Notes under the pieces: model-generated
The model's database searches: none
What the model was told of the DNA's origin: nothing
Seen by the model: only the letters and a program-made list of their open reading frames with translations
Made by a program: the position numbers and the translations under genes
NCBI GenBank assembly: GCA_046314695.1
Contig: JBKDBI010000254.1
Location: 1 to 44,227 of the forward strand
DNA length: 44,227 nt
Reading direction: 5' to 3'
From: Bacteroidota bacterium
GTDB taxonomy: Bacteria > Bacteroidota > Bacteroidia > NS11-12g > UBA955
In this document: positions 1 to 44,227 of the stretch, piece after piece
Position numbering within the stretch: the first letter of the stretch is position 1
How the letters are laid out: the number at the start of each line of letters is the position of its first letter

Positions 1-1
1 A

Positions 2-418
2 ATCACAGGGGCAAATAAGGACTATGAGGCGTACTATGCACGAATCCGTGAAGCTGGGGTTATTTATGGCATCGCCCCGATTTTACAAGGCATCCAAAAG
101 CATCACGATGTGTTTTTCATCACAGGACGGCGTGAGTCAAGTCGTGAAGACACGATCCAGTGGCTACAGGTTAATGGCTTTTGTGGCGAAAACCCTAGCC
201 TTTACATGCGTCATGAAGGCAGCTTTGAGCCTGCTCACAAGGTCAAGGAACGGCACTTGAGGGAAATCTGCACGGATGTTGCCTTTGGTGATGTGACGGT
301 GTTTGAAGACGACCCCCATTGTGCGGAAATGTACGAGAGCCTAGGGTGCTATGTGTGCCATGTGAAGCACGAGAAAGCGAGGAGCTTATATGTACGAACT
401 ATTTTGGGCAAGCACTAG
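2..418 (+). CDS. HAD-superfamily phosphatase, C-terminal part (5' end outside the window)
   Basis: Frame 2 is open from the first base. The translation shows FFITGRRES (HAD motif II), AHKVKE (motif III Lys) and VFEDDP (motif IV acidic pair). The pattern TGRxE..R..T..WL..nG...MR resembles phage PNK-type 3'-phosphatase/HAD proteins. Motif I (DxDxT) is not visible, consistent with truncation at the window edge. Confidence 0.6.
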   Translation: MTGANKDYEAYYARIREAGVIYGIAPILQGIQKHHDVFFITGRRESSREDTIQWLQVNGFCGENPSLYMRHEGSFEPAHKVKERHLREICTDVAFGDVTVFEDDPHCAEMYESLGCYVCHVKHEKARSLYVRTILGKH

Positions 419-644
419 CGGTGGCGGTAGCTTTTGGGTGGAGACACTGGAGCCTTTTTATATTTTTGACTCAACAGAAATAGGAAGGGTTTGGTTTGGG
501 CAAGGTTCTATTTTGTCTCCTTTATCCGTATTTAGAGTAAGTAGCCTTACAGAGGCTATGAATGAAATCCATACCCTTAACAGCCAGTTAGAAGCGTACC
601 GAAGCAAGCAGTTAAGCTTGAACATCAAGGGAGGGAAGCGATGA
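390..644 (+). CDS. hypothetical protein (start uncertain)
   Basis: ORF track. It ends in IKGGKR and its stop overlaps the next start (ATGA), like the neighbouring coupled early genes. No recognisable motif and no clear SD. Confidence 0.3.
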   Translation: MYELFWASTSGGGSFWVETLEPFYIFDSTEIGRVWFGQGSILSPLSVFRVSSLTEAMNEIHTLNSQLEAYRSKQLSLNIKGGKR

Positions 645-1060
645 AAATTAAAATCAGAGAAACGGCACGAGCCAAGAAGGGCTGGAGCCTTTACAAGCTA
701 GCCAACGAGCTTAAACTTCCCCAACAAACCGTGTACGGCTGGCAAAGTGGACGCACACAGCCGAGGCTTGAGAGCGTGGACATGCTTTGTAGCGTCTTAG
801 GTTGTAGCGTGGGGGATCTGTTTGAAGCCGAGCCTGTGGAGGTATCGGTCAATAAAGAGCTTTTTTGGTTGACATTTAGAGACGGCTCACATATTTTAGC
901 CCATGCTACTTGTGGCAATTATGGCACGTTTGAGAAAAAAGCTTGGGTTAATTTGGACGGAACACCTGTGAAAGAAAACCCTTATGGTGTTCAACGTGGC
1001 GGTTTTGAAGGTGAGATTATTCCTTATGAACCATTTGGTATGAGTGAGGTGAAGCCGTGA
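641..1060 (+). CDS. XRE-family helix-turn-helix DNA-binding protein
   Basis: The N-terminus WSLYKLANELKLPQQTVYGWQSGRTQPRLESVDMLCSVLGCSVGDLF is a typical Cro/C1 (HTH_3) helix-turn-helix. The C-terminal roughly 70 aa are unrecognised. Confidence 0.8.
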   Translation: MKIKIRETARAKKGWSLYKLANELKLPQQTVYGWQSGRTQPRLESVDMLCSVLGCSVGDLFEAEPVEVSVNKELFWLTFRDGSHILAHATCGNYGTFEKKAWVNLDGTPVKENPYGVQRGGFEGEIIPYEPFGMSEVKP

Positions 1061-1266
1061 CCACACCCCTAACACGCCAAGATGTCCTAGGCATCGTCCT
1101 AGAAGCCCTAGAGCTTCACGAGGCGAAGAAAGCCGATGCACACACCAAGCGGATTGTTGCAGAGTTTGAGAAGTCTCTTTCGTTTGGACTGCAGGAAGAG
1201 AAGTCACCGACAACAATGTCACGAAAATCAGTAGTCCCTAAATCAGTAAGAAAGTGGAAAAAATGA
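1057..1266 (+). CDS. hypothetical protein
   Basis: ORF track; start overlaps the upstream stop (GTGA) and its stop overlaps the downstream start (ATGA). Confidence 0.5.
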   Translation: MTTPLTRQDVLGIVLEALELHEAKKADAHTKRIVAEFEKSLSFGLQEEKSPTTMSRKSVVPKSVRKWKK

Positions 1267-1619
1267 TGTTTAACTGGTTGTACGAGTTCGGAACGATGTT
1301 GTGGCAAAACGGCACGGTGTGCTTGATTATCGGCTACATGATTATCGGCTATGGTGCAGGGTGGGTGATTACAGGAACACAGCGTGGCAAGGATTACGGT
1401 CAAGTCGTTTTTCGAGTTTCCACAAAAACAGAGAACGGCAAGGGGCTATTGAATACAAGCATTGCATGGGACGGTGTGCCTATGGATCCTACAAGACCAC
1501 TTCGTCCTGTATTTAAACATCACAGACACGCCATGCACGCCTTTGAGGATACAGTCCACCACCTTAAAAATATAAACGATTATTTTAATAACGAAGAAAA
1601 AGAGAAAGGGAAAGAATGA
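1263..1619 (+). CDS. hypothetical membrane protein
   Basis: In-frame ATG at 1263 forms an ATGA overlap with the upstream stop. Hydrophobic segment TVCLIIGYMIIGYGAGWVITG. Confidence 0.55.
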   Translation: MMFNWLYEFGTMLWQNGTVCLIIGYMIIGYGAGWVITGTQRGKDYGQVVFRVSTKTENGKGLLNTSIAWDGVPMDPTRPLRPVFKHHRHAMHAFEDTVHHLKNINDYFNNEEKEKGKE

Positions 1620-1711
1620 TGCCTACTTATTTAGTTGAAGGTGTCCGATCAAGAAAAAAGCAATTGTTTTTTCTTATTGGCGTCCCTTGCCGCAACCACC
1701 GCAGGAGGTGA
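1616..1711 (+). CDS. possible 31-aa small ORF (below the track cut-off)
   Basis: Hand translation gives MMPTYLVEGVRSRKKQLFFLIGVPCRNHRRR. It has an ATGA overlap with the upstream stop, and its last codons (AGG AGG TGA) form the SD for the ATG at 1715. Confidence 0.3.
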   Translation: MMPTYLVEGVRSRKKQLFFLIGVPCRNHRRR

Positions 1712-1714
1712 GCC

Positions 1715-1903
1715 ATGCTTGAGTTTTTAAAGAAGTGGTTAAAGCCGAAAGAGAAGAAAGTGGAAATTAAGCACGATTGGATTTATTACACCCAAGGCAC
1801 ACATACGCCACAAAACCATGACGACATTTTGCAACACGTTCTAAATGAAACATGGAACTCTGACGACGGCACGTTTACATTTGAAGATAAGAAAGGCAAC
1901 TAA
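1715..1903 (+). CDS. hypothetical protein
   Basis: ORF track; AGGAGGTGA lies 4 nt upstream of the ATG. Confidence 0.55.
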   Translation: MLEFLKKWLKPKEKKVEIKHDWIYYTQGTHTPQNHDDILQHVLNETWNSDDGTFTFEDKKGN

Positions 1904-1904
1904 A

Positions 1905-2165
1905 ATGCAAGAAATCATAACCGAAATACTGGAAATTCACGGCTTCCCTACGAAGAATGTGGAGAAATTAACGACCTTATTAGAAAATTGGAAACTTAAG
2001 GATTTAACAGCTCTCACCGTCATCACAAGCGACAAGCAAATTATGGGATTTTCTATGGGGAATCGCATAATCGCACTTGGGGGCATAGTGCCTACCTTTA
2101 GTCAAGAATGGCGTTACTGCTCCCTAGGCTCCGAGCTGGTGGTACGATTGAAAGGCGGTGAGTGA
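1905..2165 (+). CDS. hypothetical protein
   Basis: In-frame ATG at 1905 directly follows the upstream stop (1901-1903). The protein ends in LKGGE, with the junction motif at 2150-2161. Confidence 0.5.
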   Translation: MQEIITEILEIHGFPTKNVEKLTTLLENWKLKDLTALTVITSDKQIMGFSMGNRIIALGGIVPTFSQEWRYCSLGSELVVRLKGGE

Positions 2166-2569
2166 TGATAGCCATTAACTTTAAAGCCAAGTTTGCGGAC
2201 TTGGTTGCCAGTGGTAAAAAGACGCAGACCATACGACAGACGAACCGTTTCAAAGTGGGGGATACACTACAGCTCTACACAGGGCAACGTACAAAGGCGT
2301 GTCGTAAATTGGGTGAAGCCGTTGTAAAAACAATTTTTAAAATTAGTATTACTGAAACAAATGTTGAGTATGCTAATCTTGACTATATTTCTGTTTGCGG
2401 AAAAGGACGTGAAAAATCATTAGGTGGACGAGAATATCTATTAAATAACTTTGCCCAAAAAGACGGCTTCAAAGACTTTGAGGAAATGAAAGCGTTCTTT
2501 GTAGCTCAATACGGCGACTTGCCTTTTGAGGGGTACTTAATCCAGTGGGAATTGAAAGGCGGTGAGTGA
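2165..2569 (+). CDS. ASCH-domain protein (YqfB-like PUA fold)
   Basis: INFKAKFADLVASGKKTQTIRQTNRFKVGDTLQLY aligns by eye with the E. coli YqfB N-terminus ([36 protein letters not shown]). The C-terminal Y..I.WEL strand also matches. The TGATG overlap with the upstream gene supports the start. Confidence 0.7.
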   Translation: MIAINFKAKFADLVASGKKTQTIRQTNRFKVGDTLQLYTGQRTKACRKLGEAVVKTIFKISITETNVEYANLDYISVCGKGREKSLGGREYLLNNFAQKDGFKDFEEMKAFFVAQYGDLPFEGYLIQWELKGGE

Positions 2570-2757
2570 TGGAAACAATCAAGATGCTTTTGCGTGTAAC
2601 CCTTAAGTTTTTTCTTGTTTTGCTTTGGGTGTTCCTACAACTAACCATGCTCCCTTTTGCTCTGATTGTAGGCGTTTTGAAATACGGATTGCCAAAGGCT
2701 GAAAAGACTTTTGATGATTTTATTTGTGATGTAAGCAAGAAAGGCGGTGGAGCGTGA
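2569..2757 (+). CDS. small membrane protein, paralogue of 43515..43703
   Basis: 62 aa with hydrophobic core FFLVLLWVFLQLTMLPFALIVGVL. 54 of 62 residues are identical to the 43515..43703 product (hand alignment). Confidence 0.65.
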   Translation: METIKMLLRVTLKFFLVLLWVFLQLTMLPFALIVGVLKYGLPKAEKTFDDFICDVSKKGGGA

Positions 2758-3083
2758 TTAAAGACGATGCAGAACTTGAAGATGTTTCGCTTAAGATATA
2801 CAACCTTATGCAGATCCCAAAACTTACAAAAAAACAGGGACAAGCCTTAGTCTCCCTTTGTAATGAAGTGGAAATATACGAGGCTCAACTAGAGATTTGC
2901 GATTTCAGAAAAAAGCTTAATGAGGTATGGAGTGCTATTGAAGAGCTTGAAAAGAAAGGCGATAGCAGAACCGAGCGTGACATTATAAAGCTTATAGAAT
3001 CAAGAAAAAAACGAAGTGTGATGTGTCAGCAATTTGCATATTTGCACACTACATTAAAAGCATTAAAGAAAGGCGGTGAGTGA
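2754..3083 (+). CDS. hypothetical protein (helical/coiled-coil character)
   Basis: ORF track; GTG start overlaps the upstream TGA (GTGA); ends in LKKGGE. Confidence 0.5.
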   Translation: MIKDDAELEDVSLKIYNLMQIPKLTKKQGQALVSLCNEVEIYEAQLEICDFRKKLNEVWSAIEELEKKGDSRTERDIIKLIESRKKRSVMCQQFAYLHTTLKALKKGGE

Positions 3084-3280
3084 TGAGTAAGGTTTCGCAA
3101 TTTTTTCGCATTGTGTGGAAGTTCCTATTGGTGGCTATGTGGATGCTTGCACAAATACTAATAGTCCTGCCGTGCGTCTTGTTAAAAGCCCTAAAAGAAC
3201 AACTGGCACAAGGCTTTCATTCTACCGAAGCGAGTCTTGACAAAATCATTAAAGATCTAAAGAAAGGCGGTGAAGGGTGA
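3083..3280 (+). CDS. small membrane protein (distant relative of the 2569/43515 family)
   Basis: FFRIVWKFLLVAMWMLAQILIVLPCVLL has the same layout as the 2569 product. TGATG overlap; ends in KKGGEG. Confidence 0.55.
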   Translation: MSKVSQFFRIVWKFLLVAMWMLAQILIVLPCVLLKALKEQLAQGFHSTEASLDKIIKDLKKGGEG

Positions 3281-3471
3281 GTATACTTACTAAGATTGCC
3301 AAGTTTATAGCATTGTTATTCTTTTGCATAACCGTTGCCTGTTTTGCACGTTTGCTTGGTTCATGGTGTGGGTACTACATGACCGCACATCCTACATTAT
3401 GGCTTCTTGTGGGGCTAGGAATGCTCCAGTTTTGGGGGATGTTTATGAGTGACAAGAAAGGCGGTGAATAA
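3277..3471 (+). CDS. small membrane protein
   Basis: Two hydrophobic segments (IAKFIALLFFCITVACFARLL; LWLLVGLGMLQFWGMF). GTG start in a GTGA overlap; ends in KKGGE. Confidence 0.5.
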   Translation: MSILTKIAKFIALLFFCITVACFARLLGSWCGYYMTAHPTLWLLVGLGMLQFWGMFMSDKKGGE

Positions 3472-3596
3472 TGCTTATAAATAAAGACACCTTGAAAAGG
3501 TTGGTGCTTGTGACTCTTGCAGTGTTTCTAGTCCCTGTGCTTGTCTGTGGTTTTTTAGCATGGAGCAAATGGGTGTTTCTATTACTATTGTCCTAG
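3471..3596 (+). CDS. possible 41-aa small membrane protein (below the track cut-off)
   Basis: Hand translation gives MLINKDTLKRLVLVTLAVFLVPVLVCGFLAWSKWVFLLLLS. The ATG follows the junction motif GAAAGGCGGTGAATA and overlaps the upstream TAA by 1 nt (TAATG). Confidence 0.4.
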   Translation: MLINKDTLKRLVLVTLAVFLVPVLVCGFLAWSKWVFLLLLS

Positions 3597-3623
3597 CCTA
3601 AAGTATGTTAAAATAAAAGCAAC

Positions 3624-3672
3624 GCACGCACCCGACCTCTCAACGATGTAGAAAAGGGTGCGTTTTTGTTTA
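3624..3672. terminator. possible bidirectional terminator between the convergent early (+) and late (-) units
   Basis: ACGCACCC (3626-3633) pairs with GGGTGCGT (3656-3663) and is followed by TTTTTGTTT on the plus strand. On the minus strand the same hairpin is followed by a T-rich run (gcttttatttt). The loop is long (22 nt), so the call is tentative. Confidence 0.4.
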
Positions 3673-3695
3673 ATACGCCCACGTCCGCTCGTCGC

Positions 3696-4187
3696 CTACG
3701 GATTCGCCATGTACCACTTAACTTTCGTGCGGATCCAGTTGCCCACCTCGTGAGGTTTGAGCTGTGGCTCCCACGGTATGCTGTTGATGTCAATCTTCCC
3801 AGCGGAATCCGTCCCCTTGTGCTTCAAGCCAAACTCATAATGCGTGTAAACGGTGTCCTCATTTATAGGGATGCCGTTTGCTTTGCAGAATTGAGCCACG
3901 AACTTAAGACACGCCTCAAGGCTTTTCTGTGTAAACGTACCGCCCTTGTACCCTTTAAAGGCTCCACACACGGCGACACCCAACGCCCAACTATTACCAC
4001 CAGCACAATGTGCGGCGTAAGTATCACCATTTTTTAGCTGGCGAGCGTTGGCTTCAGGAGGGAATTGACCCTTCACACAATCGCCGTCATCCTCAAAGAT
4101 GAAGTGATAATGCTTGCGATCAATGGCGTTGGCTTTGAGTCCGCCAGCCGTCCAGTGAATACACACACGTTTGAGTTTAGCGTTCAT
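3696..4187 (-). CDS. N-acetylmuramoyl-L-alanine amidase (Amidase_2/PGRP, T7-lysozyme type) endolysin
   Basis: IHWTAGG, YHFIF, AAHCAGGNSWALGVAV and THYEF are typical of the Amidase_2 zinc amidase family. It is the last gene of the late operon. Confidence 0.9.
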   Translation of the reverse strand: MNAKLKRVCIHWTAGGLKANAIDRKHYHFIFEDDGDCVKGQFPPEANARQLKNGDTYAAHCAGGNSWALGVAVCGAFKGYKGGTFTQKSLEACLKFVAQFCKANGIPINEDTVYTHYEFGLKHKGTDSAGKIDINSIPWEPQLKPHEVGNWIRTKVKWYMANP

Positions 4188-4372
4188 TGATGTATCCTTT
4201 CATACTTGTGAACCGTGTTGCCTTCAACCCAATAAGCAGGGCGTGGCGTACGTTGAACTACTCGATTTTCTCGAGGGGTTGCCTGTGCATTCATTTTGTC
4301 AACCTGCCTATCAACACAGACCTTCAAAATCAACACAAGAATCATCGCTCCTAGCCATATAAAAAACGGCAT
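4184..4372 (-). CDS. small N-terminally membrane-anchored protein (lysis accessory, holin or spanin-like)
   Basis: TM segment FFIWLGAMILVLILKVCV. AGGAGG lies upstream of the ATG, and an ATGA overlap links it to the amidase start. Confidence 0.5.
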   Translation of the reverse strand: MPFFIWLGAMILVLILKVCVDRQVDKMNAQATPRENRVVQRTPRPAYWVEGNTVHKYERIHQ

Positions 4373-4383
4373 AACGTCCTCCT

Positions 4384-4410
4384 AAAGAAAAGGGGCTATG
4401 GGGAAGCCCC
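4384..4410 (-). terminator. rho-independent terminator candidate inside the lysis block
   Basis: The minus strand reads GGGGCT-tccccat-AGCCCC followed by TTTTCTTT. It sits between the stop of 4437..4712 and the SD/ATG of 4184..4372. Confidence 0.5.
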
Positions 4411-4436
4411 CTACTTTGCTTTTCTACAAACACACA

Positions 4437-4712
4437 CTAAGCTTTATCATCTTCAAGAGATTTTTGAAGTGCCACCACTTGAGGGATTGTCGCACCAATA
4501 ATGTTGCGAAGTATAATCGCAGGCACTTTCGCTTGAATCGGCACAGGAATCAATGCCAACACTTCATCGACGCTTATCTTGCCGTCATCGTTCTTGTCGA
4601 GAAGGTCTCGCACAATGTCAACAATAATCGCCATAACTGCCTTGGCTCTTGATGTTTCAAGCCCTTGCTTGACCTTGCCAACAAAACCTTTAATCCAGTC
4701 AATAAACGACAT
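4437..4712 (-). CDS. hypothetical protein with one canonical EF-hand Ca2+-binding loop
   Basis: DKNDDGKISVDE (aa 39-50, nt 4563-4598) satisfies every position of the EF-hand loop pattern (PROSITE PS00018) and is flanked by helix-like segments. Confidence 0.55.
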   Translation of the reverse strand: MSFIDWIKGFVGKVKQGLETSRAKAVMAIIVDIVRDLLDKNDDGKISVDEVLALIPVPIQAKVPAIILRNIIGATIPQVVALQKSLEDDKA

Positions 4713-4785
4713 AGTCTAATCCTTCTGATTTTGTAACGTATCTTCTAACATCTCTCTATCTTACCACGCAATCAAGCATAGCAGA

Positions 4786-5100
4786 CTAAGGCGAATGGGG
4801 GACTTCAAATTCCGCATGGTGGACTCCTTCAGCTCTTCCTTCAAGTAATCCAAGTTTGTAAGAAAACTCAAGAAGCTTGTTTTGTAGATCCGCAATACGC
4901 TTGTTTTGGATTTTGTTGTTTTCTTTACACTCGAGGCTTTCATCTTCCGCCTTTTTCTTAAGTTCAGCAAAATCCTTTTCTGCCTTTGTTTTAACAGCGT
5001 CGAATTGAGTAAGAATCCACTTAAACATAAAACCAATAGCGACTGGCATAACGCCGATTGCTCCATAAAAAACGGTTGTGTCTATTTCAACGGTTGCCAT
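4786..5100 (-). CDS. membrane-anchored coiled-coil protein (holin or i-spanin-like candidate)
   Basis: ATG at 5100 overlaps the upstream TAA (TAATG). One TM segment (VFYGAIGVMPVAIGFMFKWIL) is followed by charged heptad-like sequence. Confidence 0.5.
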   Translation of the reverse strand: MATVEIDTTVFYGAIGVMPVAIGFMFKWILTQFDAVKTKAEKDFAELKKKAEDESLECKENNKIQNKRIADLQNKLLEFSYKLGLLEGRAEGVHHAEFEVPHSP

Positions 5101-5282
5101 TAAACATTCCTCCATGTACCAGCATTTTTGACTTTAATGCTGACAATATCTTTCCACGTTCCAGCATCTTTCACCTTAATCGTAAGGGCTTGCTTCCACA
5201 CCCCAGCATCCTTGACGAAGACTTTTGGGGCTGGCGGTGTGCCAGTAGGAGCTAATAACGGCGTACGAATGCGTAAAACCAT
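5100..5282 (-). CDS. 60-aa protein built of three VKDAGxWK repeats
   Basis: VFVKDAGVWKQAL / TIKVKDAGTWKDIV / SIKVKNAGTWRNV; located between the fibre genes and the lysis block. Confidence 0.5.
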   Translation of the reverse strand: MVLRIRTPLLAPTGTPPAPKVFVKDAGVWKQALTIKVKDAGTWKDIVSIKVKNAGTWRNV

Positions 5283-5285
5283 GGC

Positions 5286-6071
5286 TTAGTCTCCTATTAA
5301 GGGTGGATGGTTACGGAAGGGATGCGAAGCGGGTGGTGTTTCAACAAGCCGACCGTTTTTCCAATATAAATATCCTTCTATTAACTCAATTTGCCTATCG
5401 GTCGCAGCATAAGGCAAAATTAAAAGGTCTCGCATTCTACCTCTAAAAGTACTTAGGTCTGGACCAAATCCAACAAACAAAGCACCTGTGCTTGTTGTGG
5501 TCGCTGCTGTGATCCCACCTGAAGCGGCTAGCACACCATTTACACGCAGTATTGATTTTGTTGAGGCGTTGCCGTCAAATCTCCATACAATTATATAATT
5601 TGTGTTTGTTGCAATCGTTGTGCCTATAGTCTGACCGTTTAAAACCGCTAACAAATCGGCTCCAATAACAACTAATCCTGTTCTAGCCGTAGGGGTAGTG
5701 GTTCCATGTTCAAAAAACCACCCTGTTGCTGTTTGATTGATTACCGCAAACGCTGTAAATGCCGTAGTGGTGACAAGGGGTGTAAAAGAAGCAGTGCCTA
5801 CTAAGCGTTGAGTTGAGGCTGTAAACCCAACAGAAGGGGTGTTATTCCACCCCCCTGCTTGATAAGCAGGGCGAAGCCCAGCAGTTGATTGAGTAAACGA
5901 CCAAAGTTCATCAGAATCATTCCATTGTGAAACCGCACCACTAACAACCGTAATGTTTTTTTCAGCGTCTAAATTTAGACCCCTTCGTATTATTTCAGGG
6001 CTTGGCGTCCACAACCGCCTCTGCAAGCGTGCTTCGTCGTACCGCCAATTTAAACCAACTCCTCTTGGCAT
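5286..6071 (-). CDS. LamG/concanavalin-A-like jelly-roll domain protein (tail-associated)
   Basis: RLWTPS...LNLDA...VSQWNDS...Q...AGLRPAY...PSVGF near the N-terminus and IEGYLYWKNG...HPF near the C-terminus match the widespread phage LamG-like (Laminin_G_3) family. ATG at 6071 overlaps the upstream TAA. Confidence 0.7.
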   Translation of the reverse strand: MPRGVGLNWRYDEARLQRRLWTPSPEIIRRGLNLDAEKNITVVSGAVSQWNDSDELWSFTQSTAGLRPAYQAGGWNNTPSVGFTASTQRLVGTASFTPLVTTTAFTAFAVINQTATGWFFEHGTTTPTARTGLVVIGADLLAVLNGQTIGTTIATNTNYIIVWRFDGNASTKSILRVNGVLAASGGITAATTTSTGALFVGFGPDLSTFRGRMRDLLILPYAATDRQIELIEGYLYWKNGRLVETPPASHPFRNHPPLIGD

Positions 6072-6487
6072 TAGGTAATCTCCTCGTTCCAAGTGGCGAA
6101 AGTTAAGCTATTGCCCGAAACCGCCGTATTAACACCCATATTGTTTTGCCAATACAAACCGTATACGCCTGCGTTGGGTACACGCATAGGTACATGAAAA
6201 CGCACTGGTCTTGTACCTGTTCCAGTTAAAGCCACAGTCATGGATTCGGAATTATTTTCAGCGTAGTTTGTGCCGTCTACTTTTCTTCGTAACAAAAACG
6301 AAGCACTCCCTCCTGCGTTAGGAGTAAATGAACCAAGAACTATGTTAAGTTCTATATAAAAGTCTTTCCCAGTCGTGTTTGGTATGTCTGTAATGAAAGT
6401 CGTCGTGCCTGAGGCTCTGTTATCTAAAGCTGTTCCTGCAACGTTAGAACTTGGACTACTTAAATCTGACCATGTAGCGATTGCCAT
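6071..6487 (-). CDS. hypothetical tail-fibre-region protein
   Basis: ORF track; translationally coupled on both sides; no recognisable motif. Confidence 0.5.
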   Translation of the reverse strand: MAIATWSDLSSPSSNVAGTALDNRASGTTTFITDIPNTTGKDFYIELNIVLGSFTPNAGGSASFLLRRKVDGTNYAENNSESMTVALTGTGTRPVRFHVPMRVPNAGVYGLYWQNNMGVNTAVSGNSLTFATWNEEIT

Positions 6488-6939
6488 TATGCTTGACCCC
6501 CTCTTGCGATTCCCACTGTTCGAGCCGTTACTTCGATGTTGTTATATTCTGCCCACGATTGCAGGCGATAGGCTTTTGATGAAATAAACTCACCTTGCTC
6601 TTGTGTGAAAAGCCCTGCTGAAATTGCACTGCTTAACATGGTTTCAAAAGGTGTTCTAATTTCAGAATTGCTTAAATCAAACATGTAATCTCTTGTAGAT
6701 ACAGAGTCCACAATGTTAAGGCATAAAGCTTTCTCGCTTGCGTTTTGGCTATTCTTAGACTTATCTACAATGCTTGCCCACACATTAAAGGAAATTAACA
6801 TCCTCATCACATCGGCGTTTAGAATAGAGCCATAAGTGGGTGGCAAAGCAGGGTCAGGCGTGTTTAAAATATCCGCCACTTCCCAGTCAGGTAAAGAAGC
6901 CAAATCGCTTTCCTGTATTCGTGTTTGTAATTCTGTCAT
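6487..6939 (-). CDS. hypothetical tail-fibre-region protein
   Basis: ORF track; coupled to the downstream gene; no recognisable motif. Confidence 0.5.
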   Translation of the reverse strand: MTELQTRIQESDLASLPDWEVADILNTPDPALPPTYGSILNADVMRMLISFNVWASIVDKSKNSQNASEKALCLNIVDSVSTRDYMFDLSNSEIRTPFETMLSSAISAGLFTQEQGEFISSKAYRLQSWAEYNNIEVTARTVGIARGGQA

Positions 6940-6948
6940 ATTGCCCTC

Positions 6949-8808
6949 CTAGGGTGTAAATTGAATCCATACGTCGCCGTTTGCTCCGTCTCCAGCAGTG
7001 GGAGCAGAAGTCGATGTAAAAACTGTTATGTTTGACGCTCTATCTAGCGACAAGGCTGTTTTCAGCGTAGCGTTGGGTATAGCCTCTACATTGCCAGTTC
7101 CAGCGGTATTACGTCCCAGCACTGTAGCAGTGGCTACTTGTGCCATGTCAGCAAGCGTTACCGCATTATTGGCAATAGTTAGAACGCCTGTGTTTGAAAG
7201 AGTAGCATCGCCCGACATAGCAACTGCCGTCGCCACGTTAGATCCATTACCCACTAAGATATTTGCAGAAGTAAGAGCTGTTCCGAGTTTCCCTGCCAAA
7301 GCATCAAACACGGCGTTTTGTGAAGGGGCGATTGTTGTAACACCATCTGTAATAGCATCCGCCACTTTAGCGTCTGCATAGGTGTTTGATGTTGTGTTCG
7401 TGGCATTGTCACCAGTGTTCGTACCGCTTGTGTTGCTTAATTTAGTCCGTTCGGCTGATGTTAAGAAAAGATTTGTTGCCCCCTGTGTTATCGAATCAGA
7501 GTTGGTAATTGTGTTTTGCTTTGCATTTAAGGCTGTTTGAGTCGCTGTTGAAATCGGCTTGTTTAAATCGGTGGTATTGTCAACATTGCCTAAGCCTACG
7601 CTTGATTTATCCAAGGTTTGAAAGGTCTTATCGCCTCTATAGTATTGGCTTGTTGTCCCAGCAGTTATGGTATTTTCTTTAGAAGATGCTAAACCCGAAT
7701 AAAGACTATTGACTGCATTATCGCCTGTATTTGTTCCACTTGTGTTGCCCAAAACGGTTTGCTGTGCATCCGTTATAAAACGCTTATTACTTGAATCCGT
7801 AATGTTAGCGGTCGTCGTGGTGTCTACGTTTGCAACATTGCCTAGTCCTACTGCTGTTTTATCTAAGGTAGCAAGACTTAAATCACCTCTAAAATACTGA
7901 CTTATTGTCCCAGTTGTAATTGTATTCTGTTTGGCATTTAATGCCGTTTGTAAATCTGTTTGAGTTGATAAAGTGCCTGTAATAGATCCCCAAGTAGCAG
8001 ACCCACCGATTGTAATGTCACCACTTCCTAGTATACTTTGTGTGTTAATTGTTTTAATGTTTGTTCCACTTACTAACGTGTTCTGTTTAGCATTTAAAGC
8101 GGTCTGTGTAGCTGTACTAACTGGCTTATTGGCATCACTTGTATTGTCAACATTACTTAAACCAACTGAACTTTTATCAAGCGTTTGGAATGTCTTATCG
8201 CCTCTGTAATACTGATTTGTTGTGCCAGCAGTTATGGTATTCTCTTTAGCATTTAAAGCTGTTTGAGTGGCGGTTGAAATAGGTTTGTTTAAATCGCTTG
8301 TGTTGTCTACGTTGCCAAGTCCAACGTCCCCCTTAGCAAGCGTTACAACACCTGTTTTACCTGCCACACTTGAAACGGCGTTACTCGTTAAAAAACCGCT
8401 GTCGTTGGTGAGCTGGCTTGTCAGTGTGGGAATCGTGGGCTTGCCTGTCAAATCGGCATATGCTCCAGTGGTGGCAACTGTAGAAAGCCCTGTAATCGTT
8501 CCCACGGCTTGCGTGCCTGTATGATTCGCCCTTGCAAGCAAATAGGCGTCCGTGTTGTTTGCTGTCGCCCCTGTGGCGATGCCGTCCAACTTCGTTTTAT
8601 GGGCTGGCGTCATCAAGCCTGCGTTCGTACCGTCGGCTAGGGGAATCGTGGCATCCGTGCCAGTGCTTGAAGCCACAATGCCATTCGTTGGTGAAGCCGT
8701 GTAAGTCAAGTTCGTGGCTCCACCACCACCACCACCGCCACCAGTAATTACACCACCAGTAAAAACTTCAATCGTCTTGCGGTCTGCTGAAATCTCTATA
8801 ATCTTCAT
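6949..8808 (-). CDS. tail fibre protein with multiple 'phage tail fibre repeat' units
   Basis: At least five copies of VGL(G/S)NVDNT(S/T)D.NKP(I/V)STATQTALNAKQNT(I/L), alternating with (Q)YYRGDKTFQTLDK. This is the motif type of lambda Stf-like fibre repeats. A Gly8 linker lies near the N-terminus. Confidence 0.8.
   Translation of the reverse strand: MKIIEISADRKTIEVFTGGVITGGGGGGGGATNLTYTASPTNGIVASSTGTDATIPLADGTNAGLMTPAHKTKLDGIATGATANNTDAYLLARANHTGTQAVGTITGLSTVATTGAYADLTGKPTIPTLTSQLTNDSGFLTSNAVSSVAGKTGVVTLAKGDVGLGNVDNTSDLNKPISTATQTALNAKENTITAGTTNQYYRGDKTFQTLDKSSVGLSNVDNTSDANKPVSTATQTALNAKQNTLVSGTNIKTINTQSILGSGDITIGGSATWGSITGTLSTQTDLQTALNAKQNTITTGTISQYFRGDLSLATLDKTAVGLGNVANVDTTTTANITDSSNKRFITDAQQTVLGNTSGTNTGDNAVNSLYSGLASSKENTITAGTTSQYYRGDKTFQTLDKSSVGLGNVDNTTDLNKPISTATQTALNAKQNTITNSDSITQGATNLFLTSAERTKLSNTSGTNTGDNATNTTSNTYADAKVADAITDGVTTIAPSQNAVFDALAGKLGTALTSANILVGNGSNVATAVAMSGDATLSNTGVLTIANNAVTLADMAQVATATVLGRNTAGTGNVEAIPNATLKTALSLDRASNITVFTSTSAPTAGDGANGDVWIQFTP
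8719..8742 (-). repeat. trinucleotide (GGT/GGC) tract encoding Gly8 in the fibre N-terminus
   Basis: The plus strand reads tcc(acc)5gccacc, which is GGTGGCGGTGGTGGTGGTGGTGGA on the coding strand. Confidence 0.9.
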
Positions 8809-9218
8809 CTTGAAACATCCCTTCTAATTAAGACGCTTCCTGCAAATTGCGTGTCAACGACACCACTTGAATAAGTGAGCTGTAAATCAAAAACACCGAT
8901 TTTGTAATAAGTGACCTCTTTGCCGTCTTCTATTTCTGTCACTAATGAAGTTGTACCGCTTGCCATTAAGGTATCAATCGCTCCCCAATCGGCTTGTGGG
9001 ATTGACAACGTAATGATGTTGTCGGCGATTGTGGTGGTGAAGGTGTAAAGGACGCTAGATGCTGAAGATGTGGCTCTCAACTGCATTAACGCCGTCGCTG
9101 TTGATAAATCTTGAAGCTGTCGGGGCTTAACGCTTTCGTCCCATATCTTCACAGTCCGAATCGCCGTGTCGCCACGGTAGAACTTTAAATCATGGCTTGG
9201 GACGTTGATAATAGACAT
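8805..9218 (-). CDS. hypothetical protein (fibre region)
   Basis: ORF track; ATGA-type overlap with the fibre gene. Confidence 0.5.
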   Translation of the reverse strand: MSIINVPSHDLKFYRGDTAIRTVKIWDESVKPRQLQDLSTATALMQLRATSSASSVLYTFTTTIADNIITLSIPQADWGAIDTLMASGTTSLVTEIEDGKEVTYYKIGVFDLQLTYSSGVVDTQFAGSVLIRRDVSR

Positions 9219-9590
9219 TTAAGCCTCCAGTATCGCTAAAACGGCTTGCTTCAAAGCGTCAAGCTGTGGGTCGCCTTGCGTGTCAATGCGATTCACCACA
9301 ACAATAGCAACCCCCACTTGACCAGCGTTTAACGCCGTGGCAATGCCTGCCGATGCTGATAGGAAATCGGCTTGCGTTTCGTCATCAAGCGTCGAAATAA
9401 GGGCTGTAAGTTCACGGAGCTTGTCTTGTGGCGACTTTGGTAAAGTGGGGATTGCCTCACTGTAACCGTCGAGGGAATCCGCTTCAACCAGCGTTTCATT
9501 CTCGCCTAGCTCCCAGTCTGCTTCCACCATGCGAAAGCCTGTGTAGGTGGCGTTTTCTTCATTGAAATTAGTGAATGCGTAAAACGGCAT
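9219..9590 (-). CDS. hypothetical acidic protein (fibre region)
   Basis: ORF track; abuts the downstream gene start. Confidence 0.5.
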   Translation of the reverse strand: MPFYAFTNFNEENATYTGFRMVEADWELGENETLVEADSLDGYSEAIPTLPKSPQDKLRELTALISTLDDETQADFLSASAGIATALNAGQVGVAIVVVNRIDTQGDPQLDALKQAVLAILEA

Positions 9591-9600
9591 AATGTAATCC

Positions 9601-10833
9601 TTATACGTTGATTGTGTAGCCTGTAACGGCTAGGTCAAACCCACTGCTTGTGACTCGTGCATCAATACTTTGACTGCTATTAGTGAGGACAGTTAATTCT
9701 CTTGACAGTACTCCCCCACCTAAATCGTAGATGTATTCGTTTGTAGTCCCTGTTGTTCGGAGAAGACCAGCACCGCCACCTCTTGAATAGGCAAATAACG
9801 TGGCTACTCTTGACGGTGGCGGGACAAAAGAAGCAAGTGAAAACGCAGAATAAGTACCGCTTGAAACTAAACCGATTAAAGTCGGACTGCTAGTTAAACC
9901 TGTTGTAGCCCCATTTAATTGCGTTGAATAACGTGTATGTGAACTGCGTCCCGCCCAAGAAACCATATAAAACGGCAGAATGTTTGCAGAACCGTCGGTT
10001 CTCAACGTCAACGGCAACTGCACGACCTTTTGAACCACTGTGCCGATCGTTAAGGTGCTGGCTCCGTTGGTGGTGGAAGCAACATAACCGCCTGAATAGG
10101 CGTAGACGTAGTACCATGTGTTATTAGCAACCGTTAAGCCGTCAGCAAGTCCGTTGGCTCCGTTGGTGGCAAGGTCAAGGTTACGGCTCGCTGAACTCAA
10201 TAAGATGTTCGCTGTGTTGTCTTGAGTTCTTGCGTTCAAGGCTCCGTTGAAGTTGACTCGCTTGGGTTGAGCTGAATCGTAGGTGGGAACAGGGGCGTTC
10301 AGGTATCCGTTGGGGAGTGCCATTGTGTCTTCACTGCCTATTGTCGCCTTAAGCGTCCATAATGAGCCATTGTTTGCGGTGTTTCTTAAGTAAAGCTTTG
10401 AATCCGTGATGCTTAAAATCAACTGGTCTACAACGCCACTGCCACGATTAACAACCAATACGGAGCCGTTGCCGTAAGTGTTATTTGTCGTGCCTGTCGT
10501 GATTCGATAAAAACCTGTTTGATCGACACTGTTTAAATCGTCACCACTCTTTAAGGGAGCTGTGCCACCTAAACCATGAACCAACACCAACTCGTTAATA
10601 TAAGTGGAAAGGTTTTTATTTAAAGGAAACTGCGTGTACCAAGTGGTGTTTCCTGCGTCCCTCGTTTTAAAAAAGTTCGTGGTGGTATCCGCCCACCCCA
10701 TAAAAGCGTCTAAATCACTAGGAGCTGTACTTCCTGAATTGTTGGTTTGAATCGCAAGCAACGCATTGTTTACGTCCGACGCATAAGCACTTCCTGATTG
10801 TGACGCTGAAACGGTATAATCTGCTTGTGGCAT
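9601..10833 (-). CDS. putative tail fibre / receptor-binding protein
   Basis: Sits directly downstream of the gpJ-like gene. The N-terminus (YASDVNNALLAIQTNNSGSTAPS) resembles conserved fibre N-termini, and the remainder is Ser/Thr/Gly/Asn-rich and beta-like. Confidence 0.55.
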   Translation of the reverse strand: MPQADYTVSASQSGSAYASDVNNALLAIQTNNSGSTAPSDLDAFMGWADTTTNFFKTRDAGNTTWYTQFPLNKNLSTYINELVLVHGLGGTAPLKSGDDLNSVDQTGFYRITTGTTNNTYGNGSVLVVNRGSGVVDQLILSITDSKLYLRNTANNGSLWTLKATIGSEDTMALPNGYLNAPVPTYDSAQPKRVNFNGALNARTQDNTANILLSSASRNLDLATNGANGLADGLTVANNTWYYVYAYSGGYVASTTNGASTLTIGTVVQKVVQLPLTLRTDGSANILPFYMVSWAGRSSHTRYSTQLNGATTGLTSSPTLIGLVSSGTYSAFSLASFVPPPSRVATLFAYSRGGGAGLLRTTGTTNEYIYDLGGGVLSRELTVLTNSSQSIDARVTSSGFDLAVTGYTINV

Positions 10834-10853
10834 TTAAGGCACCTCCTCCTGAA

Positions 10854-13800
10854 TTATAATACTTTTCCATAACCTCGTGCGAGCCAGTCGACTAAGTGAG
10901 TATGACTACCTCCGCCATGATGCACATAGACATCAAAGGATGAACTTGTAACATTGGTAATCTCTAAGTATTCATTGGATGCAAAGTTTAACGGCGTAAC
11001 TTGTATGTTAGGGCGTGCCTTAAACGGTACGCTAAACGTAATGGTACTTGTGCCTGCTGGCAAGTCTACTGCATTAGCAGATTCTAAGCGGTCGGGCATA
11101 TCGCAAGTAACGCTTAAGGTCGTAACCGTAGGGATTTTAGACTGCAAGAATGAACGCATCACAAGGCGGAATCTAAACGCCCTTGCTTCATAATCCCCTG
11201 CATTTAAGGTTGACCACGCTCCAAATGAGACGTTATCGGTGGATGTTGCCACTTGAAGCTCAAGCATCCCCTGCGTGTATTCAATGAAGCCGACATCAAG
11301 AACACTAGACAAAGAAGCGAAATCAACCACATCGGCGATTGTGTCGCTATCCACTGTTGCCATTGTTGGCTCAAGCGATACATTGGGCATGAAAGATACC
11401 CATGAAGAGGTATCTCCCATGACAAAATCAACAGTGCCTGTTAATCGTGAAACATAAACATCGCCCAAGTCGATTGAATTATCAAACTCGTAATAAGCGG
11501 TATCCGTCACTAAGGGGTCGTCAATAACCAAGCCGTCACTAATCACGACGCATCCTGTTTTTGTGCCTGCAAACGTGGGATGCTCGTCTATTGTTTCTAC
11601 GACGTTGATGTTAATATCGGGCGACGTGAACGTCACACGGCTTGCATCAATAGTGCTATAGGCTCCGTAAAAGTCTTTTGCCTTAATGAAATAAGTACCG
11701 TCCTGATAGGGGATTGTCAAAGTCGTGTCTTGAGTGAATATCAAGAAAGGCGTTAAATCCCACGCTGTGCTTGTCTTCCTTGGCGTGTAGCGGATCTCGT
11801 AGCCGTCTAAGTCATTATCCAAAACGGCATCCCATGTAAAAATCAAATCCCCTCCAGCGATTGAGTAGTTGAAGTTCTGCACATTCGCAGGGGCTAGGTT
11901 ATTTTCCGCAAAGTCAATCGTAGCAGTAACGCTTCCCATGGCTCTGTTTTCGCTGGCTGTGGCTTGAATGGCATCCACTCGAATATCTAGGATATTGTCG
12001 GTAATGGCTAAATCGTATACAGAACTGGCTGTTTCACCTGCATAGGTGTAATTCTCGCTAGTGGGAAGCTTCCAATAAACCGCATACCGCGTGATGCGTC
12101 GATCGGGCGATGCCGTCCATGTAAGCAATAAACGCTTCACTCGCACGCCGTCTAAGTTTTCAAAGAAACCCACGCCCTTTAAGTTGCTATGTAGGTAAAC
12201 TTCCTGACCGATTAAGGTTGTCGGTGTTTTGCCTGTGACGATACCTCTTTCGATGCGGTCGTACTTCGTGCGGTCGTATTCAATGGCGGATATTTCGTAT
12301 TGAAATTTCTCTTGGTCGGTTAATTCTCTTTTGCCAATCACATAGAACTCTCGAGGGGCAAGGTTTGACGCATTAACCCCCCAAATGCTATGTAACGCAG
12401 GCGTGTTGTCGTCTAAATCGGGTTCATCCCCCACGCTTACCGTTAAAGGCGTATCAAAGCGGATGTATTCGGTGTTTCCATAAGTCACCACGCCGTCTTC
12501 ATCACACGGCTTGATAACACGTTCCCTAAGTGAGCCGTCACGCATCATAACGTACATCGTATAGGTCTGCAAGGCATCAAAGAAGACGTCGCCGTCTAAA
12601 AGTAAGCCTTCATAACCAGTGGAGCCGATGTCGTCGTAAAAGTATTTAATCCGCCCACTTTGACGCAGGGTTTGAAAACTGGGGTCGTAGATCCCGATAA
12701 CGTCCCCAATGGTAATTTCCGCCCCCTCTAAACCAGTGGTGAACCCCACGGTCTGATATTGATTCTTTTGTGTGTCGAGCAACCATGCCCCATAGCGTCG
12801 GGCTTGTCCTTCAGACGTACACCCAATAGAAGCGACGCTGGCTTGTTGATAACCAAAAAGTTCAATCAAATAAGGGTCTTCAACAGTGACGGTTGCTTGC
12901 TCGTAAAGGTTGCTAGGATCGTTCCACCGTACTTGAGCCACGCTCGACGTAGTGTCAACGGATGCCGTGGCATACTGAAACGTCACACCGTCCGAATTAA
13001 CGACGTTCGCTTGTGAGAATACCGCTACAGGGTCTTTCGGCATATCCGCCGTTAGGATGATGACATCGTTGGCACTGTAAACCATGCCATGAAAGACGGA
13101 TGCCACCTTATTCACGATGTCGTAAAAGCTCTCGTTATTCGCAAACCAGTAATTAAAGGTATACCGTGGCTCCATAGCTTTACGCCCTGCCACAGGAACC
13201 AACTCATCGCAGTATTTAGCCACTTCATAAAAACTGTACTTGTCGATCTGTGACGCACTGATAAAATGACCGCCACCATACCGCTGGTTTGTGAGGATGT
13301 CATAAAGCACCCATACAGGGTTATTCGTCCAGTCCGTTTGAAACGTGCCGTTCCAATAGCCTAGGGGTTCATCATAAAGCCGTGTAATCGGGTCGTAAGT
13401 GATTGGGATTTTAACCTTTACGCCGTCAATCAAATAGCCACGCTTAGGAAGGTTATTGCCAAATAGAGAAGCGTCAATTTTAATGCCTGCAATGGCTCTA
13501 TTCGCATAGGTGAGCTTGGTTTCCACGCCTTCGGCATACGCTGACCAATATAAATCGTTTTGCAAGTAGGGGCTGTTACTGTCTTCTGTTACCCTTGTCA
13601 CCTTTATATCCCACGGACTGCCTCCATTGTCTTTAGGGAGCAATACCAAGTATTCACGCTCATAGGTTGATGCGGTACGTCCTGAAATAACGGTGTCCTT
13701 GTTGACCAGCTCGTAAATCTCTGATACCGTCCAACCACTAGGGGGGGTGATGCGATACTGCCCTTGTGTAAGCCCTATAATTTCATCATCCAATTTGTAC

Positions 13801-14576
13801 CATAAGCCGTATTGTGATTTTGTGGAGATCCCCCGACTTTCCATTTTAAGATTTTGGCTAATGAAATTGACCGTGCCGTTGTAGCCTTGCGTCGGATTAT
13901 AAACCGTGTATCCTGTCGGTTCAATGCTATAATTTTCAGTAACATTTGAGCCACTAGGCATGAGCTTGTAAACCAATGACGGCGTTTCTATATTATCTAA
14001 AAAGTACGCTTGGCTAGGACTGTCAACACGCTTGGTAAGCACCACTCTAAAGCCCCTAGCGGTGCTAGATGTCAACCATTGACCAGCCGTTTGGTTGATG
14101 CGTTGCCACACACGCCCAAACTGCTTATAGCCTGTTTCGCTCTCGTTCACTTCGATTTTAAAGGCGACGCTCTGCCTCAATACATCACCAGTGCTTGTGT
14201 TTTGAAATTGCAAGGCAGGCACGGCGATTTTGATACGCACATAATCGGCATCGGGGTTTGTAATGGTGCGAATCACAGGGGAGGCTTGCAATACCTTAAC
14301 GCCTACACTCACCAAGCTTTCCACACCACCAAAGCCCTGTATTTCGGTTTGGTCTGTTTCGCCCAGCCGTGATTGAAACTCTACCCCCTGAAAGTTGAAG
14401 CTCCCATTCGTATTTTGTAAGGGGGTGTCGTTAAAGTAGACGCTGTTTAAGCCGTTGACCAAGCCTTTTATTTCGCCCTCTGAAATGACTTCAAGGATCC
14501 GTGCGACGTTATTCGCCTGTAAATCAATCGGAGACGATACAGGCGTTCTCGATTGTGGTTTGCTTGACCCACCCAT
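10854..14576 (-). CDS. lambda gpJ-like host-specificity (central tail tip) protein
   Basis: 1240 aa, positioned after the I/K/L/M homologues. NPVWVLYDILTNQRYGGG and the surrounding region are typical of the gpJ family. Confidence 0.9.
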   Translation of the reverse strand: MGGSSKPQSRTPVSSPIDLQANNVARILEVISEGEIKGLVNGLNSVYFNDTPLQNTNGSFNFQGVEFQSRLGETDQTEIQGFGGVESLVSVGVKVLQASPVIRTITNPDADYVRIKIAVPALQFQNTSTGDVLRQSVAFKIEVNESETGYKQFGRVWQRINQTAGQWLTSSTARGFRVVLTKRVDSPSQAYFLDNIETPSLVYKLMPSGSNVTENYSIEPTGYTVYNPTQGYNGTVNFISQNLKMESRGISTKSQYGLWYKLDDEIIGLTQGQYRITPPSGWTVSEIYELVNKDTVISGRTASTYEREYLVLLPKDNGGSPWDIKVTRVTEDSNSPYLQNDLYWSAYAEGVETKLTYANRAIAGIKIDASLFGNNLPKRGYLIDGVKVKIPITYDPITRLYDEPLGYWNGTFQTDWTNNPVWVLYDILTNQRYGGGHFISASQIDKYSFYEVAKYCDELVPVAGRKAMEPRYTFNYWFANNESFYDIVNKVASVFHGMVYSANDVIILTADMPKDPVAVFSQANVVNSDGVTFQYATASVDTTSSVAQVRWNDPSNLYEQATVTVEDPYLIELFGYQQASVASIGCTSEGQARRYGAWLLDTQKNQYQTVGFTTGLEGAEITIGDVIGIYDPSFQTLRQSGRIKYFYDDIGSTGYEGLLLDGDVFFDALQTYTMYVMMRDGSLRERVIKPCDEDGVVTYGNTEYIRFDTPLTVSVGDEPDLDDNTPALHSIWGVNASNLAPREFYVIGKRELTDQEKFQYEISAIEYDRTKYDRIERGIVTGKTPTTLIGQEVYLHSNLKGVGFFENLDGVRVKRLLLTWTASPDRRITRYAVYWKLPTSENYTYAGETASSVYDLAITDNILDIRVDAIQATASENRAMGSVTATIDFAENNLAPANVQNFNYSIAGGDLIFTWDAVLDNDLDGYEIRYTPRKTSTAWDLTPFLIFTQDTTLTIPYQDGTYFIKAKDFYGAYSTIDASRVTFTSPDININVVETIDEHPTFAGTKTGCVVISDGLVIDDPLVTDTAYYEFDNSIDLGDVYVSRLTGTVDFVMGDTSSWVSFMPNVSLEPTMATVDSDTIADVVDFASLSSVLDVGFIEYTQGMLELQVATSTDNVSFGAWSTLNAGDYEARAFRFRLVMRSFLQSKIPTVTTLSVTCDMPDRLESANAVDLPAGTSTITFSVPFKARPNIQVTPLNFASNEYLEITNVTSSSFDVYVHHGGGSHTHLVDWLARGYGKVL

Positions 14577-15196
14577 TACAACACCTCTTCGGTCGTGATT
14601 GACTGGCTAATAACATTCGTTCCCACATAGAAGCGTCCGTAAGCCACAGGCACACCCACGCCTTTACCTAGCCGATTCGTTGCACCAGTAAAAAGGGTAC
14701 TTTGGCGATCTGCTGGATTGTCCCCTTGTTGCAAGTCGCCTACTTTGGGCGTGGGTGTGAATAGCGTCACAATACCCCCTAGAACGGACGTAGCACCCCC
14801 CACAATTAAACCAACGCCGATACTTGCCAATTGAGTACCTGACAAGGTTCCTAAGCCTCCAGTCATAAACGTGAGAGCAATCCCTGCCCCAATTAGTAGC
14901 ACACCTGCAATAATGCCGATAAACTTCTTCCCATAAACGCCTTCCACTGGCACAAGGTGAATCGTATCGACACCATCGGGCAAGCTTACATCAAAGCGTG
15001 AATCTTCTGAAAGCAAACGGCTTCTACCGTCATCCGTTAGACTGAATCGATACCAGCCACGCTTTAACATTTGACGCATCCCTTTAAATGTCCGTAAAAG
15101 AAAGGAAACCACTTGTTGAGCGGTTTCCGCATTTATCCGCAGGGGATTAGGGGAAAAGGTCTTTAATTTTCCGTGAAGCACAACCGATACAAGCAT
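14576..15196 (-). CDS. lambda gpI-like tail assembly protein
   Basis: N-terminus VVLHGKLKTF...LRINAETAQQVVSFL plus a Gly-rich hydrophobic C-terminal half, as in Lambda_tail_I proteins. Synteny supports the call. Confidence 0.8.
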   Translation of the reverse strand: MLVSVVLHGKLKTFSPNPLRINAETAQQVVSFLLRTFKGMRQMLKRGWYRFSLTDDGRSRLLSEDSRFDVSLPDGVDTIHLVPVEGVYGKKFIGIIAGVLLIGAGIALTFMTGGLGTLSGTQLASIGVGLIVGGATSVLGGIVTLFTPTPKVGDLQQGDNPADRQSTLFTGATNRLGKGVGVPVAYGRFYVGTNVISQSITTEEVL

Positions 15197-15210
15197 TTGA
15201 CGCCCTCCCC

Positions 15211-15918
15211 TTACATTGTAACCTTTAAAAGCATGTGCAGGCGTTCCATGCTGGCATGGACTGGTGTTAAGCGACTCACCCCATTCATAGGGTGATGAAG
15301 CATTACGCTGTTGCCCACATAGACGCCTGCGTGTTCCCCATGACGACCTAAGCGAATGACAATCAAGTCGCCAATCTCTAAAGGGCTGTCCAGTGCTTTA
15401 ACCTCGCAAAGCCCTTGGTGATTAAGTGTATAATAGTAGCCATTTTTATCGTAAAAATCTCTAGGAATAATGGGGAACTCATAGCCTTTATTCAATTTAT
15501 ACCAATCATTGATAATAGAGAAACAATCGCCTTTTCCGTCGCTTCCATAATCGCCCCATCGATACGACCGCCCTAGCAAGCTTTCCTCTGTAGGCTGAAT
15601 AGACGAATGCCAAAACGTCGGCTTCACCACGTCGCTATGACTGCAAAAGTTCATTATCCCTTGGGGTTTATTACTTGAGGCGAACATCTGCATATCAAGC
15701 ATGGATGGCACTAAAGGCTCATGTGACGGTATCGGGTGCGTGTGCAAGTAAGCCTCTGCCCCTTCAATCATAGAGCCGTCTACAAACTCCTCATTGCCTA
15801 CTTTGACCAAGTGCCACACGTCGCCGATTTTAGCGAATAAATGCTCGTTCTTTAAATCATCGGCGGATCGTGCCATAAGTTGCATGGTGACGTGTTGACG
15901 GTCTGCATCGGTGAACAT
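15211..15918 (-). CDS. lambda gpK-like tail tip assembly protein (MPN/JAMM + NlpC/P60)
   Basis: JAMM motif AYLHTHPIPS. NlpC/P60-like region GDCFSIINDWY ... GDLIVI..GRHGEHAGVYVG..VMLHH. Synteny supports the call. Confidence 0.85.
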   Translation of the reverse strand: MFTDADRQHVTMQLMARSADDLKNEHLFAKIGDVWHLVKVGNEEFVDGSMIEGAEAYLHTHPIPSHEPLVPSMLDMQMFASSNKPQGIMNFCSHSDVVKPTFWHSSIQPTEESLLGRSYRWGDYGSDGKGDCFSIINDWYKLNKGYEFPIIPRDFYDKNGYYYTLNHQGLCEVKALDSPLEIGDLIVIRLGRHGEHAGVYVGNSVMLHHPMNGVSRLTPVHASMERLHMLLKVTM

Positions 15919-15920
15919 GG

Positions 15921-16610
15921 TTATGCCTCACTAAAATTGGGGAACCCATTAAAGGGAACTGCCGTTTTAAAACGTGCCTCACAACCGCCCACGGTCTTAC
16001 TGCAACGGTCTAGGGCTTGTGTGGTGACTTCGTTAAACTCATCAAAGTATTGTGTGCCAGTGTAGGGGCAAGGGTTGACATCGGCGATGACAAAGCTGGA
16101 TGTATCCGCATCCCAACGGCGGTAGATGTGGTTGCAATAGTTCACCATTTGGTTTTTGGGGAACTGCTGACGGTTTGCCAGCTCCATTGCGGTTATTAGC
16201 TCGAACTCAATAGCGACACTTGTTTGGCTTGTGATTTGGTTGATGTAAAACGTGTCATAGTTCACGAACTCGTCCGTAATTGTAGGGGTGATGTCGTCAA
16301 GTTCATTCCGTCGCACACGGATTCTTGTAAACTTACAATTCTGTAAGCCCCTGTACTCGTTGATGCCACCTACTAGCAACGCCTGCAAGTTTGAAACAAC
16401 AAAGGTCGGACGTGGAGCTTTTCCGCTTTCAATCTCAAAGCCTTGGGCATCAATTGGGAACGCCGTGTAAGTATTGCCATTGAACACAATGTTTGTGCGG
16501 TTTTCAAGGCATGAAGGGCTTAGGTAAATAATGCCACCGCCATAAATCGCTGTGTCAATTTGAAATAACGTTACGATTGAACCAAAACTAGGGAGTTGAG
16601 CATCAAGCAA
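15921..16610 (-). CDS. lambda gpL-like minor tail protein (start uncertain: TTG 16610 or ATG 16643)
   Basis: LFQID...IVFNGNTYTAFPIDAQGFEIESGKAPRPTFVVSN matches the gpL family. GGGAGGTG lies 8 nt before the TTG at 16610, which gives 229 aa (lambda L is 232 aa). Confidence 0.8.
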   Translation of the reverse strand: MLDAQLPSFGSIVTLFQIDTAIYGGGIIYLSPSCLENRTNIVFNGNTYTAFPIDAQGFEIESGKAPRPTFVVSNLQALLVGGINEYRGLQNCKFTRIRVRRNELDDITPTITDEFVNYDTFYINQITSQTSVAIEFELITAMELANRQQFPKNQMVNYCNHIYRRWDADTSSFVIADVNPCPYTGTQYFDEFNEVTTQALDRCSKTVGGCEARFKTAVPFNGFPNFSEA

Positions 16611-16959
16611 GATCAAACACCTCCCTAAGCTTAAAGGTGACATTCCACAAGTTCGCATCCATGCCTGTAACCTGTATCGGGTCTTGACACACCCATAAAC
16701 GAGCAGACGCTTCGCTAGGGAGCGTGTAGTAAAAGGATTCAACCCCACCGTATCCGTTTAAGTCGTCGACAAGATCGTTCTTTTCTGTCGCCGTCAATAC
16801 GGCACACGTCAACGTCACGTTTAGAATCTTAAAGTTGATGCCGTCTGCTACCCTTTGCTCGTAGCCGTCGCCAAACTTGGCGGTTTGCACACGGTACGCT
16901 GTTTCTTCGGTGTAGCCACTTTGGCTAGGGGTTACTGGTAAGGTGAGGGTTGAAGGCAT
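16603..16959 (-). CDS. lambda gpM-like minor tail protein
   Basis: AKFGDGYEQRVADGIN ... GGVESFYYTLP is the Phage_min_tail signature; synteny supports the call. Confidence 0.85.
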   Translation of the reverse strand: MPSTLTLPVTPSQSGYTEETAYRVQTAKFGDGYEQRVADGINFKILNVTLTCAVLTATEKNDLVDDLNGYGGVESFYYTLPSEASARLWVCQDPIQVTGMDANLWNVTFKLREVFDLA

Positions 16960-17300
16960 TATTCACGCTCCAAAAGTAGCAATGATATTTTCAAATAATC
17001 CAATGGAGTGTCTTCACCTTCAAAGCTTGTGATATGTGCAAGCTCAACAACATCCCTGATAGGATGATACGGAGGATTAAAGGCAACCTCTGTGTATCTG
17101 TCTGTGGTTAATTCAGTTTGAAAAAACTCTACCGCTTTTTCATGTGATTCAAACGCCTGTGCTGTAATTGAGGTATAAATATCATCATATTTTACCCATA
17201 CGTCAAAAGACCTTCCTTGCAAACTAAAATCTACTTCTGAAAGAATGTATTTTTTAAACCTTAATTGTGCTGGATTTTCGATGTTCATTCTCTTTTTCAT
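16959..17300 (-). CDS. hypothetical protein, AT-rich insert between tape measure and gpM
   Basis: ORF track; coupled on both sides. Lambda has no counterpart at this position. Confidence 0.5.
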   Translation of the reverse strand: MKKRMNIENPAQLRFKKYILSEVDFSLQGRSFDVWVKYDDIYTSITAQAFESHEKAVEFFQTELTTDRYTEVAFNPPYHPIRDVVELAHITSFEGEDTPLDYLKISLLLLERE

Positions 17301-19675
17301 TATGCGAATCCCCTTTGTAACATTCCGCCTTGACGGCTTTCCGTCTTAAGGACTTGTCTAACCTTCATTTCAATCATTTCACTAATTGCCTTCCCTGCTT
17401 CTGCTAAGCCTTGATTATCGCCCTTGCCTCCGCCTTGCGTGTTAACCGTCACGTTGTTAATGACTGTAATACCACCACCGCTCCCACCGCTTGGCATGGC
17501 GTGGCTAGGGATGATGTTCCCTGCGGATCGTGGCACAAACATTTCACGCCCTGCCTCACCCACCATGTAAGGCTGATTCGCATTAACCGCTCCACCGCCT
17601 GCACGGTGTCCAACGGCTCCAGCCCCCACCGCACCACCAGCTTCAACATGACCAGCACTCACCGCCCCACCTTTTAAAAAGCCTCCTGTAACGCTTGTGA
17701 CAATCCCAGTCAATAATTGCAAGGCATAAACCTTAATCAATTGGACGGCAATTTGACGCAATAGCCCCACCATGATTTCCTTGAATGAAGATGTGCCGTT
17801 TAACATATAGGTTATTGTATTGTCAAACGCTGAACGTAAAGCGTTACGAATGCCCTCGCTTGTTTCTTTCGCACGGTCTGCCATTTGTTGCGTTTGGTCT
17901 GCATAATCCTTTAACGCTTGTTCACGAGTGGCTTGTTCCTGTGCCTGTTGTTTTTGATCAGCGTTTGCATTGCTATCTTTTAGCAAGTCACGTTTTCTTT
18001 GCTCAATATCCAACTCACGCTGTTTAAGCTCAAGGGCTTTCTCACCACCTGCAAGGAACGCATCACGCAAGGCTTTCTGTTTCGCCTCTTCAATGTTTGC
18101 TTCTTCCATAGCCTGCTTTAAGCTTACACTAAGTTCAAGCTGTTTCTTTTTGGATTCTGCGTCCTGCTCACGTTTAACGATGCTTTGAGCCAGTAGTTCA
18201 AGCTCACGCTTGCCCTTGCCTAAGTAATCGCCCATAAGCTCGTTGTAACGCCCTAAGCCCTCGTTTTGCTTAAGCTGTGCCTCGTAGGCTTTAATGCCAC
18301 CGCTAGACAAGGCTTGAATCGCTTTATCCATGCCTTGCACTTCAAGCATGGCATCTCTAGCTTTTTCTTTTAAGCCCTTCAACGCATCGGCGTAACGCTC
18401 GGCTTCTTTTTGGGCTTCGGATTTAGCTTCTTTCTTTGCTTTTTTCGCTTTGGGTTGAAGGGTTTCCGTCCCCCCTCTTTCGTCTTTGGGAATGTTGGTA
18501 TTAACGCTCCCTGTTTTGATACTGCCAAACGTATGACCAACCCCTGCCATAATGTTTTTGCCAAAACCTTTGTAATTAGCAGAAAACCCTTTTACCGCAT
18601 CTTTTCTAAGCCCTTTTGAGCCTTGTACAATATCATCTAAAAGCCCTGTAGGAGCCTTAAACTTGCCCCCTGCTATTTTTCCTGCAAATTGATTGTAAAG
18701 ACGCAATCCTTCCCTAAGTAGGCGTGTCATGTTCTCCATTGCCGCAGAGTAAAGAAACTGCATACCGTTAAACACAAGCCCCACGGCGTTCCCGATAACT
18801 TTAAACGCATCAATTCCTACAATAATAACCCTTGAAATTATGGGGGCTAAGTGACCAATGGAGTTACCTATTCTCTGAATAAATCGGATTAAAGTTCCTG
18901 ACAAATCGGTTGCCTTGTCAATATCTGCAACAAACGAGCCAAAGGCAATATCTGCCTGTGACTTAACCCGCCCGAATGTTAAAGGCATTTTAGAAAACTC
19001 TTTATTGACCTCTTCTGTTTTTTTGATCAAAACATCAAAAACATCCTTAGATAATAATTTTTGATCTAGCATCATTTGTCGCAACTGACCACGTGTAACA
19101 CCTAATCCGTCTTGTATTGTGTTTAAAAGTTGAGGCAAGCTATCGCTAATACTATTAAACTCTTCCGCCTGAATCTTAACCCCTGTCATTGCTTGAGCAA
19201 ATTGCATCAAGCCATTTTTTTGCTGTTCGCTTGTTGCTCCTGATATAATTCCTAGCTTTGAAACCGTATCAGTTAATTTAAGCATTTCGGCGTTCGTCGC
19301 ACCGACGCTATTTTTTGACCCTGCTACTCGTTGGAATACCATTACAACATCATCTAAAGCAACCCCTGTGCCAATAGCGACTTTCTTCAAGGCTTCAAAG
19401 TTCTGCGTGCCTAGTGCAATGCCTTTGCTTGCGTTGATCGTGCGTGCCTCAAGCATACGCATCTTGTCGGCGGTGTCGGCTAGCTGTTTAGCAATCGCTC
19501 CAATGCCAAGCGTTGCCAGTGTCGCACCAAGCATCTTAAAGGAACTAGCGACCTTATCGCCTGCCTTTGCCGTACCGTCTGCCGTGTTCTTAAGCTTCCT
19601 TAAGTCGCCTTCTGTTTTAGCGACTCCTTCAGCTTTGGTCTCCACTATGATTTTAGGATTGTCCGCCATCATCAT
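17300..19675 (-). CDS. tail tape measure protein
   Basis: 791 aa, largely helical and Ala/Lys/Gln-rich with a Gly-rich C-terminal part. It lies directly downstream of the G/GT chaperone pair. Confidence 0.9.
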   Translation of the reverse strand: MMMADNPKIIVETKAEGVAKTEGDLRKLKNTADGTAKAGDKVASSFKMLGATLATLGIGAIAKQLADTADKMRMLEARTINASKGIALGTQNFEALKKVAIGTGVALDDVVMVFQRVAGSKNSVGATNAEMLKLTDTVSKLGIISGATSEQQKNGLMQFAQAMTGVKIQAEEFNSISDSLPQLLNTIQDGLGVTRGQLRQMMLDQKLLSKDVFDVLIKKTEEVNKEFSKMPLTFGRVKSQADIAFGSFVADIDKATDLSGTLIRFIQRIGNSIGHLAPIISRVIIVGIDAFKVIGNAVGLVFNGMQFLYSAAMENMTRLLREGLRLYNQFAGKIAGGKFKAPTGLLDDIVQGSKGLRKDAVKGFSANYKGFGKNIMAGVGHTFGSIKTGSVNTNIPKDERGGTETLQPKAKKAKKEAKSEAQKEAERYADALKGLKEKARDAMLEVQGMDKAIQALSSGGIKAYEAQLKQNEGLGRYNELMGDYLGKGKRELELLAQSIVKREQDAESKKKQLELSVSLKQAMEEANIEEAKQKALRDAFLAGGEKALELKQRELDIEQRKRDLLKDSNANADQKQQAQEQATREQALKDYADQTQQMADRAKETSEGIRNALRSAFDNTITYMLNGTSSFKEIMVGLLRQIAVQLIKVYALQLLTGIVTSVTGGFLKGGAVSAGHVEAGGAVGAGAVGHRAGGGAVNANQPYMVGEAGREMFVPRSAGNIIPSHAMPSGGSGGGITVINNVTVNTQGGGKGDNQGLAEAGKAISEMIEMKVRQVLKTESRQGGMLQRGFA

Positions 19676-20060
19676 GTTGTGAAGCCTCCTGCGTCATCAT
19701 TAAACGGTCTATCAACATTATAAGCTTAAGCTCGTCTCGGTTGTATGCCACCCCAAACAAGCGATGCCACGCCTCAAGCTCCGTCCACTTCAAGGGGCTT
19801 GCTCCACCCATGCCATAATCCTTGCCGTGAAATGAAATCTCGTCGTAAACACTGAATAAGTACCCATGACGGCATTTTGGAGGCACTAGGGCAGGGCTAG
19901 AGGGGTTGTTGTGGTGGATTGTCTGCCATACGGTACACTTGCCACCCTTTGGGACTTTCCGCATACCGCATAGCCATTTGGTGTAAGCCGTTATTTCTTC
20001 TTCTTGGTTGGCTTGGCTGGCTGTTCCTCTTTCACCACTGGAGGGGGAACCGTAAAAAAA
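19653..20060 (-). CDS. -1 frame extension of the tail assembly chaperone (gpT analogue; G-T fusion of about 241 aa)
   Basis: Hand translation of the -1 frame from the last T of the T7 run (20054) is open for 30 codons. It then runs straight into the ATG of track ORF 19653..19964 with no stop. Confidence 0.7.
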   Translation of the reverse strand, partial: FFYGSPSSGERGTASQANQEEEITAYTKWLCGMRKVPKGGKCTVWQTIHHNNPSSPALVPPKCRHGYLFSVYDEISFHGKDYGMGGASPLKWTELEAWHRLFGVAYNRDELKLIMLIDRLMMTQEASQHDDGGQS

Positions 20061-20377
20061 TTGCTTTTTTCCGTAAAGAACTCAACGATCTGATTGCCAA
20101 TAAAAGCGGAGTTCTCGTCTTCAAGCAGTCCTTGAAATCCCTCGGGGGTGAACTCGTAATCACCAATCACGCCGTCTTGCAATATCTCAAAAAAGGTTTC
20201 TGCGATGTCTTGAGATGTGTTCAAACCACCACTTGCCACCTTGAGACTAAACTTCTCGTAAGCTTCAACATCTGAACGTGGCTTAAATGTGATTTTCACA
20301 TCTTCAATAGGTTCACCATACACTGGATCAACCGCTTGAAAGACGGCTTGCTTTGCTTTAATATCCCCTAAACGCAT
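19991..20377 (-). CDS. tail assembly chaperone (gpG analogue)
   Basis: 128-aa acidic protein between the tail tube and tape measure genes. It contains a T7 slippery run near its 3' end. Confidence 0.75.
   Translation of the reverse strand: MRLGDIKAKQAVFQAVDPVYGEPIEDVKITFKPRSDVEAYEKFSLKVASGGLNTSQDIAETFFEILQDGVIGDYEFTPEGFQGLLEDENSAFIGNQIVEFFTEKSNFFTVPPPVVKEEQPAKPTKKKK
20054..20060 (-). other. slippery heptamer T TTT TTT for the G/GT -1 programmed frameshift
   Basis: The zero frame reads aaT TTT TTT acg. This fits the X XXY YYZ rule, and the -1 frame downstream is open. Confidence 0.7.
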
Positions 20378-20387
20378 AATCTACTCC

Positions 20388-21284
20388 CTATGCTTTCGTG
20401 ATTTTTAATGTCGTCGCTTCCCCTGAATCATAAGTGGCACTGAACCCAGCCGTAATGATGATTGAGCCTTGCCCTGCTGGATTCTTTTCCGCACTAGATA
20501 ATTTAACCTTTGGCATTAAGAAGGTGTAAGTATTCGTGCCGTCTGAAATGACGATACTTAAATCGTCTTCGACTTCATCCAAGAAATCCGTCGATACAGT
20601 AATGTCTTGAACATACAACTCCAAAGAGCCTGTTACGTCAATGAAACCCTTTGAGAAGGAATCGGCTAGTTTTGACCCAAGTACAGGGTTGGGTTCAAAG
20701 TTATTGTTAATCGTCAACGACGCACTGCTTGCCTTGTAAGCGGAGCCTTTCCAGCTGACCGTCACTTCATGCCCTGCAAAAGGGGGTGTGTTAGACGATG
20801 CCGTCATTGTGGCATCAAATGATGTTCCGCTATCCACTTGGTCACGAGCCACAATCGAAGCCGTACCAGCCACAAGGGCATCCAAAGACATATTTAATGT
20901 CAATTGATTGAAGATAGCCCCTTTGACAAGGCTATAATCCGTGTTGTCATTTTGTCGCCCCTCAATGTGATAGGAGCGAATGCCTGTGCCGTGCTTCAAT
21001 ACGCCAGCGGAAAATGTGGAGTGCATCACGCCTTCAAGAAATGTGTCGAAATCAGAATCGGCGAACTCAAAGCCAATATCCCCAGCCACTGACAAATTGC
21101 CGTGTCGTTGGAAGTTACGCTGACCAAGAGCATTAAAGGATTCGGACGTTAAAAGCGTTTTTGTCGGGTTTACCGCAAAGCTGGTGACAGGATAGGCGAT
21201 TAAAGCAGGGCTGGCAGGAGCCACGCCGTATGTTGCTTCGGCTTGCATCCCTACATCAAAACGTGAACCTTGAGCGAATGGCAT
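20388..21284 (-). CDS. major tail tube protein
   Basis: The position between the tail terminator and the chaperones, the 298-aa size and the beta-rich composition support the call. No specific motif recognised. Confidence 0.65.
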   Translation of the reverse strand: MPFAQGSRFDVGMQAEATYGVAPASPALIAYPVTSFAVNPTKTLLTSESFNALGQRNFQRHGNLSVAGDIGFEFADSDFDTFLEGVMHSTFSAGVLKHGTGIRSYHIEGRQNDNTDYSLVKGAIFNQLTLNMSLDALVAGTASIVARDQVDSGTSFDATMTASSNTPPFAGHEVTVSWKGSAYKASSASLTINNNFEPNPVLGSKLADSFSKGFIDVTGSLELYVQDITVSTDFLDEVEDDLSIVISDGTNTYTFLMPKVKLSSAEKNPAGQGSIIITAGFSATYDSGEATTLKITKA

Positions 21285-21287
21285 TGA

Positions 21288-21701
21288 TTAAACCTCCATG
21301 TGTGCCGTGAACGGTATCGTCACAGGCGTGTGTAAAAATTGTTCTTCTAAAAGATTTGTCGACTGATAGCCTACATTTATCATTATAACACCGCCTGTAA
21401 ATGTAAGGCGGTCACCCTTCGGGAAGGCATCTAGTATAAGCTTTGCGTAATCGTTGCTAGGTTTTGTGCCTGTATTCCGTGCGGTGAAGATGCTGACTTG
21501 ATACACGCCACGTACGAAGTTTAAGCCATCACGTCCCAATGTTGCCGATTCGGCGGAGCCGTAAAGCAGGGACGGACGCACCCATATTGCCGTTTCTTGG
21601 CTGTCGTCGTAAATGATGTTTGGGTACTTGATTAAATCGGTCGTTACCACCGTTTCAAGCCGTTGGTGAAGGGCAAGCTCTAAAGCGTTGTAAGCGTTCA
21701 T
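21288..21701 (-). CDS. tail terminator-like protein (DUF4128/gpU-like)
   Basis: Pattern KYPNI.Y......WVRPSLL.......TLG..G....G.YQVSIF resembles the DUF4128 family; position supports the call. Confidence 0.55.
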   Translation of the reverse strand: MNAYNALELALHQRLETVVTTDLIKYPNIIYDDSQETAIWVRPSLLYGSAESATLGRDGLNFVRGVYQVSIFTARNTGTKPSNDYAKLILDAFPKGDRLTFTGGVIMINVGYQSTNLLEEQFLHTPVTIPFTAHMEV

Positions 21702-22153
21702 CGGTTAGCCCTCGCTGTCGCTAGGCGTTTCTTGGCAAGCTCCCAAAACCTAGGGGCTTCCTCAAGTGTAATGCGGATCATGCCGTCGCCTGCTTGTTTA
21801 GAGTGTCCGTATTCCAACGCCAAAATGTAAGGGGCGTTGTTGGCAAGATATGCCTTGTCGGAAAACTTGAGTTTGCCAAGTGGATGCAATGGAGCCGATA
21901 CAGTCTCGCCTTTTGCGGGCTGGTTTGGATGCGACCCCACACCGCCGATAGCCTTCCACCACGACGCACGAGCAAAGCCTGTGTCAACTGGTGTTCCACT
22001 GTGTGAAACCACCGTATCAGGGGCATCTTTCCCCACAATAATGCTATTAAACATCATGTCCGCCCCTAGTGAATAAATAGCTTCTGCGTCTTTCATCGCC
22101 ACGTCAACGGCTTTGTCGAAGTCGATGCTAAAGTTCTGATTGCGTCCTGCCAT
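21698..22153 (-). CDS. HK97 gp10-family head-tail protein
   Basis: PVDTGFARASW and APYILALEYGHS are typical gp10-family motifs. The ATG at 22153 is preceded by GGAGG. Confidence 0.75.
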   Translation of the reverse strand: MAGRNQNFSIDFDKAVDVAMKDAEAIYSLGADMMFNSIIVGKDAPDTVVSHSGTPVDTGFARASWWKAIGGVGSHPNQPAKGETVSAPLHPLGKLKFSDKAYLANNAPYILALEYGHSKQAGDGMIRITLEEAPRFWELAKKRLATARANR

Positions 22154-22217
22154 ACTGCCTCCATAGACAAGGGGGCGTGAATGTATCCACACCCCTTTAT
22201 TCTTGCCTTATTCACTG

Positions 22218-23225
22218 CTAAACCGTGACGGTAAACAAGTAGCCCAGCTCGGGGTACATGATTTTGAAGTCCGCAATGGCTTCACCAGCCACTTTGTACT
22301 CACCGTGTCCTGTTTTAAAGGCGTCGAAGTTATCCGCTAAACGAATTGGGAAAGGAGCGACCCCTGCCATTGAACGAATAGAGCCGTTAACATTTAATCC
22401 GTTAGGGATCGTGTTGTAAGCCCCAGCCAAGAAGGAAGCCTCTTCACCACCTAATGAAACCAAGGGGTTCAAGTAGCAAACAAGCAAGAAGCCTGTTGAC
22501 AAGAAGGCGTTTGAAGCCGTGGCGTTTGCTCCTGCGGTGTTGGTGGCTCCGTCAAGGATGATGACGTTGGGTAAGCCCAAAGCCTTAGCAATCCACTGTT
22601 CGTCGATTTCACCTTGAACGCCTGTGTTACCGCCTGCAAACAAGGATTTCAACTCATCCTGTTTGAGCATTTGATAAAACACGTCACCTGTCATAATGAC
22701 CGTGTTGGGCTTCAATCCACACTGAAGATGAATCGCTTTCTTTGCATCAATCACTTTGCCGATAACGTCGTTATCCGTCGCAGGGGCGGAAATGTTCATT
22801 GTGGCGTTGGTGACAGCGTAAGAGCTAGCCGTTAGGATCGTGGTTTGTAAGTCTTTCAACATATTCACCGCAACCGCCGTGGCTACACGAACACCTAAGC
22901 GTTGTTGGCTCAAGGCAAAACCTTCGTCATTCATGGTGTTAAAGGCGATGCCTGAAATACCCTTAGAGTCCGAATAAGATTCTAAGTTGAAATTGATGTA
23001 ATCTTTGCTAATGCCAGTGGTTTTGATGTCTACACCAAAGGCTTTAGTACCAAATGCAACACGGCGTAATTCTGTCAAGTCTTGCTTTGCAAGTTTAACC
23101 GTGTCCGTCATCGTCTCAATCATGGGAACCTTTCGCATAAAGGAAAGGGAATCTACAACCAGCTCGTGTTGTGCGGTGTACTGCGACAACAGGGGGTTTG
23201 TGTTGTACTGGGGATCAAAAGGCAT
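22218..23225 (-). CDS. major capsid protein
   Basis: 335 aa with a strong AAGGAGG SD. It follows the protease-scaffold and DUF2190-like genes. Confidence 0.8.
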   Translation of the reverse strand: MPFDPQYNTNPLLSQYTAQHELVVDSLSFMRKVPMIETMTDTVKLAKQDLTELRRVAFGTKAFGVDIKTTGISKDYINFNLESYSDSKGISGIAFNTMNDEGFALSQQRLGVRVATAVAVNMLKDLQTTILTASSYAVTNATMNISAPATDNDVIGKVIDAKKAIHLQCGLKPNTVIMTGDVFYQMLKQDELKSLFAGGNTGVQGEIDEQWIAKALGLPNVIILDGATNTAGANATASNAFLSTGFLLVCYLNPLVSLGGEEASFLAGAYNTIPNGLNVNGSIRSMAGVAPFPIRLADNFDAFKTGHGEYKVAGEAIADFKIMYPELGYLFTVTV

Positions 23226-23266
23226 TTTTTAAGCCTCCTTTTAGTTATAGTAAAACAGGTTTAATG

Positions 23267-23653
23267 CTAAGAAGCAGGGACGTAGGCGGTCAATAATTGA
23301 ACCGTCACAATTCCGCCGCTTGTGCCAGCAGACAATGCACGACCTAGGGCGTAACCATCTGCAAACGCCACGGCTTTACCAGCGTTATTAGAGGCAACCA
23401 AGCCCCCTTTAACAATTGTTCCGCCTGCTTGAACGTCCACACGACCGCCGACAATAACGGCACATTGACCGCCACTCGTTACGTCGTTTTGAGGGGCGAA
23501 TACACCCACACAATAGCCTTTAGCTGTGGTGTTGACTGCAACCGTTCCAGTGCCACTTGCTACCAAAAACAAGCCTTGCTTGTCGCTCGTAATTGCTCCA
23601 CCCGTGGTGAAGGATTCGACGTCTTTAACGCCTGTGTAAGAAGAAACTGTCAT
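23267..23653 (-). CDS. DUF2190-like head decoration / capsid accessory protein
   Basis: 128-aa Gly/Ala/Val-rich beta protein between the scaffold and capsid genes, which is the usual DUF2190 position. Confidence 0.55.
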   Translation of the reverse strand: MTVSSYTGVKDVESFTTGGAITSDKQGLFLVASGTGTVAVNTTAKGYCVGVFAPQNDVTSGGQCAVIVGGRVDVQAGGTIVKGGLVASNNAGKAVAFADGYALGRALSAGTSGGIVTVQLLTAYVPAS

Positions 23654-24726
23654 TATTTAAGCCCTCTTTTCTTATTCTGCTCGATCAACGCCTTGGTTGT
23701 CTCGTCAACCTTAGTACCTGAAACAGTATCGCCGTCTTCCTTGTCTTTGAAAGCCTTCGACATCTTGCCAAGCTTCAAAGCAACGGCTTCTTGTACGGAC
23801 TCCACTTTATCCGCAAGCCCTTTCATCGCAAGCACAATGGCTTTACGATGCTCGCCTGCTTGAAGCAAGCCCAATGCGATAGCGGTTTGAGCGTCATCTT
23901 CACCACCAAGAAAAGCAATCTCTTCTTTAGCGTTCGACAATGCCAAAGCCTGCTCATGCTTGGCAAGGGTTGCTTTCGCTTCCTCTGCCTGTGCTAAAGC
24001 CTGCTTGAGTACCGCTTGAGCGTCGCCTTGCAATTGAGACAATGCCAATTCAGCCGTCATCTCCACCTTTGGGGACTCGTAAGCAGAAAGCTTTAGTTCC
24101 AGCTCCTGCTTGTCACTCGAAAGCTGGGTGACTTGCTTTTGCAATTCCTCCAGCCGTTTGTTTTGCTCGTCCTGATTCATAGGTTCCTCCTTATTCAGAA
24201 CTAGGGTAACGTCACTAAACTGATTCGCAGGAGCGAATACAAGGCTTAGTTCTTGGATGCTCAATTCAGTCACCAGTCGCACGTCCTCAAAAGGAGCGTT
24301 TGGATCCTTGCTTAAGCGTTTAATCTCTTCCTCACCAGTAAGGATTTTACTTGTTCCCCCTAGTGACAATCCTTTAATGAGTCCACTTTGCACCACTTGC
24401 CAAGCGTCATTATCTTGTACGTCAATTTCAACCGCCCACCCTTCACGGTCGGCTTGCAATCCTAGAGCTTGTGCCATTTCGCTTTTAAGGACGAAAGACT
24501 GCGACACCACCCCACGCTGTGGGTTATTCATGCCTTCGTGGTTGAAGTTGACACGACCACCGCCAGCCATGAAAGACTTAACGGCGGTGTCTAATACGTT
24601 AATTGGGATGTGATTCCCTTTTTGGTCAATAACAGGCATTCCATTCTTGGTTGCCACGTTTCCCCAGCCGTAAACCTTGCGTTTGTCGGCGGATAGTTTG
24701 GTTTCTAAATCAAGTACAAAATCCAT
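23653..24726 (-). CDS. XkdF-type (Peptidase_S78_2) prohead protease fused to a coiled-coil scaffold domain
   Basis: VYGWGNV...DQKGNHI....L..AVKSFM...RVNFNHEG ... GWAVEIDVQDNDAWQVVQSGLIKGLSLGG fits the XkdF protease family. The C-terminal half is heptad-rich (EELQKQVTQLSSDKQELELKL). GGAGG precedes the ATG at 24726. Confidence 0.75.
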   Translation of the reverse strand: MDFVLDLETKLSADKRKVYGWGNVATKNGMPVIDQKGNHIPINVLDTAVKSFMAGGGRVNFNHEGMNNPQRGVVSQSFVLKSEMAQALGLQADREGWAVEIDVQDNDAWQVVQSGLIKGLSLGGTSKILTGEEEIKRLSKDPNAPFEDVRLVTELSIQELSLVFAPANQFSDVTLVLNKEEPMNQDEQNKRLEELQKQVTQLSSDKQELELKLSAYESPKVEMTAELALSQLQGDAQAVLKQALAQAEEAKATLAKHEQALALSNAKEEIAFLGGEDDAQTAIALGLLQAGEHRKAIVLAMKGLADKVESVQEAVALKLGKMSKAFKDKEDGDTVSGTKVDETTKALIEQNKKRGLK

Positions 24727-24776
24727 GCTGAAAACCTCCGTCTTCAACATAACATTTTTTCAAATGCTTTTGTTGG

Positions 24777-25700
24777 TCACCTACAAAGCTCTATATGTTC
24801 CTCAATAACTCTAATCAATTCTTTGCAATATGAAATATGATCAAAATCTTCAAGCTTGCATACCCACTCATCTTTCTGTAAATCACACTCTAGCTTTTTT
24901 ATCATCTGCTTTCTTGCTAGATTATTTAACTCTAATGGGTTAATGGTTTTTTCTTGCTTTGAATCTGGTTGAATGTAAGCACTTACAGAAAGCAGTCCGT
25001 TATTCTTTAAAATTTCCTCTATTGGGATTGTTGCTTTTTTATTTAAAACTAAATCTTCAAAAGTGATACTAGTTGAAGGGTTGTTTTTTTGAAGAATGAT
25101 AAGTGCTGTTTCTATATTGGTATCTGTAAAATGTTTTGAAGGTATTCTGATAACTTTTCTGATGAATCCTTTTTGAATGAGCCAGTTCCTGATTTCTCCT
25201 TCTTTATTGCCTCTGTATAAAATACCAGGGAAGCAAAGGATTACCGCCATTCCTTGTTCATCCAGCAAATGAAGACAATGAGCAATGAAAGCATAATCCG
25301 CTTTGGATGGAGGTGGGAAGCATGGCAGTGTGGAAAATCTAGGGTCTTGCATTACAGGTAATGGCGGCTCCCATTTTGTTGAAAATGGTGGATTTGCCAC
25401 GATTGCCTTAAAACGTTTGTCCATAAATGCGGGGTTTTTTAAAGTGTCGCCTGATATGCCTTTGAAATTAACAAGTCTCTGATCGGCGTTTTTCAATTGG
25501 TCTGCATCTAATTCTTGTCCATACTTTGCGACGTCTTCATCAAATACAGAAAGTAGTCCGCCGTCGCCACAAGTGGGATCATAAACTTCCTTAACCTCAC
25601 TTGGTAAATAGCTTTTTATTAATTCCGCCAAAGCGGTTTCTGTATAAAAAACACCTTTTTCTTTAAAGTGCTGTTTGATTGTTTTTAAATTAAAGCCCAT
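24777..25700 (-). CDS. HsdM-like (gamma-class) N6-adenine DNA methyltransferase, orphan
   Basis: FYTE..LAELI, motif I DPTCGDGGLL, GQELD and motif IV ANPPF match the N6_Mtase (type I M / type IIG) family. No HsdS or HsdR is present in the window. The gene is AT-rich relative to its flanks. Confidence 0.85.
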   Translation of the reverse strand: MGFNLKTIKQHFKEKGVFYTETALAELIKSYLPSEVKEVYDPTCGDGGLLSVFDEDVAKYGQELDADQLKNADQRLVNFKGISGDTLKNPAFMDKRFKAIVANPPFSTKWEPPLPVMQDPRFSTLPCFPPPSKADYAFIAHCLHLLDEQGMAVILCFPGILYRGNKEGEIRNWLIQKGFIRKVIRIPSKHFTDTNIETALIILQKNNPSTSITFEDLVLNKKATIPIEEILKNNGLLSVSAYIQPDSKQEKTINPLELNNLARKQMIKKLECDLQKDEWVCKLEDFDHISYCKELIRVIEEHIELCR

Positions 25701-25713
25701 TCCTTACCTCTTT

Positions 25714-26685
25714 TTACACAAAGGCGGATGTTTGCAAGGCGTAGATAATTACGCATCTACAGTTTATGGTATTCCCTGCCGATGCCGTGGGGTCGTGAGG
25801 ATACATAATCCGCCCTAATGTGCTAATAAACGGTTCGTTAATGGCTCGCCCTTCTCTATTCATGCTAGGCAAGGTTAAATGTGCATCCCTTGTTTTGTTG
25901 TCACGACGTGGCACCCAATACTTGCGGTAATCATTCGCCCCAATGCTCCCCTCTTCAATGGCGTTGTCATAGATGTGTTGATTCGCCATATTCGTCATTC
26001 GTAGGGCTTCTGTGCGTGCGATTGTTTCCGCCCGATACTTAAGTTGCTTTTGCCTGTACCGCTCCACACGCTTAATGATGTCGTCCTCTTTGAGTACCTT
26101 CTTTGTTAAGCGTTTATCTCGAAGCTTGTAGCTGGTTACGGATTCACCAGCTCTTAGTTTGGCTTCATAGTTCTGTACCGCCTTCACCTGTTGAGGTGTT
26201 AAGCCGATGCTTCCTCTGATTGCCCTAGCACTTTGGAGTGGATTCACCCCCCTTAGTGTCGCCTTAGAAAGCTCGGCTCCTATGCCCTGAATCGTGGCTT
26301 GTGTCTCGTTGGTGATGAGCGTGTTCGTCCAGTTGTTCACGATGCCTGCAAGCCGTGGGTTTACTTGGTTGAAGTAAACGCCTGAAACGGTTATATTCTT
26401 CGCAATCTGCACGCCTGACGTGGCGTAGTGGTTTGTCATTGCATCCTTAAAGCCCTTGAGTCTCAACTGCACGACTTCGGGGCTAAACGCTCGCTGTATG
26501 GCATACACGTCGTTGTTCATTACCGCCACCGTTAATGCGTCAAGCGTCATTAAGTCCTTGACCTGCTGTATGGCAAGAAGCCACTCATTCGCTAGGTAGA
26601 ACTCTTTACTCTCGGCTATGGCGATAAGTTGCTGACGCTTGGCTTGCAAGCTTGCTTCACTCGGTATCATCTGCCAGCTCGTCAT
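25714..26685 (-). CDS. head morphogenesis protein (Phage Mu F / SPP1 gp7 family)
   Basis: RRDNKTRDAHL...G.....PF......MYPHDP....GNTINCRCV is the family signature; it follows the portal gene. Confidence 0.85.
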   Translation of the reverse strand: MTSWQMIPSEASLQAKRQQLIAIAESKEFYLANEWLLAIQQVKDLMTLDALTVAVMNNDVYAIQRAFSPEVVQLRLKGFKDAMTNHYATSGVQIAKNITVSGVYFNQVNPRLAGIVNNWTNTLITNETQATIQGIGAELSKATLRGVNPLQSARAIRGSIGLTPQQVKAVQNYEAKLRAGESVTSYKLRDKRLTKKVLKEDDIIKRVERYRQKQLKYRAETIARTEALRMTNMANQHIYDNAIEEGSIGANDYRKYWVPRRDNKTRDAHLTLPSMNREGRAINEPFISTLGRIMYPHDPTASAGNTINCRCVIIYALQTSAFV

Positions 26686-28006
26686 CTAAAGGGGGCTTAG
26701 GCGTGCCTATCATCGGATTCATCATTAAAGCGTCCTCCTGCATCTTCAACCGCTCTTCGGCTTCGGGCTTAGGCAATCCGCCGTATTCAAAGAGGTAGTC
26801 TTCTTGGCTTTCCGTTAGCACGATACCTGCACCGCTTAAAGCGTTAATGAACGTCGCCATGCCGTCCAGCGTCAAGTCCACGCTGTCGTAAGTGAGTTCG
26901 GGCAAGTATTCAAAAGGCTGTCCATTTAGCACCCACAACGGCTTTATGACTTGGTGGTTGAACGTGTCGCAAAGATGTTGAGCAATGCCTTCGACAAGGA
27001 GCTTGAACATCGACGTGGTGTCCTTGCTTAGGGCATAGCTTCCTGAATCCTGCCCCACCATGACAAGGAAGCCAGCCATCAACGCCCTTGCGATGCTGTT
27101 CTCTTCACGGTTGATTAAAGTGTTGGTGTCGATGAACTTAGATCCTTCAACGCTCATTAGACGAACGTCCTCACGTTTGATGTTTGACATCCTGCCCTCG
27201 TCGTCGGTATGCGGAGCAGATCCCATAATTAAGCCAGTTACCAATCCTGCTTTGTAGCGGTTAGCTTCTGCCATAAGCCGTGCTTTGTCTGCTTCAATGT
27301 TATCCTTGTTTTTTTTAGTGTTGTCAAAGGTAAAAATCGGCACGCCTTCCAAGTTGACCTGCACTTGACGGTTTTCTTTGGTCAAATAGAAACACTTGTT
27401 TTTAAAGTGGAAGTAAGCCGATTTAAGCAATGACTCCCCATAAGCGGAATTGTTGTAGTTGCCAATACCTTTGGCATAGACGGATTGCGATAGCTGGATC
27501 GTTTCTTGCGTGAGGAGTGAATCAAAACCTTCAAGCGTGTAAGAATCCTTAAACTTGGCGGTTAAATACCGTTGAGGGTGAAAGCATAGATCGTCCACCT
27601 CGTAGCCTGTTTCGCCTTTTCGCAAAACCATTTCAAACAGGGAAAAGCCATAAAGGAACGTCGACACATAGTTTCGCAGGAAGTCCTTAAAGTCGCCACC
27701 AGCCCAATCGGTAAACATCTGCTCGGCGATCTCGTGGAAGCCGTCGCCGTCGTCTTCGTCGTTGGACTTAATCTCAAACGTGAGACTCGTTAAAAGCAAC
27801 TGCAAGACGGTTGAAAAGGCTCTCGTTATCGTGTCGGTTTCTAGCATATCGTAGTAACGCTGAATCCAACCCCTCGCATCTGTAGGGTTGTTGATCTGCG
27901 TCGTGGCTTCTGTACCCCATAGCCCCCAAGGCAAATAGGTTGATGCCGTTTGAATGTTTTGAGGCGTTGCCTGTGTTTGCTTGCGGTACTTTTTATTTTT
28001 TGCCAT
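26657..28006 (-). CDS. portal protein
   Basis: 449 aa, located between terL and the Mu F-like gene. Confidence 0.8.
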   Translation of the reverse strand: MAKNKKYRKQTQATPQNIQTASTYLPWGLWGTEATTQINNPTDARGWIQRYYDMLETDTITRAFSTVLQLLLTSLTFEIKSNDEDDGDGFHEIAEQMFTDWAGGDFKDFLRNYVSTFLYGFSLFEMVLRKGETGYEVDDLCFHPQRYLTAKFKDSYTLEGFDSLLTQETIQLSQSVYAKGIGNYNNSAYGESLLKSAYFHFKNKCFYLTKENRQVQVNLEGVPIFTFDNTKKNKDNIEADKARLMAEANRYKAGLVTGLIMGSAPHTDDEGRMSNIKREDVRLMSVEGSKFIDTNTLINREENSIARALMAGFLVMVGQDSGSYALSKDTTSMFKLLVEGIAQHLCDTFNHQVIKPLWVLNGQPFEYLPELTYDSVDLTLDGMATFINALSGAGIVLTESQEDYLFEYGGLPKPEAEERLKMQEDALMMNPMIGTPKPPLDDELADDTE

Positions 28007-28007
28007 T

Positions 28008-29468
28008 TTAGAATCCTATGCTTATGCCTTGGACGTCGGACTGTCTACGATTTAGTTTAGCATTGATGAACTGTGTTAAGGCGTCCACCATGTCGTCATC
28101 CTTGCGATTTGGAAAGGCAATGGCTTGGTCGATTAAAGAATCCGTAAAGGGATTGTCTAAAAACTTGACGCTCCCTTGATTAAGGTAAATTGTAGAGGCT
28201 TCTGCCCTTGCCTCTTTGGACTCTTTCGGCGTTATGGCAAGCACGTTGTCGATACCATGCTGACGTAATACCCTTATGATAGCGTCACCGTTGGCTTTCT
28301 TTTCAATTATAAGCGAATGAGGGCGGTACTCGTTCATCATCTGCTTGATGCTCGCTAGGGTTGCTAAGAAGTCCATTTGCTTGTTGATGCCATTGACGCA
28401 ATACCACTCGCCCTTGTACCGTGCAAATACGATAATCGCCACGCAGTCGGAAAGCTCCGAATCGCTAAACGTGGCATCTACCGAAAGCAATACCTCTGTC
28501 GCACCATTAATAATGGCGTTGACGTTCTCATCCACAATAGGGAACATCTCCTCTTTGAAGATTTCGCCGTCTGCAACGCTTGGACGCTGTTGTAATTGGC
28601 TGTTGTAGTGCCTCGCCCCTTTTGCCTTTTCCTGTTGCACCCATACTTCACCAAAACGTGCCTCCCATAACAGTTCCCCCTCCTGTGTGCGTGGGTCTTG
28701 AAAACCTAGCGATGAGACTGTCTTAATAGGGTGATTCGAGTCATACAAGGCGGGGAAGCAAAGCACATCATAATGGCGTGCGTAGGCTTCATCTGCTAAG
28801 ATACGCCCTGCGATGTCGTCTTCGTGTAGCCGTTGATGAACCAACACTAAGGGGGTCTTTTCGGCTTTTGTTCCCCTTGTGGTGAAGGTGGAGTCATACC
28901 AAAAAAAACAGGAATCACGCTTTACTTGGCTTCGTGCGTCCTGTGCCTCTAGCGGATCGTCACACAAAAGGAAATCCGCATCCTGACCTGTACCGCCTGA
29001 CGTGGTAATGGGAAGGCGACTCCCCCCTTGCTCATTCTGATAATAGCTCGACCCCCACCGTGTCGCATGGGGCTTGCACACGTCGCCAAATAAACGCTGG
29101 TAGAAGGGGGAGGCAATCAAGTTTCTTGCCTTCACCGCATCCCTTGTTGAAAGATTGTCTTTTGCGGATGCTGACACAAACCGCCGATGAGGTCGCACCG
29201 TCCAGTCCCACGCAGGCATGAACACGTTTACGATGATACTCTTTGCGTGTCGTGGGGGGAGGAATATCATCAAGCGGTTACGCTCTAGCCTGCCCTCTGC
29301 TAAGGCTTGCAAGTGATCGCATATCGCCTCAATGTGCCAGTTCTCCACGAACTCCCCTTGTTGAACCACGACGTGCCAAAATGTCTTTACAAAGAAGTAA
29401 AGGGAGCCTTTGCATAAGCGACGCAAGGCTTCATCATGTGCGAGGCGTAACGCTTGAACGCTTGCCAT
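28008..29468 (-). CDS. terL: terminase large subunit
   Basis: LMIFLPPRHAKS (Walker A-like), LLCDDPLE (Walker B-like) and a C-terminal nuclease-like region. The 486-aa size and the position upstream of the portal gene fit. Confidence 0.85.
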   Translation of the reverse strand: MASVQALRLAHDEALRRLCKGSLYFFVKTFWHVVVQQGEFVENWHIEAICDHLQALAEGRLERNRLMIFLPPRHAKSIIVNVFMPAWDWTVRPHRRFVSASAKDNLSTRDAVKARNLIASPFYQRLFGDVCKPHATRWGSSYYQNEQGGSRLPITTSGGTGQDADFLLCDDPLEAQDARSQVKRDSCFFWYDSTFTTRGTKAEKTPLVLVHQRLHEDDIAGRILADEAYARHYDVLCFPALYDSNHPIKTVSSLGFQDPRTQEGELLWEARFGEVWVQQEKAKGARHYNSQLQQRPSVADGEIFKEEMFPIVDENVNAIINGATEVLLSVDATFSDSELSDCVAIIVFARYKGEWYCVNGINKQMDFLATLASIKQMMNEYRPHSLIIEKKANGDAIIRVLRQHGIDNVLAITPKESKEARAEASTIYLNQGSVKFLDNPFTDSLIDQAIAFPNRKDDDMVDALTQFINAKLNRRQSDVQGISIGF

Positions 29469-29816
29469 TTATACCCCTATCTTCTGATAAGCCAGCCCTT
29501 CCGCTGGGCTGACCGTGTGAACCTGTAGCACCTGCTGATTCGTGTAGCCATTGTGAGTAATTAAGTCTTTTGGCTTGATGACGTAATCATCCGTCAATTG
29601 AACAATCAACACGGCACTAACGCTTGGATTTAATCCGTTGGTGTCCTTCATTGCCACTTGACGGTAAGCCTTGCCTGTGTGTGTCGTGGTCGTGGTTGTG
29701 ACTGCTCCAGTCGTGGCATTGCGTGTGGTTGTTGCCACTTCTGACACCGTGCAAGCCGTGCCGAATCGTGCAAGCAAAGAGGCGACGGCTTTCTTCATTG
29801 TGGCAAGCCCTGCCAT
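29469..29816 (-). CDS. hypothetical protein (weak resemblance to head-tail joining proteins)
   Basis: ORF track. It has a Thr-rich tract, and the C-terminal beta-like segment loosely recalls head-closure proteins. Confidence 0.4.
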   Translation of the reverse strand: MAGLATMKKAVASLLARFGTACTVSEVATTTRNATTGAVTTTTTTHTGKAYRQVAMKDTNGLNPSVSAVLIVQLTDDYVIKPKDLITHNGYTNQQVLQVHTVSPAEGLAYQKIGV

Positions 29817-30184
29817 GGGTAAGTGGCATCGCTCACGATCATCGTCATCGTGCTTGATGCCGTCGTGCCAGTTGTGCCGTCATAAGTGGGGAGCGTGCCT
29901 GCTTGGCTCATTTCGGCGAATGAACGCTTAAGAGCTTCGTATTTTGCCCCCATATTCCCCCATGTGACACTAAGCCCTTCAACAGCTTCATCCTGTGGCT
30001 TGCCTGCCGATTTAGCAACTAAGGCAGTGCAAAGCATGGAAAGGGTTTTAGCCATATCGGAGCCTTGCAAAGCGTAAGAGTCCGTAAGCTCCTCATTGCT
30101 GAATAAGTAAGGGCTTACGGTGTCTTGTAGCAAGAATCGGAGCAAGTCCTTTGCTGAACTGGAGGGCGTGCCTGTGTAGCTCAT
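29795..30184 (-). CDS. hypothetical protein (possible head-tail connector)
   Basis: ORF track; the N-terminus DLLRFLLQDT...LFSNEELT loosely recalls gp6-like connectors. Confidence 0.4.
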   Translation of the reverse strand: MSYTGTPSSSAKDLLRFLLQDTVSPYLFSNEELTDSYALQGSDMAKTLSMLCTALVAKSAGKPQDEAVEGLSVTWGNMGAKYEALKRSFAEMSQAGTLPTYDGTTGTTASSTMTMIVSDATYPWQGLPQ

Positions 30185-30447
30185 TTCTTCTTACCTTTGG
30201 CTTGGGGCTTAGGTGTTTCGTCGATTGTAGGCGTTTCTAGGGCTGTCTCTACGACTTCATCATCAAGTGGTGTGGTTTCGTCACCGATTGATTCGTCAAG
30301 TGGAGCCTCTGAAATCAAACCCCTTTTCTCAAGGATTCTAAACTTATGAAACGGTGTAAAGGTAGGGAGTTTTGACCCCACTTCGTACCAGTCATTTTCG
30401 CCTGTAACATAAACACCTTTAAGCAATTTCTGCTTTAAACCTATCAT
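30181..30447 (-). CDS. hypothetical protein with acidic/Lys-rich tail
   Basis: ORF track; coupled to its neighbours. Confidence 0.45.
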   Translation of the reverse strand: MIGLKQKLLKGVYVTGENDWYEVGSKLPTFTPFHKFRILEKRGLISEAPLDESIGDETTPLDDEVVETALETPTIDETPKPQAKGKKK

Positions 30448-30448
30448 A

Positions 30449-30841
30449 CTAAGCCCCTTTGCTAAGTGAGTAATACTTTAACGCTTTGTTGTCATCATAA
30501 CACGCCATGATGCGTGTCGTGGGAGCCAATAGGCTTATGCCCTTTGCCCTCAATTCCCCCTGAATGAATGCCCTTTGAATCGCTGGGGATGCCTTGCCCT
30601 GCTTGATGAGAGCATGGGGACGTTCAAGGGTTTCAATGTATTCCAGTAGCAGATTGATGGTTTCTTTGAAATAGTCCTCGTTTTGCCCTACGAATCCGCT
30701 AGGCATACACACATGATTGACCACTTCGTGAATCCGTTTGATTGTGGGGTTGTCAAGCTCTGTGCCTGTCTGCACACAAAGGCTTAAATGGCTTAAGGAG
30801 CCTACCAATCGACTAAACAGAACGTCGTCACGAATCGGCAT
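30449..30841 (-). CDS. hypothetical protein
   Basis: ORF track; coupled to terS (ATTATTGA junction). Confidence 0.45.
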   Translation of the reverse strand: MPIRDDVLFSRLVGSLSHLSLCVQTGTELDNPTIKRIHEVVNHVCMPSGFVGQNEDYFKETINLLLEYIETLERPHALIKQGKASPAIQRAFIQGELRAKGISLLAPTTRIMACYDDNKALKYYSLSKGA

Positions 30842-31269
30842 TATTGACCCTCCAGCTTATCAAGTCCCTTGCCTAGTGCGATGATGTTGTCAAAGTCCAT
30901 GTTTTTAATTTGCTCGACAAGGGCTTCATTAACCATGTGAGTGGTTTCTTGCTTGATCTCGTTTTTGTCGGTTTGACCTAGCCATTGTTTACCTAGCCAT
31001 ATCTGCATTGTGACGTTGCCAGCCTCTGCTGACGTGTACTGCATACGACGGAGGGAAGTTTTACCTTGCCCTGAATATCTTTTATATAGCTCCGAAAAAT
31101 TGACACCACCACGCTCTTTGATATTGCGTTCTAAGGTGTCCTCATCCATATCCATAACACTGCAACATTCAACCTGCGTGCAGTTGATACGAAGCATAGA
31201 GAGGAGCATCTCCCACTCCTTATCGGTTAAATCTTTGCGTGGTCGTCCGACTGGTCTTTTCTCGATCAT
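30841..31269 (-). CDS. terS: terminase small subunit
   Basis: GRPRK..T.KEWE.LL..L...CT..E...VM....DTLERNI ... GNVTMQIWLGKQWLGQTD is the typical HTH-type small terminase pattern. Confidence 0.75.
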   Translation of the reverse strand: MIEKRPVGRPRKDLTDKEWEMLLSMLRINCTQVECCSVMDMDEDTLERNIKERGGVNFSELYKRYSGQGKTSLRRMQYTSAEAGNVTMQIWLGKQWLGQTDKNEIKQETTHMVNEALVEQIKNMDFDNIIALGKGLDKLEGQ

Positions 31270-31762
31270 TTAGCGGTCTCCTCTAGTTTTTTGTAAGTAA
31301 AACAAAATGTCGGTCTATTTGCTGAATGTGTTTTTTTAAATGACTTATCTCTATGCCCGGCTTGAATACCTTTTGAGGTTAATATCCAACATGGCGATTT
31401 TTTCAAAGCATTTGATAATGCGGGTGTCCCTGTTGTGATATTTATCTTATGCGTTTTTGAATAATAGTCTGCCACAAAGTTTAATAGTTTAGTTCCAATT
31501 CCAATACCTTGAAAATCAGGAATAATCACTAAACGATGTATTCTTTTTTGACCAACATATCCAAAACTTTGCATAATGGCACAAAATCCTATAATTTGAT
31601 TTTGATATACGGCTATAAATATATCTGCCACTTTGTTTAATTTATGGTCTAAATAATGAAACTTTTTAAAGGTTTCCCATATTTCAGACCCCCATTTTTT
31701 TTCAATTTGAAAAACATCGAAGTGTATTTTTGCTCTAGTTGGTTTTTCTGCATAAAAAAAAA
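31266..31762 (-). CDS. GNAT acyltransferase domain, readable only as a -1 frame continuation of the upstream ATPase gene
   Basis: Motif A is RLVIIPDFQGIGIGTKLL. The track ORF starts at a GTG (31631) inside the fold. Hand translation shows the same frame is open up to 31778 and encodes the missing N-terminal GNAT strands (IHFDVFQIEKKWGSEIWETFKKFHYLDHKL). This stretch has no ATG. Confidence 0.8.
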
Positions 31763-32350
31763 CTGATTCAGATCGGTATCATAAACCCAATCAGGTTCAA
31801 GCCATTCTTTTACATCGTGATGACACGTTATCGCTATAAATTGCTTGTTTTCTCGTTTAATGGATTTTGAAATAGCTAAACACGTGGTTTGAGCCACTGT
31901 TCTATCTACAACGCTGGTAAACTCATCAAATGCAAACCGTTGTTTTTCTTCAAGCAAAGACTTTGCTAAATCAACACGCATTTTTTCACCGTTAGAAAGA
32001 ACATGATAAGGCTTTAACCAACTAGGTGGACTTGCGAATCCCACCGCACTAAACATATTGGTTATTTTTTGAACATTACAATTTTTAGGCATTTCATCAA
32101 TAATGGCATTTTCACCATATTGTAAGTTTACTACAATATCATCTCCAAAACATTCTTTGGCTATTGTGGTTTTACCTGTCCCTGAACGTCCAACGATTAA
32201 ACCGATGTTCCAATCTTTTCCTTCAATATCAATACTCCCTGTAAAGTTTTGATTTAAGTTTGAATCATCCATTGAAAACATATCTAAAACAGATTGTGTT
32301 TTAAAGCTTTTTTTTAATTCTGTTTTTTTTAGTATGTTGAAACTTGGCAT
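31649..32350 (-). CDS. ABC-type ATPase (zero-frame product, 233 aa)
   Basis: Walker A GRSGTGKTT, ABC signature LSNGEKMRVDLA, Walker B/D-loop FAFDEFTSVVD and H-loop ITCHHD are all present. Confidence 0.85.
   Translation of the reverse strand: MPSFNILKKTELKKSFKTQSVLDMFSMDDSNLNQNFTGSIDIEGKDWNIGLIVGRSGTGKTTIAKECFGDDIVVNLQYGENAIIDEMPKNCNVQKITNMFSAVGFASPPSWLKPYHVLSNGEKMRVDLAKSLLEEKQRFAFDEFTSVVDRTVAQTTCLAISKSIKRENKQFIAITCHHDVKEWLEPDWVYDTDLNQFFFMQKNQLEQKYTSMFFKLKKNGGLKYGKPLKSFII
31754..31762 (-). other. T9 homopolymer / slippery site joining the ATPase and GNAT frames
   Basis: The zero frame reads cag TTT TTT TTT atg. A -1 shift on T TTT TTT reads TAT GCA GAA... in the GNAT frame, and T10 would fuse the frames genetically. 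Confidence 0.6.
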
Positions 32351-32865
32351 GAATAACCCTTTTGTGTCAAATACTCATAAGTATTTTCTTGTTCAATTTC
32401 ATTTTCACATTTTATAATAATTTGATACTTTGTTTCTGAATCGGAAAGATCTGTTTTATCTTCATTTTCATTTTGAAATACATCATCTAAAGCTTTTAAA
32501 TCAAACCCTAACAACTCTAAGTCAAACCCCACGTCATCAAGCTGTGCTAGTTCAAGCTTTAAAAGCTCATCGTCCCACCCTGCGTTTAGTGCGAGCTGAT
32601 TATCCGCTAGGACGTATGCTTTGCGTTGCGTGTCCGTCAAGTGGTCAACCAATACCGTAGGGACTTCTTTTAAGCCTAGTTTTTTAGAGGCTAGCAAGCG
32701 TCCATGTCCTGCGATGACGTTGTTTTTATCGTCTATGATGATTGGGTTAATAAAGCCAAACTCTCGAATGCTTGAGGCAATCTGCGTCACCTGTTCGTCG
32801 CTGTGAGTACGGGCGTTGTTGGCATAAGGGATAAGCTTATCAACTGCCACCTGTTGGTATTTCAT
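32329..32865 (-). CDS. ParB/Srx-like N-terminal domain protein
   Basis: VDKLIPYANNARTHSDEQ...IASSI.EFGF.NPIIID..N.VIAGHGRLLASKKLGL.EVP...V..L.D.Q.KAYVLADNQLA..AGWDDELL. The ATG at 32865 is preceded by GGGGAGGGG. Confidence 0.85.
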   Translation of the reverse strand: MKYQQVAVDKLIPYANNARTHSDEQVTQIASSIREFGFINPIIIDDKNNVIAGHGRLLASKKLGLKEVPTVLVDHLTDTQRKAYVLADNQLALNAGWDDELLKLELAQLDDVGFDLELLGFDLKALDDVFQNENEDKTDLSDSETKYQIIIKCENEIEQENTYEYLTQKGYSCQVSTY

Positions 32866-32922
32866 GCGACCCCTCCCCACATTAGAGTTACTACACACTT
32901 GCATGATGACACATTTAGGTGC

Positions 32923-32951
32923 TTACGTCAATAGGTAAAGAGTGGTAAAAT
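32923..32951 (+). promoter_or_regulatory. sigma70-type promoter candidate with extended -10
   Basis: TTACGT (32923-32928), a 17-nt spacer ending in TGg, then TAAAAT (32946-32951). It lies 35 nt upstream of the ATG at 32986. Confidence 0.5.
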
Positions 32952-32985
32952 AGAATTAGTGCATTCTAAAAAGAAAGGATTTTAT

Positions 32986-33618
32986 ATGCCACTCATTTAC
33001 TACACTGAAGAGGATAGAAAACTACTAATCAACAGCGACCAAATCTTAACTGCCCACTATAGCAGTTACTATAAATGCTTTGTTGTCACGCTTTTTAACA
33101 ATACTGAAATCCGCTTAGGCAATGAGCAATACGACGAAATTATGGAGCAAGTAGAGCTTCTAAGTCTTGACCATGAAGAGCCAAGCGAAAGACAAAGAGA
33201 CCCTTTTAAATTGCCAGTATGGGAAGAGCCAAAAACGGATTACACATGGGCGAGCGATAAACAGCTTGAAGAGTATAAGCAACACCAAGCAGAGCAACGT
33301 GAGCAACTTAAAAAATACCGAGAGGCTCTTTCTGAAGATTTTATGCAGGCGATTGTTTTGGGGGCGACAAAGGCTTTCCATGTAATCATAAAAGGAGAAA
33401 GTGGAAAGCGTATACATATTTATTTTTACGCCAATACCGAAAGAAAGGTAGAAGAGTATTTAGGTAAAAACGATCTTTCGTATCTAGTTGAAGGGTCTCG
33501 TTTTTTTGTTGAAGAAATAGAGCGGTTTAAGTTTTCTGATATTCGAAAAGGTGACGAATGCCTGCACCTTTCTAAAAATTCGGAAGCCACTAAAAACAAC
33601 CGCTTATTTATTATTTAA
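32986..33618 (+). CDS. hypothetical protein (AT-rich accessory gene)
   Basis: ATG at 32986 follows AAAGGA; no recognisable domain. Confidence 0.55.
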   Translation: MPLIYYTEEDRKLLINSDQILTAHYSSYYKCFVVTLFNNTEIRLGNEQYDEIMEQVELLSLDHEEPSERQRDPFKLPVWEEPKTDYTWASDKQLEEYKQHQAEQREQLKKYREALSEDFMQAIVLGATKAFHVIIKGESGKRIHIYFYANTERKVEEYLGKNDLSYLVEGSRFFVEEIERFKFSDIRKGDECLHLSKNSEATKNNRLFII

Positions 33619-33638
33619 GCCTAACTCCCCCATAACAC

Positions 33639-33669
33639 AAAAGCCCCCGATGATAAGTCGAGGGCTTTG
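33639..33669. terminator. hairpin between convergent accessory genes (weak terminator candidate)
   Basis: AAAGCCC-N15-GGGCTTT. Only a short T-rich tail follows on the minus strand (TTGTGTT). Confidence 0.35.
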
Positions 33670-33713
33670 CTAAAGAAAGGATAAACGATGAAAAAATTAG
33701 CAAAGTCATCATA

Positions 33714-34313
33714 TCAGTTTTGCAAGCGGTTGTCAACGACAAAGCTTTCTCTCGTTACTTGGTCTTCAATGGTAAGTTGAACGGCTGGCTTCTGAAAGTT
33801 GTACTTGGCAAGTTGTGACTTAAGCACTGGCTTTTTAGGCTGACTAACAAGCGTCGCAAAGCTGAATGACTGCAGAGGGGGGACTTCCACATAGACGACT
33901 TGGTCTTTGAACTTCGACGTCATCATGCCGACTTCACGCTTGGCATTGTTGTTTTCAATCACAACAAAGGGAGTCATCACTAAAGCTCCAATAATACCAC
34001 CGCCAAATGTAAACAGGCTAATTGGGATCCCAACAGCCCAAAGCATACCCACGCCCGAATGATCTAAGTCTAATTGAGAATAAGCCCCTGTACTATTAAC
34101 GCCATTTTGCACCGTTGCATTTAGGATACGAACAGGATTCTTGGAATTATTGGAAACGGTAATCCTGTAGGCGTTGAATTGCCGTTTGACCTTGCCGCTT
34201 TTTAGCTCCACATCCTGCACATCGATCTTAATATCATCCTTGCCAGCCATAGCCAAACACGGCGTGACAAGTAAAGCAAAAGCCAAGTACAGGCTCATCA
34301 ATCGTTTATTCAT
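33714..34313 (-). CDS. secreted/membrane protein (moron-like; signal peptide plus internal TM segment)
   Basis: MNKRLMSLYLAFALLVTPCLAMA-GKDD is a signal peptide. A later hydrophobic stretch reads MLWAVGIPISLFTFGGGIIGALVMTPFVVI. It has its own consensus promoter. Confidence 0.6.
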   Translation of the reverse strand: MNKRLMSLYLAFALLVTPCLAMAGKDDIKIDVQDVELKSGKVKRQFNAYRITVSNNSKNPVRILNATVQNGVNSTGAYSQLDLDHSGVGMLWAVGIPISLFTFGGGIIGALVMTPFVVIENNNAKREVGMMTSKFKDQVVYVEVPPLQSFSFATLVSQPKKPVLKSQLAKYNFQKPAVQLTIEDQVTRESFVVDNRLQN

Positions 34314-34354
34314 GGTATATCCTTTCCTATCGCTTGGCACATCCAAGCCTCCCG

Positions 34355-34383
34355 ATTATAACCGAAGCCGTCCATTTTCGCAA
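34355..34383 (-). promoter_or_regulatory. near-consensus sigma70 promoter for 33714..34313
   Basis: The minus strand reads TTGCGA (34383-34378), a 17-nt spacer, then TATAAT (34360-34355). Confidence 0.65.
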
Positions 34384-34407
34384 CTTTCGCAGGTTTCGCA
34401 ATCGCAA
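34376..34407. repeat. four direct TTTCGCA (TGCGAAA) repeats at 9-bp spacing, overlapping the -35
   Basis: Copies start at 34376, 34385 and 34394, with a partial copy at 34402. Confidence 0.8.
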
Positions 34408-34423
34408 CGGATGCAAAACCAGT

Positions 34424-34439
34424 TTACTGATGTCAGTAA
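34424..34439. promoter_or_regulatory. 16-bp palindrome TTACTGAtgTCAGTAA (operator-like)
   Basis: Perfect 7-bp inverted arms with a 2-bp spacer, located upstream of the leftward promoter. Confidence 0.5.
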
Positions 34440-34688
34440 CGTGGTAGTGTTACCTACACACCATTTCGTTGACGCCACCGATATGATACTGTTATTTGTT
34501 GCTTGTTGAACCGTTCGGGAATCCCGTACAGTTGCATTGTTAATATGTACGCCTCTCTAAGCTCTAAAAACACACTTCCCCTTGCCTTTATTCATAAATC
34601 GCATTTTCGCACCGTGTGATTGATGCCAGTTGTTGCAAAACGCATTATTTAACTATTGCTCGACTGATTAAAAATTCACAAAGACTGC

Positions 34689-34720
34689 TATATATATTTA
34701 TTTATAAATATATTTTATAA
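34689..34720. other. 32-nt stretch containing only A and T
   Basis: tatatatatttatttataaatatattttataa, directly adjacent to the tandem repeats. Confidence 0.9.
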
Positions 34721-34724
34721 CTTT

Positions 34725-34772
34725 TACCATTACCATTACCATAACTATTACTATTACTATTACTATTACTGC
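34725..34772. repeat. eight tandem hexamers TAC(C/T)AT
   Basis: TACCAT x3, AACTAT, TACTAT x3, TACTGC. Confidence 0.9.
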
Positions 34773-34840
34773 TAGATTTGCTAGGTTTTGCTACAGTTTG
34801 CTTAGCAAAGCTAGCAAGTGCTAGCATTTGCTAGAAAAGC
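34768..34840. repeat. seven (T/A)3GCTAG units phased at 10 bp (iteron-like array)
   Basis: Units start at 34768, 34777, 34787, 34797, 34807, 34817 and 34827. The array includes two GCTAGC palindromes (34810-34815, 34820-34825). Confidence 0.9.
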
Positions 34841-34935
34841 TGAAACTCCTCCAAATGATGTATTCCACAAATAAATGCTTCCCTTTTATAAACAAGTCTG
34901 TTATTATATTCATATCGGTTGAAACAAGTCGACCC

Positions 34936-35037
34936 AATATATTTCCTCAAAACAATTTTGAAACACTTTGACCCGAAAGGGTTAGAGGGAATATATTAAA
35001 TCACCTCTCTACCCAAAGTTCAGAGGTGACTTTTTTT
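34936..35037 (+). ncRNA. candidate structured small RNA or leader ending in an intrinsic terminator
   Basis: A 13-bp stem pairs AATATATTTCCTC (34936-34948) with GAGGGAATATATT (34985-34997), with one G-U pair. It encloses a GAAA-tetraloop hairpin (34969-34984). The terminator hairpin follows. There is no ORF in this stretch. Confidence 0.4.
35001..35037 (+). terminator. rho-independent terminator
   Basis: TCACCTCT (35001-35008) pairs with AGAGGTGA (35022-35029), followed by C and T7 (35031-35037). Confidence 0.7.
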
Positions 35038-35235
35038 GTTCTTTGATTCGTGAATAGAATACTTCCAGTTGATTTTGGCACAAAGTGTACTCAAAGCTCG
35101 GGATTCTGCGTTTGGATCGGGGCTTTGAGGAGAGATAGTGTGTTTGGAAGGGCTTGACGTGACAAGCTAAATCTAACGGAAGAGTAGAAGTGGAGCATCC
35201 CTTGTTTATGAGGCATGGGGTGCGATGCTTTCAAC

Positions 35236-35307
35236 CTTCTCTACCCCTTTTTTAGCAGGTGTTCATTATAGTGACGTACCACCCTGCTATTGAAGGGGGT
35301 AGAGAAG
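35236..35307. repeat. 72-nt nested inverted repeat
   Basis: The outer arms CTTCTCTACCCC (35236-35247) and GGGGTAGAGAAG (35296-35307) are perfect 12-mers. The inner arms are AGCAGGTG (35254-35261) and CACCCTGCT (35280-35288). Confidence 0.8.
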
Positions 35308-35362
35308 ATTTTAGTTACAATAAAGAAAATCGATGCGAAAGTATCGCATGGAGGGATGAATT

Positions 35363-35512
35363 ATGAGTATTGAACAATGGAGCAGCGAAATCCAAGGCTT
35401 TATTTCGGGCTTGGAAAATCTTAAATCAGAGCATGACCGCTTGCTCGCAAGAAACAATCAATTGCTTGTAGAAAATGCCGAACTAGAAAAACGGATTGAG
35501 GAGCTTGAATAA
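35363..35512 (+). CDS. 49-aa coiled-coil protein (below the track cut-off), first gene of the rightward arm
   Basis: GGAGGG lies 7 nt before the ATG. Hand translation gives MSIEQWSSEIQGFISGLENLKSEHDRLLARNNQLLVENAELEKRIEELE. Confidence 0.55.
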   Translation: MSIEQWSSEIQGFISGLENLKSEHDRLLARNNQLLVENAELEKRIEELE

Positions 35513-35616
35513 TGCCTAACGACCCCCTCCCTGTTACCCCTACGTCGCCATTATAACCATACTAGGCTTGCTCTTCATGCTCGCCATTGCACCAAGTTAG
35601 AAAGGAAATGCACACC

Positions 35617-35832
35617 ATGAAATTAGAAAAAGTTATTAAAGTCTGCTTGAAATTAAAAGAAAGAGGTTTTAATTTTAGCAGTACAAAACAATGGGGCAAC
35701 CTCAAGAGTAAACATAATCACTACGGCTATGGAAACGTCCGCTTAAACTATGTGTTACATCATCCAAACGCCCCTTATATTGCAGTGTTTTGTGAACAAC
35801 CTAGCGGTGAATATATTACAGAACTTCTTTAA
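35617..35832 (+). CDS. hypothetical protein (start uncertain)
   Basis: ORF track; the ATG at 35617 is preceded by AAAGGAA. Confidence 0.5.
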   Translation: MKLEKVIKVCLKLKERGFNFSSTKQWGNLKSKHNHYGYGNVRLNYVLHHPNAPYIAVFCEQPSGEYITELL

Positions 35833-35882
35833 CGTAAACCCACCCCTAAACTGCTTATTTTTAACCCATAAAGGAACCCCCT

Positions 35883-36131
35883 ATGTCTAGTTACAATCAA
35901 CGAGTAGACCGTTTGCAGATTGACCCTGTAAAGGCACTCCCTGCCCCAGCCCAACGCAATTATGACAACTTGCCTAGACTGGTACAAAAGCAAGTGAAGC
36001 AAGAGTACACGCTTAATGTTAAAGCGAATAGCCGTGATGAGTATGTAAAAGCCCTAGATGAAGCACACGCTCAAGCCCTTATCAATCTAGGACGTGATGA
36101 AGCTTTTGAACAAGGAGGTTACGGTGTTTAG
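35883..36131 (+). CDS. hypothetical protein
   Basis: ORF track. Confidence 0.5.
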   Translation: MSSYNQRVDRLQIDPVKALPAPAQRNYDNLPRLVQKQVKQEYTLNVKANSRDEYVKALDEAHAQALINLGRDEAFEQGGYGV

Positions 36132-36657
36132 TTTTTTCAAACCCAAAAAACAGCCCTTGACTTTCAAGCAAGGCTTTAAGCATTGCCAGCTGGCTATTGA
36201 TTACTGGCAAGGGCAAGGCAAAAGCTTAATTGAAGCCGTCGCTTTGCTTCAAGAGGCGTTAAGGTGTGATCCGCCTGAATCGCCCGAGTATCAAAAAGGC
36301 TACGAAGCTTATTTGGAGCAGTGCATTAAAGTTGTAATGACTCAACAGGAACAAATCCCAGTGAACACACCACCCGATTTAGCGTGTGACCTGCTTGAGT
36401 TCTTAGACGACCCAGTGGTGGAGCCATACGACAACGGCTTCAGATTGGCGGAAAAACATTTTGATGGATTGCTTCAAGAAATGGAAGATGCTAAAGCCGT
36501 CCACGCTTACATGGTGCTTCACCGTCAACGTCTGAAAAAAGGGATGTCGACGGAGGAGCGATTCGGTTTTCATGCGTTTCTAGTCAAAGTTGCGGACAAC
36601 CTAGACCGCCGTGAAGCCCTTGAAGCCCAATGGATGTATGGGCGTGAAAACGCCTAG
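36124..36657 (+). CDS. hypothetical protein
   Basis: The GTG at 36124 is preceded by GGAGG and overlaps the upstream gene end. Confidence 0.5.
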   Translation: MFSFFKPKKQPLTFKQGFKHCQLAIDYWQGQGKSLIEAVALLQEALRCDPPESPEYQKGYEAYLEQCIKVVMTQQEQIPVNTPPDLACDLLEFLDDPVVEPYDNGFRLAEKHFDGLLQEMEDAKAVHAYMVLHRQRLKKGMSTEERFGFHAFLVKVADNLDRREALEAQWMYGRENA

Positions 36658-36682
36658 TTTACGAATTAAGAAGGAGCCACGC

Positions 36683-37042
36683 ATGGGGCGAAGTCAGCAA
36701 AAACACCCACAATGCACACGCCTTCATTATGAAAGCTTGGTGAATCGTATTCAGTACCGCTTTCTTGACCACTACCACCCCGACGACCCGATCCGCCAAG
36801 ACGCTTTAAAACAAGCGATTGTAACGGAGCTTGTGTGGCTGATGAACCGCTACGAGAAAGGGCAGTCGGTTAGGGAGTGGTACTTAATGGAGCGACTGAA
36901 AGGCGGAATCAGGCTAAGGGGGCGTAAGCTTACCCAGTGGCAGAAAGACAAGATGTATGACTTGTTACGGCTTGTGATTCAGCCTGATGACGTGTTTCGA
37001 AAAGCCGATGTTATTTACGAAAAGAAAAGGAATGAACTATGA
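36683..37042 (+). CDS. hypothetical protein
   Basis: The ATG at 36683 is preceded by AAGGAG. An internal partial copy of the junction motif (GAAAGGCGG, 36898-36906) encodes LKGG. Confidence 0.55.
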   Translation: MGRSQQKHPQCTRLHYESLVNRIQYRFLDHYHPDDPIRQDALKQAIVTELVWLMNRYEKGQSVREWYLMERLKGGIRLRGRKLTQWQKDKMYDLLRLVIQPDDVFRKADVIYEKKRNEL

Positions 37043-37437
37043 AAAACCAAGAAAAAAGCTCGAAGGATGCCCCTTTTAGATTCCACTTGAGCATTCAGCA
37101 GATGTTATTTTTCGTCCCAACAGTGGCGATTGTAGGGGGCTTGATTGTCACAGTCCTATGCCAAGTGTTTAAGGAGCCAGTGGCGAATGCTGAAATGCAA
37201 GTTGTGCATAGCGTATCCCCTACACATCCCCCCATTGACCGCTTGGAGTTTGAAAAGGCAATGAACAACTCATGTATCAGCTTTAAAGCTTTTAACGCCC
37301 TAGCGGTAGAATACGCAAAGCTTGGATACGGCACAGCCCCTTCCTATCTGCAAGTGTGTGGCAAGAAGGCTCCAGTCCCTGAACAAGCGAATGAGGGGGC
37401 AGGGCAAGAGCAGGGAAAGCTCAAAGCTCAAGGATGA
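37039..37437 (+). CDS. single-pass membrane protein
   Basis: TM segment MLFFVPTVAIVGGLIVTVLC; ATGA overlaps on both sides. Confidence 0.55.
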   Translation: MKNQEKSSKDAPFRFHLSIQQMLFFVPTVAIVGGLIVTVLCQVFKEPVANAEMQVVHSVSPTHPPIDRLEFEKAMNNSCISFKAFNALAVEYAKLGYGTAPSYLQVCGKKAPVPEQANEGAGQEQGKLKAQG

Positions 37438-37922
37438 GCAAGAAACCAACCAAGCCAAAGAAGGTGACGGTCAAGCGGTTGACCTTTGAGGTCGCCTTGC
37501 GTCACGTCCTGAACCAAGAAGGGGGTGTATCAAACGATCCTAGAGACGGTGGAGGATTGACCAACAGGGGGATTTCTAGCAAGTTCTACCAAGGGCTTGT
37601 TAAAAAGTACGGATACCCCAATAAGCCAGTTACGGCGTTGAGCAGTGCGGAAATTACCAACATTTACAAAACATGGTTTTGGAAACCGCTTGCTAGACAC
37701 CATGCAGACAATCCAGCCCTTGCGATTCAGTTGTTTGACCACTCTGTAAACGCAGGTGTAACAGTGGCTAGCGACTTGTTAAATCAGGGCAATACTACGC
37801 CTCAAATGTACAAGAACGCACGGATAACGTACTACAAGCAACGCCCTAAGTGTCGCACATTTGGCAAAGGCTGGATTGCAAGGGCGAATCGGACTTATCA
37901 AAAAGGATTAGAACTAAGCTGA
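37434..37922 (+). CDS. glycoside hydrolase family 108 muramidase
   Basis: LNQEGGVSNDPRDGGGLTNRGI is the EGGY..D..D.GG.T..G motif. IYKTWFW and LFDHSVNAGV are also typical of Glyco_hydro_108. Confidence 0.85.
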   Translation: MSKKPTKPKKVTVKRLTFEVALRHVLNQEGGVSNDPRDGGGLTNRGISSKFYQGLVKKYGYPNKPVTALSSAEITNIYKTWFWKPLARHHADNPALAIQLFDHSVNAGVTVASDLLNQGNTTPQMYKNARITYYKQRPKCRTFGKGWIARANRTYQKGLELS

Positions 37923-37935
37923 AAGGAGCTTAACG

Positions 37936-38241
37936 ATGAAAAAACTTCATTTGACCGTATTGTTATTAGTAGCATTTGCCTTGGGAGTGTACGCAGAGAC
38001 CCTTCACTTTAAAAGGGTTCTCGAAAATGGCGTAATGAGCAAGGCGTCTGTCAACCTTACCCACGCTATTCATAGGGGTTTGGTTGAGTATGACGACAAA
38101 ACAATGAACATCGATCAAGGTGAGGGTGGAATGATTGTTTATCATTTCAATCTGCGTGACGAGTTTGGAATAAGCGACTTGGTAGAGTTGCCTTGTTATT
38201 TGGTCGACAAGTACGGATGCTTTTTAGGGAAAGGAGCTTAA
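37936..38241 (+). CDS. secreted small protein
   Basis: Signal peptide MKKLHLTVLLLVAFALGVYA. Confidence 0.55.
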   Translation: MKKLHLTVLLLVAFALGVYAETLHFKRVLENGVMSKASVNLTHAIHRGLVEYDDKTMNIDQGEGGMIVYHFNLRDEFGISDLVELPCYLVDKYGCFLGKGA

Positions 38242-38244
38242 CGA

Positions 38245-38463
38245 ATGATTGAATGGATACTAAACGCCATGCTTGCAGTGCAAAGCCATCTCCCTGCAAT
38301 ACCGACCAATATCGCCATTTACGGCGGATGTGTAATAGTGATACTCATCTTTGCCGTCGCCTTGTGGCTTGCATTTATAATGCCTTTACACGCATGGATT
38401 AAACGTGAAAAGGAAGACGAAAGAATCCGCTTAGAGATTTACGATAAAAAAACCTACGATTAA
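38245..38463 (+). CDS. small membrane protein (holin-like topology)
   Basis: 72 aa with the hydrophobic segment IAIYGGCVIVILIFAVALWLAFIM and a charged C-terminus. Confidence 0.5.
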   Translation: MIEWILNAMLAVQSHLPAIPTNIAIYGGCVIVILIFAVALWLAFIMPLHAWIKREKEDERIRLEIYDKKTYD

Positions 38464-38480
38464 GAAAGAAGGATGAACCG

Positions 38481-38981
38481 ATGTTTAACTACGATTTACA
38501 CCCTGTGGAGTTTTTTAGTGGGGCGATCCTCACTTGCTTATTCGCCGTGTGGATTTGGAAATGGCAGGAAGGCAACGAGCCAAATAAGGTTGAGAACACC
38601 GACCCACCGTTACCAGTTCCTACTTACCAACTGATTGTGAGCGTTTACGACGACGACACCGCCACCATTACCGCAAAGGACATAAACGGCAAAGATATGC
38701 CTATACGAAGCCAGCGGTGGTTTCAGGATGACGGCTTAGGGCTTGTTGGCTACGTCCCCAAGCCTCATGTCCAACAGTACAAAATCGAGCCACCACAAGC
38801 CACGCTGGAGGCTAGCACGGAGCTTGTGCCTGTGGCGGTGGAAGTGAAAAGTGAAGAAGAAAAGGAAAAGGAGGAAAACCTTAACCTACTGAACCAGTCT
38901 TCGCTTGATAAAAAAGACCAAGAGGCGTACAACAAGCTCAAGCAAGAGCAAATCGCCAAAGGGCTGATTGACACCAAATAA
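38481..38981 (+). CDS. N-terminally anchored protein with acidic/Lys-rich tail
   Basis: TM segment FFSGAILTCLFAVWIWKW. Confidence 0.5.
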   Translation: MFNYDLHPVEFFSGAILTCLFAVWIWKWQEGNEPNKVENTDPPLPVPTYQLIVSVYDDDTATITAKDINGKDMPIRSQRWFQDDGLGLVGYVPKPHVQQYKIEPPQATLEASTELVPVAVEVKSEEEKEKEENLNLLNQSSLDKKDQEAYNKLKQEQIAKGLIDTK

Positions 38982-39043
38982 ACTTGGTTAGGGAATAACG
39001 AAACGGGGGGCGACAGCGTCCCCTTTACTTTGAAAGGTACACC

Positions 39044-39388
39044 ATGACAAACTGCGAATACTGCGGAAACCTTGCCAAGCTTGAAGGCGATCTATTAAGC
39101 CGTGAGGAACTTCTGCAAGTTTTTAACGATTGCGACGAGGCTGCCAACACCGACCCCTTCTTTAAAAAGAACGGCTTTATCATGCTGGCATCGATTGCAA
39201 GGGCATTCAAAGACCACACCGACGACTTTAAACGGAAAGATGTGCGTATCCAATGGCGACACGAGCCGTTTGAAGGCATGGAGCTTCTAGGCAAAACGGC
39301 GGAGTGGCAGGACGCTTACAGCACGGAGGAAGACGAGAATTATTTTGATAAACAAGACGTTACGGAGCAGTCGCTTCGTGGTTGGTAG
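39044..39388 (+). CDS. hypothetical protein
   Basis: ORF track. Confidence 0.5.
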   Translation: MTNCEYCGNLAKLEGDLLSREELLQVFNDCDEAANTDPFFKKNGFIMLASIARAFKDHTDDFKRKDVRIQWRHEPFEGMELLGKTAEWQDAYSTEEDENYFDKQDVTEQSLRGW

Positions 39389-39410
39389 ATAAAAAAGAAA
39401 GGAGTCCATT

Positions 39411-40016
39411 ATGGGCTTAATTGTTAAAGAAAATGAAAATACAGATTTTAAACCATGCCCTGCTGGCACACACGTTGCCATTTGTACGGGCTTAGTAGAC
39501 TTAGGCTTACAGGTAAACAAGTTCGATACCAGTAAAGCCCCAAGAGAAAAGGTTGCACTATTTTGGACGCTTCCTGATGTCCTGCGTGAAGACGGCAATC
39601 CTTTTGTAGTGCGTGAGGTGTACACCGCCACGTTAAACAAAAACAAGCAAGGCACTCCGTCAAAGTTGAGATCCTGCCTAGACGCATGGAGGGGGGTGCC
39701 TTTTACAGAGGAAGACCTTAAAGGGTTTGACTTGACTAAAATACTTTGCAAGCCCTGCATGTTAAGTATTGTTCATGAGGAAAAAAAGGAAGGGGGCGTG
39801 TACGCTAATATCAATAGCGTCCTTGCAATGATGAAAGGGATGCCAATACCAGAGCTTCCTGAATCGTCTTTGATTTTACACTTTGACACAGAAAACCCTT
39901 CACTCGAAGACTTTCAAAAGCTTCCTGAATGGGTGCAAAACATGATTCGCCAAAGTGTTGAGTGGGAAGCTATTTTTTCAAAGATGAACACCTTAGAAGG
40001 AGTCCCTAATTCTTAA
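39411..40016 (+). CDS. conserved phage early protein (DUF669-like, possible ssDNA-binding/recombination accessory; function uncertain)
   Basis: Good SD (AAAGGAG). The pattern F.PCPAGTHVAICTGLVDLG.Q ... L..W(R)G..FTEE recalls a phage family I cannot name with certainty. Confidence 0.5.
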   Translation: MGLIVKENENTDFKPCPAGTHVAICTGLVDLGLQVNKFDTSKAPREKVALFWTLPDVLREDGNPFVVREVYTATLNKNKQGTPSKLRSCLDAWRGVPFTEEDLKGFDLTKILCKPCMLSIVHEEKKEGGVYANINSVLAMMKGMPIPELPESSLILHFDTENPSLEDFQKLPEWVQNMIRQSVEWEAIFSKMNTLEGVPNS

Positions 40017-40070
40017 ACGACTACTAACAACGCACGGCTTGCATGGGCGAGCCGTGCAGGAGGAAAGACT

Positions 40071-40499
40071 ATGCCACTAACAATTAAAAGCCTTAAAGGC
40101 AGGCTATGGTTTGACTACCTAAGCAGTTGGAGCCAGTTGAAAGACTACCGTTTTGTAGCTGAACAAGTCATCGCTGAAATTATGCAGAATGCCTTGAAGG
40201 ACTACACACAACCCACAATCCACCGCTTGCTTGATGTGTTGACTAACGCCGATCCGAAGAAGCCTTTGAGCCAGTTGGAGATTGAGGTTTGTTACCCCTT
40301 GTTTTCAGGGAAGCCCCTATCGGTGGAAGCCATGCACAAGCTATTCGATAAGCGTGTGAAGGACTATGAAGCCTATGAGGCAGGCGAGTTGGACGCTAGG
40401 GACATCAAGCCCCACATTTACGCAGAACAGGCGAGAGCGTGGGAGGAAACCTTCACACAGGAAAGAAAACAGGCGTGGAGGCGAGCCAATGGCATTTAA
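40071..40499 (+). CDS. hypothetical protein
   Basis: ORF track; GGAGGA upstream. Confidence 0.5.
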   Translation: MPLTIKSLKGRLWFDYLSSWSQLKDYRFVAEQVIAEIMQNALKDYTQPTIHRLLDVLTNADPKKPLSQLEIEVCYPLFSGKPLSVEAMHKLFDKRVKDYEAYEAGELDARDIKPHIYAEQARAWEETFTQERKQAWRRANGI

Positions 40500-40550
40500 G
40501 AAAGCCACCGAAATCGGCTTGAAAATTGCGGTGGATTATACCGCTTAAGC

Positions 40551-40579
40551 TTGTTTTTTGCGTGTTGGTATGGTATACT
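40551..40579 (+). promoter_or_regulatory. sigma70-type promoter with extended -10
   Basis: TTGTTT (40551-40556), a 17-nt spacer ending in TGg, then TATACT (40574-40579). Confidence 0.6.
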
Positions 40580-40585
40580 TGAGGG

Positions 40586-40658
40586 GCAACGACTTAATTT
40601 AACAATTTTTTTGACAGGGCTTATCCCCTGCACCCCCTCTTAATGGTTAAGTCGTTGC
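40586..40658 (+). promoter_or_regulatory. long-range 12-bp stem in the leader RNA
   Basis: GCAACGACTTAA (40586-40597) is perfectly complementary to TTAAGTCGTTGC (40647-40658). The 3' arm lies inside the loop of the downstream terminator. Confidence 0.5.
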
Positions 40659-40692
40659 ACGCTTTCACACTTGAGGGGGTGTTTTTTATTTT
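40631..40692 (+). terminator. intrinsic terminator/attenuator upstream of the replication gene
   Basis: CACCCCCTC (40631-40639) pairs with GAGGGGGTG (40673-40681), followed by TTTTTTATTTTGTTTTT. The loop is 33 nt. Confidence 0.6.
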
Positions 40693-40717
40693 GTTTTTAA
40701 AGAGTGGAGGTCGTAGC

Positions 40718-41614
40718 ATGGCAAGAAAAGAAAACAGCCGATTCATGCCGTTTTACTTTGATGATTTTGAAGATGCCACCACTCACTTGACCGATAAACA
40801 AAAGTGGATTTATTTTAGAATGATTTGGTGGCAATTTCACAATAAAGCCCCCTTTAAAAGTTCTGAACATGCGAGAAAAGTTTTGTCAGTTTCGAGTCGG
40901 GACTGTGTCATTATCGACACACTATTGACACAGTTCTGTGTCAAAACCGACACAGGATGGTTACAGAATCGCACATTTGAAGAAATTAAAAAAATAGCCT
41001 CAAAGTCAGAGCTAGCAAGGGAATCGGCGAATTGTCGCTGGAAAAATAACGATGCGAACGCATTGCTAGAAGAGAAGAGAAGAGAAGAGAAGAGAAGAGA
41101 AGAGAAAAAAAACTCACAAAAAAAAGAAAATGATGTGAGTGTGAGTGATGATTTTTTGGTTTCTGAAACGCTTGAAAAAAAAGAAAGCGAAAAGCCTCAA
41201 ACCGTGAAAGCTTTTGCCTCCGAAGCTCAAGCCTACGCCGAAGCCCAAGCGAAAGCTTGCGAGGCTGAAACCGCCGTCCTGTACCGCTTTTCGTGGGTTT
41301 TGGCGTGGTTAAGCACCTATCAAACCCCCGAAGAAGCCGTGAGGCGAGGCGTGGGTGAGCCTGAATTGCTGGATCTCTTCAAGCAAGCCGTGGATGCGTC
41401 CATTTCAACCCAAAAAGCCCACAATCCAAGGTATGTTCAAGCCGTTTTTCGCAATAGCGTGGAAGCGTGGACTCCACAGGCACGAAGCAAGCCAATGCAA
41501 AACGGAAAGCCTGTATTTCAAGCTTACACCGACGAGGCGTGGGAGGGGCGAAAAAGCGGTGAGTACATTTTGGATCCTGAAACAAACGAGTTAATTTTCA
41601 AGGAGATTTCTTAG
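40718..41614 (+). CDS. DUF1376 (YdaU-like) replication initiation/primosome-type protein
   Basis: FMPFYFDDFEDATTHLTDKQKWIYFRMIWW matches the DUF1376 N-terminal pattern. GGAGG lies 7 nt before the ATG at 40718, so the track start at 40643 falls inside the terminator. A DnaC-like loader follows. Confidence 0.75.
   Translation: MARKENSRFMPFYFDDFEDATTHLTDKQKWIYFRMIWWQFHNKAPFKSSEHARKVLSVSSRDCVIIDTLLTQFCVKTDTGWLQNRTFEEIKKIASKSELARESANCRWKNNDANALLEEKRREEKRREEKKNSQKKENDVSVSDDFLVSETLEKKESEKPQTVKAFASEAQAYAEAQAKACEAETAVLYRFSWVLAWLSTYQTPEEAVRRGVGEPELLDLFKQAVDASISTQKAHNPRYVQAVFRNSVEAWTPQARSKPMQNGKPVFQAYTDEAWEGRKSGEYILDPETNELIFKEIS
41068..41105 (+). repeat. pentanucleotide tandem repeat (AGAAG)7 inside the replication gene
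   Basis: Seven perfect AGAAG units span 41068-41102, followed by AGA. The tract encodes EEKRREEKRREEK. Confidence 0.9.
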
Positions 41615-42387
41615 TGTTTGAAAAGATTATTGAGGAAATGCCACTTGGTCATAGCCACAAGCATTTTCAGATTGTTGAAGACTGGTGGAATACTGGCATT
41701 GAACCGCCTGAATACAGAGGCAAACTAAACGGCGTTTACAAGTCGAGCAAGCCAAAGGTGGCAATGTGCCAAAAAAGAGCGTTGGCTAAAATGCTTCAAA
41801 TTGCAGATAAACCCAAAGCCCCACGTTCTGATGTGGATATATTTAAGCCCTCCCCTTTTGATGAAGCAAAAGAAGCCTTGAGCTTTTTGGGTATGGGAGG
41901 CATTTATGCGAATGCTTACACAGGGGCGTGTAGGGAGGACACCACGGCGATGAAAGGGCTTCGTGAATGGCAGAACAACCACAAGACCTTTTTGCTTCTC
42001 TGTGGCAAGACAGGGGCAGGGAAAACATTCGCTGGCATCGTCGGTATGGTGGACGGTATGCAACGCATCAACAACACGCTGAACTGGAACGGTGTCTGTG
42101 TGAAGGATCACCAGCTGGCGGATATGGTGGCTTTGACGATGACGAGCGTTGCAGAGAAAAACGAATTGTACAGAAAACCTCACTTGATGATTGATGACTT
42201 ACGGCACGGATCTAAAATAACCGATGCCTTCCAAACGCTTGTGTTGAACATCGTTTCAGAGCGTTATAACAATCGGCGTAAAACAATCATCACAACGAAT
42301 GCCACGCTTCACCAGTTCTTTATGGCGTATGGCGACCAAGTGAGACGACGGATTTTAGAAGACGGCAAAGTAATTGAGTTAATTTGA
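41614..42387 (+). CDS. DnaC/IstB-like AAA+ helicase loader
   Basis: Walker A CGKTGAGKT and Walker B HLMIDDL. The GTG start overlaps the upstream TAG and follows AAGGAG. Confidence 0.8.
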   Translation: MFEKIIEEMPLGHSHKHFQIVEDWWNTGIEPPEYRGKLNGVYKSSKPKVAMCQKRALAKMLQIADKPKAPRSDVDIFKPSPFDEAKEALSFLGMGGIYANAYTGACREDTTAMKGLREWQNNHKTFLLLCGKTGAGKTFAGIVGMVDGMQRINNTLNWNGVCVKDHQLADMVALTMTSVAEKNELYRKPHLMIDDLRHGSKITDAFQTLVLNIVSERYNNRRKTIITTNATLHQFFMAYGDQVRRRILEDGKVIELI

Positions 42388-42400
42388 GAAAGGTTGAGTG

Positions 42401-42601
42401 ATGCTAACAGTTGATGAACTTATTGAGTTTTTAAAAGAAAATACAGGAATGGAGATGCCTGTTTACATTAACGGCACACATCCTAAGCAGATTCGCATCA
42501 ATGCGGATGTTCAAGGGTTTTGTATCGAAACAGACCCTGAAGAGGGACACTATAACCCCGAAGTTGATATTTTAGTATGGGAGGAGGATGAAGATGAGTA
42601 G
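42401..42601 (+). CDS. hypothetical acidic protein
   Basis: ORF track; ATG at 42401. Confidence 0.5.
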   Translation: MLTVDELIEFLKENTGMEMPVYINGTHPKQIRINADVQGFCIETDPEEGHYNPEVDILVWEEDEDE

Positions 42602-43241
42602 TACACTAAGAGGTTACGACCGCCACAAGTCGGATTATTACGTTACGCCCGACTGGATTATTGATGAACTGTTTGATGAAATCCCTGAACTGTTTGAAGA
42701 AACGGAAGGACGCATTGCACTAGACCCTTGTGCAGGCGGTGGCATCGTCAACGGCTCACAAGCTTTTGGTATGCCATACCCCGAAGCATTGAAACGTCAA
42801 GGCTGGGAGAATATCATCACAATGGATATTCGTGAGGATTCACTAGCTGATATAAAAACGGATTTTCTACAATGGAACAATCCCGACAATCTCGATTTTG
42901 ACTTAATCATCACAAACCCACCGTTTGCTATTGCTGAAGAGATTACACGCAAGGCGTTAAGACTAGTGGATTCTGAAAGTGGGAAGGTGATAATGCTTCA
43001 ACGCCTCAACTGGCTAGGCAGTGCGTCAAGGGATGACTTCTTTACTTCATACCCCCCCTCACTTATTGTCATGCACGCTAAACGCCCTTCATTTGGTGGG
43101 ACAAGCTCTACCGATTCTGTAGAATATGCCCATTTCATTTGGGATAACACAGACAAGTCAGAATGCACAAGCTTTGTGCGTATTAGAGCGGACAATTACA
43201 AGACACAACAGAGTTTATTTCAAGAGGTGCAACATGACTAA
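42594..43241 (+). CDS. SAM-dependent DNA N6-adenine methyltransferase (small phage type)
   Basis: SDYYVTPDW, motif I LDPCAGGG and motif IV ITNPPFA. GGAGGAGG lies 7 nt before the ATG at 42594. Confidence 0.75.
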   Translation: MSSTLRGYDRHKSDYYVTPDWIIDELFDEIPELFEETEGRIALDPCAGGGIVNGSQAFGMPYPEALKRQGWENIITMDIREDSLADIKTDFLQWNNPDNLDFDLIITNPPFAIAEEITRKALRLVDSESGKVIMLQRLNWLGSASRDDFFTSYPPSLIVMHAKRPSFGGTSSTDSVEYAHFIWDNTDKSECTSFVRIRADNYKTQQSLFQEVQHD

Positions 43242-43515
43242 CCCCAACAAACAAGAAGTCCTAGCGTGCCTCCATGCGTTCCTGAAGGCGAAAGGCTGGG
43301 CGGAAATCAACAAGAAGAAAGCGACGGTGTATAAGAAGTCTTTTGAAAGAGAGGGCTGGCTGGATCAAAAAATCACCATCCCGAATGTTGGCATTGTAAT
43401 AGGGGAGACTAGGCTAGAGGAGCAGTTGTGGGACGCCATAGCCACACTGGCGATGCTCTACGATTCGACGTACACACGGTTTTATGATGAGTTGGTGAAG
43501 AAAGGCGGTGAATAA
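43234..43515 (+). CDS. hypothetical protein
   Basis: The ATG at 43234 overlaps the methyltransferase 3' end; the protein ends in KKGGE. Confidence 0.5.
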   Translation: MTNPNKQEVLACLHAFLKAKGWAEINKKKATVYKKSFEREGWLDQKITIPNVGIVIGETRLEEQLWDAIATLAMLYDSTYTRFYDELVKKGGE

Positions 43516-43696
43516 TGGAAACACTCAAGATGCTTTTGCGTGTAACCTTTAAGTTTTTTCTCGTTGTGCTTTGGGCATCCCTCCAATTGACCATGCTTCC
43601 CTTTGCTCTGATTGTGGGCGTATTGAAATATGGACTGCCAAAAGCTGAAAAGACTTTTGATGATTTTATTAGTGACATAAGTAAGAAAGGCGGTGA
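43500..43696 (+). repeat. two further copies of the junction motif GAAAGGCGGTGA flanking the duplicated small gene
   Basis: Copies at 43500-43511 and 43685-43696. The intervening roughly 190 nt is a diverged direct repeat of 2554-2750. Confidence 0.85.
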
Positions 43697-43703
43697 CGCA
43701 TGA
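43515..43703 (+). CDS. small membrane protein, paralogue of 2569..2757
   Basis: 54 of 62 residues identical (hand alignment). Confidence 0.65.
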   Translation: METLKMLLRVTFKFFLVVLWASLQLTMLPFALIVGVLKYGLPKAEKTFDDFISDISKKGGDA

Positions 43704-43930
43704 AGACTATGCCAAAACGAGGTGTTTATAAAATAAACCACAGTATATTGGTTGATTTTATAAAAAATAACCGTGTTCAAGGTGGGAAAATAGGAAAGTG
43801 TTGCATCTGTGGGAAAAGTCATGTTTTTGCACATGATGAGTTAAAAAGCCCCATGCCTCCGTGTGAAAATGGATGCGATCCTGAAGAGTATATAGCAAAT
43901 CTACAAAACAAAACGGAGACCAACGCATGA
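43700..43930 (+). CDS. small Cys-rich protein (possible zinc ribbon)
   Basis: CCICGKS ... PPCENGC gives a CxxC-N-CxxxC spacing. Confidence 0.5.
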   Translation: MKTMPKRGVYKINHSILVDFIKNNRVQGGKIGKCCICGKSHVFAHDELKSPMPPCENGCDPEEYIANLQNKTETNA

Positions 43931-44227
43931 CTAAGAAAATAGCAGAAAGACCTTGTTTGATTCACTTACAAAGCGAAGCTTTTGATGACGACACGCTTTG
44001 CTCATTAAAACTGAATGCAAACGACGTAGCGGAGTGGGAAATCGGCGAATGCATCCCTGAATTAGGGGCGAGCATCTTCCAAGTGACCTTTAAGGGGCAT
44101 CCCATTCAGGAAGACGGAACCTTGACATGTCTAGGAAGCCTGCTATACGACGCTTGCGATTATGGACTAGAAATCCACCAGTTGATCGGCGACGCATTGT
44201 ATGAGGCACGGCATCCGTGGCTCGATT
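43927..44227 (+). CDS. hypothetical protein, 3' end beyond the window
   Basis: ATGA overlap with the upstream gene; the frame is open to the last complete codon of the window. Confidence 0.5.
   Translation, partial: MTKKIAERPCLIHLQSEAFDDDTLCSLKLNANDVAEWEIGECIPELGASIFQVTFKGHPIQEDGTLTCLGSLLYDACDYGLEIHQLIGDALYEARHPWLD

Follow-up and report, generated by a model that had tools for sequence, protein, structure and literature searches.

The window analysed here, a stretch of 44,227 nucleotides from a Bacteroidota assembly, probably carries a two-gene DNA-modification cassette in the ParB-terminase hot-spot of a temperate-type phage with a Mu-like portal. Judging from sequence comparisons alone, this cassette would encode a ParB-assisted, ATP-dependent DNA acyltransferase with an anti-restriction role, the substrate and chemistry of which are inferred; there are no biochemical or modification data for any member of the ATPase-GNAT family. 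The preliminary description of this DNA had proposed that the methyltransferase partner of the ParB domain was replaced by an ATP-driven nucleic-acid acyltransferase, a core idea which gains support from the genes found at the same site in related phages.

The swappable cassette (31291..32478, minus strand), as delimited by blastn breakpoints and GC content, consists of the C-terminal tail of the ParB gene and the ABC-ATPase-GNAT gene. Its GC content is 0.314, compared with 0.454 and 0.458 in the flanks and 0.452 in the whole window, which bears out the earlier impression of an AT-richer block. The DNA on either side, encoding the ParB N-domain (32832-32479) and a terS-like gene (31290-30936), is 88-94% identical across phages, and related phages with these flanks hold other enzymes in between, each behind its own ParB tail: a Mom-family protein (L090; PF25680, E 1e-51), a TET-associated DNA glycosyltransferase (TAGT; PF20691, E 7e-24) or a C5 DNA methyltransferase. 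All identifiable alternative enzymes at this site are thus DNA-base modifiers. By these alignments the cassette is precisely bounded and horizontally swapped and, because the ATPase-GNAT occupies the slot of known DNA modifiers in close relatives, it probably places a new chemical mark on phage DNA. The allelic series of Mom, TAGT, Dcm-type methyltransferase and ABC-GNAT genes at one site amounts to a clean natural experiment: the ParB N-domain emerges as a shared chassis that takes interchangeable effectors, each matched by a ParB tail, and the series provides a general route to predicting what unknown genes in this slot do.

The ParB/Srx N-domain gene (32865-32329, minus strand) lies within an open reading frame spanning 32904-32329 and likely starts at the ATG at 32865, giving a product of 178 aa, a length which agrees with independent gene calls. 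PF02195 (E 1.2e-9) is its sole Pfam domain above threshold, and the protein matches phrog_620 with an E-value of 1.5e-58. Residues 14-157 also match ParB-methyltransferase fusions (phrog_498, E 1e-57; PADLOC MTase_II, E 5e-46), in keeping with the earlier statement that this ParB type is usually fused to N6/N4 methyltransferase domains. Sequence matches in the PDB were confined to the N-domain of Noc and Spo0J, and no partition HTH was found in Pfam and PDB sequence searches. After the N-domain come a helical region (LLGFD), an acidic linker and, at the C-terminus, a partner-specific mini-domain, a conserved beta-alpha-beta unit of ~35 aa with the sequence YQIIIKCENEIEQENTYEYLTQKGYSCQV, which was found in all ABC-GNAT-linked ParBs examined. 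The claim that this ParB has only a short acidic tail must be corrected accordingly. Upstream of the gene there is a weak sigma-70-like promoter match (TTGACG-17-CATCAT with TG, 32903..32931, minus strand) but, as promoter-like matches in the region do not exceed the number expected from shuffled sequence, it does no more than agree with a transcription unit that begins with ParB. The closest minus-strand gene upstream has a terminator-like hairpin at its end (33668-33640, minus strand).

The 3' end of the ParB gene shares 22 nt with the start of the ATPase gene. We analysed 85 related loci and found an upstream ParB in 81, the remaining four being interrupted by contig ends; the 22-nt overlap was exact in 80 of these 81. 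Downstream lie DUF5681 or HTH small-terminase-like genes and a Terminase_3 or Terminase_6 TerL. As far as gene order and overlap can tell, ParB and the ABC-ATPase-GNAT are obligate partners whose genes overlap by a fixed 22 nt and sit directly before the packaging genes. Several family members have no adjoining ParB, one example being gp29 of Burkholderia phage phiE255.

In the window, the first conserved gene after the cassette (30841..31269, minus strand; 142 aa) is presumed to encode the small terminase. Its product had no match in Pfam, NCBIfam, PHROG or the PDB, and only its position and HTH-like N-terminus fit this identity. The three minus-strand genes of the preliminary description are where they were said to be; the label terS that it gave to the next gene lacks any family match. 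Four small ORFs further on is TerL (29468-28008, minus strand; phrog_38, E 5e-89), directly followed by a Mu-type portal gene (28006-26657, minus strand), and the Pfam matches of this region are PF17289 and PF06074. The window had no megablast match to cultured phages, and a genome scan gave no close relative. In some Gordonia phages the slot before the terminase is occupied by ParB-ABC/GNAT, and in others by ParB-TET/JBP-pyrophosphorylase-kinase (PMC9302106). DNA modification at packaging has been predicted for the ParB-terminase (ParB-Tls) locus (PMC4738411, which cites Iyer, Zhang, Burroughs and Aravind 2013), and a phage ParB has been shown by experiment to be the required cognate activator of the T-dioxygenase 5mYOX176 (PMC13229309).

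The second gene of the cassette begins as an ABC-type ATPase ORF (32350-31649, minus strand, frame 0; 233 aa, PF00005). It has the full motif set reported previously, namely Walker A (GRSGTGKT), signature (LSNGEKMR), Walker B (FAFDEF) and H-loop (CHHD), and comprises a nucleotide-binding domain (residues 1 to ~199) and a weakly conserved 34-aa tail. In the GNAT ORF (31631-31266, minus strand; PF13508, E 1.6e-9; PF00583, E 6.4e-8), which contains the motif RLVIIPDFQGIGIG, the first available start codon is a GTG. We confirmed that the N-terminal strands of the GNAT can be read only in the -1 frame of the ATPase, which is open back to 31778 (31266..31778, minus strand) and encodes an inter-domain strand and the whole GNAT domain, including a conserved N-terminal W..F..HYL; the ATPase stop codon overlaps the HYL motif of this frame. 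The conceptual full-length coding sequence, join(32350..31754, 31754..31266) on the minus strand, specifies 361 aa. Both ORFs are covered by phrog_11143 (357 positions, function unknown), to which the ATPase ORF aligns at positions 3-194 (E 1e-56) and the GNAT ORF at positions 232-348 (E 1.5e-20), the -1 frame filling the 38 positions between the two halves. Single-ORF homologues of ~356 aa are 46-52% identical to the conceptual fusion. By homology, then, ATPase and GNAT are one polypeptide of ~356 aa in this family.

Clustered at 90% identity, this very large family comprises over 7000 clusters, almost all of them of ~355 aa with PF00005 and a GNAT domain. It is carried by phages and prophages of Bacteria and Archaea, including phages of lactic acid bacteria, streptococci, actinobacteria, Bacteroidota and planctomycetes, and is also found in chromosomes of archaeal MAGs, presumably on integrated elements. 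The GNAT domain of the window is basic (pI ~9.8), as is the family uniformly (median pI 9.35). An AlphaFold2 model of the conceptual fusion (pLDDT 87.4, pTM 0.79) superposed over its full length on only one entry of a viral structure library, a family member from Leptospira phage LE4 (TM 0.86), and no whole-chain analogue was found in sequence and fold searches of the PDB. In the same searches the closest folds to the GNAT half were generic small GNATs (9mto, 1y9k, 2ae6), without any pointer specific to a nucleic-acid substrate. The ABC domain resembles the nucleotide-binding domain of transporters rather than the DNA-binding ABC proteins Rad50, MutS and UvrA, and NCBIfam offered only generic models of this domain, all far under their cutoffs.

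Three other identities were considered and set aside. An ABC transporter was rejected because neither the window nor the conserved neighbourhood of the 85 loci contains a membrane or permease partner, and the 'ABC transporter' labels in GenBank are thus misleading. For a component of a defence system, PADLOC gave only weak ABC-domain matches (mad3), besides the ParB match to the methyltransferase fusion. Membership in the TmcA group was rejected because the ATPase is of the ABC type (PF00005) with no helicase family match, PF13718 scored 15.1 bits (E 0.016) against a cutoff of 24.6, tRNA_bind was absent and the fold match was weak.

The two frames meet at a T9 run (CAG TTT TTT TTT ATG; 31754..31762, minus strand), which contains an in-phase T_TTT_TTT heptamer and is the sole homopolymer of at least nine nucleotides in the window. 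The allele is identical in five independent assemblies, and the 233-aa protein is exactly the same in at least five. An error of sequencing or assembly was ruled out on the basis of these five assemblies and of the -1 state being kept in relatives with shorter runs. Across the 85 loci, the GNAT is in the -1 frame in 45, in frame 0 in 40 and in the +1 frame in none. Every unique split junction (33/33) has an in-phase slippery motif, 31 of them heptamers, including T_TTT_TTT, A_AAA_AAA and A_AAA_AAG, and two T_TTT tetramers, and fused loci have A10, A11 or T10 at the same junction in 38 of the 39 tallied. The homologous runs are T6-T10 or A9-A11 and sit at two codon positions in two clades, FFF and KKN. 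In the A10 clade all 62 Lys codons of the run are AAA (62/62), AAG being used at 16% in 13 other conserved Lys columns, and A10 relatives have a TAG stop directly after the run in the alternative frame. The -1-frame GNAT is under purifying selection, with dN/dS values of 0.13-0.41 in closely related split pairs (distant pairs were saturated, with dS >1, and were left out). Sanger-era phage genomes (P335, 315.4) are split likewise. These comparisons identify the -1 continuation as a recoding site conserved throughout the family, a feature missed by the preliminary description, although its products are inferred and have not been observed. Distant and high-GC family members lack the slippery run, indicating that expression of two isoforms is not essential to the enzyme.

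We propose the following mechanism. The ParB N-domain, an NTP-binding fold without HTH, would act through its partner-specific mini-domain to recruit or activate the enzyme on phage DNA. The ABC domain would dimerise with ATP, and its ATP cycle may serve to engage DNA and expose a base, onto the exocyclic amine of which the basic GNAT domain would move an acyl group from acyl-CoA. Acylation recruited by ParB at packaging would mark progeny DNA late and allow it to escape restriction in the next host. The slippery run is predicted to give two products, the 233-aa ATPase alone and the 361-aa ATPase-GNAT, the latter through RNA-polymerase slippage (+1 U) or -1 ribosomal frameshifting. In A10 and T10 relatives the default would be reversed, with slippage making the short form, and the tract itself may toggle between 9 and 10 through replication slippage. 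We can only tentatively, and with somewhat less confidence than for the cassette itself, extend this proposal to the whole family, as a so far unrecognised and very large class of DNA acyltransferases that depend on ATP and ParB. Across Bacteria and Archaea they would make a new N-acyl base (for example N4-acetyl-dC or N6-acyl-dA) in the DNA of phages and prophages, with dosage or isoform ratio set by a conserved slippery homopolymer.

Other substrates have to be weighed against DNA. A protein acetyltransferase, directed at a host defence or housekeeping protein or at a packaging or virion protein of the phage, with ParB and the ABC domain as regulators or adaptors, would be compatible with the folds closest to the GNAT half, which are those of protein as well as small-molecule acetyltransferases; the GNAT anti-CRISPR AcrVA5, for instance, acetylates Cas12a. 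Many GNATs of phage conflict systems are predicted protein modifiers (PMC5512222). We nevertheless regard this reading as unlikely, since all identifiable same-site replacements in near-identical phages modify DNA bases, its obligate partner is the ParB type found in fusions with DNA methyltransferases, and a late packaging operon fits the marking of progeny DNA better than early host takeover. The allelic partners similarly argue against an RNA or tRNA acetyltransferase making ac4C or a similar base, a TmcA/NAT10-like activity with a different ATPase engine, which we consider very improbable. The combination of ATPase and GNAT does follow the logic of TmcA, which ranked 18 in the fold search (2zpa), and the genes next downstream in Streptococcus prophage 315.4 and Oenococcus phage Vinitor-27 encode ASCH-domain proteins, which form a family of amidohydrolases or erasers acting on ac4C (PMC6972931; bioRxiv 10.64898/2026.02.27.708502). 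However, ASCH genes are not conserved next to the enzyme across the 85 loci, the match to the TmcA fold lacks specificity (TM 0.30, rmsd 14 Å), PF13718 remains under threshold, and the protein has an ABC nucleotide-binding domain in place of a RecD-like helicase and no tRNA-binding domain. Acylation of a small molecule, either a component of the nucleotide pool or a signalling nucleotide of a defence system, would agree with the small amines that are common GNAT substrates and with the NTP binding reported for ParB/Srx folds (PMC12704722). It would explain neither the positional interchange with post-replicative DNA modifiers nor the basic surface charge, no conserved companion biosynthetic genes were found nearby in the 85 loci, and we deem it extremely improbable.

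A different objection is that the split gene of the window might simply be an OFF allele, produced by a frameshift mutation or a phase-variable switch at a mutable homopolymer, which would leave only an ATPase fragment and involve no programmed recoding. Near-identical proteins (such as L055 and L056) have the GNAT in the -1 frame where the tract is A9 and in frame 0 where it is A10, from which it follows that tract length changes readily; close relatives likewise differ by A9/A10 and T9/T10 alleles. No stimulatory RNA structure was found downstream of the T9 run (z +0.5), and accessory anti-restriction genes are dispensable. The A9/A10 dichotomy could reflect, in part, mutational ON/OFF states rather than programmed recoding. 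As an account of the window allele, we regard this explanation as unlikely. Where the motifs are short and non-mutable (T5-T7, A_AAA_AAG), the -1 arrangement is of long standing and does not change; the lineages concerned include Sanger-sequenced Lactococcus, Streptococcus and Oenococcus phages, and their GNAT frames are intact and under purifying selection. Furthermore, a +1 shift is never needed, and the T9 allele is fixed in five samples, although no read-level data are available for these assemblies. Tracts of T9 or A9 are known for productive transcriptional slippage, as in Shigella mxiE and Thermus dnaX.

If the enzyme does acylate DNA, it would represent a new kind of enzymatic DNA modification, spread over more than 7000 sequence clusters. 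Such an acyl mark would bear on restriction escape, phage therapy and the control of dairy phages, would affect sequencing artefacts and might provide tools for writing marks on DNA. The recoding site would be a widespread phage example of a two-product gene outside the tail-chaperone paradigm, and the annotation of the family can be corrected, as many database entries say 'ABC transporter' or split the gene in two.

The recoding site resembles those of E. coli dnaX (-1 frameshifting at A_AAA_AAG), Thermus dnaX (transcriptional slippage at A9), Shigella mxiE (slippage at T9) and the phage tail-chaperone G/GT genes in having an in-phase heptamer or a homopolymer of 9-10 nt at a domain boundary, in predicting short and long proteins with a common N-terminus, and in the immediate stop in the alternative frame of A10 relatives. 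It differs in that in-frame (A10/T10) and out-of-frame (A9/T9/T7) genotypes coexist in one family, that the run occupies two positions in two clades, and that its products are experimentally unobserved. As regards the enzyme, TmcA and NAT10 (Kre33) also combine a P-loop ATPase and a GNAT in one polypeptide and use ATP hydrolysis to drive acetylation of a nucleic-acid base. The comparison drawn with TmcA in the preliminary description therefore holds for the shared logic, but only as an analogy, given that their ATPase is RecD-like, that the GNAT subfamily differs and that the context of the window protein, which lacks a tRNA-binding domain, points to DNA. Mom of phage Mu (PF25680), which makes N6-carbamoylmethyl-adenine, shares a GNAT-type fold, late expression and anti-restriction with the proposed enzyme, and a Mom gene is allelic to it, in the same slot behind a 91-95% identical ParB N-domain. 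In contrast to Mom, which has no ATPase domain, the window GNAT retains the canonical Q-x-x-G-x-G CoA-binding loop, and its ORF did not match the Mom profile at E-values up to 0.1.

The ParB-N6/N4 methyltransferase fusions (phrog_498, MTase_II) have the same ParB N-domain subtype and the same position before the terminase, whereas in the window the partner is separately encoded, linked by the 22-nt overlap and the ParB mini-domain, and would transfer an acyl rather than a methyl group. Our literature search found no paper on the ABC-ATPase-GNAT module or its recoding, nor a description of this module in a ParB-Tls locus, although a mention in Iyer et al. 2013 (PMC3763556) cannot be excluded. 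The ParB-Tls systems share with the window an HTH-less ParB N-domain protein directly before a variable enzyme and the terminase genes, a cognate and specific pairing of ParB tail and enzyme, of which 5mYOX176 is the experimentally studied example (PMC13229309), and an exchangeable enzyme slot, which in the phages compared here can also hold Mom, TAGT or C5-methyltransferase. What would set the window apart is the enzyme in that slot, a predicted ABC-ATPase-GNAT fusion with its own ATPase and its own recoding site.

Three consecutive minus-strand ORFs, for a ParB-domain protein, an ABC-type ATPase and a GNAT core, were found in the window where the preliminary description had placed them. The ParB ORF (32904–32329, minus; 178 aa from an ATG at 32865 in independent gene calls) matches PF02195 (E 1.2e-9) and phrog_620 (E 1.5e-58), and its residues 14–157 match the N-terminal portion of fusions between ParB and DNA methyltransferases (phrog_498, 1e-57; PADLOC MTase_II, 5e-46). 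Its tail had been taken to be merely short and acidic, which is wrong, as a conserved mini-domain of some 35 residues forms its end. The ATPase ORF (32350–31649, minus, 233 aa) encodes a complete ABC-type nucleotide-binding domain carrying, as previously noted, the full motif set (Walker A GRSGTGKT, signature LSNGEKMR, Walker B FAFDEF, H-loop CHHD). The GNAT core ORF (31631–31266, minus; PF13508, 1.6e-9; PF00583, 6.4e-8) has an internal GTG as its sole start codon, and its frame is open upstream to 31778, in the -1 frame over the end of the ATPase ORF, which bears out the -1 continuation proposed earlier. The block is indeed AT-richer than its surroundings, with a GC content of 0.31, where either flank and the window as a whole have 0.45. 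A second low-GC dip (0.32–0.35) lies in an apparently non-coding stretch at 34400–35000, where a short ORF (34702–34827) encodes an SNSNSNSN repeat.

ATPase and GNAT are one protein. The two ORFs correspond to positions 3–194 and 232–348 of PHROG family 11143 (357 positions, function unknown), and a search with the conceptual 361-aa fusion returned more than 7000 clusters, nearly all of 350–365 aa with PF00005 plus a GNAT domain, at 46–52% identity across 98% of the query. In Pseudoalteromonas phage SL25 the ABC-GNAT protein is a single 356-aa ORF. The AlphaFold2 model of the fusion is confident (pLDDT 87.4, pTM 0.79), with ordered strands at the junction; its only full-length match is a family member from Leptospira phage LE4 (TM 0.86), and PDB matches are limited to generic transporter-type nucleotide-binding domains and small GNATs. 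TmcA, to which the protein had been compared, ranked 18 in the PDB fold search (TM 0.30), so the comparison is useful as an analogy but does not extend further.

Databases label the ABC-GNAT gene 'ABC transporter', 'ATP binding cassette-like protein' or hypothetical protein. In the GenBank record of SL25 neither the 184-aa ParB gene nor the 356-aa ORF is annotated (locus L003, 2636–4239), which creates a 2-kb 'gene-free' gap ahead of the terminase. One Methanoregulaceae MAG chromosome (OY969564.1) holds three family copies, at 0.10, 0.79 and 2.08 Mb (L098, L100, L101), which suggests either several related proviruses or a cellular role of the enzyme in methanogens. In a Treponema MAG (L113, 3001–4534) the family match spans about 1.5 kb versus the usual 1.06 kb or so, with the GNAT part in frame +1, suggesting an insertion within the gene, possibly a mobile element or intein-like sequence.

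The position after ParB is occupied by different enzymes in related loci: ABC-ATPase-GNAT in the window, a Mom-family protein in L090 and L091 (PF25680, E 1e-51), a TET-associated DNA glycosyltransferase (TAGT) in L092 (PF20691, E 7e-24) and a C5 DNA methyltransferase in L093–L095 (PF00145). A truncated relative runs on into an N6/N4-methyltransferase-like motif. Window segments 32832–32479 and 31290–30936 share 88–94% DNA identity with the Mom, TAGT and C5-methyltransferase loci, and the 1.19 kb between these conserved flanks (31291–32478), which coincides with the low-GC block, is unrelated in them. The exchange unit is therefore 'ParB tail plus enzyme', inserted, as judged from sequence comparison, with a constant ParB N-domain on one side and the first gene of the packaging region on the other; by the same comparison the alleles of the cassette are DNA-base-modifying enzymes. 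In Gordonia phages, too, the partner alternates, the order being ParB-ABC/GNAT-methyltransferase-terminase in Axumite and ParB-TET/JBP-pyrophosphorylase-kinase-terminase in CaiB (PMC9302106). The Axumite gene between ABC-GNAT and terminase (L096, 1805–2452), annotated as a 'tRNA-methyltransferase' and joined by 4-nt overlaps, may act as a second step of modification in this lineage. Relatives with Mom and TAGT cassettes (L090, 1612–1953; the 44-kb contig carrying P0150, contig-relative 530–865) share an LHH gene (PF14411, nuclease-toxin-like) on the same strand a few kb upstream of ParB, with small opposite-strand ORFs between.

In order to compare frames and neighbourhoods we used 85 loci (80 from IMG/VR, four from cultured phages, plus the window). 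In 81 of them the enzyme gene is immediately preceded by a ParB ORF, the other four being cut by contig ends, and 80/81 share a gene overlap of exactly 22 nt, from Gram-positive to Gram-negative phages. ParB and enzyme are thus an obligate, co-translated pair, a conclusion reached without expression data. ParB searches retrieved standalone homologues in the thousands, about 180 aa long and ending in the same tail, as well as proteins 91–95% identical over the N-terminal 72% with unrelated tails; it is the gene contexts of these latter proteins that reveal the exchange of partner described above. An exception to the pairing is gp29 of Burkholderia phage phiE255 (L097, 2962–4694), a family member with no adjacent ParB, which sits after the tail-fibre genes, the place of Mom in Mu, and overlaps gp30, a putative formyltransferase (PF00551), an arrangement that hints at modification in two steps, acyl or aminoacyl transfer and then N-formylation.

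Small-terminase-like genes and TerL genes of several families are found downstream of the enzyme, and the cassette is expressed together with the late packaging genes, as far as gene order can establish this in the absence of transcriptome data. In the window, TerL (29468–28008) and a Mu-type portal gene (28006–26657) follow on the minus strand. The terS label given to the gene at 31269–30841 could not be confirmed, and no family membership of this gene was detectable; the small terminase proper may be one of four small ORFs (130, 88, 129 and 115 aa) at 29469–30841, between this gene and TerL, instead of the 142-aa protein. The last of the four before TerL resembles a head-closure protein (phrog_161, E 2e-6), an odd site for a connector gene, and another matches phrog_1732 (E 8.5e-7).

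The two frames of the window meet at CAG TTT TTT TTT ATG, where the T9 run (31754–31762), the only homopolymer of at least 9 nt in the 44 kb, forms an in-phase T_TTT_TTT heptamer. Of the 85 loci, 40 have the GNAT in frame 0, 45 in -1 and none in +1. All 33 unique split junctions, at which the GNAT is in the -1 frame, carry an in-phase slippery motif: heptamers in 31 (T7–T9 runs, A9 runs or A_AAA_AAG) and a T_TTT tetramer in two, both Firmicutes phages, both classes being recognised -1 frameshift signals (PMC4066793). Furthermore, 38 of 39 fused loci tallied have A10, A11 or T10 at the same junction, so that the run is kept regardless of the frame encoded in the DNA. Its codon position differs between two clades (FFF and KKN). 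For the A10 clade, a transcript one A short would be read for 25 codons to a stop overlapping the conserved HYL motif, and one A more places TAG directly after the run in 27/30 unique sequences; all 62 Lys codons in the run are AAA, versus 16% AAG at 13 other conserved Lys columns. The -1-frame GNAT is under purifying selection (dN/dS 0.13–0.41 among closely related split loci), and the split form also occurs in Sanger-era genomes (Lactococcus P335, Streptococcus 315.4, Oenococcus Vinitor-27) and in Alicyclobacillus, Lachnospiraceae and Eubacteriales. In distant members, most of them high in GC (Planctomycetota, Endozoicomonas, methanogens), the two domains are simply fused in frame and there is no run, indicating that the slippery junction is derived in AT-rich clades and dispensable for the enzyme.

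We conclude, without product or transcript data, that the frame break marks a conserved site of recoding, apparently not previously described for this family, and that the full-length enzyme in the window requires recoding at the T9 run. No stable RNA structure was found downstream of the window's T9 (z +0.5), and for 9–10-nt runs without such structure RNA-polymerase slippage fits at least as well as ribosomal frameshifting; at T6–T7 and A_AAA_AAG sites, -1 frameshifting by the ribosome is suggested. Phase variation by replication slippage between 9 and 10 is not excluded. The T9 allele is real, since the exact 233-aa product and its context recur in five independent assemblies (ENA, JGI, Logan), and that it is a mere OFF state, a possibility counted separately from the rivals below, seems to us improbable.

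The preliminary description inferred that an ATP-dependent nucleic-acid acyltransferase may have taken the methyltransferase slot; direct allelic evidence supports this, with the chemistry remaining an inference. We somewhat favour a ParB-assisted, ATP-dependent DNA acyltransferase cassette acting against restriction, with recoding. The tail of ParB would recruit the enzyme to phage DNA or activate it there, the ABC domains would engage the DNA by dimerising in an ATP-driven manner, and the GNAT half, which is basic (pI 9.8; family median 9.35), would move an acyl group from acyl-CoA onto an exocyclic amine of a base, shielding progeny DNA from restriction. The slippery run would yield two isoforms, ATPase-only and ATPase-GNAT, and, because ABC domains act as dimers, one may speculate about mixed dimers. 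The rivals partly overlap with this picture. It is unlikely that the enzyme is a protein acetyltransferase, and a small-molecule substrate is barely plausible. Acetylation of RNA or tRNA, which we consider very unlikely, is supported only by ASCH-domain genes directly downstream of the GNAT in two Firmicutes phages, Streptococcus prophage 315.4 (L002, 4364–4741) and Oenococcus phage Vinitor-27 (L004, 4462–4896). ASCH proteins hydrolyse or erase N4-acetylcytidine (PMC6972931; bioRxiv 10.64898/2026.02.27.708502), and these neighbours are a possible pointer to N4-acetylcytosine chemistry; however, ASCH is not a conserved neighbour among the 85 loci.

The DNA acyltransferase reading would make this a ParB-terminase DNA-modification cassette with a large, widespread and uncharacterised effector. 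We found no description of the ABC-ATPase-GNAT partner or its recoding in the literature, in a search that did not extend to the 2013 ParB-locus paper, and the fusions catalogued in a 2025 survey of the ParB-CTPase fold (methyltransferase, DUF and acetyltransferase) do not include this partner (PMC12704722). For the ParB-terminase locus, a role in modifying the DNA of phages during packaging has been predicted (PMC4738411). In a 2026 study, a phage thymidine dioxygenase was shown to require a phage ParB as its relatively specific activator; this ParB has an NTP-binding domain at the N-terminus and a further domain at the C-terminus, but no DNA-binding domain (PMC13229309).

What the first reader, a model, noticed from the sequence alone, without database searches (positions are those of the whole stretch)
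31754..31762. T9 run splits the ATPase and GNAT frames: -1 recoding, phase variation or pseudogenisation
Seen: the ATPase frame reads cag TTT TTT TTT atg and continues for 34 low-complexity codons to a stop. The -1 frame from the last T reads YAEKPTRAKIHFDVFQIEKKWGSEIWETFKKFHYLDHKLNK. It contains no stop and no ATG and flows into the GNAT ORF, whose track start is an internal GTG. The -1 frame is closed only 6 codons upstream of the run. T TTT TTT obeys the X XXY YYZ rule and is the same heptamer type as this phage's own G/GT site at 20054-20060. Inference: either programmed -1 frameshifting gives two products (a 233-aa ATPase and an ATPase-GNAT fusion of about 361 aa), or this is a homopolymer length switch (T10 fuses the frames), or a sequencing/assembly indel.
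Basis: seen in the sequence. Interest (0 to 1): 0.7.

Follow-up and report, generated by a model that had tools for sequence, protein, structure and literature searches.

The report
Conserved T9 recoding site, phage ATPase–GNAT
A run of nine T's sits exactly at the boundary between the ATPase and acetyltransferase halves of a phage gene. The run and the one-base frame break are conserved in more than a hundred diverged phages, so this is a programmed slippage site that should yield a short and a long protein, not an error or a dead gene.

Summary
On the minus strand a T9 run (31754-31762) ends the ATPase domain of a 233-aa ORF. The GNAT domain continues in the -1 frame with no usable start codon. 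A one-base shift at the run gives a 361-aa protein that aligns end to end with thousands of single-ORF ATPase-GNAT homologues.

It is not an artefact or a pseudogene:
- Every independent assembly of this phage and its variants has T9.
- 119 distinct metagenomic relatives (ATPase parts 53-100% identical) have T9 with GNAT in -1, and the GNAT frame is intact in 109 of 113.
- All three Phe codons of the run are always TTT, although TTC is common at other conserved Phe sites.
- Relatives with T10 are in frame.
- A large sister clade keeps an in-frame A10 with a -1-frame stop right after it.
- T5/T7 sister clades have GNAT in -1 plus a covarying stem-loop. The T9 clade has no such structure.

Best reading: programmed recoding makes ATPase alone and ATPase-GNAT. 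The most likely mechanism is RNA-polymerase slippage (+1 U, as in Shigella mxiE). Ribosomal -1 slippage on U_UUU_UUU is the main rival. No transcript or protein data exist. I found no paper describing recoding in this family, so this is a new member of a known kind.

The parts
32329..32904 (-). ParB N-terminal-domain gene, directly upstream. It overlaps the ATPase start by 22 nt.
   Evidence: Pfam ParB_N 1.2e-09 and phrog_620 1.5e-58. The same neighbour is found in relatives.
31649..32350 (-). Zero-frame ORF of 233 aa: ABC-type ATPase domain (codons 1-199) plus a 34-codon out-of-frame tail, ending at TAG 31649-31651. This is the product of standard decoding.
   Evidence: Pfam ABC_tran. Among close variants the variable sites fall 11/6/69 on codon positions 1/2/3.
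31754..31762 (-). T9 slippage site, read TTT TTT TTT (Phe197-199) in the ATPase frame. It encodes the last beta-strand of the ATPase domain.
   Evidence: T9 is invariant in 12 related assemblies and in 119 distinct relatives. TTT is used 60/60 at the run against 64% TTT at other Phe codons. AF2 strand 196-199.
31779..31781 (-). TGA that closes the -1 (GNAT) frame upstream. Any shift must occur between here and the conserved Arg206 codon.
   Evidence: Read directly. In 75 of 119 relatives the -1 frame opens only 6 codons before the end of the run.
31649..31754 (-). Overlap region. In the -1 frame it encodes the interdomain linker and GNAT beta1/alpha1 (residues 200-234). These include near-invariant R206 and invariant W225, F228, H232, Y233 and L234. 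The zero-frame stop lies inside the H-Y-L-D codons.
   Evidence: Alignments A1 and A2. AF2 model. No ATG/GTG/TTG in this stretch. 83 of 114 relatives also have none.
31266..31754 (-). GNAT part of the trans-frame product (162 codons plus stop), entered by re-reading the last T of the run. The full product is 32350..31754 joined to 31754..31266, 361 aa.
   Evidence: Pfam Acetyltransf_1/7/10. phrog_11143 matches residues 6-353 to profile positions 3-348 of 357, E = 4e-92. About 47-52% identical over 98% of its length to single-ORF homologues.
30841..31269 (-). Next gene downstream (142 aa, no family match). Its ATG overlaps the GNAT stop (ATGA). It is context only, not part of the recoding site.

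Best explanation
The T9 run is a conserved programmed recoding site at the junction of a two-domain phage gene. The domains are an ABC-type ATPase and a GNAT acyltransferase.

Standard expression stops 34 codons after the run and gives the ATPase alone (233 aa). A fraction of expression events shifts by one base at the run and gives the full ATPase-GNAT enzyme (361 aa, junction ..DLNQFFFYAEKPTR..).

The most likely mechanism is slippage of the host RNA polymerase on the nine A:U base pairs of the hybrid. This adds one extra U to part of the transcripts, as in Shigella mxiE. Ribosomal -1 slippage on the in-phase U_UUU_UUU may add to it.

Shown here:
- the anatomy of the site;
- the need for a shift at or next to the run to make a family-typical GNAT;
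- deep conservation of the run and of the frame break;
- absence of RNA stimulators.

Inferred:
- that two proteins are actually made;
- the level at which the slip occurs;
- the purpose. A plausible one is a fixed ratio of short and long subunits in a dimeric ABC ATPase, as with dnaX tau/gamma.
For: (1) A shift at the run restores a full family member. phrog_11143 matches end to end. There are thousands of ~355-aa single-ORF homologues. Invariant GNAT residues lie in the overlap, upstream of any start codon.

(2) It is not an error.
- The identical T9 ORF appears in 5 independent assemblies.
- Variants at 5-12% or more nucleotide divergence all have T9.
- In viral contigs 30 of 31 hits are T9 with GNAT in -1. 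In metagenomes 111 of about 117 evaluable hits are.
- That makes 119 distinct sequences. The -1 frame stays open for 154-184 codons in 109 of 113, with GNAT motif A in 108.

(3) The selection acts on nucleotides. TTT is used 60/60 at the run, while nine other conserved Phe columns all use some TTC.

(4) The wider family behaves the same way.
- T10 relatives are in frame.
- The A10 clade keeps AAA/CAA 65/65 at the run, whereas other conserved Lys columns use 3-34 AAG codons. It also keeps a -1-frame TAG/TAA directly after the run. This is a dnaX-like design.

(5) Arguments for the transcriptional level.
- The conserved length is 9-10, not 7.
- The T9 clade has no downstream structure (mean MFE z = +0.10; window z = 0.16) and no upstream hairpin.
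- T5/T7 sister clades have a covarying stem 6-7 nt downstream of the run.
- Runs of 9 are depleted in this genome: 1 observed against 5.1 expected.
- Efficient RNAP slippage at 9 A/T, mxiE and Thermus dnaX are documented (PMC5009743, PMC1088944).
Against: - There are no transcript or protein data, so production of the fusion is inferred from conservation only.
- The run contains an in-phase X_XXY_YYZ heptamer.
- The same phage appears to use T_TTT_TTT for its G/GT frameshift.
- The sister clades with T5/T7 plus a stem-loop shift in the same -1 direction. That is what a common ribosomal mechanism would predict.
- The host is unknown: TerL is at most 38% identical to any cultured phage, and there are no tRNAs. 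Some bacteria tolerate 9-nt runs without evident slippage (PMC1088944).
- One lineage (L010/L011) has lost GNAT motif A yet keeps T9, so the fusion is dispensable in some settings.
Confidence: 0.55

Rival explanations
1. Programmed ribosomal -1 frameshifting. Ribosomes on a faithful U9 mRNA slip back one base on U_UUU_UUU (Phe-Phe), as at the phage's G/GT site, and give the same 361-aa fusion.
For: - The heptamer is in phase.
- The same motif occurs at the G/GT site of this phage.
- T7 and T5 sister clades have in-phase U_UUU_UUU or U_UUU at the homologous Phe codon, GNAT in the -1 frame, and a covarying downstream stem.
- The shift direction is -1 in all split clades.
Against: - The T9 clade has no downstream or upstream stimulatory structure.
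- Nine T's rather than seven are conserved, although the first Phe is not a family-wide residue.
- In-frame relatives keep 10-nt runs in three different phases: TTT TTT TTT T, TCT TTT TTT TTT and CAA AAA AAA AAT. This suggests that length rather than phase is what is kept.
Confidence: 0.3
2. DNA-level phase variation. The tract flips between T9 (GNAT off) and T10 (GNAT on) by replication slippage, so phage populations are mixtures and each genome makes one product.
For: - T10 fuses the frames, and both T9 and T10 exist in the family.
- 9-10-nt homopolymers are mutable (PMC3711429).
Against: - Tract length is fixed within lineages. All 12 assemblies of the window's lineage and its variants are T9. 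All five assemblies of the P0002 lineage are T10.
- T9 makes up about 95% of this clade, across 119 distinct sequences.
- The in-frame A10 clade shows A10 in 65 of 66, with no off-length members.
- GNAT stays intact in lineages that would be permanently 'off'.
Confidence: 0.07
3. Two separate genes. GNAT is translated on its own from a non-canonical or internal start, for example the ATA used in the NCBI 153-aa call or the GTG at 31631, possibly coupled to termination of the ATPase ORF.
For: - Gene callers report separate products of 102, 121 and 153 aa.
- The zero-frame stop lies inside the GNAT frame, which could allow termination-reinitiation.
Against: - There is no canonical start before conserved W225 in the window or in 83 of 114 relatives, and none at a conserved position in the rest.
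- The GTG start would remove GNAT beta1/alpha1 and the invariant W225-L234 motif.
- Homology in the -1 frame runs right up to the T run (FFFY/FFFC matches the fused relatives).
Confidence: 0.05
4. Sequencing or assembly indel, or a recent inactivating mutation (pseudogene).
For: Homopolymers are error-prone. A few relatives do show extra frame breaks that look like errors or compensations (L121, L132, L138).
Against: The same T9 and -1 arrangement appears in independent ENA, JGI, Logan and NCBI assemblies and in 119 distinct sequences. GNAT is under purifying selection.
Confidence: 0.02

Closest known systems
Shigella flexneri mxiE (transcriptional slippage on T9)
   Same: A run of nine T's lies in the overlap of two ORFs. 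Insertion of one non-templated U in part of the mRNAs fuses them, so the longer, functional protein depends on slippage. No RNA stimulator is needed (PMC1088944, PMC5009743).
   Different: mxiE is a plasmid-borne AraC-type regulator in one bacterial genus and has been shown experimentally. Here the gene is a phage ABC-ATPase-GNAT gene, the site is conserved across a large, diverged metagenomic clade, and nothing has been measured.
dnaX tau/gamma: E. coli -1 frameshift versus Thermus thermophilus A9 slippage
   Same: One gene yields a full-length product and a C-terminally truncated one. Homologous genes reach this either by a ribosomal -1 shift with a stem-loop or by polymerase slippage on a 9-10-nt run. 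Stops lie directly after the run in the shifted frame. The A10 clade shows this (QKKK then stop). The T5/T7 clades with a stem-loop contrast with the T9 clade in the same way.
   Different: In dnaX the zero frame encodes the long form. In the window's clade the zero frame encodes the short form. The protein is unrelated to clamp-loader subunits.
Phage tail assembly chaperone G/GT -1 frameshift
   Same: It is a conserved phage recoding event that gives a short and an extended protein in a set ratio. This phage's own G/GT site uses the same T_TTT_TTT motif.
   Different: G/GT uses seven T's, lies in the tail module, and is ribosomal. The ATPase-GNAT site has nine T's, lies next to the ParB-like gene upstream of the terminase, and joins two enzymatic domains.
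ABC-ATPase + GNAT phage proteins predicted to acylate a DNA base (Iyer et al. 2013, as summarised in PMC7824862)
   Same: The domain architecture is the same. The family includes Tenacibaculum phage pT24, which the window protein hits (H35/H36). A ParB-domain neighbour is typical.
   Different: In the text I could read, that work describes the protein family and does not mention recoding. The 2013 paper itself was not available. More distant members (SL25, Pmp13, Porphyromonas and Arthrobacter phages) are plain fusions with no homopolymer.
Citrobacter rodentium tssM and IS-element transposases (transcriptional realignment at A/T runs)
   Same: Slippage on a homopolymer produces two length variants, or fuses orfA and orfB (PMC4256274 title and abstract; PMC1088944).
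   Different: tssM is a rescue of a strain-specific interruption. Here the interrupted state is the conserved, dominant state of a whole clade.

Membership tests
Programmed transcriptional slippage site (mxiE / Thermus dnaX type) | Uninterrupted A or T run of about 9 or more in the coding strand | tested here: met
   T9 at 31754-31762(-).
Programmed transcriptional slippage site (mxiE / Thermus dnaX type) | Addition or loss of one nucleotide at the run connects two frames that both carry coding sequence | tested here: met
   A T10 reading gives a 361-aa protein that matches phrog_11143 end to end. Natural T10 relatives are in frame.
Programmed transcriptional slippage site (mxiE / Thermus dnaX type) | The run is conserved at nucleotide level beyond what the protein requires | tested here: met
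   TTT 60/60 at the run against 64% elsewhere. 119 distinct T9 sequences. The A10 clade shows the same suppression.
Programmed transcriptional slippage site (mxiE / Thermus dnaX type) | mRNA population heterogeneous in run length (U9, U10, ...) | not testable with these tools
   No transcript data are available. This needs cDNA amplicon or direct RNA sequencing.
-1 programmed ribosomal frameshift cassette | In-phase X_XXY_YYZ heptamer | tested here: met
   (TT)T TTT TTT in the ATPase frame.
-1 programmed ribosomal frameshift cassette | Stimulatory element: a stem-loop or pseudoknot 5-9 nt downstream, or an SD-like sequence upstream | tested here: not met
   Window downstream fold z = 0.16. T9 clade mean z = +0.10 over 119 sequences. 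No conserved upstream hairpin. By contrast the T5/T7 clades have a covarying stem. A stimulator is common but not obligatory, so this weakens the ribosomal mechanism without excluding it.
-1 programmed ribosomal frameshift cassette | Trans-frame protein made from a homogeneous mRNA | not testable with these tools
   This needs a reporter assay or mass spectrometry together with RNA sequencing. Both mechanisms give the same peptide, ..NQFFFYAEKPTR..
Phase-variable contingency locus | Tract length polymorphic among very close relatives or within populations | tested here: not met
   All 12 assemblies of the window lineage and its variants are T9. T10 lineages are consistently T10. Read-level data are not available.
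ABC-ATPase-GNAT phage family (phrog_11143; predicted DNA-base acyl modification) | N-terminal ABC-type nucleotide-binding domain with Walker A, signature-like motif and Walker B | tested here: met
   Pfam ABC_tran. GRSGTGKT, LSNGEK and FDEFTS are conserved. Foldseek hits to ABC NBDs.
ABC-ATPase-GNAT phage family (phrog_11143; predicted DNA-base acyl modification) | C-terminal GNAT fold with the acyl-CoA motif (Q/R-x-x-G-x-G/A), contiguous with the ATPase | tested here: met
   Pfam Acetyltransf_1/7/10. QGIGIG is present. AF2 pLDDT 86.9 and GNAT hits. In the window the two domains are contiguous only after the shift.
ABC-ATPase-GNAT phage family (phrog_11143; predicted DNA-base acyl modification) | Acyl transfer to DNA (the biochemical activity) | not testable with these tools
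   This is a prediction from the literature only (PMC7824862).

The most novel reading that the evidence does not exclude
A widespread phage enzyme family, the ABC-ATPase-GNAT proteins predicted to modify DNA, is obligatorily expressed as two isoforms. To achieve this, different clades have evolved interchangeable recoding devices at one and the same domain junction:
- T5/T7 plus a stem-loop (ribosomal -1 frameshift);
- T9 out of frame (polymerase slippage restores the fusion);
- in-frame T10/A10 with an adjacent shifted-frame stop (slippage truncates).

This would be a phage counterpart of the dnaX tau/gamma story. The short-to-long ratio would set the make-up of a dimeric ATPase that carries one or no GNAT.
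Probability: 0.45. Interest if true: 0.75.

Novelty: new member of a known kind. Interest (0 to 1): 0.66.

Why it matters
1. Annotation. In this phage and in hundreds of related genomes, including Streptococcus, Lactococcus and Oenococcus phages, the locus is annotated as 'ABC transporter' plus a truncated 'hypothetical' or GNAT gene. It should be annotated as one recoded gene.

2. A new recoding case. It adds a large, deeply conserved, non-structural phage gene family to the short list of recoding cases outside tail chaperones, IS elements and dnaX. Natural variants (T7 plus stem, T9, T10, A10) are ready-made controls for separating transcriptional from translational slippage.

3. Function. 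Conservation of a two-product design says something about how this uncharacterised, probably DNA-modifying enzyme works: the ATPase alone and ATPase-GNAT are probably both needed. That gives experimenters a handle on it.

Tried and rejected
- Megablast of the locus against cultured phages and E. coli genomes found nothing. Relatives had to be found through protein and pattern searches.
- Codon-position counts among close variants could not tell which frame is selected inside the 105-nt overlap. Both frames vary there (3/5/9 variable sites on frame-0 codon positions 1/2/3). I relied on distant homology instead.
- The protein-based locus searches returned almost only in-frame members, because split genes score lower. 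Those samples say nothing about the frequency of split forms.
- The genome-contig scan gave one MAG hit that was too short to use, so no host could be named.
- TerL is at most 38% identical to any cultured phage, and there are no tRNAs.
- An intrinsic terminator or a hairpin-assisted slippage signal at the run was considered and not found.
- Iyer et al. 2013 could not be read.
- The GeneTack paper and its held supplements, the PRFect paper and the 2016 recoding review do not mention this family.
- NCBIfam and PDB sequence searches gave only generic ABC and GNAT matches.

Full report
**What is in the window**

The genes lie on the minus strand. The plus-strand A9 at 31754-31762 is a T9 on the coding strand, in the context cag TTT TTT TTT atg.

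- The upstream ORF (31649..32350, 233 aa) has an ABC-type ATPase domain.
- After the run it continues for 34 codons to TAG at 31649-31651.
- The -1 frame is closed by TGA at 31779-31781. It then reads VFFYAEKPTRAKIHFDVFQIEKKWGSEIWETFKKFHYLDHKLNK and stays open to 31266.
- That frame carries a GNAT domain. Its first ATG/GTG/TTG is the GTG at 31631.
- A ParB_N gene lies directly upstream.

So is the side remark that the phage's G/GT site (20054-20060, minus strand) is T_TTT_TTT. Its -1 frame runs into the T ORF just before the tape-measure gene.

**A shift at the run rebuilds a normal family member**

The conceptual 361-aa product (..NQFFF|YAEKPTR..) matches phrog_11143 from end to end (residues 6-353 on profile positions 3-348 of 357, E = 4e-92). 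It is 47-52% identical over about 98% of its length to thousands of single-ORF proteins of about 355 aa that carry ABC_tran and GNAT Pfam domains.

In alignments A1 and A2 the junction is seamless. Near-invariant R206 and invariant W225, F228, H232, Y233 and L234 are encoded in the -1 frame inside the overlap, upstream of any start codon.

An AlphaFold model (pLDDT 86.9, pTM 0.79) places the junction as follows:
- QFFF is the last strand of the ATPase domain.
- Residues 200-211 form the linker.
- GNAT beta1/alpha1 occupy residues 212-231.

Foldseek returns ABC nucleotide-binding domains and GNATs. It also returns tRNA(Met) cytidine acetyltransferase, another ATPase-GNAT protein, at low TM-score.

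**Not an error, not a pseudogene**

- The identical 233-aa ORF occurs in five or more independent assemblies from ENA, JGI and Logan. All have T9.
- Five variant proteins in the same 90% cluster are all 233 aa. The loci fetched for four of them, at 5-12% or more nucleotide divergence, all have T9.
- A DNA pattern anchored on the conserved PDW..T[DN] codons found T9 with GNAT in -1 in 30 of 31 viral contigs. In metagenome contigs it found the same in 111 of about 117 evaluable hits.
- Together these give 119 distinct sequences. For the 20 distinct full-length ATPase parts among the viral contigs, pairwise identity ranges from 53% to 100%.
- The -1 frame stays open for 154-184 codons in 109 of 113 distinct loci. 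GNAT motif A is present in 108.
- In 83 of 114 there is no canonical start codon in the -1 frame before W225. The rest have none at a conserved position.

**Selection on the nucleotides**

In the T9 clade the three run codons are TTT in 60 of 60 cases. All nine other conserved Phe columns use TTC in 2-11 of 20 sequences.

Runs of nine A/T are depleted in this genome. Only this one is present, against 5.1 expected from shuffles. Depletion of slippage-prone 9-nt A/T runs in coding regions has been reported for many bacterial genomes (PMC1088944).

**The wider family**

| Clade | Run at the junction | GNAT frame | Other features |
|---|---|---|---|
| Window clade | T9 | -1 | No RNA structure |
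| T10 lineages (five) | T10: TTT TTT TTT TGC/TAC, TCT TTT TTT TTT | In frame | |
| A10 clade (66 distinct sequences, 43-100% identity) | A10: CAA AAA AAA AAT, in 65 of 66 | In frame | A/T-run codon choice fixed; -1-frame stop right after the run |
| T7 clade and Streptococcus/Lactococcus phages | In-phase U_UUU_UUU, or U_UUU at the homologous Phe codon | -1 | No start codon; zero-frame stop inside the H-Y-L codons; covarying stem downstream |
| More distant members (Pseudoalteromonas SL25, Pasteurella Pmp13, Porphyromonas and Arthrobacter phages) | None | In frame (plain fusion) | |

Oenococcus phage Vinitor-27 shares the split arrangement of the T5 phages. I did not include it in the stem alignment A4.

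Details for the A10 clade:
- The run codons are AAA/CAA in every sequence that has the run, whereas every other conserved Lys column has 3-34 AAG codons.
- The Asn codon after the run is always AAT, and the next codon starts with A. A -1 shift or an extra A therefore hits TAG/TAA at once (QKKK then stop; 64 of 65). This is a dnaX-like layout.

Details for the T5/T7 stem:
- It lies 6-7 nt downstream of the run.
- 69.9% of cells are paired, against 60.3 ± 1.9% in shuffles.
- Six pairs change on both sides.
- The covariation score is 0.210, against 0.092 in shuffles (0 of 500 shuffles reach it) and at most 0.058 for slid registers.

So recoding at this junction is a property of a large subfamily, with several different devices.

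**Which mechanism in the window**

The T9 clade has no stimulatory structure:
- The 70 nt downstream of the run have a mean MFE z of +0.10. Only 4% of sequences are below -2.
- The window itself has z = 0.16.
- The 50 nt upstream show no conserved hairpin, and there is no terminator-like element.

The conserved length is 9-10 nucleotides rather than the seven a ribosomal heptamer needs. The first Phe is not a family-wide residue. In-frame relatives keep 10-nt runs in three different codon phases.

Bacterial RNA polymerase slips efficiently on runs of nine A or T:
- In Shigella mxiE, insertion of an extra U at a run of T's fuses two ORFs.
- In Thermus dnaX, slippage on a 9-nt run makes the tau/gamma pair.
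- E. coli dnaX reaches the same end by a ribosomal -1 shift (PMC5009743, PMC1088944).

The same split between two mechanisms seems to exist here, between the T5/T7-plus-stem clades and the T9 clade. I therefore favour polymerase slippage (+1 U) for the window.

Ribosomal -1 slippage on the in-phase U_UUU_UUU remains a serious rival, for three reasons. The motif is in phase. This phage uses the same motif for G/GT. The shift direction is -1 in all split clades. Both mechanisms give the same protein, so only RNA sequencing can separate them.

**Alternatives with little support**

- DNA-level phase variation is disfavoured because tract length is fixed within lineages.
- Independent initiation of GNAT is disfavoured by the missing starts and by homology that runs right up to the run.

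**What the gene is**

The architecture, an ABC ATPase fused to a GNAT next to a ParB-domain protein, corresponds to a family that Iyer et al. (2013) predicted to add an acyl group to a DNA base. This is summarised in PMC7824862, which names Tenacibaculum phage pT24, one of my hits. Its activity is untested.

Why two isoforms would be needed is inference. ABC ATPases act as dimers, so a set ratio of short and long chains could give complexes with one or no GNAT, as with tau/gamma or G/GT.

**Novelty**

I found no description of recoding in this family in any of the following:
- the 2016 recoding review;
- the GeneTack study and its held supplements;
- the E. coli heptamer survey;
- the PRFect paper;
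- full-text searches.

Current annotations split the locus into an 'ABC transporter' and a truncated GNAT or hypothetical gene. The mechanism class is known, so I rate this as a new member of a known kind. The family-wide pattern of alternative devices is the more interesting part.

**Limits**

- Everything is comparative. No RNA, protein or read-level data were available.
- The host is unknown.
- The pattern searches required a T run, so they do not measure how common run-less relatives are.
- The stem in the T5/T7 clades rests on 13 sequences. Its arms encode conserved Pro-Arg and Glu-Trp codons, which inflates pairing.

Noticed in passing
window 19653-20377 (-), slip site 20054-20060: Canonical tail-chaperone G/GT arrangement. 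T_TTT_TTT lies in the 128-aa G-like ORF. The -1 frame continues through the 103-aa T ORF to the start of the 791-aa tape-measure gene (17300..19675).
   Followed up: yes
L010 and L011 (P0123 lineage), GNAT part of the locus: Two independent samples carry a variant with an internal deletion in GNAT. The acyl-CoA motif is lost and the frame breaks after ..QKRIHR. The T9 run and the 233-aa ATPase ORF are kept. This is a natural GNAT-less form.
   Followed up: partly
L121, L138 (and L132), about 25 codons after the T9 run: These have T9 plus a second indel that brings GNAT back into the ATPase frame. The result is one continuous ORF with about 22 out-of-frame linker residues. L132 shows yet another frame pattern. 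These are either compensatory mutations or homopolymer sequencing errors.
   Followed up: no
L091, just upstream of its A10 run: A member of the A10 clade has an in-frame TAA three codons before the run (..QQLFV*AQKKNRP..), although the tblastn match runs through it in one frame.
   Followed up: no
L025-L104 (A10 clade), codons flanking the run: GAA GGG directly 5' of the A10 run is conserved at nucleotide level (GGG in 58 of 66). The codon after the run is AAT in 64 of 64. The purine-rich GAAGGG might be an SD-like or hybrid-flanking signal.
   Followed up: partly
L001, L003, L265, L266, L257-L264, L351-L352 (alignment A4, columns 14-26 with 56-68): Streptococcus and Lactococcus phages and a T7 metagenomic clade have a covarying stem-loop 6-7 nt downstream of a T5/T7 run at the same ATPase/GNAT junction. 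This is a likely classical -1 frameshift cassette. It is unannotated in phages such as 315.4, phiNIH1.1 and P335.
   Followed up: partly
window 31695-31702 (minus strand GAAAAAAAATGG): A second homopolymer (A8, followed by G5) lies inside the overlap, 52 nt after the T9. It is in phase as A_AAA_AAT in the ATPase frame. It is not conserved in the close variants L010 and L012.
   Followed up: partly
window 31266-31754 (-), gene calls P0126-P0129: Different pipelines call the GNAT product as 102, 121 or 153 aa. The NCBI call starts with Met at an ATA codon. This shows that no convincing start exists.
   Followed up: yes
whole window: Only one A/T run of 9 or more occurs in 44 kb, against 5.1 expected from dinucleotide-preserving shuffles (96 of 100 shuffles have at least one). 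There are no tRNA genes. The large terminase is at most 38% identical to any cultured phage, so the host is unknown.
   Followed up: partly

Follow-up and report, generated by a model that had tools for sequence, protein, structure and literature searches.

The repeat array at positions 34689-34840 of the window, the whole 44,227-nucleotide stretch of DNA analysed here, is the variable core of a larger cassette at approximately 34630-34846 (Table 1). Our analysis confirms the cassette as a real, conserved element of non-coding DNA that is exchangeable as a block; one of its sub-arrays is variable, and it is located ahead of the late operon. It may be, as a tentative reading, an exchangeable nucleoprotein or DNA-unwinding site with an origin-like logic, and control of late-operon transcription is nearly as likely an explanation. 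Protein binding, DNA opening and any origin activity are inferred.

Anatomy and predicted physical properties of the cassette

Read 5′ to 3′ on the plus strand, the cassette consists of an inverted box, an AT tract, a block of hexamers that can also be read as NAN trinucleotides, and phased TTTGCTA and TAGCA-NN-TGCTA boxes. The left limit of the minimal cassette is given by the relative L001, which lacks window positions 34503-34662 and matches from ACTGATTAAAAATTCAC onwards. The right limit, at 34846/34847, is set by L097 and L098, which have the flank in common with the window but not the cassette.

Table 1. Cassette parts and associated features, in window coordinates.
Feature	Position	Strand	Remarks
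Left box TGTTGCAAAAC	34630..34641		Inverted TTTTGC(A/T)A-type copy beyond the AT tract; inverted repeat with 34785-34795
Minimal cassette	34663..34846		Kept by all five window-lineage alleles
AT-only tract	34689..34720		Lowest predicted stability; alleles invariant except for a TA insertion in two
Eight hexamers xACyAT	34725..34772	+	15 NAN, inside an 83-nt G-free stretch
Predicted strong intrinsic bend	34765..34840		Wedge model; centre near 34791
Direct-repeat decamers TGCTAGATT / TGCTAGGTTT / TGCTACAGTT	34770..34799	+	Copy-number-variable part
Palindromic boxes: TTTGCTTAGCAAA, then TAGCA-AG-TGCTA and TAGCA-TT-TGCTA	34797..34836		Overlapping, 10-bp period
Remnant of a 94-aa ORF, 3′ end (..ETPPNDVFHK-stop)	34847..34874	+	Recognised by likeness to the L097 ORF
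Terminator-like hairpin and T-run	35003..35040	+	Right edge of the slot; conserved in L097 and L098
Candidate origin in the DUF1376 gene, outside the cassette	40905..41135	+	Repeats and purine tract

The AT-only tract reported by the first-pass annotation is present as described, comprising 32 nt (34689-34720) with zero G or C. Elsewhere in the window such runs reach at most 16 nt, and in 300 dinucleotide-preserving shuffles at most 26 nt. The block of eight hexamers at 34725-34772 is also present, but only six of the eight units match TAC(C/T)AT exactly. It reads TACCAT three times, AACTAT, TACTAT three times and TACTGC, and the window hexamers differ among themselves only at unit positions 1 and 4. 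Seven decamers were counted, as originally noted, with cores beginning at 34771, 34780, 34790, 34800, 34810, 34820 and 34830, but the core sequence GCTAG is exact in five of them (GCTAC at 34790 and GCTTAG at 34800) and the (T/A)3 prefix attributed to the units is found in five and missing in two. Their spacings are 9, 10, 10, 10, 10 and 10 bp, so that the six consecutive spacings of 10 bp originally given have to be corrected to five. The two GCTAGC palindromes are found at 34810 and 34820. Five copies of GCTAG occur within 70 bp, compared with three or fewer in each of the 300 shuffles, and the period-6 and period-10 arrays were both called independently by Tandem Repeats Finder.

The earlier statement that no credible ORF covers the array also holds, since the single ORF found there (41 aa, minus strand, 34702-34827) is not conserved, its ATG being lost in L001 and its frame shifted in L002. 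A coding reading of the array was rejected on this ground, and because TAG is present in every plus-strand frame. The Thr-Ile frame of the hexamers was likewise rejected as a peptide, given a stop codon at 34705-34707 and no start codon ahead of the repeats. The array is confirmed to be non-coding and far beyond chance expectation.

Several predicted physical extremes of the window fall on the cassette. By nearest-neighbour stability, no duplex in the 44-kb window is weaker than its AT tract, which at scales of 30, 50 and 100 bp lies approximately 5 standard deviations off the mean. The plus strand is free of G for 83 nt (34688-34770), with regularly spaced C, compared with at most 37 nt elsewhere in the window. 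At 34725-34769, the same strand contains 15 consecutive NAN trinucleotides in the register TAC-CAT-TAC-TAT, the runner-up in the window having nine. In a wedge model, the predicted curvature of the window is highest over the decamers, where it reaches 64 degrees per 60 bp (window mean 15, standard deviation 8), and the predicted maximum also falls on the element in four related loci, L140, L184, L107 and L109. As single strands, the decamers fold into a predicted hairpin of -17 kcal/mol (z = -2.4).

Genomic setting and close relatives

The window is a rotated circular contig with its break point near window position 14819, and the cassette occupies a non-coding gap of approximately 1 kb (34314-35362). 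To the left of this gap is the leftward late arm, which comprises genes for a secreted 199-aa protein, a ParB_N protein, an ATPase, TerL (28008-29468), the portal and structural proteins. To its right is the rightward early arm, which includes the DUF1376 gene (40718-41614) and a DnaC-like gene (41614-42387). The divergence point of both gene arms and the cumulative GC-skew minimum coincide with the cassette.

No DNA-level match was found among GenBank phages in either near or distant search modes, a TerL search there gave distant relatives only (<40% identity), and two pattern scans of 185,579 species genomes found zero copies of the cassette. The same element is carried by metagenomic relatives with 90-96% nucleotide identity. 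Decamer totals are four in L001, seven in the window and L171, nine in L002 and ten in L102/L103; the number changes only by whole 10-bp units across alleles, and identical decamers are found adjacent to one another (TTTGCTAGAG four times, TTTGCTACAG four times). As the number is unstable, ranging from 4 to 10, the exact decamer count cannot be relevant to function. The hexamer block has a constant length in the five window-lineage alleles, in which the order of the variants is shuffled and the units differ at positions 1 and 4 only. The flanks of these alleles are approximately 8% diverged.

The cassette is missing in L098-L101, L086, L087 and L097, which share flanks, terminase or initiator with the window. 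In its place, L098 has 58 bp and L097 has 506 bp, consisting of promoter-like sequence and a 94-aa ORF (L097:2477-2761, ending ..TPPFDVFYK-stop), as compared with 311 bp in the window. L097 positions 2150-2223 match window 34462-34535, and positions 2730-2942 match window 34843-35037. These different fillings between common flanks in L098, L097 and the window indicate that the array is located in a variable slot. An attempt to extend the L002 contig with a 166-aa protein query gave zero matches, distant homologues of a 201-aa protein (L179, L182) were uninformative on the array, and no DNA-binding fold could be assigned to the 82-aa and 119-aa early proteins that are exclusive to array-bearing genomes.

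The gene associations originally proposed for the array do not persist in these relatives. The ParB_N and ATPase genes (given as 31649-32904, or about 30950-32870) are missing in L001, L002 and L102/L103, all of which keep the array, and by this comparison they are an insertion unrelated to it. ParA, ParM and TubZ genes were not found, nor was a linked partition operon whose presence tracks the array. A connection with TerS or with a pac/cos site is likewise not supported. In L102/L103, the whole gap (34246-35377) is found at 92% identity, near-identical cassette included, but next to a terminase of another family (Terminase_3, the small subunit being of the HTH_28 type) and to structural genes unlike those of the window. 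The terminase of the window is of the Terminase_6C family, with genes approximately 5 kb from the cassette. Conversely, the array is absent from L087 despite a 99% identical TerL. The supposed link to the DUF1376/DnaC-like module is not supported by L097, in which the initiator is 67% identical and the flanks are common, but the array is replaced by the promoter-like sequence and the 94-aa ORF. A PDB sequence search with the DUF1376 protein returned nothing informative. Gene-content comparison shows the cassette to be independent of the ParB, terminase and DUF1376 gene sets and, judged on that basis, the array is not a DUF1376 iteron set, a ParB centromere or a terminase site. The more general proposal of a nucleoprotein assembly site beside an easily melted tract fares better: the anatomy fits and the layout is kept in a second phage group, but the specific gene links are not supported.

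The DUF1376 gene contains a candidate origin of its own. Five GACACA/TGTGTC hexamers with a spacing of 10-12 bp (40905-40955) are followed, approximately 100 bp further on, by AGAAG repeated perfectly 7.8 times and an A-rich tract made up of purines only (41068-41135), and this stretch encodes a charged linker. Comparison with L097 gives a DNA identity of nearly 100% over the AGAAG/A-rich part and of 84-88% over the surrounding gene, and GACACAG-type repeats are kept in L097. In this comparison it is the in-gene repeats, and not the array, that co-occur with the DUF1376 initiator. In the lambda arrangement, the origin lies within the initiator gene. The likely origin of the DUF1376 module would similarly lie inside that gene rather than in the array, so that the description of the origin as being outside the replication genes, unlike that of lambda, probably fails for the module's real origin, with its lambda-style iterons and purine-rich tract.

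Occurrence in other phage groups

A scan for four copies of TTGCTA at a 10-bp period yielded 48 stretches, most of which merely reflect the pattern. As these arrays were selected by the search pattern itself, the status of TTGCTA as a special motif may be doubtful. A eukaryote-like repeat family also matched the box pattern, probably by chance. The largest family in the scan is that of the lactococcal 936-type phages (Skunavirus), which have 4-15 TTGCTAAATC units located 50-125 nt from the left cos end, upstream of terS. The full layout was found in one group only among the scan matches, Family B (L126, L137 and L140, joined later by L162 and L165). Its left boxes (TTGCAAAATG twice and GTGTTTGCA), T/A-rich tract, hexamers, decamers and palindromes are arranged in an order collinear with that of the window, and the left-box sequence TGTTGCAAAA is identical in the collinear alignment. 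The hexamers of Family B are of the CACTAT type, or (C/T)ACTAT, in six or nine units, and make up 15 NAN in L140. The decamers, TTTGCTGACG and TTTGCTAACA, comprise five to eight units, while the palindromes include TTTGCTTAGCAAA and GCAAATGCTAGCATTTGCTAG, both of which match the window almost base for base. A 21-mer (GCAARTGCTAGCATTTGCTAG) and a 13-mer (TTTGCTTAGCAAA) are common to the window and Family B.

The element of Family B occupies the interval that separates a late operon (85-aa gene, TerS, TerL) from an early one (SbcC-like, RecT, hydrolase), and it is oriented towards the late genes in the same way as its counterpart in the window. The element is located 375 bp upstream of the first late gene in the window and 130-160 bp upstream in Family B and L184. 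BLAST and phmmer searches found no protein common to the window and approximately 45 kb of Family B and its relatives, and no initiator or other trans-factor common to the window and Family B was detected. Family B has a G+C content of 33%, and Shine-Dalgarno-like sites precede 2 of its 26 genes, whereas on the window contig 43 of 46 genes have one. The RecT gene of Family B is similar to those of Cellulophaga phages. These differences in G+C content and Shine-Dalgarno usage, together with the Cellulophaga-like RecT, suggest that the hosts of the window lineage and of Family B are probably in different phyla, Family B being Bacteroidota-like.

Two temperate relatives were found, L184 and L185. 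The element of L184 contains left boxes, a T-run, five ACACTT hexamers and dispersed TAGCAAACGCTA-type palindromes, in collinear order and orientation, although its NAN periodicity is incomplete and the trinucleotide rule is half kept. It is located directly upstream of the late operon, with two genes and a terminator between it and the CI/Cro switch, and 9-10 kb from the Lin1244_N/DUF6291 and DnaB replication genes. The gap between CI and Cro in L184 contains TTGC-N6 five times, with a box flavour as in the left boxes of the cassette.

Parts of the cassette also occur elsewhere. An almost identical stretch of approximately 37 nt (GCTTAGCAAAGCTAGCAAATGCTAGCATTTGCTAG) is found between two convergent XRE-type genes in L161/L168, which has 52% G+C. 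A three-unit version of the boxes follows an AT-rich tract upstream of a RecT-like operon in the gut Bacteroides-like contig L159/L167, and also in L139. Palindromic TGCTAGCA arrays are located ahead of the early operon in L167 and by XRE-type genes in L161. A literature search on the box sequences returned primer matches only.

Candidate functions and implications

The origin-like reading, to which we would give no more than tentative preference, assumes that a dimeric box-binding protein would fill one face of the bent box array, and that this complex would help to open the trinucleotide block and AT tract next to it. The scheme would follow that of a replication origin, leading from double-strand boxes to single-strand repeats and on to an unwinding element. 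The least stable duplex, the longest NAN run and the longest G-free run of the window are consistent with this, as they lie side by side, and the 10-bp phased boxes, with an inverted copy past the AT tract, sit on the top predicted curvature peak. The fixed length of the hexamer block, even though its variants are shuffled, also points to such a role, as does a layout that remains collinear in Family B and L184 despite no protein in common. The GC-skew minimum and gene-arm divergence at the cassette would fit as well, but the minimum is fully accounted for by gene orientation.

Iteron origins such as lambda ori and plasmid oriV resemble the cassette in their phased short repeats, bent DNA, AT-rich strand-asymmetric tract and varying repeat number, and the seven decamers next to the 32-nt AT tract correspond to the phased repeats by an AT-rich unwinding element that characterise these origins. 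The cassette differs in that its units are only 10 bp long and merge into overlapping 12-bp palindromes. It also shows neither linkage to nor co-variation with an initiator gene: it is dispensable within its own family, including relatives with the same initiator, and the lambda-like layout that is conserved with the replication module sits in the DUF1376 gene.

The bacterial unwinding system comprises DnaA boxes, DnaA-trios (at least three NAN with a conserved middle adenine) and an AT-rich tract (PMC8287927, PMC10201434). The cassette shares with it the order of boxes, NAN and AT tract, as well as the strand polarity, the 3′ end of its 15 NAN pointing towards the boxes and the AT tract lying beyond, on the 5′ side. 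However, its boxes are TTTGCTA/TGCTAGCA, and its setting is a phage and not a chromosome. A search for TTATCCACA with up to two mismatches within 16 bp of the first trio found no DnaA box by the NAN block; the closest sequence, AAATTCACA at 34671-34679, has three mismatches and is 45 bp off on the wrong side. The hexamers (TACTATTACTAT...) also resemble CTACTATTACTTCTACTA of Bacillus subtilis. This likeness to the DnaD-recognition element was downgraded, since Family B lacks the TnnT pattern and does not keep the likeness, and since the polarity runs the opposite way when read against the DnaD-recognition strand. Besides the missing DnaA box, the origin-like reading is weakened by the incomplete NAN of L184 and by the lack of a trans-factor common to both carrier groups. 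In L184, the cassette lies by the late operon and far from the replication genes, a position that suits late-promoter control equally.

Late-operon transcription control is a possible explanation, in which the boxes would bind an activator or repressor, and the curved array and AT tract would form a UAS/UP-like region for a leftward late promoter. Analogues include the p4 switch region of phi29 and the phased direct repeats bound by the late activator of TP901-1. The phi29 p4/p6 and TP901-1 Alt switch regions are, like the cassette, non-coding regions ahead of the late operon with bent DNA and sites on one face, but the hosts of the cassette carriers use different promoter types. In the window, Family B and L184 alike, the cassette is found upstream of the late operon. 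In both phage groups it lies directly upstream of the first late gene in the same orientation, and in L184 it stays with the late operon, apart from the CI/Cro switch. Regulation would also be consistent with the shared box flavour of the TTGC-N6 repeats in the CI-Cro gap of L184, with the TGCTAGCA arrays by the early operon in L167 and the XRE-type genes in L161, and with the variable decamer number, since a control array tolerates copy-number change.

Against this explanation, leftward sigma-70-like candidates are located at 34383..34355 and 34932..34903, but the promoter scan found none abutting the AT tract. No regulator is common to both phage groups, promoter recognition differs with the Shine-Dalgarno usage of the hosts and yet the cassette is conserved, and relatives with the same late operon are without it. 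An activator site of the lambda CII type has the form TTGC-N6-TTGC straddling a weak -35 element, with a -10 element downstream. In the cassette, TTGC occurs at 34778, 34788, 34798 and 34828, with no -10 element following.

It is unlikely that the array is a hypervariable minisatellite or relic, generated by slippage in a non-essential "moron" slot and with no current function. The slot does vary in content, from the 58 bp of L098 to the promoter and 94-aa ORF of L097 and the 311 bp of the window, identical neighbouring units show recent slippage, and the remnant of the ORF 3′ end at 34847-34874 shows that the slot has been rearranged. Such a history would not account for the fact that an unrelated phage group has the whole layout in collinear order, with its left box, its AT tract, the type of hexamer and the palindrome of 21 nt, or for an invariant AT tract and constant hexamer length while the flanks are about 8% diverged.

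An RNA-level element is less probable still, whether as a transcribed leader, a Rho-loading (rut-like) tract or a protein sponge. The 83-nt G-free plus strand with regularly spaced C could potentially be explained in this way, and Rho is widespread across bacterial phyla and could explain a function without a phage protein. Transcription from the promoter-like site on the minus strand at 34932..34903 would cross the array, and a terminator-like hairpin is located at 35003-35040. However, Rfam searches at gathering thresholds found zero families in the array region. In E-value mode they returned sub-threshold matches only, the best of which, Thr_leader (RF00506; 23.2 bits against a cut-off of 55), is due to the ACCATT repeats. 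The Thr-Ile frame has a stop at 34705 and no start, a conserved plus-strand promoter was not found upstream of the cassette, and both the 10-bp unit and the predicted curvature indicate that the element functions as double-stranded DNA.

A terminase recognition site (cosB/pac-like), as proposed for the TTGCTAAATC array of 936-type phages, is very improbable. These phages have 4-15 units between the cos end and terS, which the literature describes no further than as direct repeats next to putative terminase binding sites (PMC6105707). Both arrays have a 10-bp TTGCTA-containing unit and isolate-variable copy numbers and are located just ahead of the late or packaging operon, and in Family B the cassette is 150-400 bp upstream of the 85-aa gene, which TerS follows. 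The 936-type array, however, is 50 nt from a defined cos end and adjoins terS, and it has no AT-only tract and no hexamer block, while the terminase genes of the window are about 5 kb away from the cassette. The same cassette also occurs with Terminase_6C in the window and with Terminase_3 and a different TerS in L102/L103, independent of terminase type, and is absent from L087, with its 99% identical TerL, and from L098.

Least probable is a centromere for partition, an array of the parC/parS type to which a small centromere-binding protein would attach: tandem 7-11-bp repeats for a cooperative dimer filament are found in the R1 parC, pSK41 parC and omega heptad arrays, 10-11-bp direct-repeat arrays are typical of type II and type Ib centromeres, and a ParB_N protein and a Walker-type ATPase are encoded approximately 2 kb from the array, but L001, L002 and L102 have the array without that insertion, no partition NTPase (ParA, ParM or TubZ) or centromere-binding gene is linked to it, and there is no sign of a plasmid lifestyle.

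The lack of a common trans-factor implies that such a factor has diverged past detection, is encoded in unsampled parts of Family B, or belongs to universal bacterial machinery. In line with the last of these, it is conceivable, though doubtful, that the cassette is a self-contained cis-module that moves between unrelated phages of different phyla and needs no phage-specific protein. Such a module could, for example, be read at its NAN block and AT tract by an initiator-type AAA+ filament or the helicase-loading apparatus, or else by Rho as a G-free transcript. This would make it an origin or control element that is portable and of an undescribed kind.

The non-coding control DNA of uncultivated phages is almost unannotated. 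The cassette is a case in which a layout is kept across phages without detectable common proteins, is exchangeable as a block and includes one hypervariable sub-array. Should it prove to be an origin or unwinding module, elements of this sort would move independently of initiator genes, and automatic calls that equate AT-rich DNA plus repeats with the ori of nearby replication genes would be unsafe. If it is instead a late-gene switch, it would point to a widespread box-binding factor.

Sites flanking the repeat cassette

The three TTTCGCA units beside the first late gene and the promoter-like site that they overlap are kept in two relatives of the window phage, L098 (without the decamer array) and L102 (with it), and this stretch (34355–34401) is likely to combine a proximal late promoter with an operator of its own. 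On the early side, two of the four CTCTACCC/GGGTAGAG copies form an 18-nt inverted repeat (35233–35250 and 35293–35310) ahead of the first early gene, an arrangement resembling that of an operator or RNA hairpin.

Within the cassette itself, the hexamers at 34725–34772 read as (Thr-Ile)n in one forward frame, and all hexamer differences among alleles are third-position changes that are synonymous in that frame (ACC/ACT, ATT/ATA). The hexamers of Family B, the second group of cassette carriers, also encode Thr-Ile in one frame. The frame lacks a start codon, so the Thr-Ile reading may be mere 3-nt periodicity.

Coordinates of repeats, candidate sites and inserted genes in the window and in other phage genomes
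Feature	Position	Copies and spacing	Setting
TTTCGCA units	window 34376–34401	3, 9-bp spacing	overlap the −35 of the promoter-like site
Promoter-like site, TTGCGA-17-TATAAT	window 34355–34383		immediately 5′ of the first late gene
CTCTACCC/GGGTAGAG motif	window 34979, 35008, 35238, 35296	4	within 34979–35310
Lambda-like origin candidate (hexamers, AGAAG repeat, purine tract)	window 40905–41135		inside the DUF1376 initiator gene
ParB_N (191 aa) and ABC/SMC-like ATPase (233 aa, phrog_11143)	window 31649–32904		one insertion
TTGC-N6	L184:3660–3710	5, 10-bp period	gap that separates the first early gene from a CI-like (Peptidase_S24) gene
GTTGCTA boxes	L141:5000–5130	~10, 10-bp period	divergent gap, GC-rich phage contig

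Origin-like sequences in the replication modules

In the lambda-like origin candidate, five GACACA/TGTGTC hexamers precede (AGAAG)x7.8, a perfect repeat, and an A-rich, all-purine tract. Its AGAAG/A-rich part is nearly 100% identical to that of L097, a relative without the array, whereas the gene product shares only 67% identity at the protein level. The relative L087, whose TerL is 99% identical to that of the window, has another type of replication module, which encodes a DUF3987/PriCT_1 primase-helicase-like protein of 764 aa. A typical origin-like region (L087:6440–6900) lies a short distance upstream of this gene; it includes a purine-rich tract as well as TTTTTACA repeats and many AAAAATGCAAAA/GTTTGCA boxes, whose core, TTTGCA, is similar to the TTTGCTA of the window's array.

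Similar box arrays in other genomes

The TTGC-N6 pattern in L184, a Bacteroidota-like temperate phage, resembles the lambda CII site. Opposite in orientation to the window's boxes, the GTTGCTA boxes of L141 have three TTCACAACC repeats nearby and lie 4.4 kb upstream of a distant relative of the window's TerL. In lactococcal 936-type phages, 4–15 copies of TTGCTAAATC are found between the cos end and terS (L112 and ~20 other loci; NC_049406.1, 1–272), with copy number differing widely among isolates. The 21-mer GCAAGTGCTAGCATTTGCTAG of the cassette also occurs, followed by further TTGCTAG/CTAGCAA sites, in a eukaryotic-looking repeat family from one assembly (JAAUYI01...; L160, L163, L164, L166 and L169), which is probably a transposon end matching the cassette by chance.

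Genome form, inserted genes and lifestyle

The window reproduces, in rotated form, a contig that was assembled as a circle (ENA ERZ27247984 k141_1430288, 44,503 bp); the contig's own break point maps close to window position 14819, within the tail genes. The ParB_N/ATPase insertion is missing from the closest relatives, which have ~360 bp instead. In L099, a relative without the array, this position is occupied by a ParB_N-methyltransferase fusion. The insertion may be an accessory cassette for defence or counter-defence. An integrase was not detected in any part of the window. L097 encodes a tyrosine integrase (3189–4226), and the corresponding place in the window (35069–35173) retains only the sequence immediately past its stop codon. 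The window phage may derive from a temperate lineage and have lost its integrase.
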